Assembly (NCBI GenBank): GCA_963708185.1
Contig: OY970195.1
Location: 672,001-736,000, forward strand
DNA from: Candidatus Peregrinibacteria bacterium
GTDB taxonomy: Bacteria > Patescibacteriota > Gracilibacteria > UBA1369
Reading direction: 5' to 3'
DNA length: 64,000 bases
Below the pieces are notes generated by a model. It did not search any database, had not been told where the DNA came from, and was given only the letters and a program-made list of their open reading frames with translations. Below, piece after piece: positions 1 through 64,000 of this stretch. Numbering within the stretch: the stretch's first letter is position 1; each line of letters opens with the position of its first letter. The translations under genes and the position numbers were made by a program.

Positions 1-1
1 G

Positions 2-232
2 GAAGTGCTGGAAACGAGAGAATGGACGCAAAAACTCCCCTTCCCCAAAAAACCACACATTACGTTCATGCAGCCGAAAATGATCATGAACATGTCCGAT
101 GAAACGAAAACCCTCAAAGACATGGAGGATGTCACACCCCTCGCGCTTGCAAATATCGCCCTTGAATATATCGGCGAAGAACAGATTCTGGCAAAACTTC
201 TCAAGAAAGTCGTCCGTTTGATTCAAATTTAG
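2..232 (+). CDS. 3' end of a gene running in from the window edge (possibly FtsA-like C-terminus)
   Basis: Open frame from the window start to TAG, 2 bp before the next ATG; the product guess rests only on weak resemblance (DVTPLALAN) and context. Confidence 0.45.
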   Translation, partial: EVLETREWTQKLPFPKKPHITFMQPKMIMNMSDETKTLKDMEDVTPLALANIALEYIGEEQILAKLLKKVVRLIQI

Positions 233-234
233 CT

Positions 235-2127
235 ATGACGAAGGACAACAAAAAAAATCCGAAATCATCCAAAAGTGATGGCGACAAGAAGTTCGCCACC
301 AAGCGTATTGGTGATACGGAAGAGCTTGAAGAGGTCGTCGAGGACGAGAAAAAAACAAAAGCCGGCAGAGCCAAGAAAGTCCTCTACACCGAAATAGACG
401 ATGAAGTCACTTCCATTTACGACAAGCTCAAGCAGCTGAAAATGAAAAACATCTACATCGTGGTCCCCCGACGGGCGATCGTTTTTCAAAGTATCGTCAA
501 TCTGAAAATTCTCAAACGTAAAGCAGAAGATCTCGAGAAAAATATTTATATCATCACCAACGATCCCAACGGCATCAAACTGGCAAAACAGGTCGGACTG
601 GTGGTCTACGACAAACTTGAAGGGCATGAACATCCGAGTCTGGTTTCCGGAAAATTCCTGGAGGACCAGATGAACATCAGTCCGCTGAAAGCCAGCGTGA
701 ACGCGCTTGAAGATGAACGCCCTATCCGCCAGACGGAGAAAAAGTTTTCGATTTCCGACCTCATCCGGAAGGGGAAAAAACATGGCATGCGACTTTTACC
801 GAAAAATCTTCCGTTGAAGAAAAACAAAGTTGGTGAAGGGAAGAAGAACGAATCCGACAAAGGCCGGCTCGTTCTTGAGGCTCCGAACCGCCAGGCACTG
901 GTGGCCTTGGTCGTCGTCAGCATCATCATCCTTCTGACCATCACCTATATCGCTCTTCCCGGGGCAACGATCAAGCTGGTCCCGAATTCCGACGTGCTTC
1001 AGACGTCGGTCAACATCACCCTGGCCGACAATGACGCCAACCGCGGAGAACTCGACACCCACCCCCTCCACGAAATTGCCAGCTACACCATCACGACGAC
1101 GATCAAGCGTCCGCTGCAGTACGCCGCGACCGGCAAAGATTTCCAAGGAGAAAACGCCAAAGGCGTCATCACCATCATCAACACCAGCAACCAGGACTGG
1201 CCGCTGCTTCCTCACACCAGATTCCAGACCTCCGACAACCTGATTTTCCGCAGCAACGACTATATTACGGTTCCAGCCCAACAGGGTGATACTCCAGGGA
1301 CCATCGACGTCCCCGTGGAGGCCGACCAGCTCGATGCGGTGGGGCAGGTCGCGGGTGACCGTGGAAACATCGGTCCGGCGAAATTTTTCCTTCCAGGACT
1401 TTCGGCAGAAAATCAGAAAAAACTTTACGCTGAGAGTAAAAATCCAATGACTGGCGGAAAAACCATCGTCACGAAATTCATTACGAAAGACGATATCAAC
1501 GCGGCCAAGGATAAGCTTCAGACCGATTTGAAAAACTCGGCCCAGGCCGAACTTCAGGCAACGGTGACCAAGCGTAATGATACCGATAAAACCAACCTCG
1601 TGCTCCTGGTCGGAGACAATGCGTTCCAGACCACCCAGCCCAAAATCACCGTCCCCGCCAATCTGGAAAACCAGAAACTGGACAGTTTTGAGATCCAGGG
1701 AGAACTTGTTGCCACGGGAATCGCTTACAACCGCGACGAGCTCATGAACATGCTCAAAACCGAGCTGAAACTCAAGCAAAACCCGGAAAAGAAACTGGTG
1801 CATATTGACGAGGATTCTTTGACCTATCGCATCGTTGATACCGACGCAACGGCCAAGAAAGTAAAAATTACGGCTTCGATCAAAGGGATTGAAGAGTTCG
1901 AAGTCGATCCTGAAAAAGAGAATGGCGCGAGGATCGTCCAGAAGATCAAAGACCACGTTGTGGGTCATCAGATCAGTGAAGCCCGCGATTATATTCAGAA
2001 CCTTCCCGAGATCAATAAAGTCACCATCGACAGCTGGCCGGCCTGGGCTCCGACGATGCCGAACGTTCCCGACAATATCAAGATCGAAGTCGAGAGCGAC
2101 GTCAGCGGTGATAACACCACCAATTAA
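235..2127 (+). CDS. Membrane-anchored baseplate J/gp47-like domain protein (CPR type)
   Basis: 630 aa; cytoplasmic N-domain, one TM (ALVALVVVSIIILLTITYIALP), then KGVITIIN..TRF..LIF..VEA..G..GNI and MTGG motifs. Confidence 0.7.
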   Translation: MTKDNKKNPKSSKSDGDKKFATKRIGDTEELEEVVEDEKKTKAGRAKKVLYTEIDDEVTSIYDKLKQLKMKNIYIVVPRRAIVFQSIVNLKILKRKAEDLEKNIYIITNDPNGIKLAKQVGLVVYDKLEGHEHPSLVSGKFLEDQMNISPLKASVNALEDERPIRQTEKKFSISDLIRKGKKHGMRLLPKNLPLKKNKVGEGKKNESDKGRLVLEAPNRQALVALVVVSIIILLTITYIALPGATIKLVPNSDVLQTSVNITLADNDANRGELDTHPLHEIASYTITTTIKRPLQYAATGKDFQGENAKGVITIINTSNQDWPLLPHTRFQTSDNLIFRSNDYITVPAQQGDTPGTIDVPVEADQLDAVGQVAGDRGNIGPAKFFLPGLSAENQKKLYAESKNPMTGGKTIVTKFITKDDINAAKDKLQTDLKNSAQAELQATVTKRNDTDKTNLVLLVGDNAFQTTQPKITVPANLENQKLDSFEIQGELVATGIAYNRDELMNMLKTELKLKQNPEKKLVHIDEDSLTYRIVDTDATAKKVKITASIKGIEEFEVDPEKENGARIVQKIKDHVVGHQISEARDYIQNLPEINKVTIDSWPAWAPTMPNVPDNIKIEVESDVSGDNTTN

Positions 2128-2197
2128 TTTCTTATTTTCGTTTGTTTTCGAAACCATTGATCATGGGTCTTTTTGTGTACGCTTCGAGCCTGAAGCG

Positions 2198-2226
2198 TTG
2201 ACAAAAGTACTTTTTTATGATATAAA
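2198..2226 (+). promoter_or_regulatory. Sigma70-type promoter
   Basis: TTGACA-17 bp-TATAAA with an extended -10 TG, upstream of the PKD gene. Confidence 0.55.
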
Positions 2227-2258
2227 GATTCCCTTCGTTTTTTCATTTTTCCATTTCA

Positions 2259-3422
2259 ATGTTTTTCGGCATTTTTTCTTCTCCTACAAGCCAAAAGGCG
2301 CTAAAAAAAACGCAGAAACTGCTCGTTGGATTTTTCGTTGTGGGATTCAGCTTCTTTGGCGGCCAACTGGAGCCGGTTTTTGCCGAATTCAACAGCATGC
2401 TCGCCCCAACGGATTACACGCCTTCAAGCTATATTCCTCCCAATTACGATGCCTTTGACCACGACTATTACCGTCCTCCGGTGTATGATGAGGTTCCCAA
2501 TACGCCTCCCGAAGCCGATTTCACCATCTACAACGACCAAAACGGATTGCAGAGCCAGGCCCGTGGCACCACCTCGACCCGCTTTACTTTCGACGCCAGC
2601 AACTCCAGCGACAACGAAACCGACATCAGCGATCTAGAAGTCCGCTGGGATTTTGAAAACGACGGTGTGCTCGACAGCTATTTTTCGAGGACAAAGACGA
2701 TCGAACATACTTTCAAAACGGCGGGCGTTTATACGGTCAAACTTCAAGTCCTGGATCCTGCCGGCAACATTTCAAGCACCACCCATACCGTAACGGTCGC
2801 CAACAATACCCCCCCGGAGGCGTACTTCGTCGTTGAACCGACCAGCGGAACGGAACAGACCATTTTCCATTTCGACACTTCCCGTTCAAGAGACGACCAA
2901 TACATGCCGTATTCCCTTGTGTACCGTTTTGACTGGAACGGCGACGGAACATGGGATACCAGCTACCAGGACAAGACCGACTGGAATCACCGCTTCAATA
3001 CCTCCGGAACATTCAAAGTCATCATGGAAGCCAAAGATCCGGAAGGTGCAACCGGGCAATATTCAGCCGTTGTGAGCACCGCCCCGAACACTCCGCCGTT
3101 TGCCAATTTCAGCCTGCAAGCCATTCCAAACAGCCAGGGCGTTGGTTATGAATTCAATGCGTCTTCAAGTACCGATGCGGAAACCGCCCACAACAACCTG
3201 CTCTATCGTTGGGATTTCAACTACAACGGGCCAGATGATATCGTGTACGACACCGACTGGAGCAGTTCCGACCGTTACAGCGGATACTACAGCATTCCAG
3301 GAACCAAAGTCATCAAGCTTGAGGTAAAGGATGAAGACGGGGCGATCAGCCGAGCCTATGCCCAGATCAACGTCAGCTGGACCGAAACGATGGCCAAACA
3401 GTTGATGACGGGCTTGAGATAG
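2259..3422 (+). CDS. Secreted PKD-domain protein (three PKD-like repeats)
   Basis: Three repeats of N(T)PPxAxF...F(D/N)xS.S.D...(Y/V)RW/FD(F/W)...G...V.L.V.D..G; N-terminal hydrophobic segment. Confidence 0.8.
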   Translation: MFFGIFSSPTSQKALKKTQKLLVGFFVVGFSFFGGQLEPVFAEFNSMLAPTDYTPSSYIPPNYDAFDHDYYRPPVYDEVPNTPPEADFTIYNDQNGLQSQARGTTSTRFTFDASNSSDNETDISDLEVRWDFENDGVLDSYFSRTKTIEHTFKTAGVYTVKLQVLDPAGNISSTTHTVTVANNTPPEAYFVVEPTSGTEQTIFHFDTSRSRDDQYMPYSLVYRFDWNGDGTWDTSYQDKTDWNHRFNTSGTFKVIMEAKDPEGATGQYSAVVSTAPNTPPFANFSLQAIPNSQGVGYEFNASSSTDAETAHNNLLYRWDFNYNGPDDIVYDTDWSSSDRYSGYYSIPGTKVIKLEVKDEDGAISRAYAQINVSWTETMAKQLMTGLR

Positions 3423-3540
3423 AGATTTTTGACTTTGCTCGACGGATTCACTTTTCATCTCTTGATGGGTTGGTTTTTTTGCAGTTTTATGGTACAATAA
3501 TATGAAATAAAAATTTCTAACAAATTTTAAAAACAAAATT

Positions 3541-5154
3541 ATGAAAAAGTTTTTTCATTTCAAGGTCGCTGCTCCATCAATCGCAGCCCTCGCCGTCGTG
3601 GCGCTCACAACATTTACGGTTTTCGCACAGCCGTCCTCGACTCCTACAGGAGGAAATGTTGATGCACGTTTCGATACTATTGGTGTTGGTGTATTGGGTT
3701 CTGAGAATCTTCTGATTGATTCAAGCGGTTATATTTCTAACCCGGGTACAAACGCAGGAGGTACGGTGGGGTTCAACGATCCAGATGGTGTAACAAGTAC
3801 AACGACATCCTCTACTGCTATAAAGGGAATATCTACAGATGGTGTCGGTGTTGCCGCTAATTCTACAAATGGAAACGCTATTTCTGGGAATTCAACCAAT
3901 GGAATTGGTGTTTCCGGTTCTTCTACCAACAGCAACGGGGTTCAAGGTACAGCCTCAGGCAGTGGTTACGGTGTGATGGGTAGCGGTAGTACTGGAAGTA
4001 TCGGTTATCTCGGTGCTCCACACTATGGCGTTTATGGTTTGGGCGGTGATGTTGGTGTTTGGGGAGGAAGCAATGCCGTAAGTGGTGTTGGCGTAAGTGG
4101 TGTTGGGAGTACTAATGCGATAGCTGGTGTTCAAGGAACAATTAACGTTTCGAATGGATTTGGAATAATCGGACACGCTTCCGCTATCAATAGTACAGCC
4201 ATAAAAGGACAGGTTGATGTTGGTGAAACCGGCAGTAGTGCCGGGTATTTTGCTAACATTCCTTCAAGTAATTCAGTGAGTCTTGGTACTGATACGAATT
4301 CTATCGTTGCTAATGGAAATACATTGGTTAACGGACTGGCGCAATTCCACAGGACTACCGCCTCTCAATGTGACAGCAGAATCAATGGAAGTAATATGAG
4401 TCTGACAAACTGTCCTGCCTCGGATAACGCTTTCCATTTTTTAAGCATGATTGATGCTTTTGGGGGAATCGGCAGTCAAAATTCTGGTGGGACCGACACA
4501 GCTCCACTCGCCGTCAAGGATGACAGTGGTCTGTCTGTTGGAAATGCTGCAGGAACTGTCGGGCTCGATATTGCCGCAGATGGGACGATCTTAAATCCCT
4601 CAACTTATACTAATTTCAGAGGTACTTTTGACAATCCCACGAAAATAGATGACAACCTGGATGTTACGGGATCTACGTCAACCGATTTTTTATCTGCTTC
4701 AGGAGGCGATTTCGGTTCGTATCTGCGCGCACATGGTGATTTTGTTGTCAGTCATATTTACCCGGCAGATTTTGATACTGATACACGTTTTGAAAACGGA
4801 GGTATTATTGTGAGTAACTCTGCCACCGGCGGAGGACCTGACAATATTAGTCTGTCAAAGGATGGACATGCAAAAGCTGTGAAAGGGTTCGGACAGATTT
4901 ATACGAAAAATGCATCATCAACAGTTAATATTGCAGCAAATACGTATTCTTTGGTTGGGAGTATTTCTTGCAACTCTTCAAATGACAGACTTATCAATGC
5001 TTACGTTACGGCGAGTGCAAATGTCTCTGTTGCAGACTGGTATAGCGTGACTCCATATTCGCTTTCACTCTACGCAAGGAACAATGGTTCCACTACTATC
5101 AACGGAGTTCAAGGACATATTATCTGTTGGAATCCTAACGGCAGTACTTGGTAG
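3541..5154 (+). CDS. Secreted Gly/Ser-rich surface or adhesin-like protein
   Basis: Signal peptide, GxGVxGxS-type repeats, C-terminal ICWNPNG; T/A-ending codons more frequent than in neighbouring genes. Confidence 0.7.
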   Translation: MKKFFHFKVAAPSIAALAVVALTTFTVFAQPSSTPTGGNVDARFDTIGVGVLGSENLLIDSSGYISNPGTNAGGTVGFNDPDGVTSTTTSSTAIKGISTDGVGVAANSTNGNAISGNSTNGIGVSGSSTNSNGVQGTASGSGYGVMGSGSTGSIGYLGAPHYGVYGLGGDVGVWGGSNAVSGVGVSGVGSTNAIAGVQGTINVSNGFGIIGHASAINSTAIKGQVDVGETGSSAGYFANIPSSNSVSLGTDTNSIVANGNTLVNGLAQFHRTTASQCDSRINGSNMSLTNCPASDNAFHFLSMIDAFGGIGSQNSGGTDTAPLAVKDDSGLSVGNAAGTVGLDIAADGTILNPSTYTNFRGTFDNPTKIDDNLDVTGSTSTDFLSASGGDFGSYLRAHGDFVVSHIYPADFDTDTRFENGGIIVSNSATGGGPDNISLSKDGHAKAVKGFGQIYTKNASSTVNIAANTYSLVGSISCNSSNDRLINAYVTASANVSVADWYSVTPYSLSLYARNNGSTTINGVQGHIICWNPNGSTW

Positions 5155-5183
5155 TAGAAAATCTGGCTTTACTTGTTAAACAT

Positions 5184-5214
5184 AAAAAGCTGTGTGAAAA
5201 TCACACAGCTTTTT
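5184..5214. terminator. Bidirectional intrinsic terminator
   Basis: AAAAAGCTGTGTGA-AAA-TCACACAGCTTTTT between convergent genes. Confidence 0.85.
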
Positions 5215-5255
5215 CGTTATCTCACTTTTTTATTTATCTCTCTATTGTTCGACCA

Positions 5256-5954
5256 TTATGAAGCCGGATTGCTTTTCTGATATGTTGTTTGACAGCTTGA
5301 TTTTGCATCGGCAAGCGTCGCTTTGTCGCACCATGTTATATCTTTATTATCGAGCGCTTTTTGCGTAAGAATGTTTGTTTCACAATCCATCTGATCACCA
5401 TAGATTGTCAATTCGCTACATCGACTGTAATCACCGCTTGAAATGATTTGTCCGGTCATTTTTTGGTCAGAAGCGAGTTGAGCCTGTTCCTGACTTTTTT
5501 GCTGTTCAGCAGTTTGCTGTTGTTGAATTTGAGCTTCAACCTTGATTTTACAGGCATCCTGGAGATCCTTTGTTGACATTTTTTCGCACAGTGAAGCATC
5601 AGGTTTTTGCAAAGCTTCCTGTTCGGCCATCTGATCAGACACTGCGGTTTTGCACTGATTCTTATAATCAGTAATGGTAATTTTATCGCAATAACTTGCA
5701 TCATTGAGTTGAAGAGCGGCATTATATGCAGCTTGATCTCTGGCATTTACGGTATTAATATTTTGCTGGGTTCCGGACACCTCCAATGATGCCGTGGAAC
5801 TTGCAGTATTCTGATTATTCTGAGTGGTTGCCGTTGTATTGGTCACCGGAGTATTTGTTCCCGCTGCGGGCGTTCCGGTTGTCGGGGTTTCCGCCGCACA
5901 TCCAAAGAGTGTAAGTGAAGCTGCAAGACATGTTGCTACAATTATTTTTTTCAT
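5256..5954 (-). CDS. Lipoprotein with repeated Cys-pair motifs
   Basis: Lipobox LFGC; four D.s.C.k......k..C repeats. Confidence 0.75.
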   Translation of the reverse strand: MKKIIVATCLAASLTLFGCAAETPTTGTPAAGTNTPVTNTTATTQNNQNTASSTASLEVSGTQQNINTVNARDQAAYNAALQLNDASYCDKITITDYKNQCKTAVSDQMAEQEALQKPDASLCEKMSTKDLQDACKIKVEAQIQQQQTAEQQKSQEQAQLASDQKMTGQIISSGDYSRCSELTIYGDQMDCETNILTQKALDNKDITWCDKATLADAKSSCQTTYQKSNPAS

Positions 5955-6084
5955 AAATTGGTTTTATAAAATCTACATGTTATTTTAGCCGTTTCTTTCT
6001 TTCTTCTCAAGGATTTTGTTTCGGTTTAGGTTTTGTGGTAAATTATGTAAAGGTCGAAGGTTTACATTTCTTCGTTTTAATAAT

Positions 6085-6852
6085 ATGAAAAACAAATTTT
6101 CAATTTCGAGTTCAACTCTTGCCGCACTTCTTGTGGTCGGATTCACCGTTCTGCCCGTTTTGGCGACGGGACCTTCCGGTTCGCCGGTGAGCGGGAATGT
6201 TGACCCGCACTTCTCAACCATGACGGTGGGTACGGGTTCACCGGTCGGGTTCAGGATCGATTCTTCGGGCATCCTTTCCAATCCGGTGGCGACGCAACCT
6301 TTAACCATCAGTGACGCCCAGGGACTTCTGGTGACCGCCGGCGGAGGCAATCTGACCGTCTCCAACGGAGGCAACGTCAGCAACAGCGGAACCCTGAATG
6401 TGGGAAGCGACGCCAATGTGAGCGGGGACGCAACTGCTTTCGACCTCAATGCCTGGATCAACGTCAAAGCGCCGTTCGTGACGGGCACCTCCCATGTAAA
6501 GGGAGCTGAAATCGGCGCATATACCTGGTCAAAATTCATTTACGCCACCATCAATGCCGGAGCCGCGAAAAACTATCCGAGTGCGCTACCGAGCAGTTTC
6601 CTGACCTGTCCAAACGGCAACATCGCCATCGCCTGCAATTACGAAGCTTTTTCCGATGTCGCGAACTGTGGATCCGGAACAGCGAGTGTCCAATCCAACA
6701 ACGTGATTGCCACCAAGATCATGCTGGAACCGCAAGGCGGCGGATGGGGCGTTCCGAAATCGGGGGGATGGTGCAACGCTACGCTCAAAAATACCGGCGG
6801 ATCGCAGATCTGCGGAATGGTCTCTGTCGAATGCTGGGATCCTAACGGTTAA
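6085..6852 (+). CDS. Secreted protein, paralogue of 3541-5154
   Basis: Signal peptide; shared N-terminal PSxxPxxGNVDxxFxT..VG...IDSSG..SNP and C-terminal CWxPNG. Confidence 0.7.
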   Translation: MKNKFSISSSTLAALLVVGFTVLPVLATGPSGSPVSGNVDPHFSTMTVGTGSPVGFRIDSSGILSNPVATQPLTISDAQGLLVTAGGGNLTVSNGGNVSNSGTLNVGSDANVSGDATAFDLNAWINVKAPFVTGTSHVKGAEIGAYTWSKFIYATINAGAAKNYPSALPSSFLTCPNGNIAIACNYEAFSDVANCGSGTASVQSNNVIATKIMLEPQGGGWGVPKSGGWCNATLKNTGGSQICGMVSVECWDPNG

Positions 6853-6864
6853 AACAACCGCCCC

Positions 6865-7284
6865 CTATTGTTCAAAGTTGATGCAGTTTTGAACGCCGTT
6901 TTCACTGGTCGTTGTTTTCTGACATTTTTCCTGCGTCGGAGTGGTTTGCAGGAGCGGCGGACTGTTTTTATCGCTCGCCTGCTGCACACAGAATTTCTTG
7001 TAGGCGTCGACCGTGATGGCGTCACAGAGTTTCGGATCTTTCGCCGCGTCAGCTTTCATGAAGGCATCCTGGTCAGCCAAAGAGACGTCTTCAGGTTTGA
7101 TGATCTTTTGCTCTGTCATCGTTCCACCGCCAAGGTCGGTGGTGTTCTGGATGGTAACGGTTGACGTCGACTGCGCGGTCGGTGAAGGCGTGGTCTGGTT
7201 TCCCTGCTGTGTCTGGCAGCCAGCCAGTACGGAAAGAGCCAGCGCCGTCATGGAAACGGCAAGGATTTTTTGTGTTTGCATCAT
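6865..7284 (-). CDS. Lipoprotein, short paralogue of 5256-5954
   Basis: Lipobox LAGC; DQDAF..A....DPKLCDAITVDAYKKFC matches DQAAY..A....DASYCDKITITDYKNQC. Confidence 0.7.
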   Translation of the reverse strand: MMQTQKILAVSMTALALSVLAGCQTQQGNQTTPSPTAQSTSTVTIQNTTDLGGGTMTEQKIIKPEDVSLADQDAFMKADAAKDPKLCDAITVDAYKKFCVQQASDKNSPPLLQTTPTQEKCQKTTTSENGVQNCINFEQ

Positions 7285-7306
7285 AGGATATTTGTTAAAA
7301 ATTTTT

Positions 7307-7795
7307 TTAACCTAGACCAAGTTTCTTGCGGATCTCTTCCGCCTGCGCTTCGTCGGCGCTTTTCTTTTCTTCAGCCTTCTGGCTGAGTTCGATGTCCTGC
7401 CAGTCGTGCAAATGCTGGTCTTCAAGTTTCTTGAGCTGGTCCACGTGTTTCACGGAAAGTTCGGCGAATTTTCGGCGTTCCTCCTCAAAAATGCGGATCA
7501 ATTCATCGATTTGAGCCTGTTTGAGTTTGGGAACGGATTCGATGATGCGCTTTTTTTCTTCTTTGGTCAGAGAAATGGAACCCGCAAGAAGGTGCAGAAA
7601 ATACTGCTCGTCGAACTGAAGATTATGCGCGGGAATTTTTACGTTAATCGCTTTGGGAAGCTTTGAGCCGATCTGATAGTTCGCCGGGGTGGTGTCTTCC
7701 TGTTGTTGGGCAGGCGGGTTCGCGCCGGGAGGAAATCCAAACGGATTATCGTCCCCAGCTCCCTGTGCCGGCGGTGGGAAGGGTCCTTGTTGCAT
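7307..7795 (-). CDS. Hypothetical protein (Pro/Gln-rich N-terminus, helical C-domain)
   Basis: Start trimmed to ATG 7795 because the longer ORF overlaps the tRNA; similar to 23164-23793. Confidence 0.7.
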   Translation of the reverse strand: MQQGPFPPPAQGAGDDNPFGFPPGANPPAQQQEDTTPANYQIGSKLPKAINVKIPAHNLQFDEQYFLHLLAGSISLTKEEKKRIIESVPKLKQAQIDELIRIFEEERRKFAELSVKHVDQLKKLEDQHLHDWQDIELSQKAEEKKSADEAQAEEIRKKLGLG

Positions 7796-7810
7796 GATGT
7801 TGCGTTTATA

Positions 7811-7887
7811 TGGTGGAGATGAGAGGAGTCGAACCTCTGACCTCAACAATGTCAATGTTGCGCTCTAACCAACTGAGCTACATCTCC
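7811..7887 (-). tRNA. tRNA-Val(GAC)
   Basis: GGAGATGTAGCTCAGTTGGTTAGAGCG-CAACA TT GAC AT TGTTG-AGGTCAGAGGTTCGACTCCTCTCATCTCCACCA cloverleaf with CCA. Confidence 0.97.
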
Positions 7888-7971
7888 TTGATTTTATACG
7901 AAAATTTTAAGTGGCGATCATTTCTTTAGGGCATGCTGTATTGTAGCAGATTGTCCTTATGAGTAAAGACC

Positions 7972-8718
7972 ATGCCGTTTTTTTATGAAAAGGTGAAGCA
8001 GCTCCTGCTGGACTGCGTTTTTCCCGTTTTCTGCCTGGGTTGCAAGGCCGAAGGCAGCTTTTTGTGTCAAAAATGCCTCACAACGATTCCCGGATTCGAA
8101 GAACAGGTCTGTCCCTGGTGCTACCGCCCGAACGTGACGGGGTCACCATGCCAGGACTGCCGAAGATCGGACCGTTTCTTGGACGGAGTTCTTGCCGGAA
8201 GCAGGTTTTCCGAACGTTCGCTCCTTCAAACGGCCATTCATCATTTCAAGTATGATTTTGCCGAAGAGCTTGCCGTGCCGCTCGGGGAGTTCCTGTTCGA
8301 AAAAACTTTCCCGTTCATACCGTTCTTTTCCGGTGAACGTTTGCTCTTCTGTCCGATCCCGCTTCATCCGAAACGTCAGCGTTGGAGAGGATTCAACCAG
8401 TCCGAACTTCTCTGCCAGGTCCTTGAAAAAATGTTCCGGAATAAGGGATTCAACAATCCTCAATCGGAAACGCTGCTTGAACGCGTTCATTTTTCAACCC
8501 CACAAATGGAGTTAATGAGGAAGCAAAGGCTCGTCAACGTTGCAGGTGCTTTCCGTTTGTCGCCTCAAATTTCCAAAAAAAAATTTGAAAAAAATTCTTC
8601 CGTGTTTCTCGTGGACGACATCGCGACGACGCTCGCGACGCTCAACCACGCGGCGGGAGCGCTCAAAAAGGCAGGGTTCGGACGGGTTTACGGATTAGTA
8701 CTGGCGCGTGTTTTTTAA
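7972..8718 (+). CDS. comF: ComF family competence protein (zinc ribbon + PRTase-like)
   Basis: CxxC clusters, IPLH..R.RWRGFNQS, LVDDIATT. Confidence 0.9.
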   Translation: MPFFYEKVKQLLLDCVFPVFCLGCKAEGSFLCQKCLTTIPGFEEQVCPWCYRPNVTGSPCQDCRRSDRFLDGVLAGSRFSERSLLQTAIHHFKYDFAEELAVPLGEFLFEKTFPFIPFFSGERLLFCPIPLHPKRQRWRGFNQSELLCQVLEKMFRNKGFNNPQSETLLERVHFSTPQMELMRKQRLVNVAGAFRLSPQISKKKFEKNSSVFLVDDIATTLATLNHAAGALKKAGFGRVYGLVLARVF

Positions 8719-8755
8719 TGCGCTATAATGACCTCCTTGAATTACAATCCTCCTC

Positions 8756-9871
8756 ATGGTTGTCGGCATCGACGCATCAAGATACGGGCATAAGGAAGCC
8801 ACCGGCGTGGAATGGTATTCATACCATCTCCTCAACGAACTTATTCCTCTTTTAGGACGCGAGCACAATACGGAAGTCCGTCTTTACGCTCCCGCCGATT
8901 TCAAAATCAAAGTGGACCTTCCTTTCAACGTTCGCAAACGCATTATCCCGTTCCCGAGATTCTGGACGCTGCTGCGACTTTCCATGGAAATGATTTTTCG
9001 CAGGGTGGACGTGCTGTTCGTCCCGTCGCACACTCTCCCGGTGTTCGCTCCCAAAAAATCCGTCATCACCATTCATGATGTCGCTTTCCGACATTTGAAG
9101 AGTTCATATTCGCGGTTCCAGATGTGGCTGCTCAACCGTTCGACGAAAAAAGCCGTCAAAAAAGCCTGGAAACTGGTAGTTCCCAGCGAAGCTACCAAAC
9201 AGGACCTTCTAACGTTTTACGGGTGTGACCCTGCGAAAGTCGTGGTCATTCCCCACGGGGCTCCGGAAATTCAGCCTTTTCAACGCTGGACGGAGGCCGA
9301 AATAAAAAAATACCGCGAGTTGTTTTTTCTGAGTGATCGCGACCTTTTCATCCTCTACATCGGCAGACTGGAAACAAAAAAAAATCTTCAACGTCTCGTT
9401 GAGGCTTTTGCCAGATTTTCCGTTGAGTTTCCGGGTTGGAAGCTTTTGCTTGCCGGGAAACGCGGCTTGGGATTTGAAGAAATTTGGAAAAAGGTTCTGG
9501 AACTCAAACTGGAGCAAAGTGTTTTTGCTCCCGGCTACGTGACCGAACGGGAAAAATCTTTCCTGCTCGAAAACTGCCGCATTTTTGCTTTTCCTTCGTT
9601 GTATGAGGGGTTCGGACTTCCGGTCTTGGAAGCTTTTGCCCATCGCAAACCGGTTTTGACTTCCAAGACTTCGTCGCTTCCGGAGGTCGCAGGGAAAGCG
9701 GCGTTCCTCGTAAATCCCGAAAAAGTCGAAGAGATCGGCGTGGGTCTGAAAAGACTGGCCTCGGACGGGGTTCTTGTTTCGCAGCTCATTGGAAAAGAAG
9801 AGGCGCAACTTGAAAAATTCTCATGGGAGAAAGCGGCAAATGCAACGTATGAGGTGCTCTTCGGGTTCTGA
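8756..9871 (+). CDS. Glycosyltransferase family 4
   Basis: TIHD, IGRLE.KKN, FPSLYEGFGLPVLEA. Confidence 0.93.
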   Translation: MVVGIDASRYGHKEATGVEWYSYHLLNELIPLLGREHNTEVRLYAPADFKIKVDLPFNVRKRIIPFPRFWTLLRLSMEMIFRRVDVLFVPSHTLPVFAPKKSVITIHDVAFRHLKSSYSRFQMWLLNRSTKKAVKKAWKLVVPSEATKQDLLTFYGCDPAKVVVIPHGAPEIQPFQRWTEAEIKKYRELFFLSDRDLFILYIGRLETKKNLQRLVEAFARFSVEFPGWKLLLAGKRGLGFEEIWKKVLELKLEQSVFAPGYVTEREKSFLLENCRIFAFPSLYEGFGLPVLEAFAHRKPVLTSKTSSLPEVAGKAAFLVNPEKVEEIGVGLKRLASDGVLVSQLIGKEEAQLEKFSWEKAANATYEVLFGF

Positions 9872-9948
9872 AGGGGGAGGTTCAGCTTGACATTTTGTTA
9901 TGATTTTGTTTGAATGTGAAACTAAAAAGGGAATTAACCCCATTCCCA

Positions 9949-10983
9949 ATGGACACCAAAGGTTCTCGTCATCCAGATGGTGGAGAAGCTCAAGAACTTC
10001 ATGAAGAAACTGCCCAGCCGGCAGAGCTGAATGAAGCGGTTTTTTTGAACAGGCATCAATCCGAAGTGGTTCCGGCGAGACAGTCCGTGGTTATCCCGAA
10101 AAGCATCGCTGATGTCCATCGTTCCATCGCTGAAACGGCCATGGGCGGCATTCAGGAATTATCTTCCGACGGCCCGGACTCTTCCCCTGCCAATTCCGAT
10201 CTGAGCGACCTCAAAGTATTAAGGCACGAACTGGCTAACCCGGCGACCACCGCGTTAAACGCCGTTACGATTTTACGGCGCGAGTTCAGCCGGCGGAACT
10301 TCCCTGAAACGGATCAGATATATCCGATTCTCACCATGGTTGAGGAATCGATTGAACAGATGATCGGCCTGCTGAAAAGCGCCACCAAGAGCCAATCGGA
10401 CCTGCCCCCCATGGACCCGCAGGAAAACCCTGACTTCGCCAGAATCGATTTCAGTGGATTTCTCCGGAAAATGATGGTGATGTGGCAGACTTTTGCCGAA
10501 AACGAAGGCATTGCATTTCACGGGGAGGTTGCGGATGACGTTTCGATCCGCGGTGAAAACGTCAAGACGTACGAAATCCTTTCCAATCTGATGAGCAACG
10601 CCATTGAGATCCTGAAACTTGAAAAAAAACATCGTCCGCACTCGTTTGATGCATCCCAACCCGCGATATCCCTGACGATGCGCGTTCACCCGAAAATCGA
10701 CGGGCTGGTTCAAGTTTTTATCAGAGATAACGGACCGGGCATTCTTCAGGAACACCGCGTCAAAATATTTTCCAAAGGGTTTTCCCGGAAAGCAGGCGAA
10801 GGCATCGGCCTTTGGCGTTCGAGAAAACTGGCCAGGGAAATGGGAGGGTTGTTGTTCCTCGTCAACAATGAAGAATGCGATGATTTTATAGAAGGTGAAA
10901 CCGGAAAAGGAGCGACGGCGATCTTTGAACTTCCGCTTTACCCTGAAGAGGAAGCTTCTTCGGAAGATGGGATGGAAGGTTAG
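9949..10983 (+). CDS. Cytoplasmic histidine kinase (HisKA + HATPase)
   Basis: RHELANP H-box, NLMSNA N-box, DNGPGI, GEGIGL; no TM segment. Confidence 0.85.
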   Translation: MDTKGSRHPDGGEAQELHEETAQPAELNEAVFLNRHQSEVVPARQSVVIPKSIADVHRSIAETAMGGIQELSSDGPDSSPANSDLSDLKVLRHELANPATTALNAVTILRREFSRRNFPETDQIYPILTMVEESIEQMIGLLKSATKSQSDLPPMDPQENPDFARIDFSGFLRKMMVMWQTFAENEGIAFHGEVADDVSIRGENVKTYEILSNLMSNAIEILKLEKKHRPHSFDASQPAISLTMRVHPKIDGLVQVFIRDNGPGILQEHRVKIFSKGFSRKAGEGIGLWRSRKLAREMGGLLFLVNNEECDDFIEGETGKGATAIFELPLYPEEEASSEDGMEG

Positions 10984-11585
10984 ATGAGGACTTTATAAAC
11001 AGGCCCTTTCATTTGAGGCTCCATGCTTACCTTGAGTCCGATTTCAGAACCTTTCTTGGCGATTTTCACAGGTTTACGGTTGATCTGCATGGAGTCGACC
11101 GGCTGCTGGAAAAGCATGTCGTCGGCCGTAATCTGAATGATGTCGCCGAGGCGGAGCGGTTTGGCAAGTTTGATGACCGCTACCTGGATTTTGTCGAAGT
11201 AGGCGGTGATATGTCCGATCGGGATGATTTCGACGCAGCCGGTCGGCGCTTCGTGGAGAGGTTTTTTCTGCACAGGTTCGTCGTCAACGGGGAGCAGACG
11301 TCTCATGAACGAATTTTTTTGTGATATCGTCGGCTGCGGTGACGTATGGTTCGCGGGAAATGACGTGGCCTTCGCTTTCTTAACTGCAGCTTTTCTGGTG
11401 ACGTTGGAATAAGTTTTTTCTTTGACCTTTATCGGAGCGAGAGCCCTCTGCGAATGCACGTCCAAACCCGCCTGTTTGCGATCAAGCGCGGTGAGGATGA
11501 GTTTTTGCCTGGACTGGCGAACAATGGCCTTCTTACGGAGGTATGCCGGTATTTTGAGTTTTTCCGGATCGAGGTTGTTGTTCAT
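10980..11585 (-). CDS. Hypothetical protein with a C-terminal translation-factor-like beta-barrel
   Basis: IGHITAYFDKIQVAVI..L.LGD.I.I....F.Q.V.SMQI....V..AKKG.EIGLKV pattern. Confidence 0.7.
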   Translation of the reverse strand: MNNNLDPEKLKIPAYLRKKAIVRQSRQKLILTALDRKQAGLDVHSQRALAPIKVKEKTYSNVTRKAAVKKAKATSFPANHTSPQPTISQKNSFMRRLLPVDDEPVQKKPLHEAPTGCVEIIPIGHITAYFDKIQVAVIKLAKPLRLGDIIQITADDMLFQQPVDSMQINRKPVKIAKKGSEIGLKVSMEPQMKGPVYKVLI

Positions 11586-11644
11586 GGCTTTATTATAGTG
11601 TGTTAGAATATTAATGACAACTTTCAGGAACGTTTCTCACCCCC

Positions 11645-13465
11645 ATGGACAATCAAAGGATTGCGCAAATTTTTCAGGAAATCGGTGATATTCTTGATAT
11701 CAACGGAGAGAACCGTTTCCGTGTTTTGGCTTATCAAAAAGCCTCGCAGAATATCCTCAATCTTCCGAGGGAGCTGCGCGACGTCTACAATGAAAATCCA
11801 AAAAAACTTGAGGAGATTCCCGGTATCGGCAAAGACCTTGCGTCGAAGATCGTTGAAATGATCACAACGGGAAAGTGTACATACCATCAGGAGCTTCTGA
11901 AAAAGTTTGATAAAGGACTTCTGGATATTTTACGAGTCCGCGGCGTCGGTCCCAAAAAAGTGAAACTGTTTTATTCCGAGCTGGGCATCGACTCAATTGA
12001 AAAACTGCGCAAAGCCGCGGAAGCGGGTAAACTTCGCGAGCTTCCCAAAATGGGCGAAAAGAGTGAGACGGAAATCCTGGCGGCGCTCAAGGACTACGAA
12101 AAACATACCGAACGCATGATGCTCTCGGAAGCGCTGCATCAAGCAAAAAAACTCGTTACCTACATGGAAAAAGCTCCGGGCGCGGAAAAGGTGCAGTACG
12201 CCGGGAGTTTGCGCAGGATGAAAGAAACCATCGGCGATATCGACATCCTGGTATCGACGAAAAATCCTTCCAGGTACACCGCGAAGATCATGGAGTATTT
12301 CCTGAGGTATCCTGAGACGGAAAAAGTACTCGCGAACGGAGAGACCAAGTCTTCGATTCTTTTGCAGTCAGGGATACAAACGGATCTGCGCGTTCTGGAT
12401 TCCAAAATTTTCGGCGCGGCCATGCATTATTTCACCGGCTCCAAAGCCCATAACATCGTGATGCGCGACCGTGCAAAAAAAATGGGGCTCAAGATCAACG
12501 AGTACGGCGTGTTCAAACTCAAGAAAGTCCGCGGGAAAAAAGAACCAGCTGAAGTTTTCCTGTGCGGCGCCACCGAAGAGGAGGTTTTCAAGAGCGTGGG
12601 CGTCCCCTACATCATTCCGGAAATGCGAGAGGACCGCGGCGAGGTTGAAGCAGGACTGAAGCACACCCTCATCACACCTATTGAACGAAAGGACTTACGC
12701 GGAGATCTGCACGTCCACAGCAAATGGAGCGACGGCACCCAGGAGATCCAGGAGGTGGCCCGCGCCTACTACGAAGCCGGGTTCGAATATTTCGCGCTCA
12801 CGGATCATTCCCCAGCCGTGACGGTGGCACACGGTTTGACCCCTGATCGTTATAAACTGCAGTGGGGAGACATCGACGAGATCAATAACGATTATGAAAA
12901 AGCTTTCACAGCAAAAAAATACGTCAAGGAACTTCACGGTTCACGAAAAGTGGTGAAGCCTTTCAAGATCCTGAAAGGGACGGAATGCGATATCATGCCG
13001 GACGGCTCGATGGATCTGCCGGACAAAGTCCTGGCCACAATGGATATCGTGGTGGCTTCCGTTCATTCACGTTTCAAGATGACCGAGGCCGAGATGACGG
13101 CGCGCGTGGTCAAAGCGCTCAAAAATCCATATGTCACAATCTGGGGACATCCCAGCGGCCGCCTTATCAACGAGCGCGAACCGTACGCCATCGACATGGA
13201 ACAAACCATCCGTACGGCCATTGAACATCATGTGGCGCTGGAGATCGACGGACAGCCGGCGCGCCTTGATCTTTTTGATTATTACTGCAAGATGGCCAAG
13301 GACAGGGGCGCGAAATTTACCGTGGATTCGGACGCGCACCATACCCTGCAGATGGAGTATCTCAACTACGGCATCGCGGTGGCGCGCCGCGGTTGGCTGG
13401 AAAAAAAGGATGTTTTGAACACCCTCCCGCTGAAGGATCTGATGAAGTACTGGGAGAAAAAATGA
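11645..13465 (+). CDS. polX: DNA polymerase X / PHP 3'-5' exonuclease
   Basis: HhH IPGIGK, GSLRR.KETIGDIDIL, YFTGSK.HN, PHP motifs DLHVHS and TDHS. Confidence 0.95.
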   Translation: MDNQRIAQIFQEIGDILDINGENRFRVLAYQKASQNILNLPRELRDVYNENPKKLEEIPGIGKDLASKIVEMITTGKCTYHQELLKKFDKGLLDILRVRGVGPKKVKLFYSELGIDSIEKLRKAAEAGKLRELPKMGEKSETEILAALKDYEKHTERMMLSEALHQAKKLVTYMEKAPGAEKVQYAGSLRRMKETIGDIDILVSTKNPSRYTAKIMEYFLRYPETEKVLANGETKSSILLQSGIQTDLRVLDSKIFGAAMHYFTGSKAHNIVMRDRAKKMGLKINEYGVFKLKKVRGKKEPAEVFLCGATEEEVFKSVGVPYIIPEMREDRGEVEAGLKHTLITPIERKDLRGDLHVHSKWSDGTQEIQEVARAYYEAGFEYFALTDHSPAVTVAHGLTPDRYKLQWGDIDEINNDYEKAFTAKKYVKELHGSRKVVKPFKILKGTECDIMPDGSMDLPDKVLATMDIVVASVHSRFKMTEAEMTARVVKALKNPYVTIWGHPSGRLINEREPYAIDMEQTIRTAIEHHVALEIDGQPARLDLFDYYCKMAKDRGAKFTVDSDAHHTLQMEYLNYGIAVARRGWLEKKDVLNTLPLKDLMKYWEKK

Positions 13466-13493
13466 TGACGCAGCTTTGCAATTGCAATGCGGG

Positions 13494-14339
13494 CTAGAAC
13501 CAGCTTTTCACGATTTTAATGTCGTCCAGATGGTTTTTCCCGTCTTTCTCGGGCGTTTCAAGGATGAAGGGAATAGACTTTTGCTCTGCGAATTTGGCGA
13601 TCGCTTTAAGCCCTTTGATGCCGACTGTTCCGGCACCGATATTATCGTGACGGTCGACACGGCTGCCCAAAGGTTTCTTCGAGTCGTTGAAGTGAAAGCA
13701 GGACAGCGTATCGACACCGATGAGTTCGTCGTACTCCTTGAGTGTCTGTTCGACGCCCTTTTGTGTTGAGATGTCGTAGCCCGCGGCCCAGATGTGCGCG
13801 GTATCAAGGCAGGACTTGATGCGCGGGCTGAAAGGTTTGAGCTCCTTCCAGATTTGTCCGAGTTCGTCGAGACGGAAACCGATCTCGCTCCCCTGCCCGG
13901 CGGTGTTTTCCAGAATGTACTGGAGTCCGGTTTTCGCCGTGAGGTCAACAATTTTCTTGGCGTTCTCGATAACGTTCCTGACGGCTGGTTCGCGTTCGCC
14001 GTCCAAAGATTTCCCGATGTGGACGACCACGCCGTGTCCGCCGAGCATATGCAGACGTTCGAAATCCAGCGTAATGTCTTTGACCGCCCAGGGCACCTGG
14101 CCCGCCGGTTTGCCGAAGTTCAAAAGGTACGAACTGTGGGCCACCACGTGTTTGATCTGGTATTCTTTGCAGTATTTTTTGAACAATTCGGCGTCATCAG
14201 GATCAATAGGTTTGACCATTCTGCTCCGCGGAGACTTGGTAAAAATCTGCATGGCGTTGCAGCCGAACTCTTTTCCGGTTTTCTCGGCAGCCTGGGCGAA
14301 TCCCCCGGCAATCGACATGTGGGCTCCAAAAATCAGCAT
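13494..14339 (-). CDS. nfo: Endonuclease IV
   Basis: GAHMSIAGG, HSSYLLN, LENTAGQG, DTAH, HFNDSK, DRH, ETP. Confidence 0.95.
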   Translation of the reverse strand: MLIFGAHMSIAGGFAQAAEKTGKEFGCNAMQIFTKSPRSRMVKPIDPDDAELFKKYCKEYQIKHVVAHSSYLLNFGKPAGQVPWAVKDITLDFERLHMLGGHGVVVHIGKSLDGEREPAVRNVIENAKKIVDLTAKTGLQYILENTAGQGSEIGFRLDELGQIWKELKPFSPRIKSCLDTAHIWAAGYDISTQKGVEQTLKEYDELIGVDTLSCFHFNDSKKPLGSRVDRHDNIGAGTVGIKGLKAIAKFAEQKSIPFILETPEKDGKNHLDDIKIVKSWF

Positions 14340-14448
14340 GATTTGATTATAGGTTGGTTTTTGATCCGTGAAACCCTTGTTTGACAGCAGGCATTGACAA
14401 TTTTTATATAAGTGGTTTAATTAATGCCTAATTTTTCATTTTTATTGT

Positions 14449-14694
14449 ATGGAAATCACCAATGACCTTCGCAGCGGCGACAAAGATCCTTCCCTGCAGG
14501 AAACGATCAAACGCAGACTCACTTCCGCAGAATACCAGGAGTTTCTTCTTGATGCCGGACTGAACGAAGCCATCCTGGCCGGGATCGAGGCCAAACAGGG
14601 CGAAAGCCGCGAAGAACTCAACAGGTTTCTGCGTACACTCGGCGTGAATTTTGATCCGCACTACGTCTTCGGAAAATTTGAGCAGCGACGATAA
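14449..14694 (+). CDS. Small hypothetical protein
   Basis: 81 aa ORF with an upstream TTGACA; fills the gap between nfo and a GT4 gene. Confidence 0.5.
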   Translation: MEITNDLRSGDKDPSLQETIKRRLTSAEYQEFLLDAGLNEAILAGIEAKQGESREELNRFLRTLGVNFDPHYVFGKFEQRR

Positions 14695-14745
14695 TCACCT
14701 TCCGCAGTCGTTTACAGCGGGGTCTGGTTTCAGTACAATGTTGGC

Positions 14746-15843
14746 ATGAAAATTGCCCTTGTCCACGATTTTTTAGTGAAGCTCGGAGGCGCCGAACGCG
14801 TGTTGAAAATACTTGCCGACATGTATCCGGAAGCCCCCATTTACACGCTTCTTTACGATGAGGATATATGCGGAAAAGTTTTCCCCTCCTCAAGAGTGAG
14901 GCCTTCTTTTTTGCAAAAGTTGCCGAAAGCTCTGCGAAAACGACAGAAGTATCTGCTTCCTCTGATGCCGCGAGCCATCGAGTCTTTCGACCTGAGCGGG
15001 TACGACCTCATCATCAGTTCCAACAGCGCCTACGCCCACGGCATTCTGGCTTCATCATCGTCGCAGCACATTTGTTACTGCCATTCCCCTATGCGCTACG
15101 CCTGGGACTACACACACGAATATATGCAGGAACAACATGCCGGGCGTTTCAAAACCTACATGGCCAACCGGATGATTCATAATATCCGGCTGTGGGACCA
15201 GCTCGCCGCGGACCGCGTGGACACATACATCGCCAACTCCAACCACGTGCGTAAACGCATCAGAAAATACTACCGAAAAGAGTCGGTGATCCTGTATCCG
15301 CCGGTGGACACGCGGCGTTTTAAACCGCAAAAGGAACATAATAATTATTATCTGATCGTTTCGACGCTTTCGCCGTATAAAAAAATCGACCTGGCGGTCC
15401 AGCTTTTCAACAAGATCGGCAAAGAGCTCATTATTATCGGCAGCGGGTCACAGTATGAATACCTCAAGAGCATCGCCGCGTCCAATGTTCACGTGATGGG
15501 GTTCAAGGACGATGAAACCGTCAAAAAATACATGGAAGGATGCAGAGCGCTCATTTTTCCGGGTGAAGAGGATTTTGGTATTACCCCCGTCGAGGCCATG
15601 GCATGCGGAAAACCCGTACTGGCTTACGGGAAGGGCGGGACTTTGGAAACCGTTGTTCCCGGCGTCACCGGAGAGTTCTTTTACGAACCGACCGTGGAGT
15701 CGATGGAAGACGGCCTGGGGAGGATGATCATCAACGAACCGAACTACAGCCCCACCAAAATTCACAAGCACGCCGTGCAGTTTTCCACCCAGAAGTTCGA
15801 GGAAAATTTCCGAGAGTTCATCAAGAAAAACGTTTTGGCCTAG
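14746..15843 (+). CDS. Glycosyltransferase family 4
   Basis: MKIALVHDFL...GGAERVL, EDFGITPVEAMACG. Confidence 0.93.
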   Translation: MKIALVHDFLVKLGGAERVLKILADMYPEAPIYTLLYDEDICGKVFPSSRVRPSFLQKLPKALRKRQKYLLPLMPRAIESFDLSGYDLIISSNSAYAHGILASSSSQHICYCHSPMRYAWDYTHEYMQEQHAGRFKTYMANRMIHNIRLWDQLAADRVDTYIANSNHVRKRIRKYYRKESVILYPPVDTRRFKPQKEHNNYYLIVSTLSPYKKIDLAVQLFNKIGKELIIIGSGSQYEYLKSIAASNVHVMGFKDDETVKKYMEGCRALIFPGEEDFGITPVEAMACGKPVLAYGKGGTLETVVPGVTGEFFYEPTVESMEDGLGRMIINEPNYSPTKIHKHAVQFSTQKFEENFREFIKKNVLA

Positions 15844-15911
15844 CCATTCCAGCTTTTCGTTGCCAGCAGCCTTTTCGCTTTGCTACAATGGTGACCTGTT
15901 AAAGATTTGTT

Positions 15912-17480
15912 ATGTCGCTCTATCGTAAATACCGGCCGCAAAGTTTTGCCAATCTGGTGGGGCAGGACCACATCCGCACGACGCTCATGAACGCCCTCAA
16001 GAACGGCAAAGTGAACCACGCCTACCTTTTTACCGGTCCGCGCGGTACGGGAAAAACTTCCACGGCCCGCCTCGTGGCGAAAGCCGTAAACTGCCTCAAC
16101 CTGAAGGATGCGGAACCGTGCGAAGAGTGTGACATCTGCCGCGAGATCACCGACGGCAGGCTGATTGATCTCATCGAGATCGACGCCGCCTCCAACCGCG
16201 GCATCGACGAAATCCGCGACCTGAGGGAGAAAATCAATTTTTCCCCGACCAGAGCCAAAAACAAGGTCTACATCATCGATGAAGTCCACATGCTGACGAA
16301 GGAGGCTTTCAACGCTCTCCTCAAAACGTTGGAAGAACCGCCGGCCCATGTGTATTTCATCCTCGCGACGACGGAAGTCCACAAGATTCCGGAAACTATT
16401 TTGAGCAGATGCCAGCGTTTCGACTTCAAGAGAATCGAACTTGAAACGTTGATCGCCCGCCTCCAATTCATCGCGGAACAGGAAAAAATCGAAGCCGAAC
16501 CCGAAGCTTTGGACGCCATCGCCAGGGCAGCCCAGGGCGGGCTCCGCGACGCCATAGGTTTGCTGGAACAGCTCAGCGTCGGAGGAAAACTTACTTTTGA
16601 ACACGTCCGCGAAGTCCTGGGGATAAGCGGCAAGGCCAGCCTGGAAAAACTCTACGCTTTTTTGCAGTCCGGCGACGTTCAACACGGCATCGAAGAGATC
16701 ACGTCACTGTACAATGAAGGATACGACCTCACGCAGTTCAGTAAAGATTTTCTCGAACTGCTCAGGCAGAAAATGCTTGAACAGGTCAAAGGCGAAAATA
16801 CCGCCGAGATCGGCAAAGTTCTTGCCTGGATCGAACATTTCCAACAGGCTTACGACGGCGTGAAATACGCCACCATCCCACAGCTTCCGCTGGAAGTTGC
16901 CGTCGTGCAGTCTTGCCTTCCCTCAACTCCAGCGACACCCGAAAACAGCAGTGGAGAAGACCGCAGACACGGTTCGCTCCAATTGCATCAACCTCAACAA
17001 ACCGCCATCCAGAAGGGCGCGCCTTCGGCGACGGCTCCGCGTAAAAATGCGGGGATAGAAGCTTCGGCGGCCATGGAAACCTCGTCCAACGGGATTGTCG
17101 ACCGCAGCCACCAGACGCTCCAAAAAACCGCATTGCTTTCACTCGAAGTCCTCCAGAAGCAGTGGCCAAACGTCGTCAAAGCCATAAAAAACGTTACCGC
17201 CAAACGAACGCTGACCACCGGAAAACTTCAGTCCTTTGAAGGAAAAACCGTCCATATCGTTTTCAGCACCCAGTTTCATGCCGCCAAGATGAACGAGTTC
17301 GTCAACCGTCTGGCCGTCGAGGAAGCCCTCTTCACGGTTTTCCAGGTCCCGCTCAAGGTGGTCACTGAAGTCGACGCGGCCACCGATCAAGCTTCCAATG
17401 CGCAAGAATCGTCATCGGGACATGTCGATGAAAAGACATCGCAGCTTCTTGCGATGATGGGCGGAGAACTCATTGAGTGA
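15912..17480 (+). CDS. dnaX: DNA polymerase III subunit gamma/tau
   Basis: LYRKYRPQ, GPRGTGKT, EIDAASNRG, IIDEVHML, SRC motif. Confidence 0.97.
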   Translation: MSLYRKYRPQSFANLVGQDHIRTTLMNALKNGKVNHAYLFTGPRGTGKTSTARLVAKAVNCLNLKDAEPCEECDICREITDGRLIDLIEIDAASNRGIDEIRDLREKINFSPTRAKNKVYIIDEVHMLTKEAFNALLKTLEEPPAHVYFILATTEVHKIPETILSRCQRFDFKRIELETLIARLQFIAEQEKIEAEPEALDAIARAAQGGLRDAIGLLEQLSVGGKLTFEHVREVLGISGKASLEKLYAFLQSGDVQHGIEEITSLYNEGYDLTQFSKDFLELLRQKMLEQVKGENTAEIGKVLAWIEHFQQAYDGVKYATIPQLPLEVAVVQSCLPSTPATPENSSGEDRRHGSLQLHQPQQTAIQKGAPSATAPRKNAGIEASAAMETSSNGIVDRSHQTLQKTALLSLEVLQKQWPNVVKAIKNVTAKRTLTTGKLQSFEGKTVHIVFSTQFHAAKMNEFVNRLAVEEALFTVFQVPLKVVTEVDAATDQASNAQESSSGHVDEKTSQLLAMMGGELIE

Positions 17481-17519
17481 CGTATTGGAAACCTGTGCGA
17501 ATGATCCGTTTCGCGCAAT

Positions 17520-19592
<2,073 letters not shown>

Positions 19593-19607
19593 TTACCACA
19601 GTTTTCC

Positions 19608-20887
19608 GTGCACACGAAAGTACATCTCGACAAAAAACACATTGTCATTCTGGGCGGCGGATACTGCGGTCTTCGCGTCGCGAAACTTTTGGCGAAGAAG
19701 CTGGAAAAATATGAAGATTACCAGGTTATCCTCGTCGACAAGAAACCCCTCCATCTTTACGCCGCAGACCTTTATGAGATCGCAACGGCTTATTACCCGC
19801 AAATCAACCAGGCCTGTCTGCGGGAGCTTTCGGACAGCATCACCATCCCTTTCCCGGAAGTTCTCAAAGGAACCTCTGTCTGCTTTTTGAGAGATACCAT
19901 CGAACGGATCGATTATCCCAAAAAGTCCGTCAGGCTGAAAAATTCCGGAGAGGTGTCATTTGAATATCTTGTCGTGACACTCGGCGCGGCTTCCAACTTC
20001 TACCAGTTCCCTGGTGTTGAAGAAAACGCTTTTCCCCTGAAAACCATTGAAGACGGACTGGCTTTGGAATGCCATTTTGAGCAGCTCTTCCGCGAACGCA
20101 AAGAAAAAAACATCCACACTCCCCTTCACGTTGTGGTCGGCGGCGGGGGGTTCACCGGCGTCGAGTATGCCTGCGAACTTCCCGGTTTTATCAAAAAATT
20201 AAGTAAAAAATATTCGTTCGATCCCCTGGAAGTCAAAATACAGGTCGTCCAGAGCGGATCAGAACTGGTTGGCTCGGACAGGCCGTTTCATCATTCACCA
20301 TGATGCGCTTCGAAAAACTCGGCGTTGAAGCGTTCTGCGACTCACGCATCTGCGGTTACGCCGATAACAAACTGGAAATCATGGCCAAGGACGGCTCGAA
20401 TAAACGTCAGATTCCAGCGGACGTTCTGATCTGGACCGCCGGCATCATGCCCAATCCGCTGCTCAAAAATTTTCCGGTCCTGCACGAAAGCGGTTGTCTG
20501 GACGTTGAACCGAACCTTGAGGCGACACACTATCCGAAAGTGTACGCCGGTGGCGACAATGCAGCGGTTTTCGACATGCAACACCATGGCATGCTGCCAA
20601 AACTCGGGGAAATTGCAGTCCAGGAAGCTCCGGTCATCGCCTATAACATCTGGGCGGACATCGCAAAACAGCCCCAGAAGGCCTTTGTTCCGAAATTCAA
20701 GGGATTCATCATCTCGCTGGGAGGCAAGTTTTTCCTTTACCATAAAGAAAACAGGACCTTTACGGGATTCATTCCCTGGATCAAACGGCGCATGTTCGAC
20801 CTGTGGTATTTCTCCTCCGTGCTTCCTCTGAAAAAGGCCATCCGCAAATGGTGGAAAACCGAGAATATTTTCCTTCAGAACGACTAG
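19608..20887 (+). CDS. NDH-2-like FAD-dependent oxidoreductase, split by a 1-nt frameshift at ~20270-20285
   Basis: ILGGGYCG and VGGGFTGVE in the first ORF; WTAG, GD, G..A.Q in the second ORF. Confidence 0.85.
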
Positions 20888-20960
20888 GTTTTTGCTCTTT
20901 GTTGACTGGTAATTCCAGTTTTTTTGTGCTATAATTTACAGATATTCTCAACGTGAACGT

Positions 20961-21389
20961 ATGGACCAGCAGAAAACACCACAGGATAAGAAGAAACCGC
21001 AGGGAGCTTCCAAACTCCTTGCCTACGAAAACCAGGACATAAGTCCCGATACCCAAGCCATGCTCAACAAACCCACGGAGCATCCCAAAGAGCTTGATCC
21101 AAAAGATACCGAGTTCCTTACGATGTTGATGGACAAGATTGAAAAAGGGGAAATCGACCTTTATCGTCCCGATACGCTCGTCAACCATCCGGTGTACGAC
21201 AAGCTTGATGAAAATGCCAGAGGCAAGGCCGATTTTGACGCCCTGAATCTGCTCGGAACGATCCGCACCATTCGCAAACTCTGGCAGGCTGGCGACCGAA
21301 ACACCTATCAGATTGAAAACCTCACGCACCAGATCAGGCTGACCAAGGAACGTCTGGAAGAACTGGGCGGAGACATTTACATCATTTAG
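20961..21389 (+). CDS. Hypothetical protein
   Basis: 142 aa ORF, TATAAT upstream, operon-like spacing. Confidence 0.7.
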   Translation: MDQQKTPQDKKKPQGASKLLAYENQDISPDTQAMLNKPTEHPKELDPKDTEFLTMLMDKIEKGEIDLYRPDTLVNHPVYDKLDENARGKADFDALNLLGTIRTIRKLWQAGDRNTYQIENLTHQIRLTKERLEELGGDIYII

Positions 21390-21396
21390 TTTTACC

Positions 21397-23091
21397 ATGG
21401 CGGGAGAACAGCCGAATCAGGCTCCACAATCAGCTCCTTCTGATGTCGAAAAACAGTTCGGCATCGATCAGATCCAAGATCAGGAAAAACGCGAAATCGT
21501 CAAAACGTATTTCGAGAAGACGCTCACTCCCGAACAACGCGAGAGTCTTGTTCATGAAAAATCGAAAACCGAACTTTCCAAATTGAAACAGGAAATCCAG
21601 TCGCTCAATGAACGCCACGCGACGGCCGAAGAGTTCGTCCAGCAGATTATCAGCACGATGCAGAAAAATGTGCTCGAGCGCGACATGACCGAGGGGTACC
21701 TCGACGTCAACGGCGAAGAGCCGAGTTACGTCGACTACTTTTTGTCTCTGACGGGAACGAGTGATAATTTCTGCCCGCCGGGCATGGAAAAGTACAAGGG
21801 TAAAGGGTTCTCCATGGACTGGGACGATTATCAGACCGGAGAATACTGCGTCAACAAAGTTAAGTCTGTCATCAGGTCCGTTCCCGCAAACGTCAAACGC
21901 GAGATCCGCCACCAGTTCGCCAAAGATTTTATCGTAGCCTATTCCGCAGCCATCGACAGCTTTGACGCGCCTTTTGAAAATTTCGACATGGGAGAAGTTA
22001 CCGATCCGGAACAAAAATTGATAAAAGAGCAGCCTTACGTGATGAGTTTCAATGCATGGATTGCCCAGAAAGGGATGAAGCTCGAAGATGTGACGTACCA
22101 GTACAGCAAGCTTGATACCAAGGCTATTCTGGACACCAAATCCCGTCTTGAAACCGATAAAAACAGCCTTTCGGCCTTCCCGAAATCACAGCAGGAATAC
22201 TATTCGCAACAGTTGAAGAACATCGAAGGGTTCGCTCTCAACAATCCTTCTCAGGCACAGGAACAATTGGGAACCCTGGAAAAGGAAATGGCTTCCTATA
22301 AAACTTTTTTGGCATTTTCCGAAAACATCAAGGGGCTCCGCGATTCATATAACGAAAAGAAAGGAAAATATTCCGATTTTGACACGAAATTCGACGGGCA
22401 GATCAACGATCTCCAGAAAAAATACGATGATCTTACAAAACAGCTCGAAGCTGAAAAAGACCCTCAAAAACGCCTCGTTCTTATGGATAACATCAGCAAT
22501 CTTACCAAGGCCAGGGACGAGATCGATTTTAACATGACCAAGGCTTCCGAAGATCTTGAAAAAAAGAAAGAAGAGGCTCAAAAAACCGCAGACGAAACGG
22601 CTGCTGCCAATCCGGAAAACGCCGAAGAAGAAGATAAGCCCGGTTTTCTGGACAGCGCGGTGCTCGGCGATTCAAAACTGGCGAAGATCGTCGTGGATAT
22701 GGCCAAAAACGTTCCGCTCATCGGAGGATTTATTTTGAGCGCGTTCCTGGCGCCGAGCACGCTGAAGAAACTTGGCATCAACGCCCCGACCGGACTCGGC
22801 GATTTCCTGAAAGCCAACGGCACGCCGAAAACTCCCGAACAGTTGAAAGAAACCGAAACGAAAGCAAAAAAACTCCTGAAGGAACAGTTCAAGATCGAAA
22901 AAGTTGAAGAACTGGATGCCCTCTCAAAAATGGAGGTCAAAGATTTCCTCAAGAAAAAGCCCGATGATTTTGACCAGGAACGCTATGACAAATTTGTGAC
23001 CGCCCTCAAAAAGAACGGGGCAAACGATTCGACCGACAAGAAGGTATTTGAGTATGTTCTGAGCAAAATCGATGACTGGAAATCCTCGTAA
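21397..23091 (+). CDS. Hypothetical coiled-coil protein
   Basis: 564 aa K/E-rich ORF with one hydrophobic patch (VPLIGGFILSAFLAP). Confidence 0.75.
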   Translation: MAGEQPNQAPQSAPSDVEKQFGIDQIQDQEKREIVKTYFEKTLTPEQRESLVHEKSKTELSKLKQEIQSLNERHATAEEFVQQIISTMQKNVLERDMTEGYLDVNGEEPSYVDYFLSLTGTSDNFCPPGMEKYKGKGFSMDWDDYQTGEYCVNKVKSVIRSVPANVKREIRHQFAKDFIVAYSAAIDSFDAPFENFDMGEVTDPEQKLIKEQPYVMSFNAWIAQKGMKLEDVTYQYSKLDTKAILDTKSRLETDKNSLSAFPKSQQEYYSQQLKNIEGFALNNPSQAQEQLGTLEKEMASYKTFLAFSENIKGLRDSYNEKKGKYSDFDTKFDGQINDLQKKYDDLTKQLEAEKDPQKRLVLMDNISNLTKARDEIDFNMTKASEDLEKKKEEAQKTADETAAANPENAEEEDKPGFLDSAVLGDSKLAKIVVDMAKNVPLIGGFILSAFLAPSTLKKLGINAPTGLGDFLKANGTPKTPEQLKETETKAKKLLKEQFKIEKVEELDALSKMEVKDFLKKKPDDFDQERYDKFVTALKKNGANDSTDKKVFEYVLSKIDDWKSS

Positions 23092-23163
23092 TCTCCTTTC
23101 CGCCCGGTTTGCGCAAATCGACGGAATGCGGTATAATTATATAAGATCCATAAGCCGAAAACC

Positions 23164-23793
23164 ATGGCTGATGACATCAAAATTAGCGGCATGAACAATC
23201 CCCAAACTCAAGGTGGACAAAATTCGGGCGCTCAGCAACCGGCCGGCGACAAACTGAAACCGGTTATTGACCTGCGTGACGCCGACAAAAAAGCCACACC
23301 GACTCCGGGAAGCTCGACTCCGGCAGCCGCTCAACCGGCCGCTGCGGCAAGTGCCCAGGGCGTTCCTTCCGCAAAACGAACCAACGCGATCCTGCTCTCC
23401 GAAGACGAAGAATCGATGCAGGCGCCGGTCCAGGAAAAATATTCCATCCCGGCACTGGTGAAGGAAAAATTTCCCGACCTTATCCAGCTCATCAAGGAGA
23501 CCGAGTCGATGAACGACGAGGAACGCGACTACTGGTTCCAGATTCTCCCGATCATGACCGAGGAACAGATCAAAAAATTCCGCGACATTCTGGTGAACGA
23601 AAAAGAACAGCTTTCCAATCTTGACCAGGATTACGAAAACGAGCTGACGAAACTCAATGAGAAACACATGATCGAATGGAAAGAGTTCGAATCGAAGGAA
23701 AAACGCAAGACGCTCACGGCTGCAGAAAAAGTTTCGCAACAGAAGGAACAGAGCGAAGAGGAGGCTTTGCTGAAACGCCTGAGCCAGGTCTAG
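23164..23793 (+). CDS. Hypothetical protein, paralogue of 7307-7795
   Basis: Low-complexity N-terminus; S(M/L)..EE......P.....QI.....I...E helical domain. Confidence 0.75.
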   Translation: MADDIKISGMNNPQTQGGQNSGAQQPAGDKLKPVIDLRDADKKATPTPGSSTPAAAQPAAAASAQGVPSAKRTNAILLSEDEESMQAPVQEKYSIPALVKEKFPDLIQLIKETESMNDEERDYWFQILPIMTEEQIKKFRDILVNEKEQLSNLDQDYENELTKLNEKHMIEWKEFESKEKRKTLTAAEKVSQQKEQSEEEALLKRLSQV

Positions 23794-23821
23794 TCTTCAA
23801 TCCGTATGGAAACCGTGCGGT

Positions 23822-24825
23822 CTAGTTGCCGCTCCCCGTCGGTCTGGCAAAGACGATGAGGCGTTTTAAGTTTGTGCCGACCGGGGTACAGGTAATGAGC
23901 GTGAGCCGGTTTTCTCCCGCCTGCGCCAACACGTCGACCTGGTCGGGAGTGACGACTTCCGTTTTGTAGACCTGATAATAGTATTTTTTCTGATTGTGGT
24001 AGACGATGACGGTATCGCCGATGACGACTTCGTGCAGTAAGGCGAAAACGTCCTTGAATCTTCCGGGATCCCAGCTGAAATATGAACTGTGTCCGGTGAT
24101 GACGACATTGCCGTTATCTCCCGGTTCTGCCGTTCCCGGATAGTGGACGACTCCGTCCTGGAGCGCCTGCTGGATGTCTTTTTCCAGGGCACCCCAATCG
24201 CGCTTGATGAGGTTTTCGGTGCTTACTTTCACGATGGGAACGTTTCTGTTGATGCGGGGAATGATGACGCGGTCGTCTGGCGGAGCCACCTCAAGATTCA
24301 GATATGGAATCTGTTTTTTGCTTTGATCCGATGTCGCTGTGATCGGCAGCGGTTGCTGGGTCACTCCCGCGGGATGGGTCAGGTTCTGGACTACGGGATT
24401 GGCTTGGATCGTCCCGCGAAGCTGGTTGAGTTTGTCCACGAACAGCGTGCTGTAGGCGTTGTAGTTGATGATGAAAAACAGTACCATAAAAATGAGCGCC
24501 GAGGTCGCCAGCCATTCCAGTGTGTTCCAGATTTTCGTACCGACGGAAACGCCGGTCGTTTTTTTCTGGAGCGGAGCAGGCTCTTCCTTGGTACTTTTCT
24601 TTTGGGCGAAAGCAGGGAGTTTCCCATTGTTTTTGAGCACTTCATTGGCGCCATGAGGAACAGCGACGTTCAACCGGAAAGCTTCGTCCTGCTGTTGTTT
24701 CGTCACTTTCAGGAGCGGGTCGGGTCGCTGGACCTGCTCTGGACCGGGTCGGCTGACGCCGCATTGATGGCGACCTCTTTGGTGCGCTGCGGACCCTTTT
24801 TCTTCGGTGTTTTTTTAGGAGGCAT
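23822..24825 (-). CDS. Sortase; probable N-terminal frameshift at ~24730-24745 (annotated ORF starts at GTG 24706)
   Basis: TM anchor, ITGHSS, LTLITCTP, R; ATG 24825 is one base out of frame. Confidence 0.88.
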
Positions 24826-24885
24826 CTGGTGTTTTGAGCTTTCTTTCACTTCATTATAGCCTATATAAGCCCGTGAAACAACGTT

Positions 24886-26025
24886 TTACCGATCAATGAT
24901 TCCGCCTCCGGCAATTTTTTCGCCATCGTAAAAAACGATAGATTGCCCCGGGGTCACGGCACGCAGCGCAAGGTCAAAATCCACGTCAACAACGCCGCTC
25001 CTGCGCAGTACGGGGCGAATCTTTACCGGCTGGAGCAGCGAACGGTATCTAATCCGGGCGGTGTAGTTTCGTTCACCATCGGGATTTACGCCCTCAATGA
25101 AATTCAGAGAGTGCGCTCTGCATTTTTTGACCAATAGATCCTTGGCTTTCCCCACAATGAGGGCGTTCTTTTTTTTATCGAGCTTCACCACGTACCATGG
25201 ATTTCCTTCCTGATCGGGCATACCCTTGATGCCGCCGATTTCCAGACCTTTGCGCTGACCGATGGTGTAGATGGGAAGCCCTTTATGGGTTCCGATGATC
25301 TTGCCTTCGGCGGTCATGATTGGGCCGGGTTCAAATTTCTTATTTTCAAGATATCGCTTGAGGAAAGGGCCATGGTTTCCTTCGGGAAAAAAGCAGAGAT
25401 TCTGGCTTTCCTTTTGTTCGTTCACCTCCGGAATGCCGTACTTTTTTGCCATGGCCCGCACTTCGGTTTTGGTGAAATCTCCGAGAGGGAAAAGAATATG
25501 TTTCAGTTTCTCCTGGGTCAGCACGTAGAGGAAATAACTCTGATCCTTGGTCTTGTCTTTGGCCGTCCAGAGTTCATAGCGTTCGCCGGATTTCTCTTTC
25601 ACGGTCACTTTTCTGGCATAGTGGCCGGTGGCAACGTAATCCGCGCCGAGTTCCTTCATTTTCTGGAGAAAAAGTCCGAATTTCACGTTGCGGTTACATT
25701 CGACGCAGGGGTTCGGTGTCAGGCCTTTGCCGTATTCCTCAACGAAAAAATCGACGACTTCATGCTTGAAAGCCTCCTCGAAGTTCAACACGTAAAAAGG
25801 AATACCGATCTTCGCCGCCAGCTGGCGGGTCCTGGTCAGGCCTTCCAGGGTGCAGCATTTGTTTTGAGGGAATTTGAGACTGTCTTCTTCGCTAAAAACC
25901 GTCGGATCGGTCCAGAATTTCAAGTGAATCCCTATGACGTCGTACCCCTGTTCTTTCAGGAGACAGGCCGTGACCGATGAGTCCACGCCTCCTGACATTC
26001 CCACTAAAACTTTCTTCTTGGTCAT
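24886..26025 (-). CDS. mnmA: tRNA-specific 2-thiouridylase
   Basis: MSGGVDSS, TPNPC, ATGHYA, KDQSYFL, TPGQ. Confidence 0.97.
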   Translation of the reverse strand: MTKKKVLVGMSGGVDSSVTACLLKEQGYDVIGIHLKFWTDPTVFSEEDSLKFPQNKCCTLEGLTRTRQLAAKIGIPFYVLNFEEAFKHEVVDFFVEEYGKGLTPNPCVECNRNVKFGLFLQKMKELGADYVATGHYARKVTVKEKSGERYELWTAKDKTKDQSYFLYVLTQEKLKHILFPLGDFTKTEVRAMAKKYGIPEVNEQKESQNLCFFPEGNHGPFLKRYLENKKFEPGPIMTAEGKIIGTHKGLPIYTIGQRKGLEIGGIKGMPDQEGNPWYVVKLDKKKNALIVGKAKDLLVKKCRAHSLNFIEGVNPDGERNYTARIRYRSLLQPVKIRPVLRRSGVVDVDFDLALRAVTPGQSIVFYDGEKIAGGGIIDR

Positions 26026-26107
26026 CGTTCTGCCAAAAAAATTGACTTTGCTATGTTTTTATGCCATACTTCACGCACTCTCGCAAGGGGTATTTTAGGG
26101 AAAGCTT

Positions 26108-28498
26108 ATGGAACAGAAACAAGCTCTCATTACCGCCCTCCGCAACGACTATGGACTCGACATTGACGCGATGGTCCATGACGTGGAGCGATACGCTCCA
26201 CATTTTAACGAAAAAAAATTCCGCGAAGCCTTCTATTTTGCCGCACGTGCCCATGAGGGCCAGTTCCGCAAAGAAAACAAGCCTTACATCGTCCATCCCG
26301 TCGAAACGGTCAGGATTTTAATTTCACTTCACGCCGACGAGGACACGGTCATTGCGGCGTTCATGCACGACGTTCCCGAAGACACTCCCCACACCATTGA
26401 TGAGATTGAAAAGAAGTTCGGCAAAAAAATCGCTTTTCTCGTCAACGGGGTGACCAAACTCGCCAAGGTCCATTACCGCAACGACATGGCGACGCGCCAG
26501 GTCGAATCGCTCAAAAAACTTTTCATCTATACGGCGGAGGATCCCCGCATTATTTTGATCAAACTCGCGGACAGGCTTCATAACATGCGAACGCTCCAGT
26601 ACATCGACAAGCCCGAAAAACGCATGCGCATCGCCCGCGAGACTCTTGAAATTTTCGTGCCGGTGGCCAACCTGCTCGGCATCGAAGAACTGAAATCCGA
26701 GCTTGAGGATCTGTGCTTCCGCTATTTGATGCCGGACGAGTATGAAAGCATTTACGACCGCATGCAACGAAGCCGGGAGAAGAACAAAAAAGTCATGGAC
26801 GAAACGCTCGACCTCGTGCATCGTGAACTTGAAAAGGCTCACGTCAAAGCCGTACTTTACGGTCGCCAGAAAAATCTCTACGGCATTTACAAAAAAATCG
26901 TTTCCCAGGGAAAGCGCATGGACGAATTTGATGATTTCATCGCTTTGCGCATTCTGGTGTCGGAACGCGAGGACTGTTACAAGGTCCTCGGCATCCTGCA
27001 TACTCTTTTCAAACCAAAACCGGGTAAATTCAAGGATTACATCGCCGTTCCGAAAGTGAACGGTTACCAGAGTCTCCACACCACCGTGTTCGGTTTGAAG
27101 GGTGTTATCACAGAATTCCAGATCCGCACCCATCAAATGCATCTTGAAGCGGAATACGGAACTGCCGCCAGATATTTTGAACAGCAGGGAAAGAATACCG
27201 AAACCGACGACCGGCGATCGGGGTGGATGGAGAAGATCCGCGACATGGAAAAATCGCAGCGTCCGCAGGATTCTTTCATCGACACGCTCAAGGGAGATAT
27301 TCTCCACGATAGAATTTTCGTCTTCACTCCGCGAGGCGAACCGATTGATCTTCCCCAGGACGCCACGTGCGTTGATTTCGCCTATGCCATCCATACCCAG
27401 GTCGGGCACCGGGCGCTGAAGGCCGATGTCAACGGAGAAATCGTCCCCATTACCAGCACGCTCAATACCGGAGACACCGTCCGCATCATCACTTCGGACC
27501 GCCAGAAAGGTCCGAATCGCGAATGGCTTTTCTTCGCCAAGACCAACAGCGCAAAAAACAAGATCCGCGAATATTTCCAGAAAGAGTCCAAGGAATCAAA
27601 AATCCAGCTTGGCCGGCAGCTTCTCCAGAAAGAGTACGACCGAGCGGGTCTCGGAATCGTGCGTCCGATTCCCCAGAAGAAAATCGATGATTTTGCCAAA
27701 AAATTCACTGAACTCCGTCTGAAAAATTTTGACGACGTGTTGACGTCGATCGGTGAGGGGGCGCTGAGCACTCTCGACCTGATGCACCTGCTTTTCCCCG
27801 TGCGGGACGCCATCAACGGTTCCCAGCATTCCGTGCTGGAATTTCTGCGATTAAAGCCCCAGATGCAAAAAACCCACGTCAACGTCAAAGTCAGTTTTAA
27901 CCAGGATCACCCGGGCCAGCTGCAGAGTCTTCTCAACATCATTTCCAAATTCAACATCAACATTTTAAAAACTGAGGGTTATCTTTCGCTTTTCCGCCGG
28001 GTGTTTTTGTGTAAATTCGTGCTGGAAATTGAAAATTTCCAGCAGCTTTCGGAGCTTTTTGAAAATTTTGAACACGTCCCGGGCGTCCAGCACGTCGAAA
28101 GACAGTTCTGGAAGCGGAAGCTGTCGTTCCTTTTGGTGAGCATGCTCAGCTTTTCGGTGTGGGTCGTCCATCCGTTCATCATGAACCTTGCCAAAAGCGA
28201 ACTGATCCTGAACCCCAACGCCCTGCTCCCAACGCTTTTCCAGTACTTCAGCTTTTTGATGCTCTTCCTCGGAGTTTTTCTCCTGAAGTCGCTCAGCCGG
28301 CGCAGTTTCCCTGAACTTCGCGAAACGACCGCCTACTGGATCATGTCGTTTCTCTTAACGGCCTTCTCGACCGTCACCTTTTTCGGCGAAATTTATTTTC
28401 TGAAGTTAAGTTTCAACTGGGTGTTCATTTTCGGTATGATACTGTTGATCGTGGCCTATCAGATCGCGGAATACATTTACGCGAATGATCGAAGCTGA
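26108..28498 (+). CDS. Long RelA/SpoT homologue with a C-terminal membrane domain
   Basis: HD motif (MHDVPED), KLADRLHNMRT, GYQSLHT, EFQIRT, TGS (DFAYAIHT), ACT-like region, then about four TM helices. Confidence 0.93.
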   Translation: MEQKQALITALRNDYGLDIDAMVHDVERYAPHFNEKKFREAFYFAARAHEGQFRKENKPYIVHPVETVRILISLHADEDTVIAAFMHDVPEDTPHTIDEIEKKFGKKIAFLVNGVTKLAKVHYRNDMATRQVESLKKLFIYTAEDPRIILIKLADRLHNMRTLQYIDKPEKRMRIARETLEIFVPVANLLGIEELKSELEDLCFRYLMPDEYESIYDRMQRSREKNKKVMDETLDLVHRELEKAHVKAVLYGRQKNLYGIYKKIVSQGKRMDEFDDFIALRILVSEREDCYKVLGILHTLFKPKPGKFKDYIAVPKVNGYQSLHTTVFGLKGVITEFQIRTHQMHLEAEYGTAARYFEQQGKNTETDDRRSGWMEKIRDMEKSQRPQDSFIDTLKGDILHDRIFVFTPRGEPIDLPQDATCVDFAYAIHTQVGHRALKADVNGEIVPITSTLNTGDTVRIITSDRQKGPNREWLFFAKTNSAKNKIREYFQKESKESKIQLGRQLLQKEYDRAGLGIVRPIPQKKIDDFAKKFTELRLKNFDDVLTSIGEGALSTLDLMHLLFPVRDAINGSQHSVLEFLRLKPQMQKTHVNVKVSFNQDHPGQLQSLLNIISKFNINILKTEGYLSLFRRVFLCKFVLEIENFQQLSELFENFEHVPGVQHVERQFWKRKLSFLLVSMLSFSVWVVHPFIMNLAKSELILNPNALLPTLFQYFSFLMLFLGVFLLKSLSRRSFPELRETTAYWIMSFLLTAFSTVTFFGEIYFLKLSFNWVFIFGMILLIVAYQIAEYIYANDRS

Positions 28499-28527
28499 TA
28501 CTCCCGTCTTATCCTTAAACTCCTGTC

Positions 28528-29520
28528 ATGATTCGGACTTCCAAGCTGTCGGGTTATAGCGCCGGACTTCTCGCTTCTTTTTTCTGGGGAATCCATTCCG
28601 TCATCATCCGGTCGCTTACCGAACAAGGCATCAGCCCTTACCTCATCGCGGGTCTTAGGTTATACATCGGGACCATCACCCTGTTTCTCATCATTGCCCT
28701 GCAGAGGATTTTTACCTTTAAGAAAGCACGCCAAGAAAAGGTAAAATTCAAGTTCAACCAATTCTTCTGGATCGCGGCGATAAGCCTTGGCATTAATTTC
28801 CTTTTTTTCCAGAGCGGACTTGAGTATACCCTGGCTTCGGACGCGAACCTCATCCAGAATTTCTCCCCGGTCGCGGTGCTCATCATCAGCACGATCTTTT
28901 TAACGCATCGCATTAAAGAGATCGCGCCGAACAAGGTTTTCTGGACCAAAGTCTTCCAGATCGTGCTTGTCGGTTCGATCGGCGCTTCGCTGGTTCTCGT
29001 CAATGATTCCAACAACAAGATCGTGAGCGACGACCTGAAGTTTCTCGGTGATTTCCTCGAATTCGCGGGAATGATCTTCTTCTCCATTTTCGTCATTTGC
29101 AGCAGCGAATATTCAAAACTCGAAAAGAAAATTCCAAGTCTCTACGTGACGATGGTAACGTTGGCGGTTGCCGCCATCCCCGTCACCCTCTTCGTTCCTT
29201 TTGGTGACCTCGTGAAACTCACGGCCGAACAGTGGGGCCTGATTATTTTCATCGGTGTCTTTTCCACCGGCGTAGCGTACTGGCTCTGGCACGTCGCCTC
29301 CAAGCGTCTGAACGTCATTCCTCTCACCCTGAACCTTGTCTATATCGGAATTATCACGGTTTTGAGCGAGGTTCTTTTCCTGCATATTGCCCTGGACTGG
29401 AAATTTGTTTTTGGAGGTATCTTAATGATCATCGCTTCAGTTGCGGCCGAAATCATCAATCTGAAAGCCAAAAACTACCGCCGGCAGCGCATCGACGGAG
29501 AGCTGGGACCGTTGTCCTGA
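28528..29520 (+). CDS. EamA/DMT family transporter
   Basis: About ten TM helices in two EamA-like halves. Confidence 0.85.
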   Translation: MIRTSKLSGYSAGLLASFFWGIHSVIIRSLTEQGISPYLIAGLRLYIGTITLFLIIALQRIFTFKKARQEKVKFKFNQFFWIAAISLGINFLFFQSGLEYTLASDANLIQNFSPVAVLIISTIFLTHRIKEIAPNKVFWTKVFQIVLVGSIGASLVLVNDSNNKIVSDDLKFLGDFLEFAGMIFFSIFVICSSEYSKLEKKIPSLYVTMVTLAVAAIPVTLFVPFGDLVKLTAEQWGLIIFIGVFSTGVAYWLWHVASKRLNVIPLTLNLVYIGIITVLSEVLFLHIALDWKFVFGGILMIIASVAAEIINLKAKNYRRQRIDGELGPLS

Positions 29521-29648
29521 ATTTCCTCTCTTTTCACCCTATTGTCACAAGTGGACGTTTCATTTGATACATGCTAATTTGTAGATAACAGTTAGCTTGA
29601 CAAAAATTAAATTTATCATTAGAGTTTGCTACCCGGTGTTATATAATA

Positions 29649-31604
29649 ATGAGCTCTTACCGACAAACTATGGGAGTTGAAGTGTCACAACCAGATTCTC
29701 AAGGTGAAACAACAATCCCGCGTTCCGCGAAATTGACGGCAACGTCTCCGAAAATTTTAAGAATGCCCGAAGGGAGGAAGGATCTGCAAAAACTTGTCAG
29801 GAAAAGTAACCCTGAAAGGGTGAAAAAGACGGTTACCAGAAATGTTGAAGGCAGGAGAAGGTCCACCCACGGCATGGTTCAGGAATGCATGCCCAAAGAG
29901 TTGTTTTTGGGAGGGAGAGTCCGTGTGGGAACATCCTCGGTCAGTTTTGCCATACCCAATAAACCGAGCACGCTCAGTAGCGCAACAAGCACGCCAATTC
30001 CCGGAAGCGGAACCATGGAGGGAGGAAGCGGACAAGGAGGAGGGAACGGCGGCGACGGCAATGGGAAGAAGAAAAAACCGTCGGGAGAACATCCGGCCGT
30101 GACCGAAGACCTTGAAGGAAAACTTTTACCGAGCCCCGATGTCGAGGAAGCCAAACAGCTCCTCGCAAAAAACCATAATATTTTCGTCGAAGCGGTCCAT
30201 TTACATCCGACCACGGACAACCAGCAGGAATACCGCAAAAGACTTTTTAATAAACCAGAGTTCCTGCAGACGATCCATGAACTCCAACAGCGCCGAGATC
30301 TGAAAGACGTGGAGACGCTGGATTCGGCTGAACGGGTCAGAAAATACTATGAACTCCAGGCAGCCGCCGACGCTTATAAAGCCGGCGACATTCCCGAAGA
30401 AAATCTCGGAGCGATGTTCGGTCTTGAAGGTGATGATCTCATGGACCTTTTCTGCTCGCTCGAAGGCGACGATATCGTGAGAAAGAAAAGCGCCGAGTTT
30501 GCCATCGGCAACGGAGAGATCAGCCGTACACTGCGCGACGCCGTCAACAAATACATCGGCCTTGCCTACATGCGCTACGGAGCTCCGGAAAAAGGCGCCA
30601 TCCCACGACGCATCTGGAACGCCATGTACACCAACGGTTTTGCAGCTGCCAAAGGTCCGCGCAGCATGGATCCAAACATCACCGGCATTGATTTCGTGGG
30701 CAAATTCGTCGACAAGGCCAGCAAGAAACTCATCAACGGCATTCAGGCCGACATCTGTTCCCCTCCCGAAGACTTTTTCGAAAAAATGTGGAAGGCCGAA
30801 TACGGCCTGGAACCGAACTCCCTTGATTTCATTTTCATGAACCTGGCGCTCGACCGCCTCAGCGACATCCACGCCACGCTCAAAATCATGAAACTCCTGG
30901 CTAAAACTGACGGATCCACCCAGTTCATGTTCGGATTTTACGCCCCGTTTTCCCCGGAAACGATCAGTTTCTCCAAGAACGACAACATTCCCGAATTCGA
31001 CTGTTTCGATCCCGCCAACGATTTCCGCAGCCGATGGATGAACCGCGACCGCGCCGAAACGATCTACCAGATCGTCCGAGATTTGAATATGATGTATGGC
31101 TTCAACACCAAACGCATCGCCGAACATGAATACGAGGTGTACAGCGCCCACTGCATCGCGGAACCCGCCGGCGTGCTGCGCAAAGACCCCAAGTACGCAT
31201 TTCTCCGCACTTACGATTTCCGCGACAGCGAGCTCAACGAACGCCGCGACGCGGTGTTCAGCGGAAAGATTGCCGACGAAGACATGGTCGGATTCCCGGA
31301 ACGAGAAAACATCATCCTCATCGCCGGCAACATTACGCTTCCCGAAGAAGGCAGCGTCTACGGCAACATCGAGGTCACGGATAAAAAACGAGGACAGGGA
31401 CAGCGTTTGATCATTGAGGATCCCAAAGATCCAAAATACGCCTTCTTGCGCGACTTTAACTTCGGCAAAAAGAGACTGAACAATCTGAGAGACCAGATTT
31501 TCGAAGGTAACCAGCCAGGCCGCATTCCTTACCGCCAACGGATGAAAGCGCAAATGGCCGCTCAACGGAAAGCATACCTGAAAAACCTCAAAAAGACCGC
31601 CTAG
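29649..31604 (+). CDS. Hypothetical protein with a possible class I methyltransferase-like fold
   Basis: ITGIDF, IQADI, LEPNSLDFIFMNLALD pattern; internal repeat. Confidence 0.6.
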   Translation: MSSYRQTMGVEVSQPDSQGETTIPRSAKLTATSPKILRMPEGRKDLQKLVRKSNPERVKKTVTRNVEGRRRSTHGMVQECMPKELFLGGRVRVGTSSVSFAIPNKPSTLSSATSTPIPGSGTMEGGSGQGGGNGGDGNGKKKKPSGEHPAVTEDLEGKLLPSPDVEEAKQLLAKNHNIFVEAVHLHPTTDNQQEYRKRLFNKPEFLQTIHELQQRRDLKDVETLDSAERVRKYYELQAAADAYKAGDIPEENLGAMFGLEGDDLMDLFCSLEGDDIVRKKSAEFAIGNGEISRTLRDAVNKYIGLAYMRYGAPEKGAIPRRIWNAMYTNGFAAAKGPRSMDPNITGIDFVGKFVDKASKKLINGIQADICSPPEDFFEKMWKAEYGLEPNSLDFIFMNLALDRLSDIHATLKIMKLLAKTDGSTQFMFGFYAPFSPETISFSKNDNIPEFDCFDPANDFRSRWMNRDRAETIYQIVRDLNMMYGFNTKRIAEHEYEVYSAHCIAEPAGVLRKDPKYAFLRTYDFRDSELNERRDAVFSGKIADEDMVGFPERENIILIAGNITLPEEGSVYGNIEVTDKKRGQGQRLIIEDPKDPKYAFLRDFNFGKKRLNNLRDQIFEGNQPGRIPYRQRMKAQMAAQRKAYLKNLKKTA

Positions 31605-31620
31605 CGAGAAGGCATTTATT

Positions 31621-32340
31621 TCAATCTTTCACCGCTTCCTCGGCTTCCTCAATGGAAAGCTTTCTTTCGTAAAAGGCTTTACCGATAATGGCACCCGATG
31701 CGCCTATTTTCTTGAGCAGTTTGAGCTGTTTGGCTTCTGAAATCCCTCCTGAAACGTAGATTTTGAGATCTTTTCCGGTGATCAAAAACAGACGATCGAC
31801 TTCGTCGTAGTTGGGCTGGATCATCGTTCCCTCGCTGTATTCGTCTTTGTAGACGATCTCTTTCACTCCCATCGGAACGATTTTTTCGGCAAAATCCACG
31901 ACGTCGACAAGGTCTCCGTCGGGTAAAATGCCGTCTCCCACCACGCCGCTGCCTTTGGCCTGAATTTCCACGATGACTTTTCCCGGACCGAACATCCGGA
32001 TCGCTTCCTGAAAGATGTTCTCGGCGAAAGGACGAAGCACGACTTTGGCCGCGCCTTTTTCAAAAGCGGTCTTCATGTCTTCAATGCTGTGAAAACTCGC
32101 CTCAACCTGAACAGGAATTTTTACCGCAGCGGTAATCTTTTTTATGACACCGACCTGCATGTAATGGCCTTCCTTGCGGCTGTTAAGGTCCACGAGATGG
32201 ATTTTTTTTGCGCCCTGTTTCTCGAAAAATCTGGCCATCTCCACGGGGCTTTTGAAGTAGGTCTCCATCTGCTCATAACTGCCTTTGTAGAGGGCGACGC
32301 ACCGTCCGTTAAGAACATAAATTTCCGGAATGATCTCCAT
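31621..32340 (-). CDS. HisA/HisF-like TIM-barrel protein (degenerate)
   Basis: G.CV.L.KG, GA..IHLVDL, SGGI, GAIIGKAFY; N-terminal catalytic Asp absent. Confidence 0.8.
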   Translation of the reverse strand: MEIIPEIYVLNGRCVALYKGSYEQMETYFKSPVEMARFFEKQGAKKIHLVDLNSRKEGHYMQVGVIKKITAAVKIPVQVEASFHSIEDMKTAFEKGAAKVVLRPFAENIFQEAIRMFGPGKVIVEIQAKGSGVVGDGILPDGDLVDVVDFAEKIVPMGVKEIVYKDEYSEGTMIQPNYDEVDRLFLITGKDLKIYVSGGISEAKQLKLLKKIGASGAIIGKAFYERKLSIEEAEEAVKD

Positions 32341-32348
32341 ATCTGGCG

Positions 32349-33436
32349 TCAGTTATTGAACCTGAAATGCATGATGTCTCCATCTTTGACGACGTACTCC
32401 TTTCCTTCGGTGCGCATGAAACCTTTTTCTTTCGCCGCCTGTTCGCTGCCGGCTTTGACGTAATCGTCGTAAGCGATGGTTTCCGCACAAATAAACCCTT
32501 TTTCGAAGTCGGTGTGGATGACCCCCGCTGCTTGCGGGCCCTTGTCACCAAGGTGAATGGTCCAGGCGCGAACCTCCTTGGCCCGGCCGTGAAATACGTG
32601 ATGAGACCGAGCGTTTCGTACGCCGCCTGAATCAGTGCGTTCAGACCGGTTTCTTTGAGGCCGAGGTCCTGGAGGAACATTCTGGCTTCCTCGTCACTGA
32701 GAGCTCCCAGCTCTTCCTCGATCTTCGCCGAAATGGGGATAACCTTCTGTTCAGGCTTGAGATTCAACGTTTTTTTGAAATTCCCGGCGTCAAAATTCTG
32801 AATTTCGTTTTCACTGACATTGGCGATATAGAGAAGCGGCTTCGCGGTTAACAGGTGAAGATCCTCCATTTCAATCTTTTCTTCAGGAGTGAAATCGGAG
32901 TCGATGATTTTTTTGCCCTCGGAGAGCATTTTTTCAACTTTTTCCACCAGCACGGCGTAAGCGGCCTTTTTCTTGTCGCCGGATTTTGCTTCATTCTTGG
33001 CTTTTGACAGACGTTTTTGCACAGTCTGCAGATCGGCGAGAATAAGTTCCGTTTCCAGGACTTCCATGTCCCGCTTGGGATCCACGTTGCCGTGAACGTG
33101 AATGACGTTCCCGTCACTGAAGACGCGGACTACCTGCGCTATAGCTTCGCATTCTCGAATATGGGCCAGGAACTGGTTGCCCAGACCTTCGCCTTCACTG
33201 GCTCCTTTGACCAGACCGGCAATGTCCACGAACTCGACGATGGCAGGAATGGTTTTTTCCGGCTTGACCAGTTCAACGAGTTTCTGGAGCCTTGCGTCCG
33301 GCACTTCGACGACGCCGACATTGGGATCAATGGTACAAAAGGGGTAGTTCGCCGCCATGGCGCTTTTTGATTTGGTCAGGGCGTTAAAGAGAGTGGACTT
33401 TCCAACGTTGGGAAGTCCGACGATACCAATTTTCAT
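32349..33436 (-). CDS. ychF: Ribosome-binding ATPase YchF, 1-nt frameshift at ~32580
   Basis: [25 protein letters not shown]; after YFTAGP the KEVRAWT...HFRFNN C-terminus continues in another frame. Confidence 0.95.
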
Positions 33437-33439
33437 AAG

Positions 33440-34363
33440 TTAAGGAGCGGTTAAGGAGATCGTGACGGAGTTGGGTTGAGAATCCGGGAGAGAAATCCCG
33501 TCGGGGAGGATGAGATTGGCTTTCACGGGAAGAGAAGAGTTCTTGAGCGTATCGAGGGAAACCGGTTCGGTCTGGATGCTGTCGAGCGCATTGATGTCTT
33601 CCGCTTTTCCCTGAATGATGATGGTTTCAGGTGTCACGACCATTTTTTTTGACATAACGGTGAGATCGATCGACCCCTGGAGGTCCGGTTTTACCAGGAC
33701 CGTTTTTTGCTGCATCTCTTGATTGATGGCTACTTCGACCGTGACCTGTTCCGGGTCCAGAGTCACGCTCTTGAGTGACGACACGGTATCGGGAAGCTTG
33801 AGCGTTATATTCTGTTTGTAGGTAGCGCTTTCATTTCCCGAAAGCTGAATTGGAGCGCTGATGGAAGTTATCCCTTCAAGCAAACTCTTGCCTCCGCTGA
33901 TTTTCACCGTGGCCGGTGAAACCTGGATATCGCCCACACTGTAGCCCTTTGCCGGATTCCCGCTGACTGTCGTCTTCACTTTCACCGATTTCTGCGTTAC
34001 CGGCTCAAGGACGACATGGACCGTTGAAGGTTCCGTCTTGAGGATCGTGACGTTGTCGTTTTTCGAAGTTGCCGACAGCGGAACGTCCTGTTCCCCTTCT
34101 TTGGCGTTCTTCAGGTCCACGGAAAGATCGAAATCGCTTTTGGAGAGGTTCTTGATGAGGCTCTGGTCCGCCCGGATGCGAATGGTGGCCTTGCCGAGAT
34201 CGCTGGACACGCTCATGTCCTGGGGCACGTTGATGGCGTGAATTTCGATCTGTTCTGGGAAACGATAGGAGTTGTTTTCGATGCCGACGACAAAAAACCA
34301 CAAAACAATGGCGGAGAGCAGCGCCAAAATTTTCAATTCCCAGTTTTTGAGAAATCCTTTCAT
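33440..34363 (-). CDS. cdaR: CdaR/YbbR-like regulator
   Basis: N..LKILALL.AI.LW.FV anchor, YbbR repeats, overlaps the cdaA stop. Confidence 0.88.
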   Translation of the reverse strand: MKGFLKNWELKILALLSAIVLWFFVVGIENNSYRFPEQIEIHAINVPQDMSVSSDLGKATIRIRADQSLIKNLSKSDFDLSVDLKNAKEGEQDVPLSATSKNDNVTILKTEPSTVHVVLEPVTQKSVKVKTTVSGNPAKGYSVGDIQVSPATVKISGGKSLLEGITSISAPIQLSGNESATYKQNITLKLPDTVSSLKSVTLDPEQVTVEVAINQEMQQKTVLVKPDLQGSIDLTVMSKKMVVTPETIIIQGKAEDINALDSIQTEPVSLDTLKNSSLPVKANLILPDGISLPDSQPNSVTISLTAP

Positions 34364-35205
34364 GCTTTTTTCTTTTTATGCCGTTGAGGTTTCAGGAACT
34401 CGTTGAGTAATATCTGGAGACGTGCCAGTGAAATATTCTGATCCAGATGTCCGTTCTGTGCGTAGGAAATCGTCCCTTTCTCTTCGGAAATGACGATGAT
34501 TTTCGCATCGGTGTTCTCGGAAAGTCCGAGCGCCGCCTTATGACGCGTTCCCAAGACCTGGCTGTAGGTCTTGAAGGAGTGAGGAAGCACGCACGAAGCC
34601 GCGACGAGCACCCCGTCCTTGATGATAATGGCGCCGTCGTGGAGCGGAGACCGGTTCATGAAAATGCTCAGTATCAGTTCCTTGGAAATTTTCGCGTTCA
34701 AAGGAATACCGGTGTCGACGTATTCCTTGAGCGGGACGGAGTTTTCAAGCACGATAAGAGCGCCAATCTTATGCTTGCCCATGTAATCACAGGATTCCAC
34801 GATATTACTGATGAGGGCGTTGAGTTCTTTTTCCTTCTGGCTCAACGATATTTTGGTGTGACCGATCCTTTCCAACGCCATACGCAATTCCTGCTGGAAA
34901 ATAACGGGGATGGCGACGAGGACGACCGTAAAAAACCTGTCGAGAAGCCACCCTAAGGTCACAAGCTGGAGCGCCTTGCTGACGGCAAAAATAAATCCGA
35001 TGACAACAAGACCGATAAGGATATTGACCGCACGTGTCCCTTTGAGCAGGATAAAAATATAATAAAACAGGATCGAAACCAGGAGGATATCGATGATGAC
35101 CTGAGCCGGCGAAAAGTTGAGCAGGGTGAGATTATCCCAAAATCCCTGGGCTTCCTGTCCGATGAAGAGCACGGCTTCTGCGATCCATTTACTGAGTATA
35201 TCCAT
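34360..35205 (-). CDS. cdaA: Diadenylate cyclase CdaA
   Basis: Three TM helices, FQQELR, SPLHDGA, GTRHKAA. Confidence 0.95.
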   Translation of the reverse strand: MDILSKWIAEAVLFIGQEAQGFWDNLTLLNFSPAQVIIDILLVSILFYYIFILLKGTRAVNILIGLVVIGFIFAVSKALQLVTLGWLLDRFFTVVLVAIPVIFQQELRMALERIGHTKISLSQKEKELNALISNIVESCDYMGKHKIGALIVLENSVPLKEYVDTGIPLNAKISKELILSIFMNRSPLHDGAIIIKDGVLVAASCVLPHSFKTYSQVLGTRHKAALGLSENTDAKIIVISEEKGTISYAQNGHLDQNISLARLQILLNEFLKPQRHKKKKA

Positions 35206-35296
35206 AAAAAAGCTCACTGTAATGCGGTTACCAGTGTAGCGTGGCTACCAGACGAGAACAAGCTTATTATCGTGAAAAACGCCGGAAAATTTTTTC

Positions 35297-35326
35297 AAAA
35301 AACCCCCGTTTGGTCCGGGGGTTTTT
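35297..35326. terminator. Intrinsic terminator
   Basis: AAAAAACCCCCG-loop-CGGGGGTTTTT. Confidence 0.8.
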
Positions 35327-35361
35327 GCTTGTGGCGTTTTTGATTTCTTTTCGCTCCGTTT

Positions 35362-36393
35362 TTAACGCAGTGATTTCTTGATCTTGTAGAGTTTTCTGCG
35401 GTTGAGGAAAAGCGTCAGTGCGAACATTCCCGCGTAAACGTAATCCTCAGGGCCAGAGCTGGCGAGTTTGCCCTTCGTCGGCATTTCCACCTGTGCGTTC
35501 TGGCCGTTCTGAGCCGCGACCATGTTCTGTTGTTCTGCTGCGGAAAGCGCGGTGCTGCCTTCGGCGCTGCTTGGTGCAGTGTTTGTCGTCGCAGGAGCGA
35601 CATTTCCGATATCACTGAGGCTAGCACTTAATGACTGAGCAGCTCCGTGAAGCTGGTCGGTTCCGGGAGCCGGTGCCGTGTTGATGAAAAGCTGTTCCGG
35701 GGGAGTTTGTTCAGCGGGAGTCTGATTCTGTGTTTCCGCCGGTGCCGAGGCTGCTTCCTGGGTAACGGCCTGATTCTGGATGTTGGCTGTTTCCGTTCCG
35801 GTCGTGAAGGAGGATCCTGCGCCAAAACCGCTCAAGACGTCATTCGGCTGAGTCTCCGAAGAAGGAGTGCCGACGATGAGGTAACCTTTCATCTGAGGAT
35901 AAAAACTCGAGTTATAGGTGAATGAACCTGAATCGTTGAAGGTGTAACTGTAAGTGTCGCCCTGGTTGAGCGTCGGGCTCGCAAAATTGTCTCCGACGAC
36001 ATTCTGTGGAACGGCGTCATTATTTGTCCAGACAACCGTCGTTCCCGGAGTGACGTTGAGGGTTGCGGGATTATAGGAATAGTTCTGGATGCTCACCTGT
36101 TGGGTCTCTCCGGCCTGCATCTGGCTCATAGCTTCGGTACCAGACATTGCCTGGGTATCCTGCATGGAACTCGATCCGAAAAGATCCGTCCTGACTTCCA
36201 CCGGTTCCTGGATCCAGTACGCGAGGTACGCGGCGAAACCGACGATAAGAAGCGCCGCCACGACCTTTACTTTCGTCCCTGTGGTGACTTCGTTTTCCCC
36301 TTCGTCCTGTTCGTCCCGCTCAGATGCTGAAGGGTCCACTTCCGACTGGTTTTGTTCTTCTCCCTTTTTGAAGAGTTTTTTCAGAAATTCCAT
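35362..36393 (-). CDS. Cupredoxin-like surface protein with an LPxTG-like tail
   Basis: YNPATL.V.PGTTVVWTNND, SPTL..GDTYSYTF...G.F.Y; C-terminal LASSGPE + hydrophobic segment + RRK. Confidence 0.75.
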   Translation of the reverse strand: MEFLKKLFKKGEEQNQSEVDPSASERDEQDEGENEVTTGTKVKVVAALLIVGFAAYLAYWIQEPVEVRTDLFGSSSMQDTQAMSGTEAMSQMQAGETQQVSIQNYSYNPATLNVTPGTTVVWTNNDAVPQNVVGDNFASPTLNQGDTYSYTFNDSGSFTYNSSFYPQMKGYLIVGTPSSETQPNDVLSGFGAGSSFTTGTETANIQNQAVTQEAASAPAETQNQTPAEQTPPEQLFINTAPAPGTDQLHGAAQSLSASLSDIGNVAPATTNTAPSSAEGSTALSAAEQQNMVAAQNGQNAQVEMPTKGKLASSGPEDYVYAGMFALTLFLNRRKLYKIKKSLR

Positions 36394-36601
36394 AAGTTTT
36401 GGTGTTAATTTTTATTTTTGAAATCTTTTCATATTAGCACAATTTTGAGGTTTCTTGAAGTCGCTAACGGCTACGTAAAGCCAAATCCACTATCCAAATT
36501 TTAAAAATGTTTTTTAATTACGTTCATAAAGATTTTTTAGTGAGCTTGCTAGAATTTTTTGGAATTTTTTGTTATAATAAGAAGAATTTTTAATTTGCAT
36601 C

Positions 36602-39091
36602 ATGCCATTTTCTTCCATCCCGCCGATCGATCCAACAGAAATCAACAAAACCTCCGAGTACAAGCTTCCTGAACAGATCCCCATGATCCCCGTGAAGGAC
36701 CTCGTCGTTTTCCCTTCGATGGTCGTTTCGGTTTACGTCAAGAACGCGGATCTTATCGATGCCGCCCAGAAAGCGATGAAAGACAAAGAGCTTGTGGGTC
36801 TCATTACCGAGATCAATCCAATGAAACCCGTTCCTCCCGTCGACAATCTTTACAAAGTGGGGACCGCCTCGGCAGTGCTCCAGGTGATTAAAGGTACCGG
36901 AAACGATGCGATGGTTCTCGTCGAAGGCATCAATCGCGTTGGGATTCAGGAGTTCGTGGCGACCGCACCTTATTTAAAAGCAAGCGTGAAACTCATTCCC
37001 AAGGTCCGCGAGCCGAGCCTTGAAGACGAAGCCCTGATGCGTGACGTAAAAGAGCTCGTCGGAAAGGTTTCCAACGGCGGGAAGACACTGCCGCAGGAAC
37101 TTATCATGGGGCTTGATAACATCACCGACCCTGAAGAACTTGCCGATCTGGCTTCCTCGTATCTGACCCTGGAAGTGAAAAAGAAACAGGAACTGCTGGA
37201 AATGGACGATGTTGAAGCAAGGTTTAAGAAAATCATCGAATATTTGAACAAAGAACTCCTTCTTCAGGAAATCCGCAAAAAAATCCACAGCGACATCAAT
37301 AAAGAGGTGGATAAAACCGAACATGACTACCTCCTGCGCCAAGAAATGAAAGCCATCAAAAAGGAACTCGGCGAAAAGGACAAAGGCGGCATTCCAGGCA
37401 TGGAAGGTATGAGCAATGAAGAGGACATCAAAGAACTTCAGAAAAAAATCACCGCGGCCAAAATGCCCAAGGAAGTTGAAAAGATCACCAAAGGCGAACT
37501 GGAAAAACTCAAGAAAATTTTCCCTTTCTCTCCGGAATTCGGCGTGGCGCGAACCTACATCGAATGGCTGTGCGACATGCCCTGGAGCAAGAGCTCAAAA
37601 GCAAAGGTCGACGTTAAAAAAGCCAGAAAGATTCTCGACGAGGACCATTACGGTCTTCAGAAAATCAAGGAACGCATCCTGGAATATCTTTCGGTGTACC
37701 AGCTGAAAGGTTCTCCTGGAGCCACTATTTTGTGTTTTGTCGGCCCACCGGGCGTGGGAAAAACTTCACTCGGACGTTCCATTGCGAGAGCATTGGGAAG
37801 ATCGTTTATCCATACGTCGCTCGGAGGCATCCGCGATGAAGCCGACATCCGCGGACATCGCCGCACCTATGTGGGCGCTTTGCCCGGTCGCATTATCCAG
37901 AGCATCAAGCGGGCCCAGTTCAACGATCCCGTGTTCATGCTCGACGAGATCGACAAGATCGGACGTGACTTCCAGGGTGATCCGGCGGCGGCTCTTCTTG
38001 AAGCCCTGGATCCCGAACAGAACTTTGCCTTCACCGACCATTATCTCGATGTGCCTTTCAACCTGAGCAAGGTCCTCTTCCTCACGACCGCCAACATTCT
38101 CGACCCGATCCCTCCGGCATTGCTGGACCGCATGGAGATCATCGAACTTCCGGGCTACACCGAAGAGGAAAAACTCATCATCGCCCACAAATATCTTCTT
38201 CCCAAACAGCAAAAACTCAACGGCCTGGAAAAACACATGTTCACCATGACCGACGAGGCAGTGACCGAAATTGTCCGCTTCTACACTTTTGAAGCCGGGC
38301 TGCGAGAACTTGAACGGGAGATTGCTTCGATCTGCCGCAAGGTCGCCAAGAAAATGATCGAGACCAAAAAGATCACCAGGGAGGTTACCGTCCAGGACGT
38401 CCGCGGGTTCCTGGGCGTCGAAAAATTCGACTACGAAAAAGCCGAGGACAAAGACATGGTCGGCGTGGCTACCGGCCTGGCCTGGACGCCCGTCGGAGGC
38501 GACATCATTTTCATCGAAGCTGCCTTGATGAAAGGCAGCAAGAATTTGATTCTCACCGGCAATCTCGGCGACGTCATGGAGGAGTCTGCACGCACCGCTC
38601 TGAGTTTCATCCGCAGCAATGCCGCGCATTTCGGTATCAAGGAAGATATTTTTGAGAAACACGACATCCACATTCACGTTCCTGAGGGAGCGACGCCAAA
38701 GGATGGTCCTTCCGCGGGCATAACGATGTGTACGACGCTTGTTTCGCTCCTCACCAACCAGAAAGTCCACAGAAACGTCGCCATGACCGGGGAAATAACC
38801 CTGACCGGACGCATTCTGCCCATTGGAGGATTGAAAGAAAAAATCCTGGCGGCAAAACGCGCCCAGCTCAAGGACATCATCATTCCCGAACGCAATAAAA
38901 AAGATCTCGCCGATATTCCACCGCACCTTTTGAAGGGCATGACGATCCATTGCGCCAAGACCTTCGACGATGTCCTGAAGATCGCGCTGATCAAACAAAA
39001 AGAAAAAACTCCTCTCAAAATAAGCAAGAAAGTCATCACCGTATCGCCCAAAAAGAAGGTCGTGGCCAAGATCATTCCGCTTCCTTCGTAA
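36602..39091 (+). CDS. lon: Lon protease
   Basis: GPPGVGKTS, GHRRTYVGALPG, PKDGPSAG, IGGLKEK. Confidence 0.97.
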   Translation: MPFSSIPPIDPTEINKTSEYKLPEQIPMIPVKDLVVFPSMVVSVYVKNADLIDAAQKAMKDKELVGLITEINPMKPVPPVDNLYKVGTASAVLQVIKGTGNDAMVLVEGINRVGIQEFVATAPYLKASVKLIPKVREPSLEDEALMRDVKELVGKVSNGGKTLPQELIMGLDNITDPEELADLASSYLTLEVKKKQELLEMDDVEARFKKIIEYLNKELLLQEIRKKIHSDINKEVDKTEHDYLLRQEMKAIKKELGEKDKGGIPGMEGMSNEEDIKELQKKITAAKMPKEVEKITKGELEKLKKIFPFSPEFGVARTYIEWLCDMPWSKSSKAKVDVKKARKILDEDHYGLQKIKERILEYLSVYQLKGSPGATILCFVGPPGVGKTSLGRSIARALGRSFIHTSLGGIRDEADIRGHRRTYVGALPGRIIQSIKRAQFNDPVFMLDEIDKIGRDFQGDPAAALLEALDPEQNFAFTDHYLDVPFNLSKVLFLTTANILDPIPPALLDRMEIIELPGYTEEEKLIIAHKYLLPKQQKLNGLEKHMFTMTDEAVTEIVRFYTFEAGLRELEREIASICRKVAKKMIETKKITREVTVQDVRGFLGVEKFDYEKAEDKDMVGVATGLAWTPVGGDIIFIEAALMKGSKNLILTGNLGDVMEESARTALSFIRSNAAHFGIKEDIFEKHDIHIHVPEGATPKDGPSAGITMCTTLVSLLTNQKVHRNVAMTGEITLTGRILPIGGLKEKILAAKRAQLKDIIIPERNKKDLADIPPHLLKGMTIHCAKTFDDVLKIALIKQKEKTPLKISKKVITVSPKKKVVAKIIPLPS

Positions 39092-39108
39092 AGGTTTTTG
39101 AGATTTTC

Positions 39109-40374
39109 TCAGGTATCGATCACCAGCAATTTGATGGTGTTTTCAACGTCTTTGATGTTGTTGAAGTGGGGATAGACGAGGATGTGGTGGAGACGGCGCA
39201 GATTATAGAAAAGCAGACTGTGCATTTCGTTGTTGATGACGACCTTGGCTCCTTCGGATTTGAAAAAATTGGTGATGCCGATGAAATCGAACGTCCTGAA
39301 AGGGAACTCTTTGCTGGAGACGTCGGTTATTTTTCCGTCGGCGACGTCCACGAAAACGTAATAGCGCGTCTGTTCAAGCGTCGTGGCGATTTCCGATTTC
39401 AGGCCATTATCATTTTTCGTCGGGACGGCGACGCGGACTTTGTGAGTCTGCGGTACTTCAAAAAAGAGCGAAAAATCTTTAAGGTGCGTGCTCACTTTTG
39501 CAATTCTGTCCTTGAGGATATTGAGGTCATTGCGGATATCCTTGGTTTCCACATACGGATTGATTTCAATATAGGCTTCACCGAAAATAAACGTTCCGGC
39601 CCGGCGCATGCGGATGTTGTTGACCTTGCGGACAATCCTCGACTTGGTCATGATGATATTTTTCACTTTATCGATCAGTTCCTGGTCGTCGAAGTAATCC
39701 AGAAGGAAAAACAGCGATTCTTTTCCGCTTTCCAGGCCGACTTTCAGAATAAGCACGGAAAGGATGATGCCGATGGCGCCTTCCAGGTACGGGATCTTGA
39801 AATAACTCGCGGCGATGCCTGCGATCACCGCAACCTGTGAAATAAGATCGGAACGTTTTTCTTTTCCGCTGTTGACGAGCGAGAGCGAATTGATTTTTTT
39901 GCCCGTTTTGATGAGGTAATGGGAAAGGTGCAACGAAATGAGGATCGTCACGACCACCTGTCCGATCGCCAGCAAATGGTCATGGCTGGCTTCGAGCACA
40001 AACAACCGGTCCATGCTCTCCATCAGCACTTCGATACCGAGATAGATGATAAGGACGGAAGCCAGGAATGCGGCAAAGCTTTCCGTTTTGTAATATCCGT
40101 ACTTGAAGCCCTCGTCGGCACTGCGCTGGCTCATTCTGAGGCCGATGTAGCTGGCAAAAATCCCCAGCATATCGGAAAAACTGGAAAGAGCGTCGACGAT
40201 AAGGACGACGATGCCGGTGGTGTAGCCGACGATACCTTTGAGCAAGGCCAGGAGAGCTATTTCACCCATGGCGTAGAGCGCAATGGTCGCCCCCTGCTTG
40301 AGTTCGTCCATTCCCTGCCGGGGTTTGGCATCGTGCGCCTGAGCAATGGTTTGTTTTTTTGATTGTTGAGCCAT
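39109..40374 (-). CDS. Cation diffusion facilitator fused to a NifB/NifX-like domain
   Basis: Six TM helices, YGYYKTE, dimerisation domain (RMRRAG), C-terminal RVAVP..ND.GL.SEI. Confidence 0.8.
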   Translation of the reverse strand: MAQQSKKQTIAQAHDAKPRQGMDELKQGATIALYAMGEIALLALLKGIVGYTTGIVVLIVDALSSFSDMLGIFASYIGLRMSQRSADEGFKYGYYKTESFAAFLASVLIIYLGIEVLMESMDRLFVLEASHDHLLAIGQVVVTILISLHLSHYLIKTGKKINSLSLVNSGKEKRSDLISQVAVIAGIAASYFKIPYLEGAIGIILSVLILKVGLESGKESLFFLLDYFDDQELIDKVKNIIMTKSRIVRKVNNIRMRRAGTFIFGEAYIEINPYVETKDIRNDLNILKDRIAKVSTHLKDFSLFFEVPQTHKVRVAVPTKNDNGLKSEIATTLEQTRYYVFVDVADGKITDVSSKEFPFRTFDFIGITNFFKSEGAKVVINNEMHSLLFYNLRRLHHILVYPHFNNIKDVENTIKLLVIDT

Positions 40375-40442
40375 CTTTTTATTATACCATTTTTCTGGCC
40401 CCGGTGGTACACTTTGGGCGTATTTTTAGCTCTTTCAGGGAT

Positions 40443-40910
40443 ATGAAGGATCTTTTCGGAAGAGATGGTAAAAGACCGACGTTGGGCGCTGATTGCGTTA
40501 TTTTAAGCCGAGGAGATGATGGATGGCGGGTTTTGCTCGTGGAGCGCGGCCATGAGCCTTTTAAGGGCACATGGGCCCTGCCGGGAGGTTTCATGGAATG
40601 GGGCGAAAGCTGCGAGCAGGCGGCAGCGCGCGAACTGATGGAGGAAACGGCACTCAAAGACATCGACTTGAAGCTTTTGGGGGTGTTTTCCAAGCCGGGA
40701 AGAGATCCCCGCGGGACGATCGTTTCGGTCTCCTATATCGGCTTTGTGGATCCGGAGAAGGCAAAACATGCCAAAGGAGGCGACGATGCCGCGAAAGCCG
40801 AATGGTTTCCCTTGGTTCACAAGCCGCCTCTGGCCTTTGATCATGAGGATATTCTGGCCGCAGCCCAGGATGTTCTTGACGGGGATATTCCCGAAGGCTC
40901 CGAGGCTTAA
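40443..40910 (+). CDS. NUDIX hydrolase
   Basis: WALPGGFMEWGE....AA.REL.EET, PGRDPRG, LAFDH. Confidence 0.92.
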   Translation: MKDLFGRDGKRPTLGADCVILSRGDDGWRVLLVERGHEPFKGTWALPGGFMEWGESCEQAAARELMEETALKDIDLKLLGVFSKPGRDPRGTIVSVSYIGFVDPEKAKHAKGGDDAAKAEWFPLVHKPPLAFDHEDILAAAQDVLDGDIPEGSEA

Positions 40911-40987
40911 CACTGGCAAAATAGTCCTTTTCTTTTGGAGTTTGGCGTGTTACCATCCTCCCCTCTTTTGCGTTTTATCGATTTTTC

Positions 40988-41509
40988 ATGAAAATCCTGA
41001 AACCAATCCTGACGTTGGCCCTCATGGTGGGTGCTGTGTACCTCCTCTACACGTTCCTGATTTTTCCGCTTTTTTCGCATTACGTGAAGGTGATCCACCT
41101 CGTTGACGCCGACACGCTGCTGGTGAAAGACGGCGACAAGATCATGCAGGTCCAGCTCATCGGAATTGATGCGCCCGAAAAAACCGGTCCGGCACATTCC
41201 CCGCAATGTTTCGATTCCCAGGCGCTTCATCTCACGGCTGAGGACTTTTTCTCCGACGGACAGGACGTGCGTCTGGTCCAGGACAATCTTCTCGGCGACA
41301 CCGACAACTACGGTCGTCACCTGCGTTACGTTTATCTGAAGAACGGCGACTTTCTCAATGAAAAAATGCTGGAGAACGGCCTGGGCATATTGTATACGGA
41401 TCCGAACAAGCCTTACCAGAAACAAAACCAACTGACCAAAGCCCAAGACGACGCACGTTCAAAAAACCTTGGAATCTGGGATCCACAAGGCTGTAACGGG
41501 CACTTCTAG
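40988..41509 (+). CDS. Thermonuclease (SNase) family protein, membrane anchored
   Basis: VDADTL, LIGIDAPE, DNYGRHLRYV, A......GIW. Confidence 0.88.
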   Translation: MKILKPILTLALMVGAVYLLYTFLIFPLFSHYVKVIHLVDADTLLVKDGDKIMQVQLIGIDAPEKTGPAHSPQCFDSQALHLTAEDFFSDGQDVRLVQDNLLGDTDNYGRHLRYVYLKNGDFLNEKMLENGLGILYTDPNKPYQKQNQLTKAQDDARSKNLGIWDPQGCNGHF

Positions 41510-41538
41510 TTTTCATCTTTCCGTCCGAAAAAAGATTC

Positions 41539-41570
41539 AAAAATCCCTGTGCGACTGGAGCCGCACCGGG
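41539..41570 (-). terminator. Intrinsic terminator closing the minus-strand ncRNA unit (may be bidirectional)
   Basis: Minus strand CCCGGTGCGGC-TCCA-GTCGCACAGGG followed by ATTTTT. Confidence 0.65.
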
Positions 41571-41599
41571 TAAATTTTTATTTTTGAATTATATTCAGA

Positions 41600-42714
41600 C
41601 CTCCCCCGTATCTTCATGGAAACTCATGATGCCAACCACAACAAGATGAAATGCTATGAACAATTACATGTGAGTGTCGTTGGACAAACGTTAGATACCT
41701 GTTCTTTTCATGACATCAAAACCCATCACAATAAAGACAAGCACGGGAACAATTCGCTGGGCGCTGTTGTTACCGACCATGAGATTCCGAGAAAATCGAG
41801 GGAGGGAGCTGTCTTGAGGACTGGGGGTCAAAAATAAGTGACCAATGCCCAGTCCGAAGACAGCTCTCTCCCGCTTTTCAACGGTACGTTCTTTCAAGGA
41901 TCATGACTGAAATTTCTTCAGTCCCCCTTAAACTCTACGAGACAAATTTCAAACATCTGAACACCTCGGAAATTCTTAGTTCCCTCAGTAGTCACTTACC
42001 ATATTCCGTTTCCAAAATATGACAGTACCTCTCTCACGTATCGGCACATCACGTCTGACCACAGAACCGAAGTCCTACAGACAAAACAGGAGGCGTCGAC
42101 AAATGAAGTCCAACCTCTTCCCTCTACAGCCTGGTCTTTTAGACCCGCCAAGCGAAAAGGATGAGCACGCCAAGAACCTGGGGGACTCTTGGACGCGGTT
42201 TTACTCTCCATCACGCAAAGTCTAAGGAGGAAGCTGCCAAAGATCCCAAGTATGAAACCCTTTTTTCATCAATACCTAAGGTCTTTGACAGCTTTCTCCC
42301 GAGCTTTTGCCGGAAAGTTGTTTTTTGTTTTTAAAGAACGTTTTATTTTTACTCCCGAGTAGAGGGGTCGGATATCGAACCCAGAAGAAACGATAAAATC
42401 TCTTCCGTGGATAACCATAAGAGTGACCGAAGTCATAATTATGATGTATCCGAGGTGTCTCGGCGTATAAAGTTTGATCCAAGCCGAAGCTCGAAACAAA
42501 ACTTCATGGAGTCGAAACATATCATTCAATCTCTCTCTTAAATCACTTGACCTCCAAGCCCATCAAGCGTTGAAGAAAGGCATCGGGACGAGTTCTGGGA
42601 GAACTGTCCAAATAATCCGATCCTTCAAACCCGGGAGGAATCTGCCTAAGACGCTAGTACTGAAGCATGGTGGGAACTTGCAGTAACCAGGATTTCAGGC
42701 AGGTTTCTCCCGAG
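41600..42714 (-). ncRNA. Putative array of three homologous structured non-coding modules (42352-42714, 41923-42303, 41600-41874)
   Basis: No credible ORF; each module has CGGGAGA + hairpin + CCTCC...GGGRG long closing stem with shared internal motifs; promoter and terminator on the same strand. Confidence 0.6.
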
Positions 42715-42791
42715 ATTGAGGTGCGCAGGCAAATGGTTTTGTACCTTTGCCGTGCGTTTTTCTTGTTGTCAAAAAATCACTGTTTCATTAA

Positions 42792-42821
42792 ATTCTATCA
42801 CATAAACAGAATATGTGTCAA
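42792..42821 (-). promoter_or_regulatory. Near-consensus sigma70 promoter facing the ncRNA array
   Basis: Minus strand TTGACA-18 bp-TAGAAT with an extended -10 TG. Confidence 0.7.
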
Positions 42822-42950
42822 TACTCCCGGGGACTTTTTTTGAAGAGGTAGTTTTGTCCAGAAACTCGGATTGATCTTTTCGGCGGATTCGGGTAAGTTT
42901 TTCACTGCAATTTTGAGCACAAAGTGCGGTTCTAACGCGCAAAAAAACAT

Positions 42951-43025
42951 GCCGGGGTAGCTCAGTGGTAGAGCGAAGGATTGAAAATCCTTGCGTCGAC
43001 AGTTCGATTCTGTCCCTCGGCACCA
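42951..43025 (+). tRNA. tRNA-Phe(GAA)
   Basis: GCCGGGGTAGCTCAGTGGTAGAGCG-AAGGA TT GAA AA TCCTT-...GTTCGATTC...CACCA. Confidence 0.97.
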
Positions 43026-43080
43026 GTACTTGATCATGATAAAGATTTCCAAGATCTTCGTTTCGGAAAGGAAACGACCA

Positions 43081-43109
43081 TTGACATTGGTAAAATAATA
43101 TTGTATATT
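43081..43109 (+). promoter_or_regulatory. Sigma70 promoter of the DEAD-box helicase gene
   Basis: TTGACA-17 bp-TATATT. Confidence 0.6.
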
Positions 43110-43234
43110 TCCTTACTGTTATATTCAGAAATAGTCAGTGGATTATAGAGTGGCTTGTCATAAACATTTGAGCTGGCTCTACACCCCGCCACGCGGGATG
43201 CATCCAGTTTCAATTTCGCAACCATCATATTTTT

Positions 43235-44560
43235 ATGCACAAGCGTTTCTCAAAATTCAAAGGCTATAAACCTTCAGGTTCAGGCGGTTCACATCGTTAT
43301 GGATCACATACTTCGTCGTCCACTTCGACTTCGACCTCTTCGAGTCCGACATCCGGCAGCCGTTATCAAGGCGGCCGTCCATTTGGAAACCGTCGTTTCC
43401 GCAAACCGATGCAAAAGAGCAAGCGGTTCGCCGGTACCACCATCAACGTGAACCAGCTCATCAACAAAGTGAACGACGACGCCTTTTTGAAACCGACCGA
43501 ACACGTGCTCCAGCACCAGTTCAGTGATTTCAAGATCGACCCTCGCATCAAGAACAACATCAAGCACAAGGGGTACATTTCTCCGACCCCGATCCAGGAC
43601 AAGGCCATCCCCGTGGGATTGGAAGGCAAGGACGTCATCGGCCTCGCCAACACCGGAACCGGCAAAACGGCTGCATTCCTGATCCCTCTCATCAACAAGA
43701 TGCTCGACAACCGCATGCAGCGGGCTTTGATTCTTGCGCCGACCCGCGAACTTGCTTTACAGATCAACGACGAGCTCAAGGAGTTTGCCAAGGGTTTCAA
43801 CCTCAATTCCGTGCTTTGCATCGGAGGGAGCAACATCATGTTCCAGATCCGCATGCTCAAGCGTCCGTTCAACTTCGTCATCGGAACACCGGGAAGAATC
43901 CTGGACCTGCTCGACCGGAAACAACTCTTCATCGACCGTTTCCAGAACGTTGTGCTCGACGAAGCCGACCGCATGGTGGACATGGGCTTCATCAACGATA
44001 TCCGTACGATTCTGGGCAAACTTCCCCGTGAACGCCAGTCGTTCTTTTTTACTGCGACGCTCGAAGCGAAAGTCGAGGAACTTATCCGACAGTTCACCAA
44101 GAATCCGGAGAAAATTTCGGTCAAACTCCGTGATACTTCCGCGAACGTCGAACAGGACATTATCCATGTTCCATCCGACAACAAAGCGAAACTGAACATT
44201 CTCATCGAACTCTTACGGAAACCGGAATTTGATAAAGTGCTGGTTTTCGGACGCACCAAGCATGGTGTGGAAAAAGTCGCCAAGGCACTGCTTGCCAGCG
44301 GCTTGAAATCAGACTCCATCCATGGCAATAAATCGCAAAACTATCGTCAGAAAGCCTTACAGCGCTTCAAACGCGGTGAAGTGAAGGTGCTGGTTGCCAC
44401 CGACGTAGCGGCGCGCGGCCTCGACATCAGCGCCGTGAGCCACGTCATCAACTTCGACATTCCGTCGAATTACGACGATTACGTCCACCGCATCGGCAGA
44501 ACGGGCCGCGCGGATCGCAAAGGTATTGCCCTGACGTTTGTTACCGGAGGCCAGGCGTAA
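43235..44560 (+). CDS. DEAD-box RNA helicase
   Basis: Q motif PTPIQ, TGTGKT, PTRELA, TPGR, DEAD, HRIGRTGR. Confidence 0.96.
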   Translation: MHKRFSKFKGYKPSGSGGSHRYGSHTSSSTSTSTSSSPTSGSRYQGGRPFGNRRFRKPMQKSKRFAGTTINVNQLINKVNDDAFLKPTEHVLQHQFSDFKIDPRIKNNIKHKGYISPTPIQDKAIPVGLEGKDVIGLANTGTGKTAAFLIPLINKMLDNRMQRALILAPTRELALQINDELKEFAKGFNLNSVLCIGGSNIMFQIRMLKRPFNFVIGTPGRILDLLDRKQLFIDRFQNVVLDEADRMVDMGFINDIRTILGKLPRERQSFFFTATLEAKVEELIRQFTKNPEKISVKLRDTSANVEQDIIHVPSDNKAKLNILIELLRKPEFDKVLVFGRTKHGVEKVAKALLASGLKSDSIHGNKSQNYRQKALQRFKRGEVKVLVATDVAARGLDISAVSHVINFDIPSNYDDYVHRIGRTGRADRKGIALTFVTGGQA

Positions 44561-44707
44561 ATTTCACGCCACACGCCCCCGACCTTAGAAATAGGGCTTC
44601 ACAGTCATTCCGAAACCGAGGAGGTTCGTTACCATATTGTGTAACGAACCTCCTTTTTGGTAAGTTATTATCATCGTAACCGTTTTTATCTTTCTCTCTT
44701 CGCCTCT

Positions 44708-45286
44708 ATGATGAAAAAAACTTCCTTCGCTGCGCTTTTGGCTGTCTTGTTTTTGGCAGGATGCCAGCAGAACGTATCTCCTTCCTCCGTTACCCAAAAC
44801 GTCACTCCCGCACTAAAGACCCAGCAGGTATCTGCTACGCTTGAAATCCAACCGAGTGGGGCAATGAACGAATCCATAATGCCCGTTGAAACTTCGATCA
44901 CCCAGACGGATCAACCGTTGATCGCAAGCGGAACCATCGACGGTTCGATGGGCTATCCGGCGGAAACTATTCCTCCCTCAATCATCGTCTGCGCCGATAA
45001 TACCTCCACAAAAGCGACATTCTGTACCTCCGAACGCATCAACAGTGACCAATACACTTCACACGTCGGCTATCAGCTCACGGTTCCAGCCGGAAACTAC
45101 AATGTTTATGAAAAGATCTCCGAAGGAACCATCGGGAGTTTTGATTCCACCTATAAAGCCTATTATTCCGACTTCGTCGTCTGCGGGGAGAAAAACACCT
45201 GCACGTCGCATAATCCGGTAGCGGTCCAGGTTCAAGCGGGACAAACGACCTCTGGCATCTCGCCCACCGACTGGTATAACCTGTAA
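44708..45286 (+). CDS. Lipoprotein, hypothetical
   Basis: Lipobox FLAGC; GTI.GS.GYPAE.IP...VCA domain. Confidence 0.75.
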   Translation: MMKKTSFAALLAVLFLAGCQQNVSPSSVTQNVTPALKTQQVSATLEIQPSGAMNESIMPVETSITQTDQPLIASGTIDGSMGYPAETIPPSIIVCADNTSTKATFCTSERINSDQYTSHVGYQLTVPAGNYNVYEKISEGTIGSFDSTYKAYYSDFVVCGEKNTCTSHNPVAVQVQAGQTTSGISPTDWYNL

Positions 45287-45308
45287 TCCGCACGATTAGA
45301 TTTTCCGG

Positions 45309-46091
45309 TTAGATCTTCTCGAATGGAAGCTGCAGAATGACCGCCATGTTTTTAGGGTCCATCGGTTTGCGATATTTTATTTTGGGATTCTTGTAGATGT
45401 TGATGATGTAGATGGTTGAGTCTTCCACTGCGCCATGCTCAAAGAGCAGCTCTTCTTCATCGGCGATGTCCTGAAGTTTTTTGATAAGATCGTTGAGATC
45501 GATGCACATGATTTTGTCGAGAGTGTCTTCAAGTTCTTCTGCGTCTTCCGGCGCCAGTGAAAGCGTAATGACGATATCATCGGGAACTTCTTCGGGGGCG
45601 ATGATGCTATTGACCTCACGAATGACCGGAGGTGTTTCCTTGAGTGCTGCAGCACTTGCCAGAATCTCCGCAGCAGAATCACGGACTTTTGCGGAAATTG
45701 GCGGCGGTGGAAGCGTTTTTGCCTGTGGTTTGAGGCAAGATTCGGGAGCTTTGGCAGTCGGTGAATATTTTTCCATGAGCGTTACATGTTCCGGAGCAAA
45801 CTGATCATCGCAGCATCCCTCGAGATGGGAAAGGCTCATGGTACGGGTTCCTTCCTTGTATTCAACCTTGGCCAGACAAAAATTCTGGAGATATTTGAAG
45901 GTTTTGTAGTCTTCGTGAGCCGGGGTTCCGGGAATACGCGGGTCCACTCCTTCAAAGTGCAGGAAAATTTCCCATCCGGGTTTGGACGGATCGATGTCTT
46001 CAATATCGCAATCTTTGACATCCGGATTTATCAGGCGGTCAAAAAGCTTATCTATCTCGAATCCGTCTGAATTGTCATTGTTGTTTTCCAT
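45309..46091 (-). CDS. Hypothetical acidic protein
   Basis: 260 aa ORF, no recognisable motif. Confidence 0.6.
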   Translation of the reverse strand: MENNNDNSDGFEIDKLFDRLINPDVKDCDIEDIDPSKPGWEIFLHFEGVDPRIPGTPAHEDYKTFKYLQNFCLAKVEYKEGTRTMSLSHLEGCCDDQFAPEHVTLMEKYSPTAKAPESCLKPQAKTLPPPPISAKVRDSAAEILASAAALKETPPVIREVNSIIAPEEVPDDIVITLSLAPEDAEELEDTLDKIMCIDLNDLIKKLQDIADEEELLFEHGAVEDSTIYIINIYKNPKIKYRKPMDPKNMAVILQLPFEKI

Positions 46092-46258
46092 ACCTTGCGC
46101 AGCTATAAGTGTTCAACCTTCCAAAGGTGTTGAATTTTAACAATAATTAAGCTATTCAGTCAATAGTCGTTATTTCTTGGCTTTCTGTTGACATTCCCGC
46201 GAAAAAAGGTGTAGTTTTTGGCTAGAAAAGGCCACCAACATCCCGTAACGACACGCTT

Positions 46259-46486
46259 ATGGGAACCGTATGGACCATTATCGTCGTCATCAACCTTTGC
46301 TCACTGCTCTTTTTGTTCGCCTACATCAAGAGGCTTTTTGGCTATGCCCGGAAATATCGCATGCCTGAGTCAAAATATACCCTGCTTTTTGGGGGAATTA
46401 ATTTGCCCCACGTGGTTTTTGCTTACGTCTCCTCCGCAATCGCCTTCGCGGTGTTTTCGGTTATCTTCTTTAGTTTCGCCCGATGA
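46259..46486 (+). CDS. Small two-TM membrane protein
   Basis: 75 aa, ATGA overlap with the next gene. Confidence 0.6.
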   Translation: MGTVWTIIVVINLCSLLFLFAYIKRLFGYARKYRMPESKYTLLFGGINLPHVVFAYVSSAIAFAVFSVIFFSFAR

Positions 46487-47128
46487 ATCATGAAGTCCAG
46501 AACAACAAGGATCTTCACTTTAAAGGTCAATACGCCGGAGAGGTTGTCATTGCCTTTTTCCGTGGCCCACTGGATCACCCTGATGCCCAGCATCGTGGTC
46601 CACATTTTTTTCGTGGTGGTGTTTTTTGTCGTCATCGCGACGTTTTCCACACCCATTCTCGCGTTCATTGCCACTCCGTTGGGAGAAATCGTTTTCGTTC
46701 TGAGCATTTTCCTCATCACCTACGCCGTTCACAGTTTTTATCTTAAACTCATCAATCATTTTCTTAACTCTGTGATCATTACCAACTTCCGCATCGTGGA
46801 AAACCAAAAAATTATTTTCATCAAGGATCTTCAGGTTTCAGTGGACATGAGAATGATCCAGGACGTCAAAAAGGAACAGAACGGCATTTTGGAAAACCTG
46901 CTCAATTTCGGTGAACTCATCATCATGCTTTCTTCATCCTCGGATATCCGTGTCATCAAGTTCGTTCCAAACCCAAATTTCCATTTCAGGCTCATCAACC
47001 GCATCAAACTCGAAAATTTGCACAAACAAGCCGAAGAGAAAGTACAGTCGAGAAACCATCAGTCGATTCTCTACGAAAATTTCTCATCATACCGGACGAG
47101 GGAGAAACACGCAGAACATGAAGCGTGA
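46483..47128 (+). CDS. Bacterial PH-domain membrane protein, frameshift at ~46564
   Basis: HFKGQ..GE.VI.FFR-(A)HWI joined across frames; IITNFRIV, IQDV...Q.GIL..LLNFG.L. Confidence 0.7.
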
Positions 47129-47180
47129 CTTGTTTTCAGCCCTTATCAAGGCTAAAATCAACACGTTTTTGTTTTTCCGC

Positions 47181-47956
47181 ATGAAAAAATCCTTCTCTTT
47201 CGTTTTTATCGTCGTCATCATGGGGGCCTCAGGACTCGGCTACTATTTTTACAAACAGATCCAGTACAACAAAGAAAACGTTCCCGCCGCAGTGAGCATT
47301 GCTCAGCTTGAACAGAGTCAGAAGGCGTTTCAAGCCCTGGCGCAAGGCAGTTCCCAGGTACAGACCCAGCAAAACATCCAGGTTCCTCCCGAACTGAACA
47401 TCAAGATGACGTTTTATCCACAGGCACCTTCCGGCGACTGGAGCGAGCCCTGGCAGGAGGCTTGCGAAGAAGCCAGCATTCTTCTCGTTGCCAACACCTA
47501 CTACAACCACAACTGGACGCGCCAGCAGTTCGGTGATGAAATTTTGAAACTCGTGGATTGGGAAAACAACACTTTCGGCGACTACAAAAACACCAACGCC
47601 AAACAGATCGTGCAGATGCTTCAAGATTATCTGGGGCGAAAGCCGTCATCCACGATAATCCGACCTACAGCGATGTCCAGCAGGCCCTGACCAGGGGCCA
47701 TCTGATCGTGATGACGTTCGCCGGGAAAGAGATCGGCAACCCCTTTTACAGCAACGGCGGACCGACCTACCACGCCATGGTCATCAAAGGGTATAAAGCG
47801 GGGCAGAAAATCATTACCGAAGACGTGGGCACCAAGCGCGGAGAGGACTATGTGTACCCCTGGAAGGTGCTCGACGGCGCCCTCCATGACTATACTGTCC
47901 CGATCGACAGCGGAGCGAAGGAGATGATTGAAGTGATCCCTCCGACCAATTTTTAA
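47181..47956 (+). CDS. C39-like peptidase, frameshift at ~47635
   Basis: QAP.GDW..PWQEACEEAS catalytic Cys in ORF1; YHAMVIKGY and ITEDVGT..G in ORF2. Confidence 0.75.
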
Positions 47957-47966
47957 ACAGTTCTCG

Positions 47967-49277
47967 ATGCCGGAATCTGAATCTACGCTCGCGCCCAATT
48001 TCTCGCTCAACGTGCTCGGCAGGAAGATCGCCTTTTCCACATTGGTCCAGTACGCGGGGAAGGCCGCCCAGCTCGTGCTGGCGGCCGTCGGCATCAAGTT
48101 GATTTCCAATTTTTTGAGTCAGAACGGGTACGGGGTCTATTCGGCCATCAGCGAGTATGCCCTGTTCTTTTCCACGGCGGCGAACCTGGGAATTTTCGGC
48201 AACGTGGTAAGGATCATGGCCGACCGTCCGCGCGACGGGAGCGTTTTCTTGAGTTCACTCGTTTTGCGCATCGTCACCGCTCTGTTGTTTTTCGTGACCG
48301 CTGTGGTGATCGTGCTCAACAACGGCAGCGGAAATGTTTTTATCGTGGGAACGGCGCTGTTTTGCGGAGGTCTGTTTTTCGACTACGTGACGTCGGTCTG
48401 CGACGGCATGCTCCAGTCGAATTATCTCATGGGAAGAGCAACCTTCGCCCTCGTCGCTGGAAAACTCGTCGATGTGTGCATGGTTTTTTGGATCATCAGA
48501 ACGTTCAGCGGAGGCATTGATACCGGCGGGATGTTTTTGGTGTTCGGCGCGGTACTTGCAGGAAGTTTCGTTACCGCCGCGTTGAGCCTGTATTTCGTTT
48601 CGAGGAAAATCGAATGGAGTTGGGCCGTGAACCCGCAGATGATGATGAGAATTTTCCTGGTGAGTCTGCCTTTCGGCATCATCAACATCATCAACAACCT
48701 TTACTTCCGTTTTCTGCCGGATTACCTGGGGCACCAGTTCCTGGATGACAAACATTTTGCAAGTTTCAGCCTCTCTTTCCGCATCGCCCAGGTTTTGAGC
48801 CTGGCGTCGACCTTCCTGATGTTCTCGGCGCTCCCCGGGCGCACGGAATACATTGAGGAGGGGCATATTGAAAAAGCCCGGAAGCTTTACGCAGTCATCC
48901 GCAAGATCCTCGTGGCCGGCGGCCTGGCGCTCGTTGTTTTCGGTTCACTGCTGGGACCGTGGGTTTTGACGCTTTTAACAAAGGACAAATACTATCTGCC
49001 TGAATTCTGGTTCGTACTCCCGATGATGCTGGTGCTGGCCGCGATTTCCTACGGCTACGACCTGGTGCTTCTGACGTTGTTCGCGGCCAATGAGGATGTC
49101 TGGTTCATGAAGCGCGAATTTGTGGCGCTGGCTCTTGCGGGAATATTCTTTGGTGCGCAGTTTTTGGTTTCAGACACCACGTTGCGGCTCGTGCTTATTT
49201 TACTCGGGGCTATCGCAGGAGAGGGGTTCATGGTGGTTTCGGGTTCGTTGAAGCTGAGAAAAGACGTCCTGGAGTAG
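47967..49277 (+). CDS. Oligosaccharide flippase (Wzx/MATE-like)
   Basis: About twelve TM helices; RKIA.ST..Q..GK, L...GYG.Y. Confidence 0.85.
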   Translation: MPESESTLAPNFSLNVLGRKIAFSTLVQYAGKAAQLVLAAVGIKLISNFLSQNGYGVYSAISEYALFFSTAANLGIFGNVVRIMADRPRDGSVFLSSLVLRIVTALLFFVTAVVIVLNNGSGNVFIVGTALFCGGLFFDYVTSVCDGMLQSNYLMGRATFALVAGKLVDVCMVFWIIRTFSGGIDTGGMFLVFGAVLAGSFVTAALSLYFVSRKIEWSWAVNPQMMMRIFLVSLPFGIINIINNLYFRFLPDYLGHQFLDDKHFASFSLSFRIAQVLSLASTFLMFSALPGRTEYIEEGHIEKARKLYAVIRKILVAGGLALVVFGSLLGPWVLTLLTKDKYYLPEFWFVLPMMLVLAAISYGYDLVLLTLFAANEDVWFMKREFVALALAGIFFGAQFLVSDTTLRLVLILLGAIAGEGFMVVSGSLKLRKDVLE

Positions 49278-49358
49278 TTTCCCGGGTTACGGTTCAAAAA
49301 TATATTGAAATTCCGCAGTGTTTACGGTAAATTTTTCCCGCAATCAGATTTTGTGCGA

Positions 49359-49435
49359 GCGGGTGTAGCTCAGTTGGCTAGAGCGCAACCTTGCCAAGGT
49401 TGAGGTCAGGGGTTCGAGCCCCCTTACCCGCTCCA
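49359..49435 (+). tRNA. tRNA-Gly(GCC), integration target
   Basis: GCGGGTGTAGCTCAGTTGGCTAGAGCG-CAACC TT GCC AA GGTTG-...GGTTCGAGCC...CGCTCCA. Confidence 0.97.
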
Positions 49436-50887
49436 AACGGAAAATCGCGTTTTATCGGCGCAATCGCGCCACGGATTTTGCAATTCCAAAGCCACTTTCT
49501 GCCCCGCAATCCGGAAGTTCGAGCCGATTTTTTGCAGAAACATTCGTTTCTCTTCCAAATTTCCGGAATCAGCTGTGCTGATGGCTTGGTGAGCCGTTAA
49601 AATCCATACCCTAAAGGGTTCGAGCCAATTATTTCCCTTCCGCCCAAAATCTGCCATCGCTTCCTTGATTTCCACTTTGCGATTGATGATCTTTTCCTTG
49701 GCGGCGAGATATTCTTCGTTGGTGATTGTTTTGTCGAGGTAAGCGTCAAGGAGCCGCATCTGCTTTTCTTCGAGCTGTTTTAGCTCCGTTTTCAGATTTT
49801 GGGCGGAAGGATCTGGTTTCGCCGCTGATTCTTTGGAATCCAGCTCCAATTGCTTTAAAAACTTTTCGGTCCAGTCATCGCTCAAAGCAACTTTTTGATA
49901 GAGCTCATCGAGCTGACTAACAAGCTCTTTTTCTTCAACATACTTTTGACTGCAAATAATGTTTTTCTTGGTGCAGCGGTAGTAGCGGTAAGTGCGGCCG
50001 GATTTTTTCGTTTTGCGTTCCGCAGTGACGGCACGGCCGCACTCACCGCATCGGAATACCCCCAGAAAAGCAAAAGATATGTTGTCTTTTGCTTTTCTGG
50101 GCCTTCCTCTCTGCTCAATGACTTTTTGAACCTTATCAAAAAGTTGCTTTGAGATAATTGGCTCGTGACTGCCCTGATAGAGTTCTCCTTTGTGTTTAAT
50201 GAGTCCGTAATAGAATGGATTTTGCAAAAGTTCCTGTAGCTTTGAAACGGCTATGGCTTCTCCCGTTCTGCGGCTCACCAAGCCTAAAGAAAGCGACAAT
50301 TTTTGTAAATGTTCTAGCGATTTATTTCCCTCGGCATACGCCAAAAACAGGGAGCGAACTGCCTCCCATCTTTGCGGGTCCTTGATGATTGTATGATTCC
50401 TTAATTCGTTCAGATAACCTACAGGAGCCAGGCTCGGCAGTTCGCCCCTGCGCAGTTTTTGGCGTATGCCTCGTTTGATGTTTTCAGAAAGGTTGTCGAT
50501 GTAATATTTACTTTGCCCAAAAGCGATATTCAGCATGAATTTTCCCTGCGGAGTCGCTTCAAACCAAAAGGTAGGGAATTTTAGCGCACCAATTTTGCCG
50601 GTATCCACCAAATAGATTACTTTCCCGCCGTCTACGCTGTTTCTTGCCAGTCTGTCGGGATGCCACGCTAAAATTCCCGTCTGTTCACTGCGCTCTATTT
50701 CTTCAATCAGCTTATTAAACACAGGTCTGCCGGGTGCTTTGGCCGTTCTGCTTTCAATGTATTCATCTGCGATCGCCAGGTTTTCTTTCTTAGCGAATTC
50801 TCTCAATTCAGTAATCTGCGCCTCTATAGAAAGCACCTGGCGATCGTCTTCGTCAGTAGATTTTCTGGCATATAGATAGTATTTCAT
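49424..50887 (-). CDS. Large serine recombinase (resolvase + recombinase + zinc ribbon + coiled coil)
   Basis: YARKS catalytic Ser, DRLARN, AP.GY, CGECG...YYRC; stop codon lies inside the tRNA. Confidence 0.95.
   Translation of the reverse strand: MKYYLYARKSTDEDDRQVLSIEAQITELREFAKKENLAIADEYIESRTAKAPGRPVFNKLIEEIERSEQTGILAWHPDRLARNSVDGGKVIYLVDTGKIGALKFPTFWFEATPQGKFMLNIAFGQSKYYIDNLSENIKRGIRQKLRRGELPSLAPVGYLNELRNHTIIKDPQRWEAVRSLFLAYAEGNKSLEHLQKLSLSLGLVSRRTGEAIAVSKLQELLQNPFYYGLIKHKGELYQGSHEPIISKQLFDKVQKVIEQRGRPRKAKDNISFAFLGVFRCGECGRAVTAERKTKKSGRTYRYYRCTKKNIICSQKYVEEKELVSQLDELYQKVALSDDWTEKFLKQLELDSKESAAKPDPSAQNLKTELKQLEEKQMRLLDAYLDKTITNEEYLAAKEKIINRKVEIKEAMADFGRKGNNWLEPFRVWILTAHQAISTADSGNLEEKRMFLQKIGSNFRIAGQKVALELQNPWRDCADKTRFSVWSG
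49430..49521 (+). repeat. Inverted repeat IR1, arm a (attL arm)
   Basis: 92 bp, reverse complement of 51083-51174 with one mismatch. Confidence 0.95.
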
Positions 50888-51082
50888 AGGGCTTTGTTAG
50901 TTATCGCTTTTGGGCAAACTGCATCAACTGCCCAGCTCTCCATAAGCATGGGCAGATGAGGCAGAAAAATTGTCGCATTCTTTGTTCCGCCTCCGGCGGA
51001 ATGGAAATTTGGAATTTTCACCGAAGGTGAAAGGCAAAAAATCGGCTGTTCCGCGTTAGCGGAACTTTGCGCTCCGTGCAAA

Positions 51083-51389
51083 CGAACTTCCGGATCGCGG
51101 GGCAGAAAGTGGCTTTGGAATTGCAAAATCCGTGGCGCGATTGCGCCGATAAAACGCGATTTTCCGTTTGGAGCTGCCTTTACCGTCAGGTTCGGACTTA
51201 TTTTGAAGAAAATTCCGAAAAATAACAACCAAGACTTCATATGAAGTCTTGGGCCGCGCCGCCCGCGGCCTTTCGGGCGGCGCGGATACGGACGTGGAGA
51301 AAATTTTAAGCTGAAAAGGGCTGGCAGGCAAAAATTCCTCCCCCAGACCCCCTCCTTTTTGCCTGCCCGCAGAAGCACCGAATCTTTTT
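51083..51389 (-). repeat. Internal inverted attP-like junction (IR1 arm b 51083-51174 + IR2 arm a 51169-51389)
   Basis: Both element ends joined through the GCTCCA core, on the minus strand. Confidence 0.92.
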
Positions 51390-51435
51390 TCTTCAGTATA
51401 TTTCTAAACATAACTTAAGAAGCATAAACACTTAC

Positions 51436-51466
51436 GCTAACTATAGTATGTAGCATTAAAGTTAGC
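51436..51466. promoter_or_regulatory. Putative C-protein operator
   Basis: GCTAACT-17 bp-AGTTAGC inverted repeat containing ACTATAGT, just upstream of the HTH gene. Confidence 0.55.
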
Positions 51467-51490
51467 AATTGATTTATATTTCCAGTGTTT

Positions 51491-51706
51491 ATGAAGCGCA
51501 ATATTTTAATTAAATTTGGCAAAAAAGTCCGTGATGAACGGATTAAGCTTAATCTGTCACAGGAAGCATTAGCTTCTCGTGCGGGTGTTCACAGAACTTA
51601 TATCGGAATGATTGAAAGGGCCGAAAAGAATATTACTTTGGAAAACATTGGAAAAATTGCCAAAGCTCTTGATCTGAACATCGGGGACTTATTAGCCGAT
51701 TTTTAA
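51491..51706 (+). CDS. XRE/HTH_3 controller (C-protein-like)
   Basis: FG..VR.ER....LSQE.LA..AGVHRTYIGMIERAEKNITL. Confidence 0.9.
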   Translation: MKRNILIKFGKKVRDERIKLNLSQEALASRAGVHRTYIGMIERAEKNITLENIGKIAKALDLNIGDLLADF

Positions 51707-51708
51707 TT

Positions 51709-52311
51709 ATGCTGAAAAAACCTAAAAAACTTATAACTGCAAAGGGCGGAGTATGGCAAAAATTGCTTGACGTTCTTTATGCCAATTTTGGAGAAATTGT
51801 AGACAATGCAACTCTTATTAAAGTTTCTGGCCAGCACAACTACGCGCGCCGCATAAGAGAGCTGCGCGCCGAGGGTTGGGCCATTGTTTACAGCCCAAGT
51901 CCAAGCGGCTATATACTGAATTCCACTGAAAAAGTGACATTAAGCGCAGATAAATACATTAACCTGAAATTGAGGCAAAAAATACTTGAGAGGGATCGCT
52001 ATACCTGTCAGCTTTGTGGCTCTACGACCGTAGGACACTATGATGCCAACGTGAAATTAGAAGTGGATCATATAATACCTCTGAAACAAGGCGGTAGAAC
52101 TCTGGAAGAGAATTTATGGACTCTTTGCAGTCGCTGTAACGCAGGGAAAAAGTCATTATTAGCTTATCCGGAAACAGTCAAAAATCGGATAATTACAATA
52201 AATTTACCCGAAGACCTGCGACAAGCATTAAGCGGCTTGGCCTTGAAGCGCGGAGAGACCGTAAACAACCTCATTTTGCAGGCTCTTAGATACGGGATTA
52301 AGAAGTTGTAA
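51709..52311 (+). CDS. HNH endonuclease (candidate restriction component)
   Basis: LERDRYTCQLCG...LEVDHIIP...GG....NLWTLC..CN..K. Confidence 0.88.
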   Translation: MLKKPKKLITAKGGVWQKLLDVLYANFGEIVDNATLIKVSGQHNYARRIRELRAEGWAIVYSPSPSGYILNSTEKVTLSADKYINLKLRQKILERDRYTCQLCGSTTVGHYDANVKLEVDHIIPLKQGGRTLEENLWTLCSRCNAGKKSLLAYPETVKNRIITINLPEDLRQALSGLALKRGETVNNLILQALRYGIKKL

Positions 52312-53334
52312 CAGTTCTTTCCCGATTGAAAAACCCAACCGACAAGGTACGGCATTGCCGATTTGTTTTGCGACTTGCACGTTGGAACCGATAAAGACAT
52401 AGTCGTCGGGGAAAGTCTGCAATCGCGCAGCTTCCCTTATCGTAATGGGTCTATGCGCTTTAGGATGCAAATATCTGCCTTTTTCCGGCTTGAAAAATTC
52501 GGTTCTTATCGTCAAAGAAGGTTTATCCCATTCCAGTCTGCCGAAAACATCAGTTGATCCCGTTGTTTTTCTTATCCAGCATTCCGGCGTTAATTCTTTC
52601 GGCAAATTAAACCGGTTTCCACCCGGGGGAATGGTTTTATAGCGCTTAAGCGAAGTCGGCGTCGGATTACGCCCAATGTGCCAATTCTTACCGTTGGGTT
52701 TCAAAGGTAAATCCCCAATTGCATCTCTCACGGTTTTCCAGGGCGTCAAATCGGCGTTAAACAAATTATATTGGTTCGGAGCAACGTGCGTAGGATTGGG
52801 ATGCTTGGGCGTTCCAATGCGACTCCCAATTATGATTGCGCGTTTTCTTTTTTGCGGCACGCCGTAATTAACAGCGGGCAAAACAGCATCTTTCACTTCA
52901 TAACCCAGGTCTGCCGCAATTCGCTTAATACTTATAAATTCCTCACTGGTAAGAAGTTGCGGTACATTTTCCATTAAAAACATTTTGGGCTTAAAAAAAG
53001 CCACAAAACGCATGTATTCTCTCCAAAGTTGATTCCGCGGATCATCCTTTAAGCGCTTCCCAAGCTGACTGAACCCCTGGCACGGCGGGCCGCCTGCAAT
53101 CAAATCAACTTCATCCTCCCCAATCTTTTCGGCAAATTCAGTTAAGTTTATTTCCGTAATGTCGCCTTCGTGCACAGCAATGTCTTTGTGATTTGCTCTT
53201 AAAGTTTCACAGCTCCAATGATCCCAGTCCGTGGCTGCAATCAATTTGAATCCTGCCTGTTCCAAGCCGATGGACAACCCACCGGCCCCGGCAAACAAGT
53301 CAATAAATACGGGTTTTCTTTTATTTTTTTTCAT
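52228..53334 (-). CDS. C5 DNA cytosine methyltransferase
   Basis: DLFAGAGG, GGPPCQGFS, MENV, PQKRKR, EAARLQTFPD, QIGNAVP. Confidence 0.96.
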   Translation of the reverse strand: MKKNKRKPVFIDLFAGAGGLSIGLEQAGFKLIAATDWDHWSCETLRANHKDIAVHEGDITEINLTEFAEKIGEDEVDLIAGGPPCQGFSQLGKRLKDDPRNQLWREYMRFVAFFKPKMFLMENVPQLLTSEEFISIKRIAADLGYEVKDAVLPAVNYGVPQKRKRAIIIGSRIGTPKHPNPTHVAPNQYNLFNADLTPWKTVRDAIGDLPLKPNGKNWHIGRNPTPTSLKRYKTIPPGGNRFNLPKELTPECWIRKTTGSTDVFGRLEWDKPSLTIRTEFFKPEKGRYLHPKAHRPITIREAARLQTFPDDYVFIGSNVQVAKQIGNAVPCRLGFSIGKELLQLLNPVSKSLQNEVVYGLSALQGQAA

Positions 53335-53435
53335 TATATCGGTCTCAGACAATATTGCTAACTCTAGTATACAGAGTGTAATATGTGGGTGCAAACAAAT
53401 TTATGGCGTTAGTTTATGCTCTTATTTAAGTCACA

Positions 53436-53867
53436 ATGGATACATTTACGCCTGAAAAGCGAAGTCAGATCATGAGTAAAATTCGTTCCCGCGATACTTA
53501 TTTTGAAGCATCCTTCTTAAAAATACTTAAAAAAAATATAAGAAATAGATTTGAAACGAATGTTTCCGACATTATGGGCAAACCGGATGTTGTTTTTCGC
53601 CGTTACAAGCTCTGTATTTTCTTGGACAGCGATTTTTGGCACGGCTGGCAATACCCGCGCTGGAAACACCTGCTGAAAACCAGTTTTTGGACGAATAAAA
53701 TCGAAAATAACAGGCGCAGGGATAGGAAAGTCACCTCATATTTGCGAAAAAACGGCTGGACAGTTTTTCGGTTATGGGAGCATGATCTCAGGCGCAATAC
53801 TGATGCACTTATAGGAAAAATCGTTGATTTTCTTGGTCGGACTCGGCGAGGGGTAAAGAAAGATTAG
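53436..53867 (+). CDS. vsr: Very short patch repair endonuclease
   Basis: DTFT.EKRS.IMSKIRSRDT, GKPDVV, FLDSDFWHG, FW..KI..N..RD, RLWE. Confidence 0.92.
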   Translation: MDTFTPEKRSQIMSKIRSRDTYFEASFLKILKKNIRNRFETNVSDIMGKPDVVFRRYKLCIFLDSDFWHGWQYPRWKHLLKTSFWTNKIENNRRRDRKVTSYLRKNGWTVFRLWEHDLRRNTDALIGKIVDFLGRTRRGVKKD

Positions 53868-55375
53868 AGGTTATTACCCGAATCCGCTTCATTGGAATGC
53901 TTTATTAGTCTACTGTTTTGCATCAATACTTCCTTTAACTTTTTGTTTTCCTCTTCCAGCGCTTTGAGTCTCGGCAGAAAATCAACGCTGAAAACAACAC
54001 CGCCATATTTTTGAGCTACTCCATAGATTAGATCGGTCAGGCCAATAGTAATGTTTGCAACTGTCCATAAGTCTGTTTTCACATAAAGATCATCTTCATA
54101 ATCGAAAAATGGAGTTTCAAACTTTCCGTTCAGGGCATCAAATTTAAAATTTCTGTGTGCATAAACAATATTTGAATGTGCAGATGACCTGTTGATTGAG
54201 CCTTTCATGTTTTTTAAGCCAATTGAGCCAGCTTTAAAATTTTCATCAAGCCAGGCATTTCTCTTTTTTGTAAGATCTTGGGAGGGATCTAGCTGACCTT
54301 GATCGTCTAAATCGGCAAAATCTTCGATTTTTGTGTTTGCAATGGCATAAGCTGCACATGCCCCGGCTTCCAAAACTTGTCTTAAATCCATCATCGCTTG
54401 GACGTGATGGAGCCTCATAACAGAAAAAAAGGCTAACGTATGGTGTTTACGCACCTGGGAGAGAAATGCAGCAAAAATAAAGCGGTCATGATTTACCGAC
54501 TTGATAAAATCCTGTAAAAGGGCATTTGCTTGGGAGGCATTTTCATAATATCGGCCGTATTTTGATGGAGCTACAAATAAAAGATTTTGCTCGCTTTCCA
54601 TAATTTCGCCCATCGTTGAGTGCTTTATTTCAACTTCTTCTGGGAAATTCTTTTTTATCTCCGATACCTGTTTTTGATGCCATTCTTCAATTTCTTTTAA
54701 GCGATAGGGTTCAAAACGTTGTAAATGGTCAATGACAGTTGAAGTATCCTCTTTGCAGGTTTCACGTAAAGGATCGAAGCCCCATGTTTCTTCCATAGCT
54801 GCGCCGCAAATTTTTTGCATAATCTCTTCCACAATTTTAAAAAGTTCCAATATCTCGCCTGAGTTTATTTTAACTTCTTTTTTGTTTATATCGTTATGAG
54901 CAAAATATTGATCTCTCAATGTTTTTAATTTCTCTATGAGAGGTTTGTTTTTCTGAATTTCATCCTCAATCTCTATTAATTGATCGTCAGTTACATCTTT
55001 ATACGCATTTGATAGCTCTTCTACGCCAATTCGATCTTTAAAGTGTTCTTTAAAATCCGCAGCAGTAAGTTTATCCCGGTGAGCCTTAATAAATTCTATT
55101 ATCGTAAAGATCGAAAGAGGACGATCACCTTTATCAAAAAATTTTGCCAGCGTTAGCATCGCGTGGACAAATACTGCCCACTCAATAGGACCAAAAAAAT
55201 GATTGAATTTATTTATAGTTTTTACATTTTCGTCAGCTTTTTCTTTTCCTAAAAGGTTCGGTGCTTTCTCTTCCATCATTGCGTCATAGATTGCAAAGGA
55301 CATATACGCACTGGAAAGTTGATCCATGAGATTTTTTAGATGTTTTACCAAGTCAGCAAAGGGTTTTTCGTCCAT
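53864..55375 (-). CDS. HEPN/AbiU2-like protein fused to a second helical domain
   Basis: L.KFFD, RDQYFAH (Rx5H) HEPN-like motif; second domain with LRQVLEA and SAHSN. Confidence 0.6.
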   Translation of the reverse strand: MDEKPFADLVKHLKNLMDQLSSAYMSFAIYDAMMEEKAPNLLGKEKADENVKTINKFNHFFGPIEWAVFVHAMLTLAKFFDKGDRPLSIFTIIEFIKAHRDKLTAADFKEHFKDRIGVEELSNAYKDVTDDQLIEIEDEIQKNKPLIEKLKTLRDQYFAHNDINKKEVKINSGEILELFKIVEEIMQKICGAAMEETWGFDPLRETCKEDTSTVIDHLQRFEPYRLKEIEEWHQKQVSEIKKNFPEEVEIKHSTMGEIMESEQNLLFVAPSKYGRYYENASQANALLQDFIKSVNHDRFIFAAFLSQVRKHHTLAFFSVMRLHHVQAMMDLRQVLEAGACAAYAIANTKIEDFADLDDQGQLDPSQDLTKKRNAWLDENFKAGSIGLKNMKGSINRSSAHSNIVYAHRNFKFDALNGKFETPFFDYEDDLYVKTDLWTVANITIGLTDLIYGVAQKYGGVVFSVDFLPRLKALEEENKKLKEVLMQNSRLIKHSNEADSGNNL

Positions 55376-55376
55376 A

Positions 55377-56504
55377 TTAAGGTTGAGTTATTAATCGTCT
55401 AAAAAGACCAAATTTTGGACTTGCTTCAGTCATTGGAACAGTTGGGCGCATTTGACTTAAGCTTAAAATTTGGTGTTTAAAGGGGTCAAATGCATGTCCA
55501 CTACCAAAGTCTGGGCGTTTCCATTCCGCAGGAATATCACCTATAACTACATCGAAAACCTCTCTTCCAAAAAAACTTATTCTTGCGACTATCTTTCCAT
55601 CATCTTCTTTAAAGGTTATATAGAAGACAATAAATCTCATTCCCCCTCTTTCTTCCTCCAATATTGGATCGTCTGATATTTTGGTGATAATGCTTTTTAA
55701 TTCAATGTTCTTATCACCAGAAACAAAAGCCTTAATTTTGTCGAAATTTGGCGAGAAGAGTTTGTCCGCTTCTCCACCGGCTTGTGCGGAATATGATAAG
55801 TAATTGAAGGCCATTTTAGCTAGAACGGCCCCAATTTCATGATCTACAGTTATATCTTGGTTAACTTCTAAACCGCGTTTTTCTTCTCTGGCATGTTCAT
55901 TGTGAACCCTCTCGATTTCTTTATATTCAATATCAAACTCTTCTTTGAGCCACTTAATAATTTCATCCAGCCTTGAACTATCCTTTTCGGACTTAGCCTC
56001 AGCAAAAATGGACACACCACTTCTTTCTGCATATTTGTTCTTTATGTCTTCAACAAGCCTTTCGTAGTTTTTATTTTTTTTATTTTGCTTCTTCATAAGG
56101 TCAGGTAAAACCACTGTATAGCCGCCCTGTTTATCGTTTATAACTACCTGATTTGTTGGATAAAATTTTATTTCACCTTTGTCGGCTTTTAAGTTTGGAA
56201 ATTGCCCATTAAAAAGGCCGTTTTCGAGTTTGTACGAAAATGCGTTTTTAACACGATTATTATGTACTCTAATTTTTGGTTTTTCTTCGAGGTTCAACAT
56301 TTGACAAAGTATGCCTGCCGTAGAATCTGCCTTGAATTTTCTCTCCATTTTGCTGAATTTAGCATTACACTCTGCACAAACTATACCAATTAGCACGGGA
56401 TTTACCGGCTGAAATTTTCCAAGGAATCTAGGAATTACATGCTCTCTGTTAAAGTCTTCATCCCTTTGCCCTGTTTTTTTGCAATATACGCACTTGTATT
56501 CCAT
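55377..56504 (-). CDS. HNH-type (EHxxP) endonuclease domain protein
   Basis: CVYC....REHVIP.FLG......VCAECN..FS..E. Confidence 0.75.
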   Translation of the reverse strand: MEYKCVYCKKTGQRDEDFNREHVIPRFLGKFQPVNPVLIGIVCAECNAKFSKMERKFKADSTAGILCQMLNLEEKPKIRVHNNRVKNAFSYKLENGLFNGQFPNLKADKGEIKFYPTNQVVINDKQGGYTVVLPDLMKKQNKKNKNYERLVEDIKNKYAERSGVSIFAEAKSEKDSSRLDEIIKWLKEEFDIEYKEIERVHNEHAREEKRGLEVNQDITVDHEIGAVLAKMAFNYLSYSAQAGGEADKLFSPNFDKIKAFVSGDKNIELKSIITKISDDPILEEERGGMRFIVFYITFKEDDGKIVARISFFGREVFDVVIGDIPAEWKRPDFGSGHAFDPFKHQILSLSQMRPTVPMTEASPKFGLFRRLITQP

Positions 56505-56618
56505 ATTTATGCATTTAATGATCATTGCTGGGTTTATGAGCATATGCCATAAGGTCAGCTTTGACTAGCTGAAAAATGTCAGCAAAAGTATTCCAATAAT
56601 ACCAGGGTTTCATCTTAT

Positions 56619-56839
56619 AAAAAGATTCGGTGCTTCTGCGGGCAGGCAAAAAGGAGGGGGTCTGGGGGAGGAATTTTTGCCTGCCAGCCCTTTTCAGCTT
56701 AAAATTTTCTCCACGTCCGTATCCGCGCCGCCCGAAAGGCCGCGGGCGGCGCGGCCCAAGACTTCATATGAAGTCTTGGTTGTTATTTTTCGGAATTTTC
56801 TTCAAAATAAGTCCGAACCTGACGGTAAAGGCAGCTCCA
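56619..56839 (+). repeat. Inverted repeat IR2, arm b (attR arm)
   Basis: 221 bp reverse complement of 51169-51389, ending in GCTCCA. Confidence 0.95.
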
Positions 56840-56866
56840 GATACTTGTACGGCCTTAAAGCTGTTT

Positions 56867-57328
56867 TTATGTCGCCTCTTCGGCTTCATGGACGGCATTT
56901 TTGGTTTCTTCTGTTATTTTTTTGACTACCTGGGGTTGATCAATTTCAAGAACATAATGGCAACGTTCAGGGTCGTTCAAGAGTTCCGCCATTTCATCAG
57001 AAAAATTAAAATCCTCATCGAATCTGCCATTGAGCAATTTTACCGGAAACTCATGGGCAGGTTTATCATCTACAAAGAAAATTAAACGTCCTGTTGTTTC
57101 TTTCAGAGGATCATCGGCTTTGATCTGAGATTCTATTACTCTTATCCGTACGTGAATTTTGCTGTCGTACTTATCGGTTATTGCACACACGACTTTCAAA
57201 TCCTTCGTATTGGTTTGTACGGATTCGCCCGGCAAAGGAACACTTATTCCCAACTTATAGAGAGGAATTGAAGCAAGTTTTTCCTTAAAGGACTTATTTT
57301 CCGGTAATTGGGGATTATTTTCCGTCAT
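56867..57328 (-). CDS. Hypothetical protein
   Basis: 153 aa ORF just outside attR. Confidence 0.55.
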   Translation of the reverse strand: MTENNPQLPENKSFKEKLASIPLYKLGISVPLPGESVQTNTKDLKVVCAITDKYDSKIHVRIRVIESQIKADDPLKETTGRLIFFVDDKPAHEFPVKLLNGRFDEDFNFSDEMAELLNDPERCHYVLEIDQPQVVKKITEETKNAVHEAEEAT

Positions 57329-57465
57329 GGTTTTGATGAAATTTCCTCATGAATTATACCATAAATTTTAAATTCTGGCTAATAGAGAGGCTAGAAGGTT
57401 TTATGAGTTTTTTAGGCATCATCTTTCGTAACTATTTTCTTTTGACTTCCGGAAGAATGTCTTCT

Positions 57466-57491
57466 ATTATTTAACCAATTGGTTAAATAAT
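57466..57491. promoter_or_regulatory. ArsR-type operator palindrome
   Basis: Perfect 26 bp palindrome ATTATTTAACCAATTGGTTAAATAAT directly before the ATG; TTGACT upstream. Confidence 0.8.
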
Positions 57492-57494
57492 TTC

Positions 57495-57818
57495 ATGACT
57501 CAGGCCGCGGAACATCAACTCGATCTTGTCTTTCAGGCACTTGCCCATAGTGTGCGACGCTCACTGTTTCACAGGATACAACGTGAAGAGGTATCCGTGA
57601 TTGAGCTTGCGAAACCTTTTCAAACGTCTCTCGTTGCCATCTCGAAGCATCTGAAAGTTCTGGAGAAAGCGGGACTTATTCAACGGAGAAAGGAAGGACG
57701 CATGTATTATTTCAAGGCCGTCGCTCAACCGATCAACAGCGCTGAACAATGGATCGCCACGCATAAAAAGTTTTGGGATCTTCAGCTCGATGCCCTCGGG
57801 AAACATCTCAACTCCTAA
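57495..57818 (+). CDS. ArsR/SmtB family regulator
   Basis: VFQALAH.VRR, ELA.PF..S..AISKHLKVLEKAGLI...KEGR. Confidence 0.92.
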   Translation: MTQAAEHQLDLVFQALAHSVRRSLFHRIQREEVSVIELAKPFQTSLVAISKHLKVLEKAGLIQRRKEGRMYYFKAVAQPINSAEQWIATHKKFWDLQLDALGKHLNS

Positions 57819-57841
57819 TTTTATTTTTTTAATTTTATTTT

Positions 57842-58294
57842 ATGGAGAAAAAATCTCTCAAAGTGGTGAAATTTTACAAAGCTTCCCCGGCGAAAGTTTT
57901 TGCCGCCTGGTCAAGCGTTGATGAAATTAAGAAGTGGTTTGCTCCCCAACCGGGCACGACTTTGCCGATTTGTGAAGTGGATTTCAAGGTTGGAGGAAAA
58001 TACCGGATCGGTTTTGCGTCGCCGGACGGTTCGATGAAAAATCCCGACGGATCGACCCCGGTTGCAAGTGGGGAATATAAAGAAATCGTTCCGGATAAAA
58101 CGATAAAGTTTACCTGGCGGTGGGAGGCGTGGCCGATGGAAATGGGGACAACGCTCGTCACGGTTGAACTTGCTGAAAAAGATGGCGGCACGGAGCTGAC
58201 GTTAACTCACGAAGATCTTTCCAATGATGAGTCCGTTCAAAGCCATACTCAGGGCTGGAACGGCTGCCTGGAGAGTCTGGCAAAGAGTCTCTAG
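57842..58294 (+). CDS. SRPBCC/AHSA1-like protein
   Basis: A.P.KVF.AW......KWF, DFKVGG.Y, FTW.WE, GW...L..L. Confidence 0.9.
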   Translation: MEKKSLKVVKFYKASPAKVFAAWSSVDEIKKWFAPQPGTTLPICEVDFKVGGKYRIGFASPDGSMKNPDGSTPVASGEYKEIVPDKTIKFTWRWEAWPMEMGTTLVTVELAEKDGGTELTLTHEDLSNDESVQSHTQGWNGCLESLAKSL

Positions 58295-58308
58295 TCGTAA
58301 AATGGAAG

Positions 58309-58340
58309 AAAGGCCGTACTTATCACGTGCGGCCTTTTTT
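58309..58340 (+). terminator. Intrinsic terminator
   Basis: AAAGGCCGTAC-loop-GTGCGGCCTTTTTT. Confidence 0.8.
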
Positions 58341-58402
58341 GAAGGGTTCCTGTGTTTGCCATGCAGATTGATTTTCGTTGGCAAGGAGGAGATAATCCGG
58401 TT

Positions 58403-59167
58403 ATGAATGATCCATCTGAAGAAATTCAACGCGCTGCCACCGCCCACCGAAATCGGATCCGTAAAGAAGCTCAAGAAAAAGCTCACGAGAAGGCTTCCGC
58501 CGCGGATGGCAGTCCGGGGATCCTGCTGCACTCGCTCAGTGACCGTAACGGAGTAGGATTCTGGTTGAGCCATTTCGCTTTAGTCATTGGATGTATCGCA
58601 CTCGGCGGCCTGCCGTTTGTGCTGTTTCCCGGTTTGAGCGAATTGGTCTGGAACAATATGGTCCTTGCGATCGTCTGGTCACTTGCGGTCCTTTTCCTGA
58701 TCGTTGTTGCAGGTGTTTCGCGCGATCGGATTATCGCACGCTATCGTCTTATGCAGCTTCGACGCATCAAGTACGGTTTCAATCTCAAGCGCTATCTTAC
58801 ACTGCTTTCCCAGGCCCGACGCGGTGCGACACATCTGGAGATCAGCATAGAGTTTGACGAGCCGTGGGATAAAACGACGAGCCAAAATGTGCTCGATGCA
58901 GTTCACGAATGGGTTCCTGACATTGAAAAAAATGAATGGAAAAGCGATAAAGAACTGCTGCTCACTTCCAAAATTCTTCCAACAACGTACGAGGCCGAAA
59001 GTGGTGAGTTTGTAGGTTTTGGTGAATTCTTTACAAACCGCAAAATTGACGAATGTTTTGACGGGGTCGTTCGTCACGTCTTCCCACGACTGAACGCTAC
59101 GAACAAGATGACCCTCATCGAGGTTGATATAATTGGGAACATTGTCTCTCCGCATGAAAAACCTTGA
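58403..59167 (+). CDS. Hypothetical two-TM membrane protein
   Basis: Two hydrophobic helices; AGGAGG upstream. Confidence 0.6.
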   Translation: MNDPSEEIQRAATAHRNRIRKEAQEKAHEKASAADGSPGILLHSLSDRNGVGFWLSHFALVIGCIALGGLPFVLFPGLSELVWNNMVLAIVWSLAVLFLIVVAGVSRDRIIARYRLMQLRRIKYGFNLKRYLTLLSQARRGATHLEISIEFDEPWDKTTSQNVLDAVHEWVPDIEKNEWKSDKELLLTSKILPTTYEAESGEFVGFGEFFTNRKIDECFDGVVRHVFPRLNATNKMTLIEVDIIGNIVSPHEKP

Positions 59168-59822
59168 AACCTCAAAAAAAATCCGTCGTGTTGTTACAAA
59201 ACCAGGCTTGGTCCTCTTGCTTTCAAGTTTTTTGGCGTGCACATGCGTTTTCGCGTCTCCCTTGAATGACGTTTCGGATACCGGGCTGTTTTTTTCACGG
59301 GTCCTCCGGATTGTGGAATCGCTTTTCCAATGGGTTAAAATCCCCGAAGCTTCCGTGCCGTCTTCGTCGGAAATTTCCGATGAGGGTTTGACTGTCGCTC
59401 TCGACGCGGCCACGCAGTTTTCGACGGTTGCGCCGAAAGGTGCGACCAATATCACGTTTAGCTGTTGGAATTTTTCGGTTGGTTCTACCACACACCGCAT
59501 TGAAGCCCTGACGGTCCACCGCACCGGAACCGGTCCGGACAGGGATTTATCGGATCTCTACCTTTATGAGGGATATGACCGGTTGACGCCTGGACGGTCG
59601 GTGAACTCCGAGACACAAACCGTGGAATTCAAAAACATGAACATCAGCATTGAACCCGGCACAATAAGAAGAATCTGCCTTGTGGGCGGATTTTCTCCGA
59701 CGGCCGGCGTTGCCGACCAGCAGGCGTTTGGTTTGTTCTCTTCAGCGGACATTACGACCGACGCGCCCATCGTGCATGGTGATTTTCCGCAAACCGGCAC
59801 GTTGATCACGATCGCCGGGTGA
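59154..59822 (+). CDS. Secreted hypothetical protein (beta-rich surface domain)
   Basis: Signal-like N-terminus; LTV.R.G.G...DLS.LYLYEG..RLT.GRSVNS pattern. Confidence 0.6.
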   Translation: MKNLETSKKIRRVVTKPGLVLLLSSFLACTCVFASPLNDVSDTGLFFSRVLRIVESLFQWVKIPEASVPSSSEISDEGLTVALDAATQFSTVAPKGATNITFSCWNFSVGSTTHRIEALTVHRTGTGPDRDLSDLYLYEGYDRLTPGRSVNSETQTVEFKNMNISIEPGTIRRICLVGGFSPTAGVADQQAFGLFSSADITTDAPIVHGDFPQTGTLITIAG

Positions 59823-59885
59823 TAATCCCATTGATCTTTCCCCGCCATGAGCATAGACTCAGGCCCATTTCCATTAACAACCACT

Positions 59886-60245
59886 ATGTATAAATCTGAT
59901 CGAAACGGTAAATTTGGCAGTAAAAGAAACTTTGGAGGAAGAGGGTTTAACGGGTCGGGAAGAACTGTCATGCATAAGGCGGTATGCGATGAATGCGGCA
60001 AAACCTGCGAAGTCCCCTTTAAACCGACCGGCGACCGGCCCGTTTACTGTAATAACTGTTTTAAGAAGAATGAAAACGGTGATTCAAGGCGACCGCAGCG
60101 AGATGATCGGAAAAACTATGACGGAGGCAAGCGGACCGATCAATATCAGGAACAGTTTGCCATCATCAACTCCAAACTCGACGAAATTCTGGAGGCGTTA
60201 ACGAATATCGCCGAAGAAGAGGATGATAACGGCGATGAGGCGTAG
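59886..60245 (+). CDS. CxxC-x17-CxxC zinc-binding domain protein
   Basis: MHKAVCDECGK.CEVPFKPTGDRPVYCNNCF. Confidence 0.9.
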   Translation: MYKSDRNGKFGSKRNFGGRGFNGSGRTVMHKAVCDECGKTCEVPFKPTGDRPVYCNNCFKKNENGDSRRPQRDDRKNYDGGKRTDQYQEQFAIINSKLDEILEALTNIAEEEDDNGDEA

Positions 60246-60340
60246 GCTCCGGCGTTGATTCATCACGATGGAGAATGGTTTGCAAAGATACCCGGGATAG
60301 GGTATTTTTTGCTAACCTTCGCCATTTTTTGCAAAACCAT

Positions 60341-60954
60341 ATGCATTCTCCAGATACATTCAAAGCGCTTCTCGTCGACGATTCGTCGGGAACGATCGAA
60401 ACGACCGAGGCCATCCTCTCCCTCTTGTATATCGACTGTATCACGGCCAGTACGGACTCGAAAGCTCTTGAAATTCTTCAGGGACCATTGAGGAACGACG
60501 TCGGGTTTGTGGTTACCGATCAAAATATGCGTGAAGATATAACCGGTTCACGACTGCTTCAGTTGATGCGTTTATCCAGTGAAACTGATGGAATCCCAGG
60601 CGGAATACTTACCGGAGATATGATGGGTTCAGAGGACCGAGAGGAAGAGGACCCATCGCCAATTTCGTCATCAGAAAAGACACCGATCTGAACAGGGTTT
60701 TTCCCAAAGTTATCGCTTTTGCCCGCGTCGCCAAACGTCAGAGGAACAGTTCAAAACAAGATCCCGCAGGGCTGGTCTCAAAACTTTCAGTACTTGATGA
60801 TTCCTCTTTCCGGCATGCAGATATGGTATTGGCTCCTGAAGATCGAAAGAGCGTGGAAGAGTTCCGGACGATGGTGCGCAGAGAATTGCTCGAAAGATTT
60901 TTACTGCCGCACGACATCAGGAAAATGCTCAAAGATGCTTTACCAAAGTCTTGA
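60341..60954 (+). CDS. Response-regulator receiver-like protein, frameshift at ~60635-60652
   Basis: LLVDD, VVTDQNM, ILTG; continues in another frame as PIANFVIRK (conserved Lys). Confidence 0.65.
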
Positions 60955-61028
60955 GAAGCCCTTCCGCAAGAAAAGTTTGCTTTCTTCCTAATATATTTTA
61001 TACTTCGGACGCACATCACTGATTTTCC

Positions 61029-62903
61029 ATGTCTCTAGAAAAGGAAACATTTCTAGAAAATAATCTTCTATTGAAGCTTGCGGCTAAGAGCAGGGAAGAG
61101 ATGAAAGCTCAACTTCAAAAAGCTCAAGACGCATTGAACCAGGGACTCAAGATATTGCCGCCACGCGTGCAGAATCTTTCAACGATGGCCGGGACGGTTG
61201 GGGAAATTTTGGTAGAGTCATCACAGAGTATGGTCCAGGCGGCAATCAGGAAAGTCATCAGAGAGGTTCTTCCTCAACATGAAGAAGCGCGTCATCCATC
61301 AGCCGAGACTCGAACGGAAACCAATCAAGGAAAAAAAATCGTTGTCTGGCTCGTTCATCCGACCAACTACCGGCAGGATGGAACACCCCGCAAATATAAA
61401 AAACAGATTCTTCCTTCCAATGCCATCGGCCAGTTGTGGGCACTGATGCCCCAATCCGTTCCCGACGGGCAGAAAAATGTCCCCGTTGAGCGGCATTTCA
61501 TTGAAGACACCGCCCAGCCTTTTGATATTGATGCCATCGTCCGTTCCATCCAGGGCGATGATGTTAAAGGCATCGTGATGCTCTGCGGGATACAGACCAA
61601 CCAGTGGCCCCGTGCACTGGACCTGGCCTTGCTCTGCCGGCAGCGGGATATTCCGGTGGTGGCTGGCGGTTACCACGTGCGCGCCGACCTCCCTTTTACT
61701 GAAAAACAGGCGGAAGATCTGGGCATATCATTGGCGATCGGCGAAGCGGAATCTCCCGTCCACGACGGACGTCTTTTTCTGGAAGCCATTCTTCAGGATC
61801 TTTGGAACGACGATTTGAAGCCCTCATATCGCCAGCAGGAAAATCCAAACATTGAATCGCAAAAACTGTCCGAGGTTATTCCTGAATACCAGAATCTGAT
61901 GATCAATCCTGCGATGGCCACCATGGAAACCTCGCGAGGTTGTCCTTTGCCCTGCAGTTTTTGCACGATCCGTACCATCGGCGGAACAGAGGTGCGGGCA
62001 AGAACACCGTCGCAAATGAAAGAGTGGCTCCATGAAGTTTATGAAAAACAGGGCATCCGGAGCATCTTTATCACGGACGATAATTTTGCGAGGAGCGACC
62101 AGCGTTTTGAAATCCTGAAAATCCTTGCCGAATTGCGCGAGGACGGATTCCCTCTCAACGCAATGATCCAGGTCGATACCAAGGCAACCTCCGGAAGAAC
62201 GGGGGCTCAGTTCGTCGAGGCCTGTAAAAAAGCTGGCGTGCATGCCGTTTTTCTTGGCATAGAAAGCGTTGATCCCGGAGTGCTCAAAGACATGAACAAA
62301 CCTCAAAATCATCCCGAACGCTACAAAGAGATGATCCACACCTGGCACGGAATCAACGTGCTGACGCAGTGCGGATTCATCATCGGCAACCAGAAAGACA
62401 CCACGGGCGTCGGGAAACGTTCGGCGGAGGCTCTTTTGGACATGGGTATCGATGTTGCGGCGGCGTATGTCCTTACTCCCCTCCCCGGTTCGGTGGATTA
62501 CCACCGCTTCCACCAGCAGGGATTTGTGCATGAAAAAGATTTCAGTCTCTACGACAGCCACTCAGCCGCATGCATTAAATTCCCCGGAGGCCTGTCCCCG
62601 GAGGAGGTCAAAGCAGAGTACGACAGCTTTTACCAAAATTTTTTCGCGTGGAAAAATTTCCCGAGACTTGCGGATCGGCTCCACGATAACACCCTGAGAG
62701 CCGCCACACGTCAGTGGATCTGGTATAAATACGCTTCGAGCCGGGGCGACAATCCGATGTACTCGGGCATGGGGAACATTCCACCCGATTTTGTGCGAGG
62801 GGATTTTCCCGATCAATCGCCGCCGTCCGTCGCCGACCTGGCACCAAAACCTCACGGCCCCGGCTCGCCTCTGCGAGAGAAGAAAAAATTGCAGATTATT
62901 TAA
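61029..62903 (+). CDS. B12-binding-type radical SAM protein
   Basis: SRGCPLPCSFC (CxxxCxxC), FITDDNF, FLGIES, LTPLPGS; N-terminal VVAGGYH domain. Confidence 0.88.
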   Translation: MSLEKETFLENNLLLKLAAKSREEMKAQLQKAQDALNQGLKILPPRVQNLSTMAGTVGEILVESSQSMVQAAIRKVIREVLPQHEEARHPSAETRTETNQGKKIVVWLVHPTNYRQDGTPRKYKKQILPSNAIGQLWALMPQSVPDGQKNVPVERHFIEDTAQPFDIDAIVRSIQGDDVKGIVMLCGIQTNQWPRALDLALLCRQRDIPVVAGGYHVRADLPFTEKQAEDLGISLAIGEAESPVHDGRLFLEAILQDLWNDDLKPSYRQQENPNIESQKLSEVIPEYQNLMINPAMATMETSRGCPLPCSFCTIRTIGGTEVRARTPSQMKEWLHEVYEKQGIRSIFITDDNFARSDQRFEILKILAELREDGFPLNAMIQVDTKATSGRTGAQFVEACKKAGVHAVFLGIESVDPGVLKDMNKPQNHPERYKEMIHTWHGINVLTQCGFIIGNQKDTTGVGKRSAEALLDMGIDVAAAYVLTPLPGSVDYHRFHQQGFVHEKDFSLYDSHSAACIKFPGGLSPEEVKAEYDSFYQNFFAWKNFPRLADRLHDNTLRAATRQWIWYKYASSRGDNPMYSGMGNIPPDFVRGDFPDQSPPSVADLAPKPHGPGSPLREKKKLQII

Positions 62904-62965
62904 AGCAATCCCGGGAACCGGAGGAGGACTGCCCTTTGCGTCGATTTTTTGCTACACTGGGGCTC

Positions 62966-63754
62966 ATGAACACCTCATGGTACTTCAATCCGATCCTCGT
63001 CCAGCTGGGTCCCGTGGCCATTCACTGGTACGGCGTCATGTACGCTTTGGCTTTTGTACTGGGCTATTTTTATCTGCACCGTTCAAAGCACGGCAAAAGC
63101 CTTCCGTTAACGAACGACCAGAAAGATCTTTTCCTGGCGTATATTATCCTTGGAGTGCTGGTCGGCGGACGTCTCGGGTATATTTTGTTCTACAACCTTC
63201 CCTACTATGTGCAAAATCCGCTGAAGATTTTTGCGGTGTGGGAGGGAGGGATGTCTTTCCATGGCGGTGTTCTTGCCATTGCCGCGGTTGTCGTCTGGTT
63301 CAGCAAGAAATACCGTATCAAACTTTTTACGCTTAGTGACGCCGTTTGCGCGATCGCACCGCTGGGGCTTTTGTTCGGGCGCATCGGGAACTTCATCAAC
63401 GGAGAACTCTACGGCAGGATCGCGCCGGCAGGATCGCAACTGTGTTTGTATTTCCCTTCCGATCCGACGAACTGCCGCTATCCTTCACAACTTTTTGAAT
63501 CTTTTTTTGAAGGTCTGGTTCTGTTTACGCTTCTTTATTTCATCCGGAAAAAATATCCCCGATCCGGCGTTGTAACCGTGGCGTTTTTATTCTTTTACGG
63601 CGTCTTCAGGTTTTTCATCGAATTTTTCAGGGAACCCGATCCTCAGATCGGCCTTTTGTTCGGTGGGTTTACCGAAGGACAGCTGCTGTGTTCCGCCATG
63701 ATCATCGCCAGTGTGTTTTTGTGGATTTTCCTGAAAAAGCATCCACGGGACTGA
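62966..63754 (+). CDS. lgt: Prolipoprotein diacylglyceryl transferase
   Basis: HWYG.MY, GGRLGY, GGMSFHGG, GRIGNFINGELYGR, YPSQL. Confidence 0.97.
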   Translation: MNTSWYFNPILVQLGPVAIHWYGVMYALAFVLGYFYLHRSKHGKSLPLTNDQKDLFLAYIILGVLVGGRLGYILFYNLPYYVQNPLKIFAVWEGGMSFHGGVLAIAAVVVWFSKKYRIKLFTLSDAVCAIAPLGLLFGRIGNFINGELYGRIAPAGSQLCLYFPSDPTNCRYPSQLFESFFEGLVLFTLLYFIRKKYPRSGVVTVAFLFFYGVFRFFIEFFREPDPQIGLLFGGFTEGQLLCSAMIIASVFLWIFLKKHPRD

Positions 63755-63907
63755 CATGAAAAGTTTTTATATTTCCAGCTTGCGTTAAATTAAAAAATAT
63801 TTCAGGAATATGGATAGTGCATTTGGCTTCCCTTAGCGGTGTTGAGCCTTTTTGAAGCGCTCAAAATATGCTAAAATAAAAAGATTTAAAAACTAACAAA
63901 AACAAAC

Positions 63908-64000
63908 ATGACAAAACTGTTGAAATTCTTGAACGATGCAAAGGGGTACATCATCGCCGCTGTGATTATTCTGGCTGCAGGAGGTGCTTATGTTTACTTC
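63908..64000 (+). CDS. 5' end of a membrane or secreted protein (truncated by the window)
   Basis: ATG followed by hydrophobic GYIIAAVIILAAGGAYVYF. Confidence 0.55.
   Translation, partial: MTKLLKFLNDAKGYIIAAVIILAAGGAYVYF

Follow-up and report, generated by a model that had tools for sequence, protein, structure and literature searches.

The stretch from 42821 to 41539 on the minus strand of the window (the whole 64,000-nucleotide stretch of DNA that was analysed) forms a separate transcription unit with its own promoter and terminator, and we think it probable that it belongs to a new, lineage-restricted family of modular, highly structured and stable non-coding RNAs that are cut from one precursor. 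The predicted transcript is about 1.25 kb long and carries three paralogous modules behind one strong promoter. The covariation and the shared fold of these modules are genuine, and the family is found in CPR bacteria that public records list under the titles Peribacteria, Peregrinibacteria or Gracilibacteria. An earlier note on this DNA, written from the sequence alone, had described three diverged, structured modules processed from one polycistronic RNA of a family that it did not recognise; all the elements that it listed were found, no more than a few bases away from the positions it gave, and its reading as a whole is partly supported.

The unit and its surroundings are as follows.

42792..42821, minus strand: promoter, TTGACA, 18 nt, TAGAAT, with an extended -10 TG; boxes kept in the 5 same-genus loci aligned
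42715..42791, minus strand: 5' leader with a U-rich/UUGA(C/A)AA motif, read by eye
41539..41566, minus strand: intrinsic terminator with a 7-bp stem, 5 G-C pairs, a 4-nt loop and a U run, from a motif scan
42951..43025, plus strand: tRNA-Phe (GAA), divergent neighbour, given for context and outside the RNA; Rfam and ARAGORN
40988..41509, plus strand: membrane-anchored SNase-family nuclease gene, convergent neighbour, given for context; Pfam SNase 3.3e-18, hydrophobic N-terminus

The promoter is a sigma-70-like site that matches at 11 of 12 positions and is the best of the 5 promoter-like sites at the locus (shuffle mean 2.2 sites), while the stem at 41566-41549 with the T run behind it is the sole terminator-like site there; a motif scan set against shuffles thus recovered both signals that the earlier note had read on this strand. 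Equivalent promoters likewise precede the RNA in other genera, both sides of the terminator stem vary among the aligned same-genus loci, and a motif related to the leader (GUUCUUUAAAA, AUCAUUGAAA) was recognised by eye about 20-25 nt upstream of every module. The start, ends and strand of the RNA in the source organism are predictions from sequence.

Being divergent from tRNA-Phe and convergent with the nuclease gene, the RNA unit reads into neither of them. The tRNA-Phe gene adjoins the RNA at 7 of 8 further family loci and also at loci L038 and L040, and an SNase-family homologue adjoins it in 11 other species genomes and is absent from the fetched flanks of the remaining loci. The nuclease gene was rejected as a partner: it is convergent, its hydrophobic N-terminus is a membrane or signal segment, and it is missing from the flanks fetched for the other loci, so its presence is taken as conserved gene order only. 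The DEAD-box helicase gene that lies past tRNA-Phe was also rejected as a conserved partner, the adjacency being found only in the source genome (G000) and two metagenome loci. In other families the neighbours of the RNA are rmuC and an addA- or uvrD-like gene, in contrast to the tRNA-Phe and SNase genes here. The neighbours differ between families, and adjacency pointed to no conserved partner protein or ligand.

The three modules are paralogous, and in their alignment the mean column identity is 63%. Each opens with CGGGAGA, at 42714, 42303 and 41874 on the minus strand, and the linkers between them are 48 nt long, all of which agrees with the earlier note. Read 5' to 3', every module contains a purine 5' element (YUAGGGAG-like), then the long hairpin P1 and then a pyrimidine central strand (CUCCCUA-like); these are followed by a core of several helices, held by a loop-loop pseudoknot of xCCA with UGGy, and by a 3' element in which the 5' element recurs. 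The parts, all on the minus strand, are these.

42352..42714: module A, from the module alignment; match to covariance model R1 of 49.4 bits
42714-42707: module A 5' element, CUCGGGAG
about 42703-42641: module A hairpin P1
42637-42630: module A central strand, CUCCCGGG
42599-42596: module A L5 loop, CCCA
42562-42559: module A L7 loop, UGGG
42359-42352: module A 3' element, CUCGGGAG
42304..42351: A-rich linker A/B, with GUUCUUUAAAAAC at 42339-42327; from sequence and the same-genus alignment
41923..42303: module B, the best conserved; 14 helices, 106 pairs, R1 match of 177.4 bits
42303-42296: module B 5' element
42293-42232: module B P1
42230-42214: module B central strand and P2 5' strand
42182-42179: module B L5 loop
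42147-42144: module B L7 loop
41939-41923: module B P2 3' strand
41875..41922: linker B/C, from sequence and the same-genus alignment
41600..41874: module C, from the module alignment
41873-41868: module C 5' element
about 41866-41806: module C long hairpin P1, very conserved
41805-41789: module C central strand
41761-41758: module C L5, CCCA
41725-41722: module C L7, UGGG
41608-41600: module C 3' element

The modules are large and contain many invariant unpaired nucleotides. Within the A/B linker UCUUUAAAA is invariant across 5 same-genus loci, and the module C hairpin keeps 94% identity in another genus. The four CUUCGG hairpins of the earlier note were located at 41854, 42067, 42427 and 42484 on the minus strand (the 64-kb window holds 56 copies of the motif on both strands).

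Module B on the minus strand has a folding energy of -146.2 kcal/mol (z -5.27), matched by none of 100 shuffles, as against -91.4 kcal/mol (z -1.88) for the plus strand, which favours the strand that had been chosen. Its long closing stem, also proposed earlier, was recovered both by single-sequence folding and by RNAalifold. Across 19 genomes 94.4% of 1997 cells pair in the module B structure, compared with 38-51% in slid controls; compensatory change is found at 66 of the 106 pairs, 259 cells are changed on both sides (43-63 when slid), and none of 500 shuffles reached any of the five measures. Of the 22 genomes that matched by blastn, this alignment (A3) contains 19; G008, G026 and G036, whose matches were only weak and short, were left out. 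For A-type modules (n=20), MAFFT and RNAalifold gave compensatory changes in P0/P1, helix 5 and helix 7, the only parts that this alignment resolved, the 3' half being too diverged for these programs. The P0-P1 stalk is 86.2% paired in 60 modules (slid controls 34-56%), and 20 of its 21 pairs are changed on both sides; in this alignment (A6) the mis-detected segment L059:2120 was dropped and the hand-located L100 and L103 were added. The L5-L7 pseudoknot pair is C-G in 35 modules, A-U in 9, G-C in 8 and another combination in 1, hence Watson-Crick in 52 of 53. These 53 rows (alignments A7/A8) derive from 65 anchored segments, of which 7 mis-anchored ones were dropped, L066 being re-anchored, to leave 59, and from which 6 C-type rows misaligned by MAFFT were then removed; read by eye, those six all have CCCA, with UGGG or CGGG. 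A regex table gave 48 Watson-Crick pairs among 50 modules tabulated, 19 of its 69 modules lacking the strict L5 pattern. The suspicion that stem sequences differ while pairing is kept is thus borne out by module B, P0-P1 and the pseudoknot alike.

One pyrimidine central strand co-varies with two purine elements, one on its 5' and one on its 3' side. It can pair with the 5' element to form P0, a helix of 7 bp that extends P1, or with the 3' element to form P2, which has at least 12 bp and closes the core; since one strand serves two partners, P0 and P2 are mutually exclusive. Of 72 modules, 42 passed the filters (3' element at least 11/12, module no longer than 420 nt, and removal of three picks judged wrong, L001-2677, L059-2120 and L007-1991), and 38 distinct triples were kept. 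Positions 1-7 of the central strand are paired to the 5' element in 35-38 of these triples and to the 3' element in 36-38, counts that are inflated, the elements having been picked as best complements. At position 7 the three strands change jointly (U-A-U in 31, G-C-G in 4, C-G-C in 2), and locus L064 carries the variant GGAAG/CUUCC/GGAAG for the 5', central and 3' strands.

The earlier note's failure to recognise the family proved well founded. When the 64-kb window was searched with Rfam 15, only three tRNAs reached the gathering score, and ARAGORN found no tmRNA in it. At E<=10 none of the 4227 models gave a meaningful family at 41300-43100: the only matches there were microRNA-precursor and snRNA models lying on long hairpins, with 15-28 bits against cut-offs of 34-117. 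The models include OLE, GOLLD, ROOL, HEARO, raiA, 6S, group I/II introns and the small self-cleaving ribozymes, and the ribozyme and intron families had no match at the locus even at E<=10. Several housekeeping RNAs were rejected as identities, the genome having its copy of each elsewhere: bacterial type A RNase P RNA (RF00010) at C1:185828-186179 with 175.6 bits, tmRNA (RF00023) at C1:1209539-1209952 with 123.6 bits, and 16S rRNA. At the level of titles and abstracts the family was not found in the literature; supplements of motif-discovery papers could list it.

A protein-coding gene or pseudogene was also rejected. The longest ORF at the locus has 86 aa in table 11, as the earlier note's finding of no credible ORF implied; in table 25 a 258-aa frame is open only if 4 TGA codons are read through. 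Pfam gave nothing better than E 0.013 in all frames tried at the locus, and same-genus copies differ by indels of 1 and 2 nt, not multiples of three. A CRISPR or short-repeat array does not fit units of 275-380 nt that are only about 63% alike and adjacent save for 48-nt linkers. Nor does the RNA of a prophage or mobile element fit the single copy in the source genome and the conserved tRNA-Phe/nuclease synteny: 50,697 phage records held no match to the RNA, and none of the viral contigs scanned for the signature pattern had it. The decayed gene or mobile element that the earlier note had named as a check on itself accordingly found no Pfam, phage or viral-contig match.

The homologue search with covariance models, likewise suggested there, was productive: 27 of the 36 genomes of the source family match. 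The source genome carries a single copy of the locus, and the whole locus is present at 77-79% identity, with compensatory changes, in 4 of 4 same-genus genomes. Other genera have one to three full modules, so the earlier note's three paralogous RNAs stand as to paralogy and shared fold, and the number three holds for the source genus only. Across genera the module types keep the same order (A-like, B, C hairpin). Outside the source genus, module C consists of the long hairpin alone, which at L038 is followed by a U tract, and this hairpin can serve as terminator. Elsewhere in the order and class, single small modules occur in a few families. Tandem duplication of modules has occurred repeatedly and independently (L064, L016), at L064 with entire modules duplicated along with the leader. 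Some complete relatives appear to be without the RNA, G008 and G021 having no room for it beside tRNA-Phe, which indicates that it is not universally required. Weak model matches in G197 and G380 are uncertain members. The contigs that carry the locus are often short, or end close to it.

Contigs from RNA libraries of relatives fall on the three module cores, with 93-98% identity. They were placed from RNA runs X1, X3, X4 and X13, nine other RNA runs (shares 0.05-0.13) being left out; such contigs cannot show RNA ends, and a library may contain DNA. The placed contigs are module-sized pieces, and none spans a linker. Read in the RNA sense, the contigs of B and C begin 9-40 nt into the central strand or past it, off the predicted P2 boundary. 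Contig depth is 12-470 in X1, X3 and X4, while in X13 short pieces of 85-90% identity reach about 75,000; these values are unfit for expression ranking. No placed contig lies over the A and B P1 hairpins, the linkers, the leader and promoter or the nuclease CDS, and in X1, X3 and X4 the C hairpin is uncovered as well; processing, reverse-transcription bias, divergence or filtering may account for the uncovered parts, which we do not count as evidence.

In one 240-nt contig from X13, the 3' end of a C-type module, at a point 5 nt beyond the 3' element, is followed directly by the first base of the same module's central strand. In the related genome G003 the same two points are 210 nt apart, and 210 + 30 is the length expected of a k=31 contig, so that the contig fits a closed or head-to-tail 210-nt molecule. 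Template switching of reverse transcriptase or an unseen genomic arrangement could equally yield this junction, which was seen in one contig of one run; contigs from X1, X3 and X4 are without it. A metagenome scan for the C-type module 3' end returned no stretches and is thus silent on a head-to-tail form in DNA. RtcB (PF01139) was found in only 1 of the 36 family genomes (G027) and not in the source genome, which is 99% complete; the 2'-5' ligase family (PF13563) had no match, and the RNA-ligase family (PF09414) gave only a sub-threshold match inside a 690-aa ORF. The search, which covered these three families, turned up no convincing RNA ligase. The contigs of relatives and the head-to-tail contig give hints of the processing into separate RNAs that the earlier note had proposed, and hint at excision of end-paired module RNAs from the precursor.

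Our preferred explanation, excision of stable modules from one precursor, can be put as a sequence of steps. During transcription P0-P1 would form first and hold the central strand; after synthesis of the 3' element the central strand would shift to it and P2 would form, the order of P0 before P2 being what the geometry of the module suggests. Cleavage of the precursor within the A/U-rich linkers and at the foot of P0-P1 would then give stable end-paired module RNAs of roughly 290, 310 and 210 nt, and RNase III and RNase Y, both encoded by the source genome, could make such cuts. We would guess that the module is a self-contained unit whose copy number was raised by tandem duplication, and that it most likely supplies the RNA of a ribonucleoprotein or takes part in an RNA-RNA assembly, this too being a guess only.

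Another explanation keeps the RNA of about 1.25 kb unprocessed, with the modules as domains that fold on each other into a pseudo-trimer within a single chain and with P0/P2 and the loops as interdomain contacts. The presence of just one promoter and one terminator would agree with it, as would the conserved order of module types across genera and the conserved linker motifs; GOLLD, ROOL and OLE, large natural RNAs, are known as multimers, a cryo-EM paper describing them as homo-oligomeric complexes, and the case for cleavage rests on contigs, not on reads. We nevertheless consider a single uncut RNA rather unlikely, since the number of modules differs by lineage from 1 to 3, with or without the hairpin, lone modules in other families imply that one module is a sufficient unit, L064 duplicated whole modules with their leader, and the contigs are module-sized, none crossing a linker and one being head-to-tail inside a module. 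It is also conceivable that the modules are self-processing RNAs that excise and circularise themselves, needing no protein ligase, in bacteria devoid of RtcB, the central strand acting as an internal guide that docks the 5' element (P0) and then the identical 3' element (P2) and so brings the cut ends together. The length of the head-to-tail contig fits a 210-nt circle, the three-strand covariation points to alternate docking, the ligase searches described above are in keeping with it, and the modules are large with many invariant unpaired nucleotides. Yet template switching on an abundant linear RNA would give the same junction, no known ribozyme family matches at E<=10, and the junction comes from one contig of one run and the ligase search from three families only, so that we judge self-made circles to be quite improbable.

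Highly improbable, in our view, is a ribosome-binding mimic or decoy, in which an abundant RNA with one spare purine element per module titrates 30S subunits or mRNAs. The idea draws on the 16S 3' end of the source genome, which reads ...CACCUCCUUUCUA, on the resemblance of the central strands CCUCCUUA or CCUCCCUA to an anti-Shine-Dalgarno and of the flanking AGGGAG or AAGGAG to a Shine-Dalgarno sequence, and on the two purine elements per pyrimidine strand in each module. Mutually pairing purine and pyrimidine runs look like this by default, however, and the elements drift (GGAAG, GGGGG, CGGGAG) along with their internal partner, which the 16S tail would not follow; variants with internal pairing but without 16S complementarity appear equally common, and the large conserved core and the pseudoknot would be left without a role. 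The reading of the locus as non-functional, whether as the remains of a gene or of a mobile element or as a cis-regulatory region serving the tRNA-Phe or nuclease gene, is close to refuted. It could appeal to a position between two genes and beside a tRNA gene, a common integration site, and to the frequent placement on short contigs or contig ends; against this stand the heavy compensatory covariation, the locus's own promoter and terminator, its single copy in the genome, the lack of a match in the phage records and viral contigs and in Pfam for the frames tried, the indels that are not multiples of three, and its divergence from the tRNA and convergence with the nuclease gene.

Like OLE, GOLLD, ROOL, raiA and HEARO, the Peribacteria RNA runs to several hundred nucleotides, has numerous helices and invariant loops backed by covariation, has a narrow phylogenetic range and its own promoter and terminator, and has a function that cannot be deduced from context. 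GOLLD and ROOL often adjoin tRNA genes, with many of their loci in prophage or mobile DNA, and the Peribacteria RNA resembles them in adjoining tRNA-Phe. It differs from these ornate RNAs in matching none of them in Rfam 15, even at E<=10, in being built of tandem paralogous modules with one strand common to two alternative helices, and in being chromosomal and syntenic in a CPR host and not in phage records or viral contigs. Its arrangement recalls rRNA and tRNA operons, in which a strong promoter also drives several structured RNAs per transcript with spacers between them; there is a likeness too in mature RNAs closed by an end-pairing helix, in the long double-stranded stalk near the cut sites and in the RNase III of the genome. 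Unlike in those operons, the products are not rRNA, tRNA, RNase P RNA or tmRNA, the P0-P1 stalk and the P2 closing helix compete for one strand, and processing here is predicted.

Repeated structured units within one transcript are also found in the ToxI arrays of type III antitoxins, which are cut into monomers, and in the CsrB/RsmZ sponges, where copy number likewise varies by lineage. The units here are 200-400 nt long with about 14 helices, as opposed to tens of nucleotides, and unlike ToxI the RNA has no co-transcribed toxin or partner gene, the nuclease gene being convergent and carrying a membrane or signal segment. Riboswitch and attenuator platforms share the use of one strand by two partners, both kept by covariation; in contrast to them, no gene lies 3' of the RNA and the helices flank a structured domain without forming a terminator/antiterminator pair, with the exception that the terminal C hairpin doubles as terminator in some genera. 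Circular RNAs, whether archaeal (BHB/RtcB), intron-derived or viroid-like, likewise show a head-to-tail junction, of which there is one here, and joined ends held by a helix. The BHB/RtcB route differs in that RtcB is absent from 35 of 36 family genomes, and the intron and viroid-like routes in that no intron or small-ribozyme family matches and that these are chromosomal diverged paralogues, not a replicon; circularity here is putative.

New classes of large, intricate bacterial RNA are rare, and each so far has opened a new line of work, such as RNA-only cages and new ribonucleoproteins. CPR genomes are tiny, and for such cells 1.3 kb of DNA that is non-coding yet conserved and headed by a strong promoter represents a considerable outlay. 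With the covariance models R1 and R2 and the signature motif, the RNA can be annotated in Peribacteria and Peregrinibacteria genomes, where it lies at frequent assembly breaks. The RNA has two unusual design features, tandem paralogous modules and one strand that co-varies with two alternative partners, and in combination they give a concrete model, open to experiment, in which RNA matures by strand exchange. Should the head-to-tail junction prove to come from genuine circles formed without RtcB, it would mean a new RNA-processing chemistry in bacteria.

The 1.4-kb region between the SNase-family nuclease gene and tRNA-Phe is without a credible reading frame. Its longest ORF is 86 aa under translation table 11, a 258-aa frame exists under table 25 only if four TGA codons are read through, and the scanned frames, two for each table, have no Pfam match. 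A consensus scan of the minus strand recovered a promoter and a terminator-like hairpin, the only such hairpin of the region, and between them lie three paralogous modules, A, B and C, which align with one another at 63% mean column identity and have their elements in the same order. Four CUUCGG motifs read on the minus strand inside 640 nt. The earlier note had described a gene-free stretch, a minus-strand promoter and terminator, three modules and CUUCGG hairpins, and all of these were borne out. The window genome (1.437 Mb, one contig, 99% complete) holds a single copy of the locus.

Features of the RNA locus and its flanks (window numbering)
40988-41509, plus strand: SNase-family nuclease gene (Pfam SNase)
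41566-41549, minus strand: terminator-like hairpin followed by a U run
41874-41600, minus strand: module C
42303-41923, minus strand: module B
42714-42352, minus strand: module A
42821-42792, minus strand: promoter TTGACA-18-TAGAAT with extended -10 TG
42951-43025, plus strand: tRNA-Phe

The terminator hairpin (41539-41590) may serve both convergent transcripts, since an A run and a T-rich run flank it on opposite sides, and it lies 40 nt past the stop codon of the nuclease gene.

Module B folds at -146.2 kcal/mol on the minus strand (z -5.27, equalled by 0 of 100 shuffles) and at -91.4 kcal/mol on the plus strand (z -1.88). The RNAalifold consensus of 19 orthologous B modules from 19 genomes has 14 helices with 106 pairs, 66 of them with compensatory changes. 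This structure pairs 94.4% of 1997 cells, against 38-51% in slid controls, with 259 cells (controls 43-63) and 66 pairs (controls 23-36) changed on both sides, figures somewhat favourable to it because it was predicted from the alignment in which they were counted. None of 500 shuffles attained any of five measures of the structure. The covariation that the earlier note believed it saw is thus substantiated, and invariant G-U pairs, such as that of columns 153/163 in 19 of 19 sequences, fit an RNA read on the minus strand.

An unusual feature of the modules is one strand with two partners. A purine element (consensus YUAGGGAG) opens each module and recurs, nearly unchanged, at its end; between the two, a pyrimidine central strand (consensus CUCCCUAAGCUU) directly follows P1, the long hairpin. 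With the 5′ element the central strand forms P0, 7 bp that extend P1; with the 3′ element it forms P2, at least 12 bp that close the core (helices 2 and 3 of the B structure). P0-P1 pairs at 86.2% across 60 modules (slid controls 34-56%), with both sides changed in 20 of its 21 pairs. Of 38 distinct triples, 35-38 have central positions 1-7 paired with the 5′ element and 36-38 with the 3′ element, counts that are biased upward because the elements were located as best complements. The joint substitutions are beyond what this bias explains: the three strands change together at position 7 (U-A-U 31, G-C-G 4, C-G-C 2, U-G-U 1) and position 3 (G-C-G 35, A-U-A 2), and whole elements read GGAAG/CUUCC/GGAAG in locus L064, GGGGG/CCCUC/GGGGG in locus L061 and CGGGAG/CUCCCG/CGGGAG in module A of the window. 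P0 and P2 are mutually exclusive on one strand, and therefore the strand either switches or is used in different molecules or at different times. Module B of the window genome has CUCGGGAG as its 5′ element (42303-42296), as does module A, and the other four genomes of the genus (L002-L005) have AUAGGGAG in module B; CUCGGGAG weakens P0 of module B in the window genome and looks like a conversion from module A.

In 20 A-type modules, whose 3′ halves are too diverged for MAFFT, 24 of 35 pairs show compensatory change, located in P0/P1, helix 5 and helix 7. The loops of helices 5 (xCCA) and 7 (UGGy) are complementary. The x-y pair was tabulated over 53 A- and B-type modules, taken from species genomes and from metagenome contigs: it is C-G in 35, A-U in nine, G-C in eight and other in one; each of the two middle pairs is C-G in 52, and the fourth is A-U in 38, G-U in one and unpaired in 14. 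Six C-type rows misplaced by MAFFT were excluded from this count, and by eye have CCCA with UGGG or CGGG. A regular-expression table of 69 modules has both loops in 50, of which 48 are Watson-Crick. All three x-y pair types are found in A- and B-type modules alike and across several genera, so the contact is a pseudoknot maintained by selection.

The covariance-model search of CPR genomes that the earlier note had proposed did find homologues. With blastn the whole three-module locus was found at 77-79% identity in all four other genomes of the genus, and 20 of 35 other family genomes contain parts of it. The covariance model R1, built on the 5′ domain of module B, matches 27 of 36 family genomes, the window genome included. 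Of 151 genomes sampled across the order it matches 20, among them 15 of 22 from the own family, 3 of 16 from a second (every one belonging to a single genus) and 1 of 9 from a third. The second model, R2, covers the 5′ element, the hairpin and the central strand; it matched three of 150 other genomes across the class, two genuine-looking and one weak, and gave one weak match in 150 across the phylum. Beside tRNA-Phe, five R1-negative family genomes showed a miniature module (one), a module start or C-type hairpin reaching the contig end (two) or no space for the RNA (two). An exact-pattern scan of one genome per species returned 20 stretches, 16 in assemblies titled Peribacteria, Peregrinibacteria, Gracilibacteria or Patescibacteria, all previously found, and four in unrelated organisms, lacking a profile match and about as many as expected by chance; a metagenome scan returned 30, 18 of them matched by R1. 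Many draft genomes have the locus on very short contigs (L014, 1583 nt; L015, 2052 nt; L018, 1884 nt; L009, 2285 nt) or at a contig end (L103, L104). It seems to break assemblies, perhaps through its internal paralogous repeats or uneven coverage, and its absence from draft genomes therefore needs cautious reading.

Module number varies: three full modules in the window genus; in most other family genera, one or two and then a terminal element consisting of the long C hairpin only; three and the hairpin in genome G033; and one small module of 230-340 nt in other families. At locus L038 the C hairpin doubles as terminator, because a U tract directly continues it. L064 (2120-2960, minus strand, genome G017) carries two near-identical modules, each with a leader of about 45 nt and spaced about 390 nt, a recent tandem duplication of the entire unit; since two A-type modules of locus L016 also have one P1 sequence in common, duplication is recurrent.

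The RNA is divergent from tRNA-Phe in the window, L038, L040 and seven of eight further family loci, and convergent with the SNase-family gene in 11 other species genomes (protein identity 36-73%). The protein is probably membrane-anchored or exported, because its N-terminus is hydrophobic. Two other families have a single module flanked by rmuC and an addA-like UvrD_C plus PD-(D/E)XK gene (L055:798-1931 and 2281-4125; L058:711-1760 and 2227-3786), and a third has one upstream of a uvrD-like gene (L110 beyond 1900). These neighbours are nucleic-acid enzymes throughout, possibly by coincidence; no partner gene constant across families was found in the compared loci.

Rfam 15 at gathering scores returned only three tRNAs in the whole 64-kb window, and with permissive filters (E<=10) only microRNA-precursor and snRNA models, far under their cut-offs, on the long hairpins; the comparison with Rfam that the earlier note had called for thus yielded no known family at the locus. 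The RNase P RNA, 16S rRNA and tmRNA of the window genome are all at other positions, none of 50,697 phage records matched, and no viral contig had the signature pattern. A search of titles and abstract openings gave no such RNA in Peregrinibacteria, Patescibacteria or CPR. The nearest comparison is with the large orphan 'ornate' RNAs, to which the window RNA adds tandem paralogous modules and a strand with two co-varying partners; it failed each membership test that was run. We are nearly certain that the locus encodes a genuine structured non-coding RNA from a so far undescribed family, and we rate it as categorically new as an RNA class.

Across 13 RNA runs from five studies, 5-17% of sampled words were present. 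Four runs (X1, X3, X4, X13) were aligned as contigs, which cannot prove transcription, ends or strand. Contigs of 192-338 nt from X1, X3 and X4, about 93-98% identical, lie on the module cores.

Core coverage by X1, X3 and X4 contigs
42352/42366 to 42629/42635: module A
41919/41926 to 42190-42220: module B
41601/41605 to 41788/41792: module C

X13 is an activated-sludge RNA library. Over the helix-7 region of module A (42511-42612) it has short contigs (41-60 nt, 85-90% identity) with depths of about 25,000 to 75,000; contig depths are not comparable, and these are at most a hint that A-type modules of relatives may be very abundant there. A 182-nt X13 contig runs from the 3′ half of the C hairpin through the central strand into the beginning of the core.

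We somewhat favour a model in which P0-P1 folds, the strand moves to P2, and the precursor is cut to release the modules; the steps beyond folding are those we infer. That one unprocessed RNA carries the modules as three domains is rather doubtful. Self-circularisation of the modules is quite unlikely, and it is here that a second X13 contig, of 240 nt, bears. It aligns to 41732-41805 with one mismatch, and RNA-upstream of central strand base 1 it has at least the last 30 nt of a C-type module like that of genome G003, ending 5 nt beyond the 3′ element. The two joined points are 210 nt apart in G003, and a k=31 assembly of a 210-nt molecule, closed or joined head to tail, should give a contig of 210 + 30 nt, which is the length seen. 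This fits circles, but it is one contig in one run, and the junction could also be an unseen genomic arrangement or template switching by reverse transcriptase on abundant linear RNA with exactly those ends. RtcB was found in one of 36 family genomes and not in the window genome, PF13563 has no match, and PF09414 (RNA_ligase) has a single sub-threshold match (24 bits; window about 19008-19229, minus strand; G000:C1:691008-691229) inside a 690-aa ORF that may, judging by its size, encode NAD-dependent DNA ligase. A Shine-Dalgarno/anti-Shine-Dalgarno decoy is very improbable, and the chance that the locus is DNA without function is close to negligible.

Genes for RNase III and for two RNase Y-like proteins are present in the window genome. 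The 1.44-Mb genome thus has two proteins with RNase Y N-terminal domains (515 and 524 aa; G000:C1:253081-253644 and C1:1197563-1198123, outside the window).

Under the favoured model of folding, strand movement and cutting, P0-P1 would form first, co-transcriptionally; the central strand would then shift to the 3′ element, with P2 closing the core, and cleavage at the A/U-rich linkers and the base of P0-P1 would release stable, end-paired module RNAs. Tandem duplication would raise the dose of a self-contained unit, and the size, invariant loops and pseudoknot suggest that the RNA binds a protein, a ligand or another RNA.
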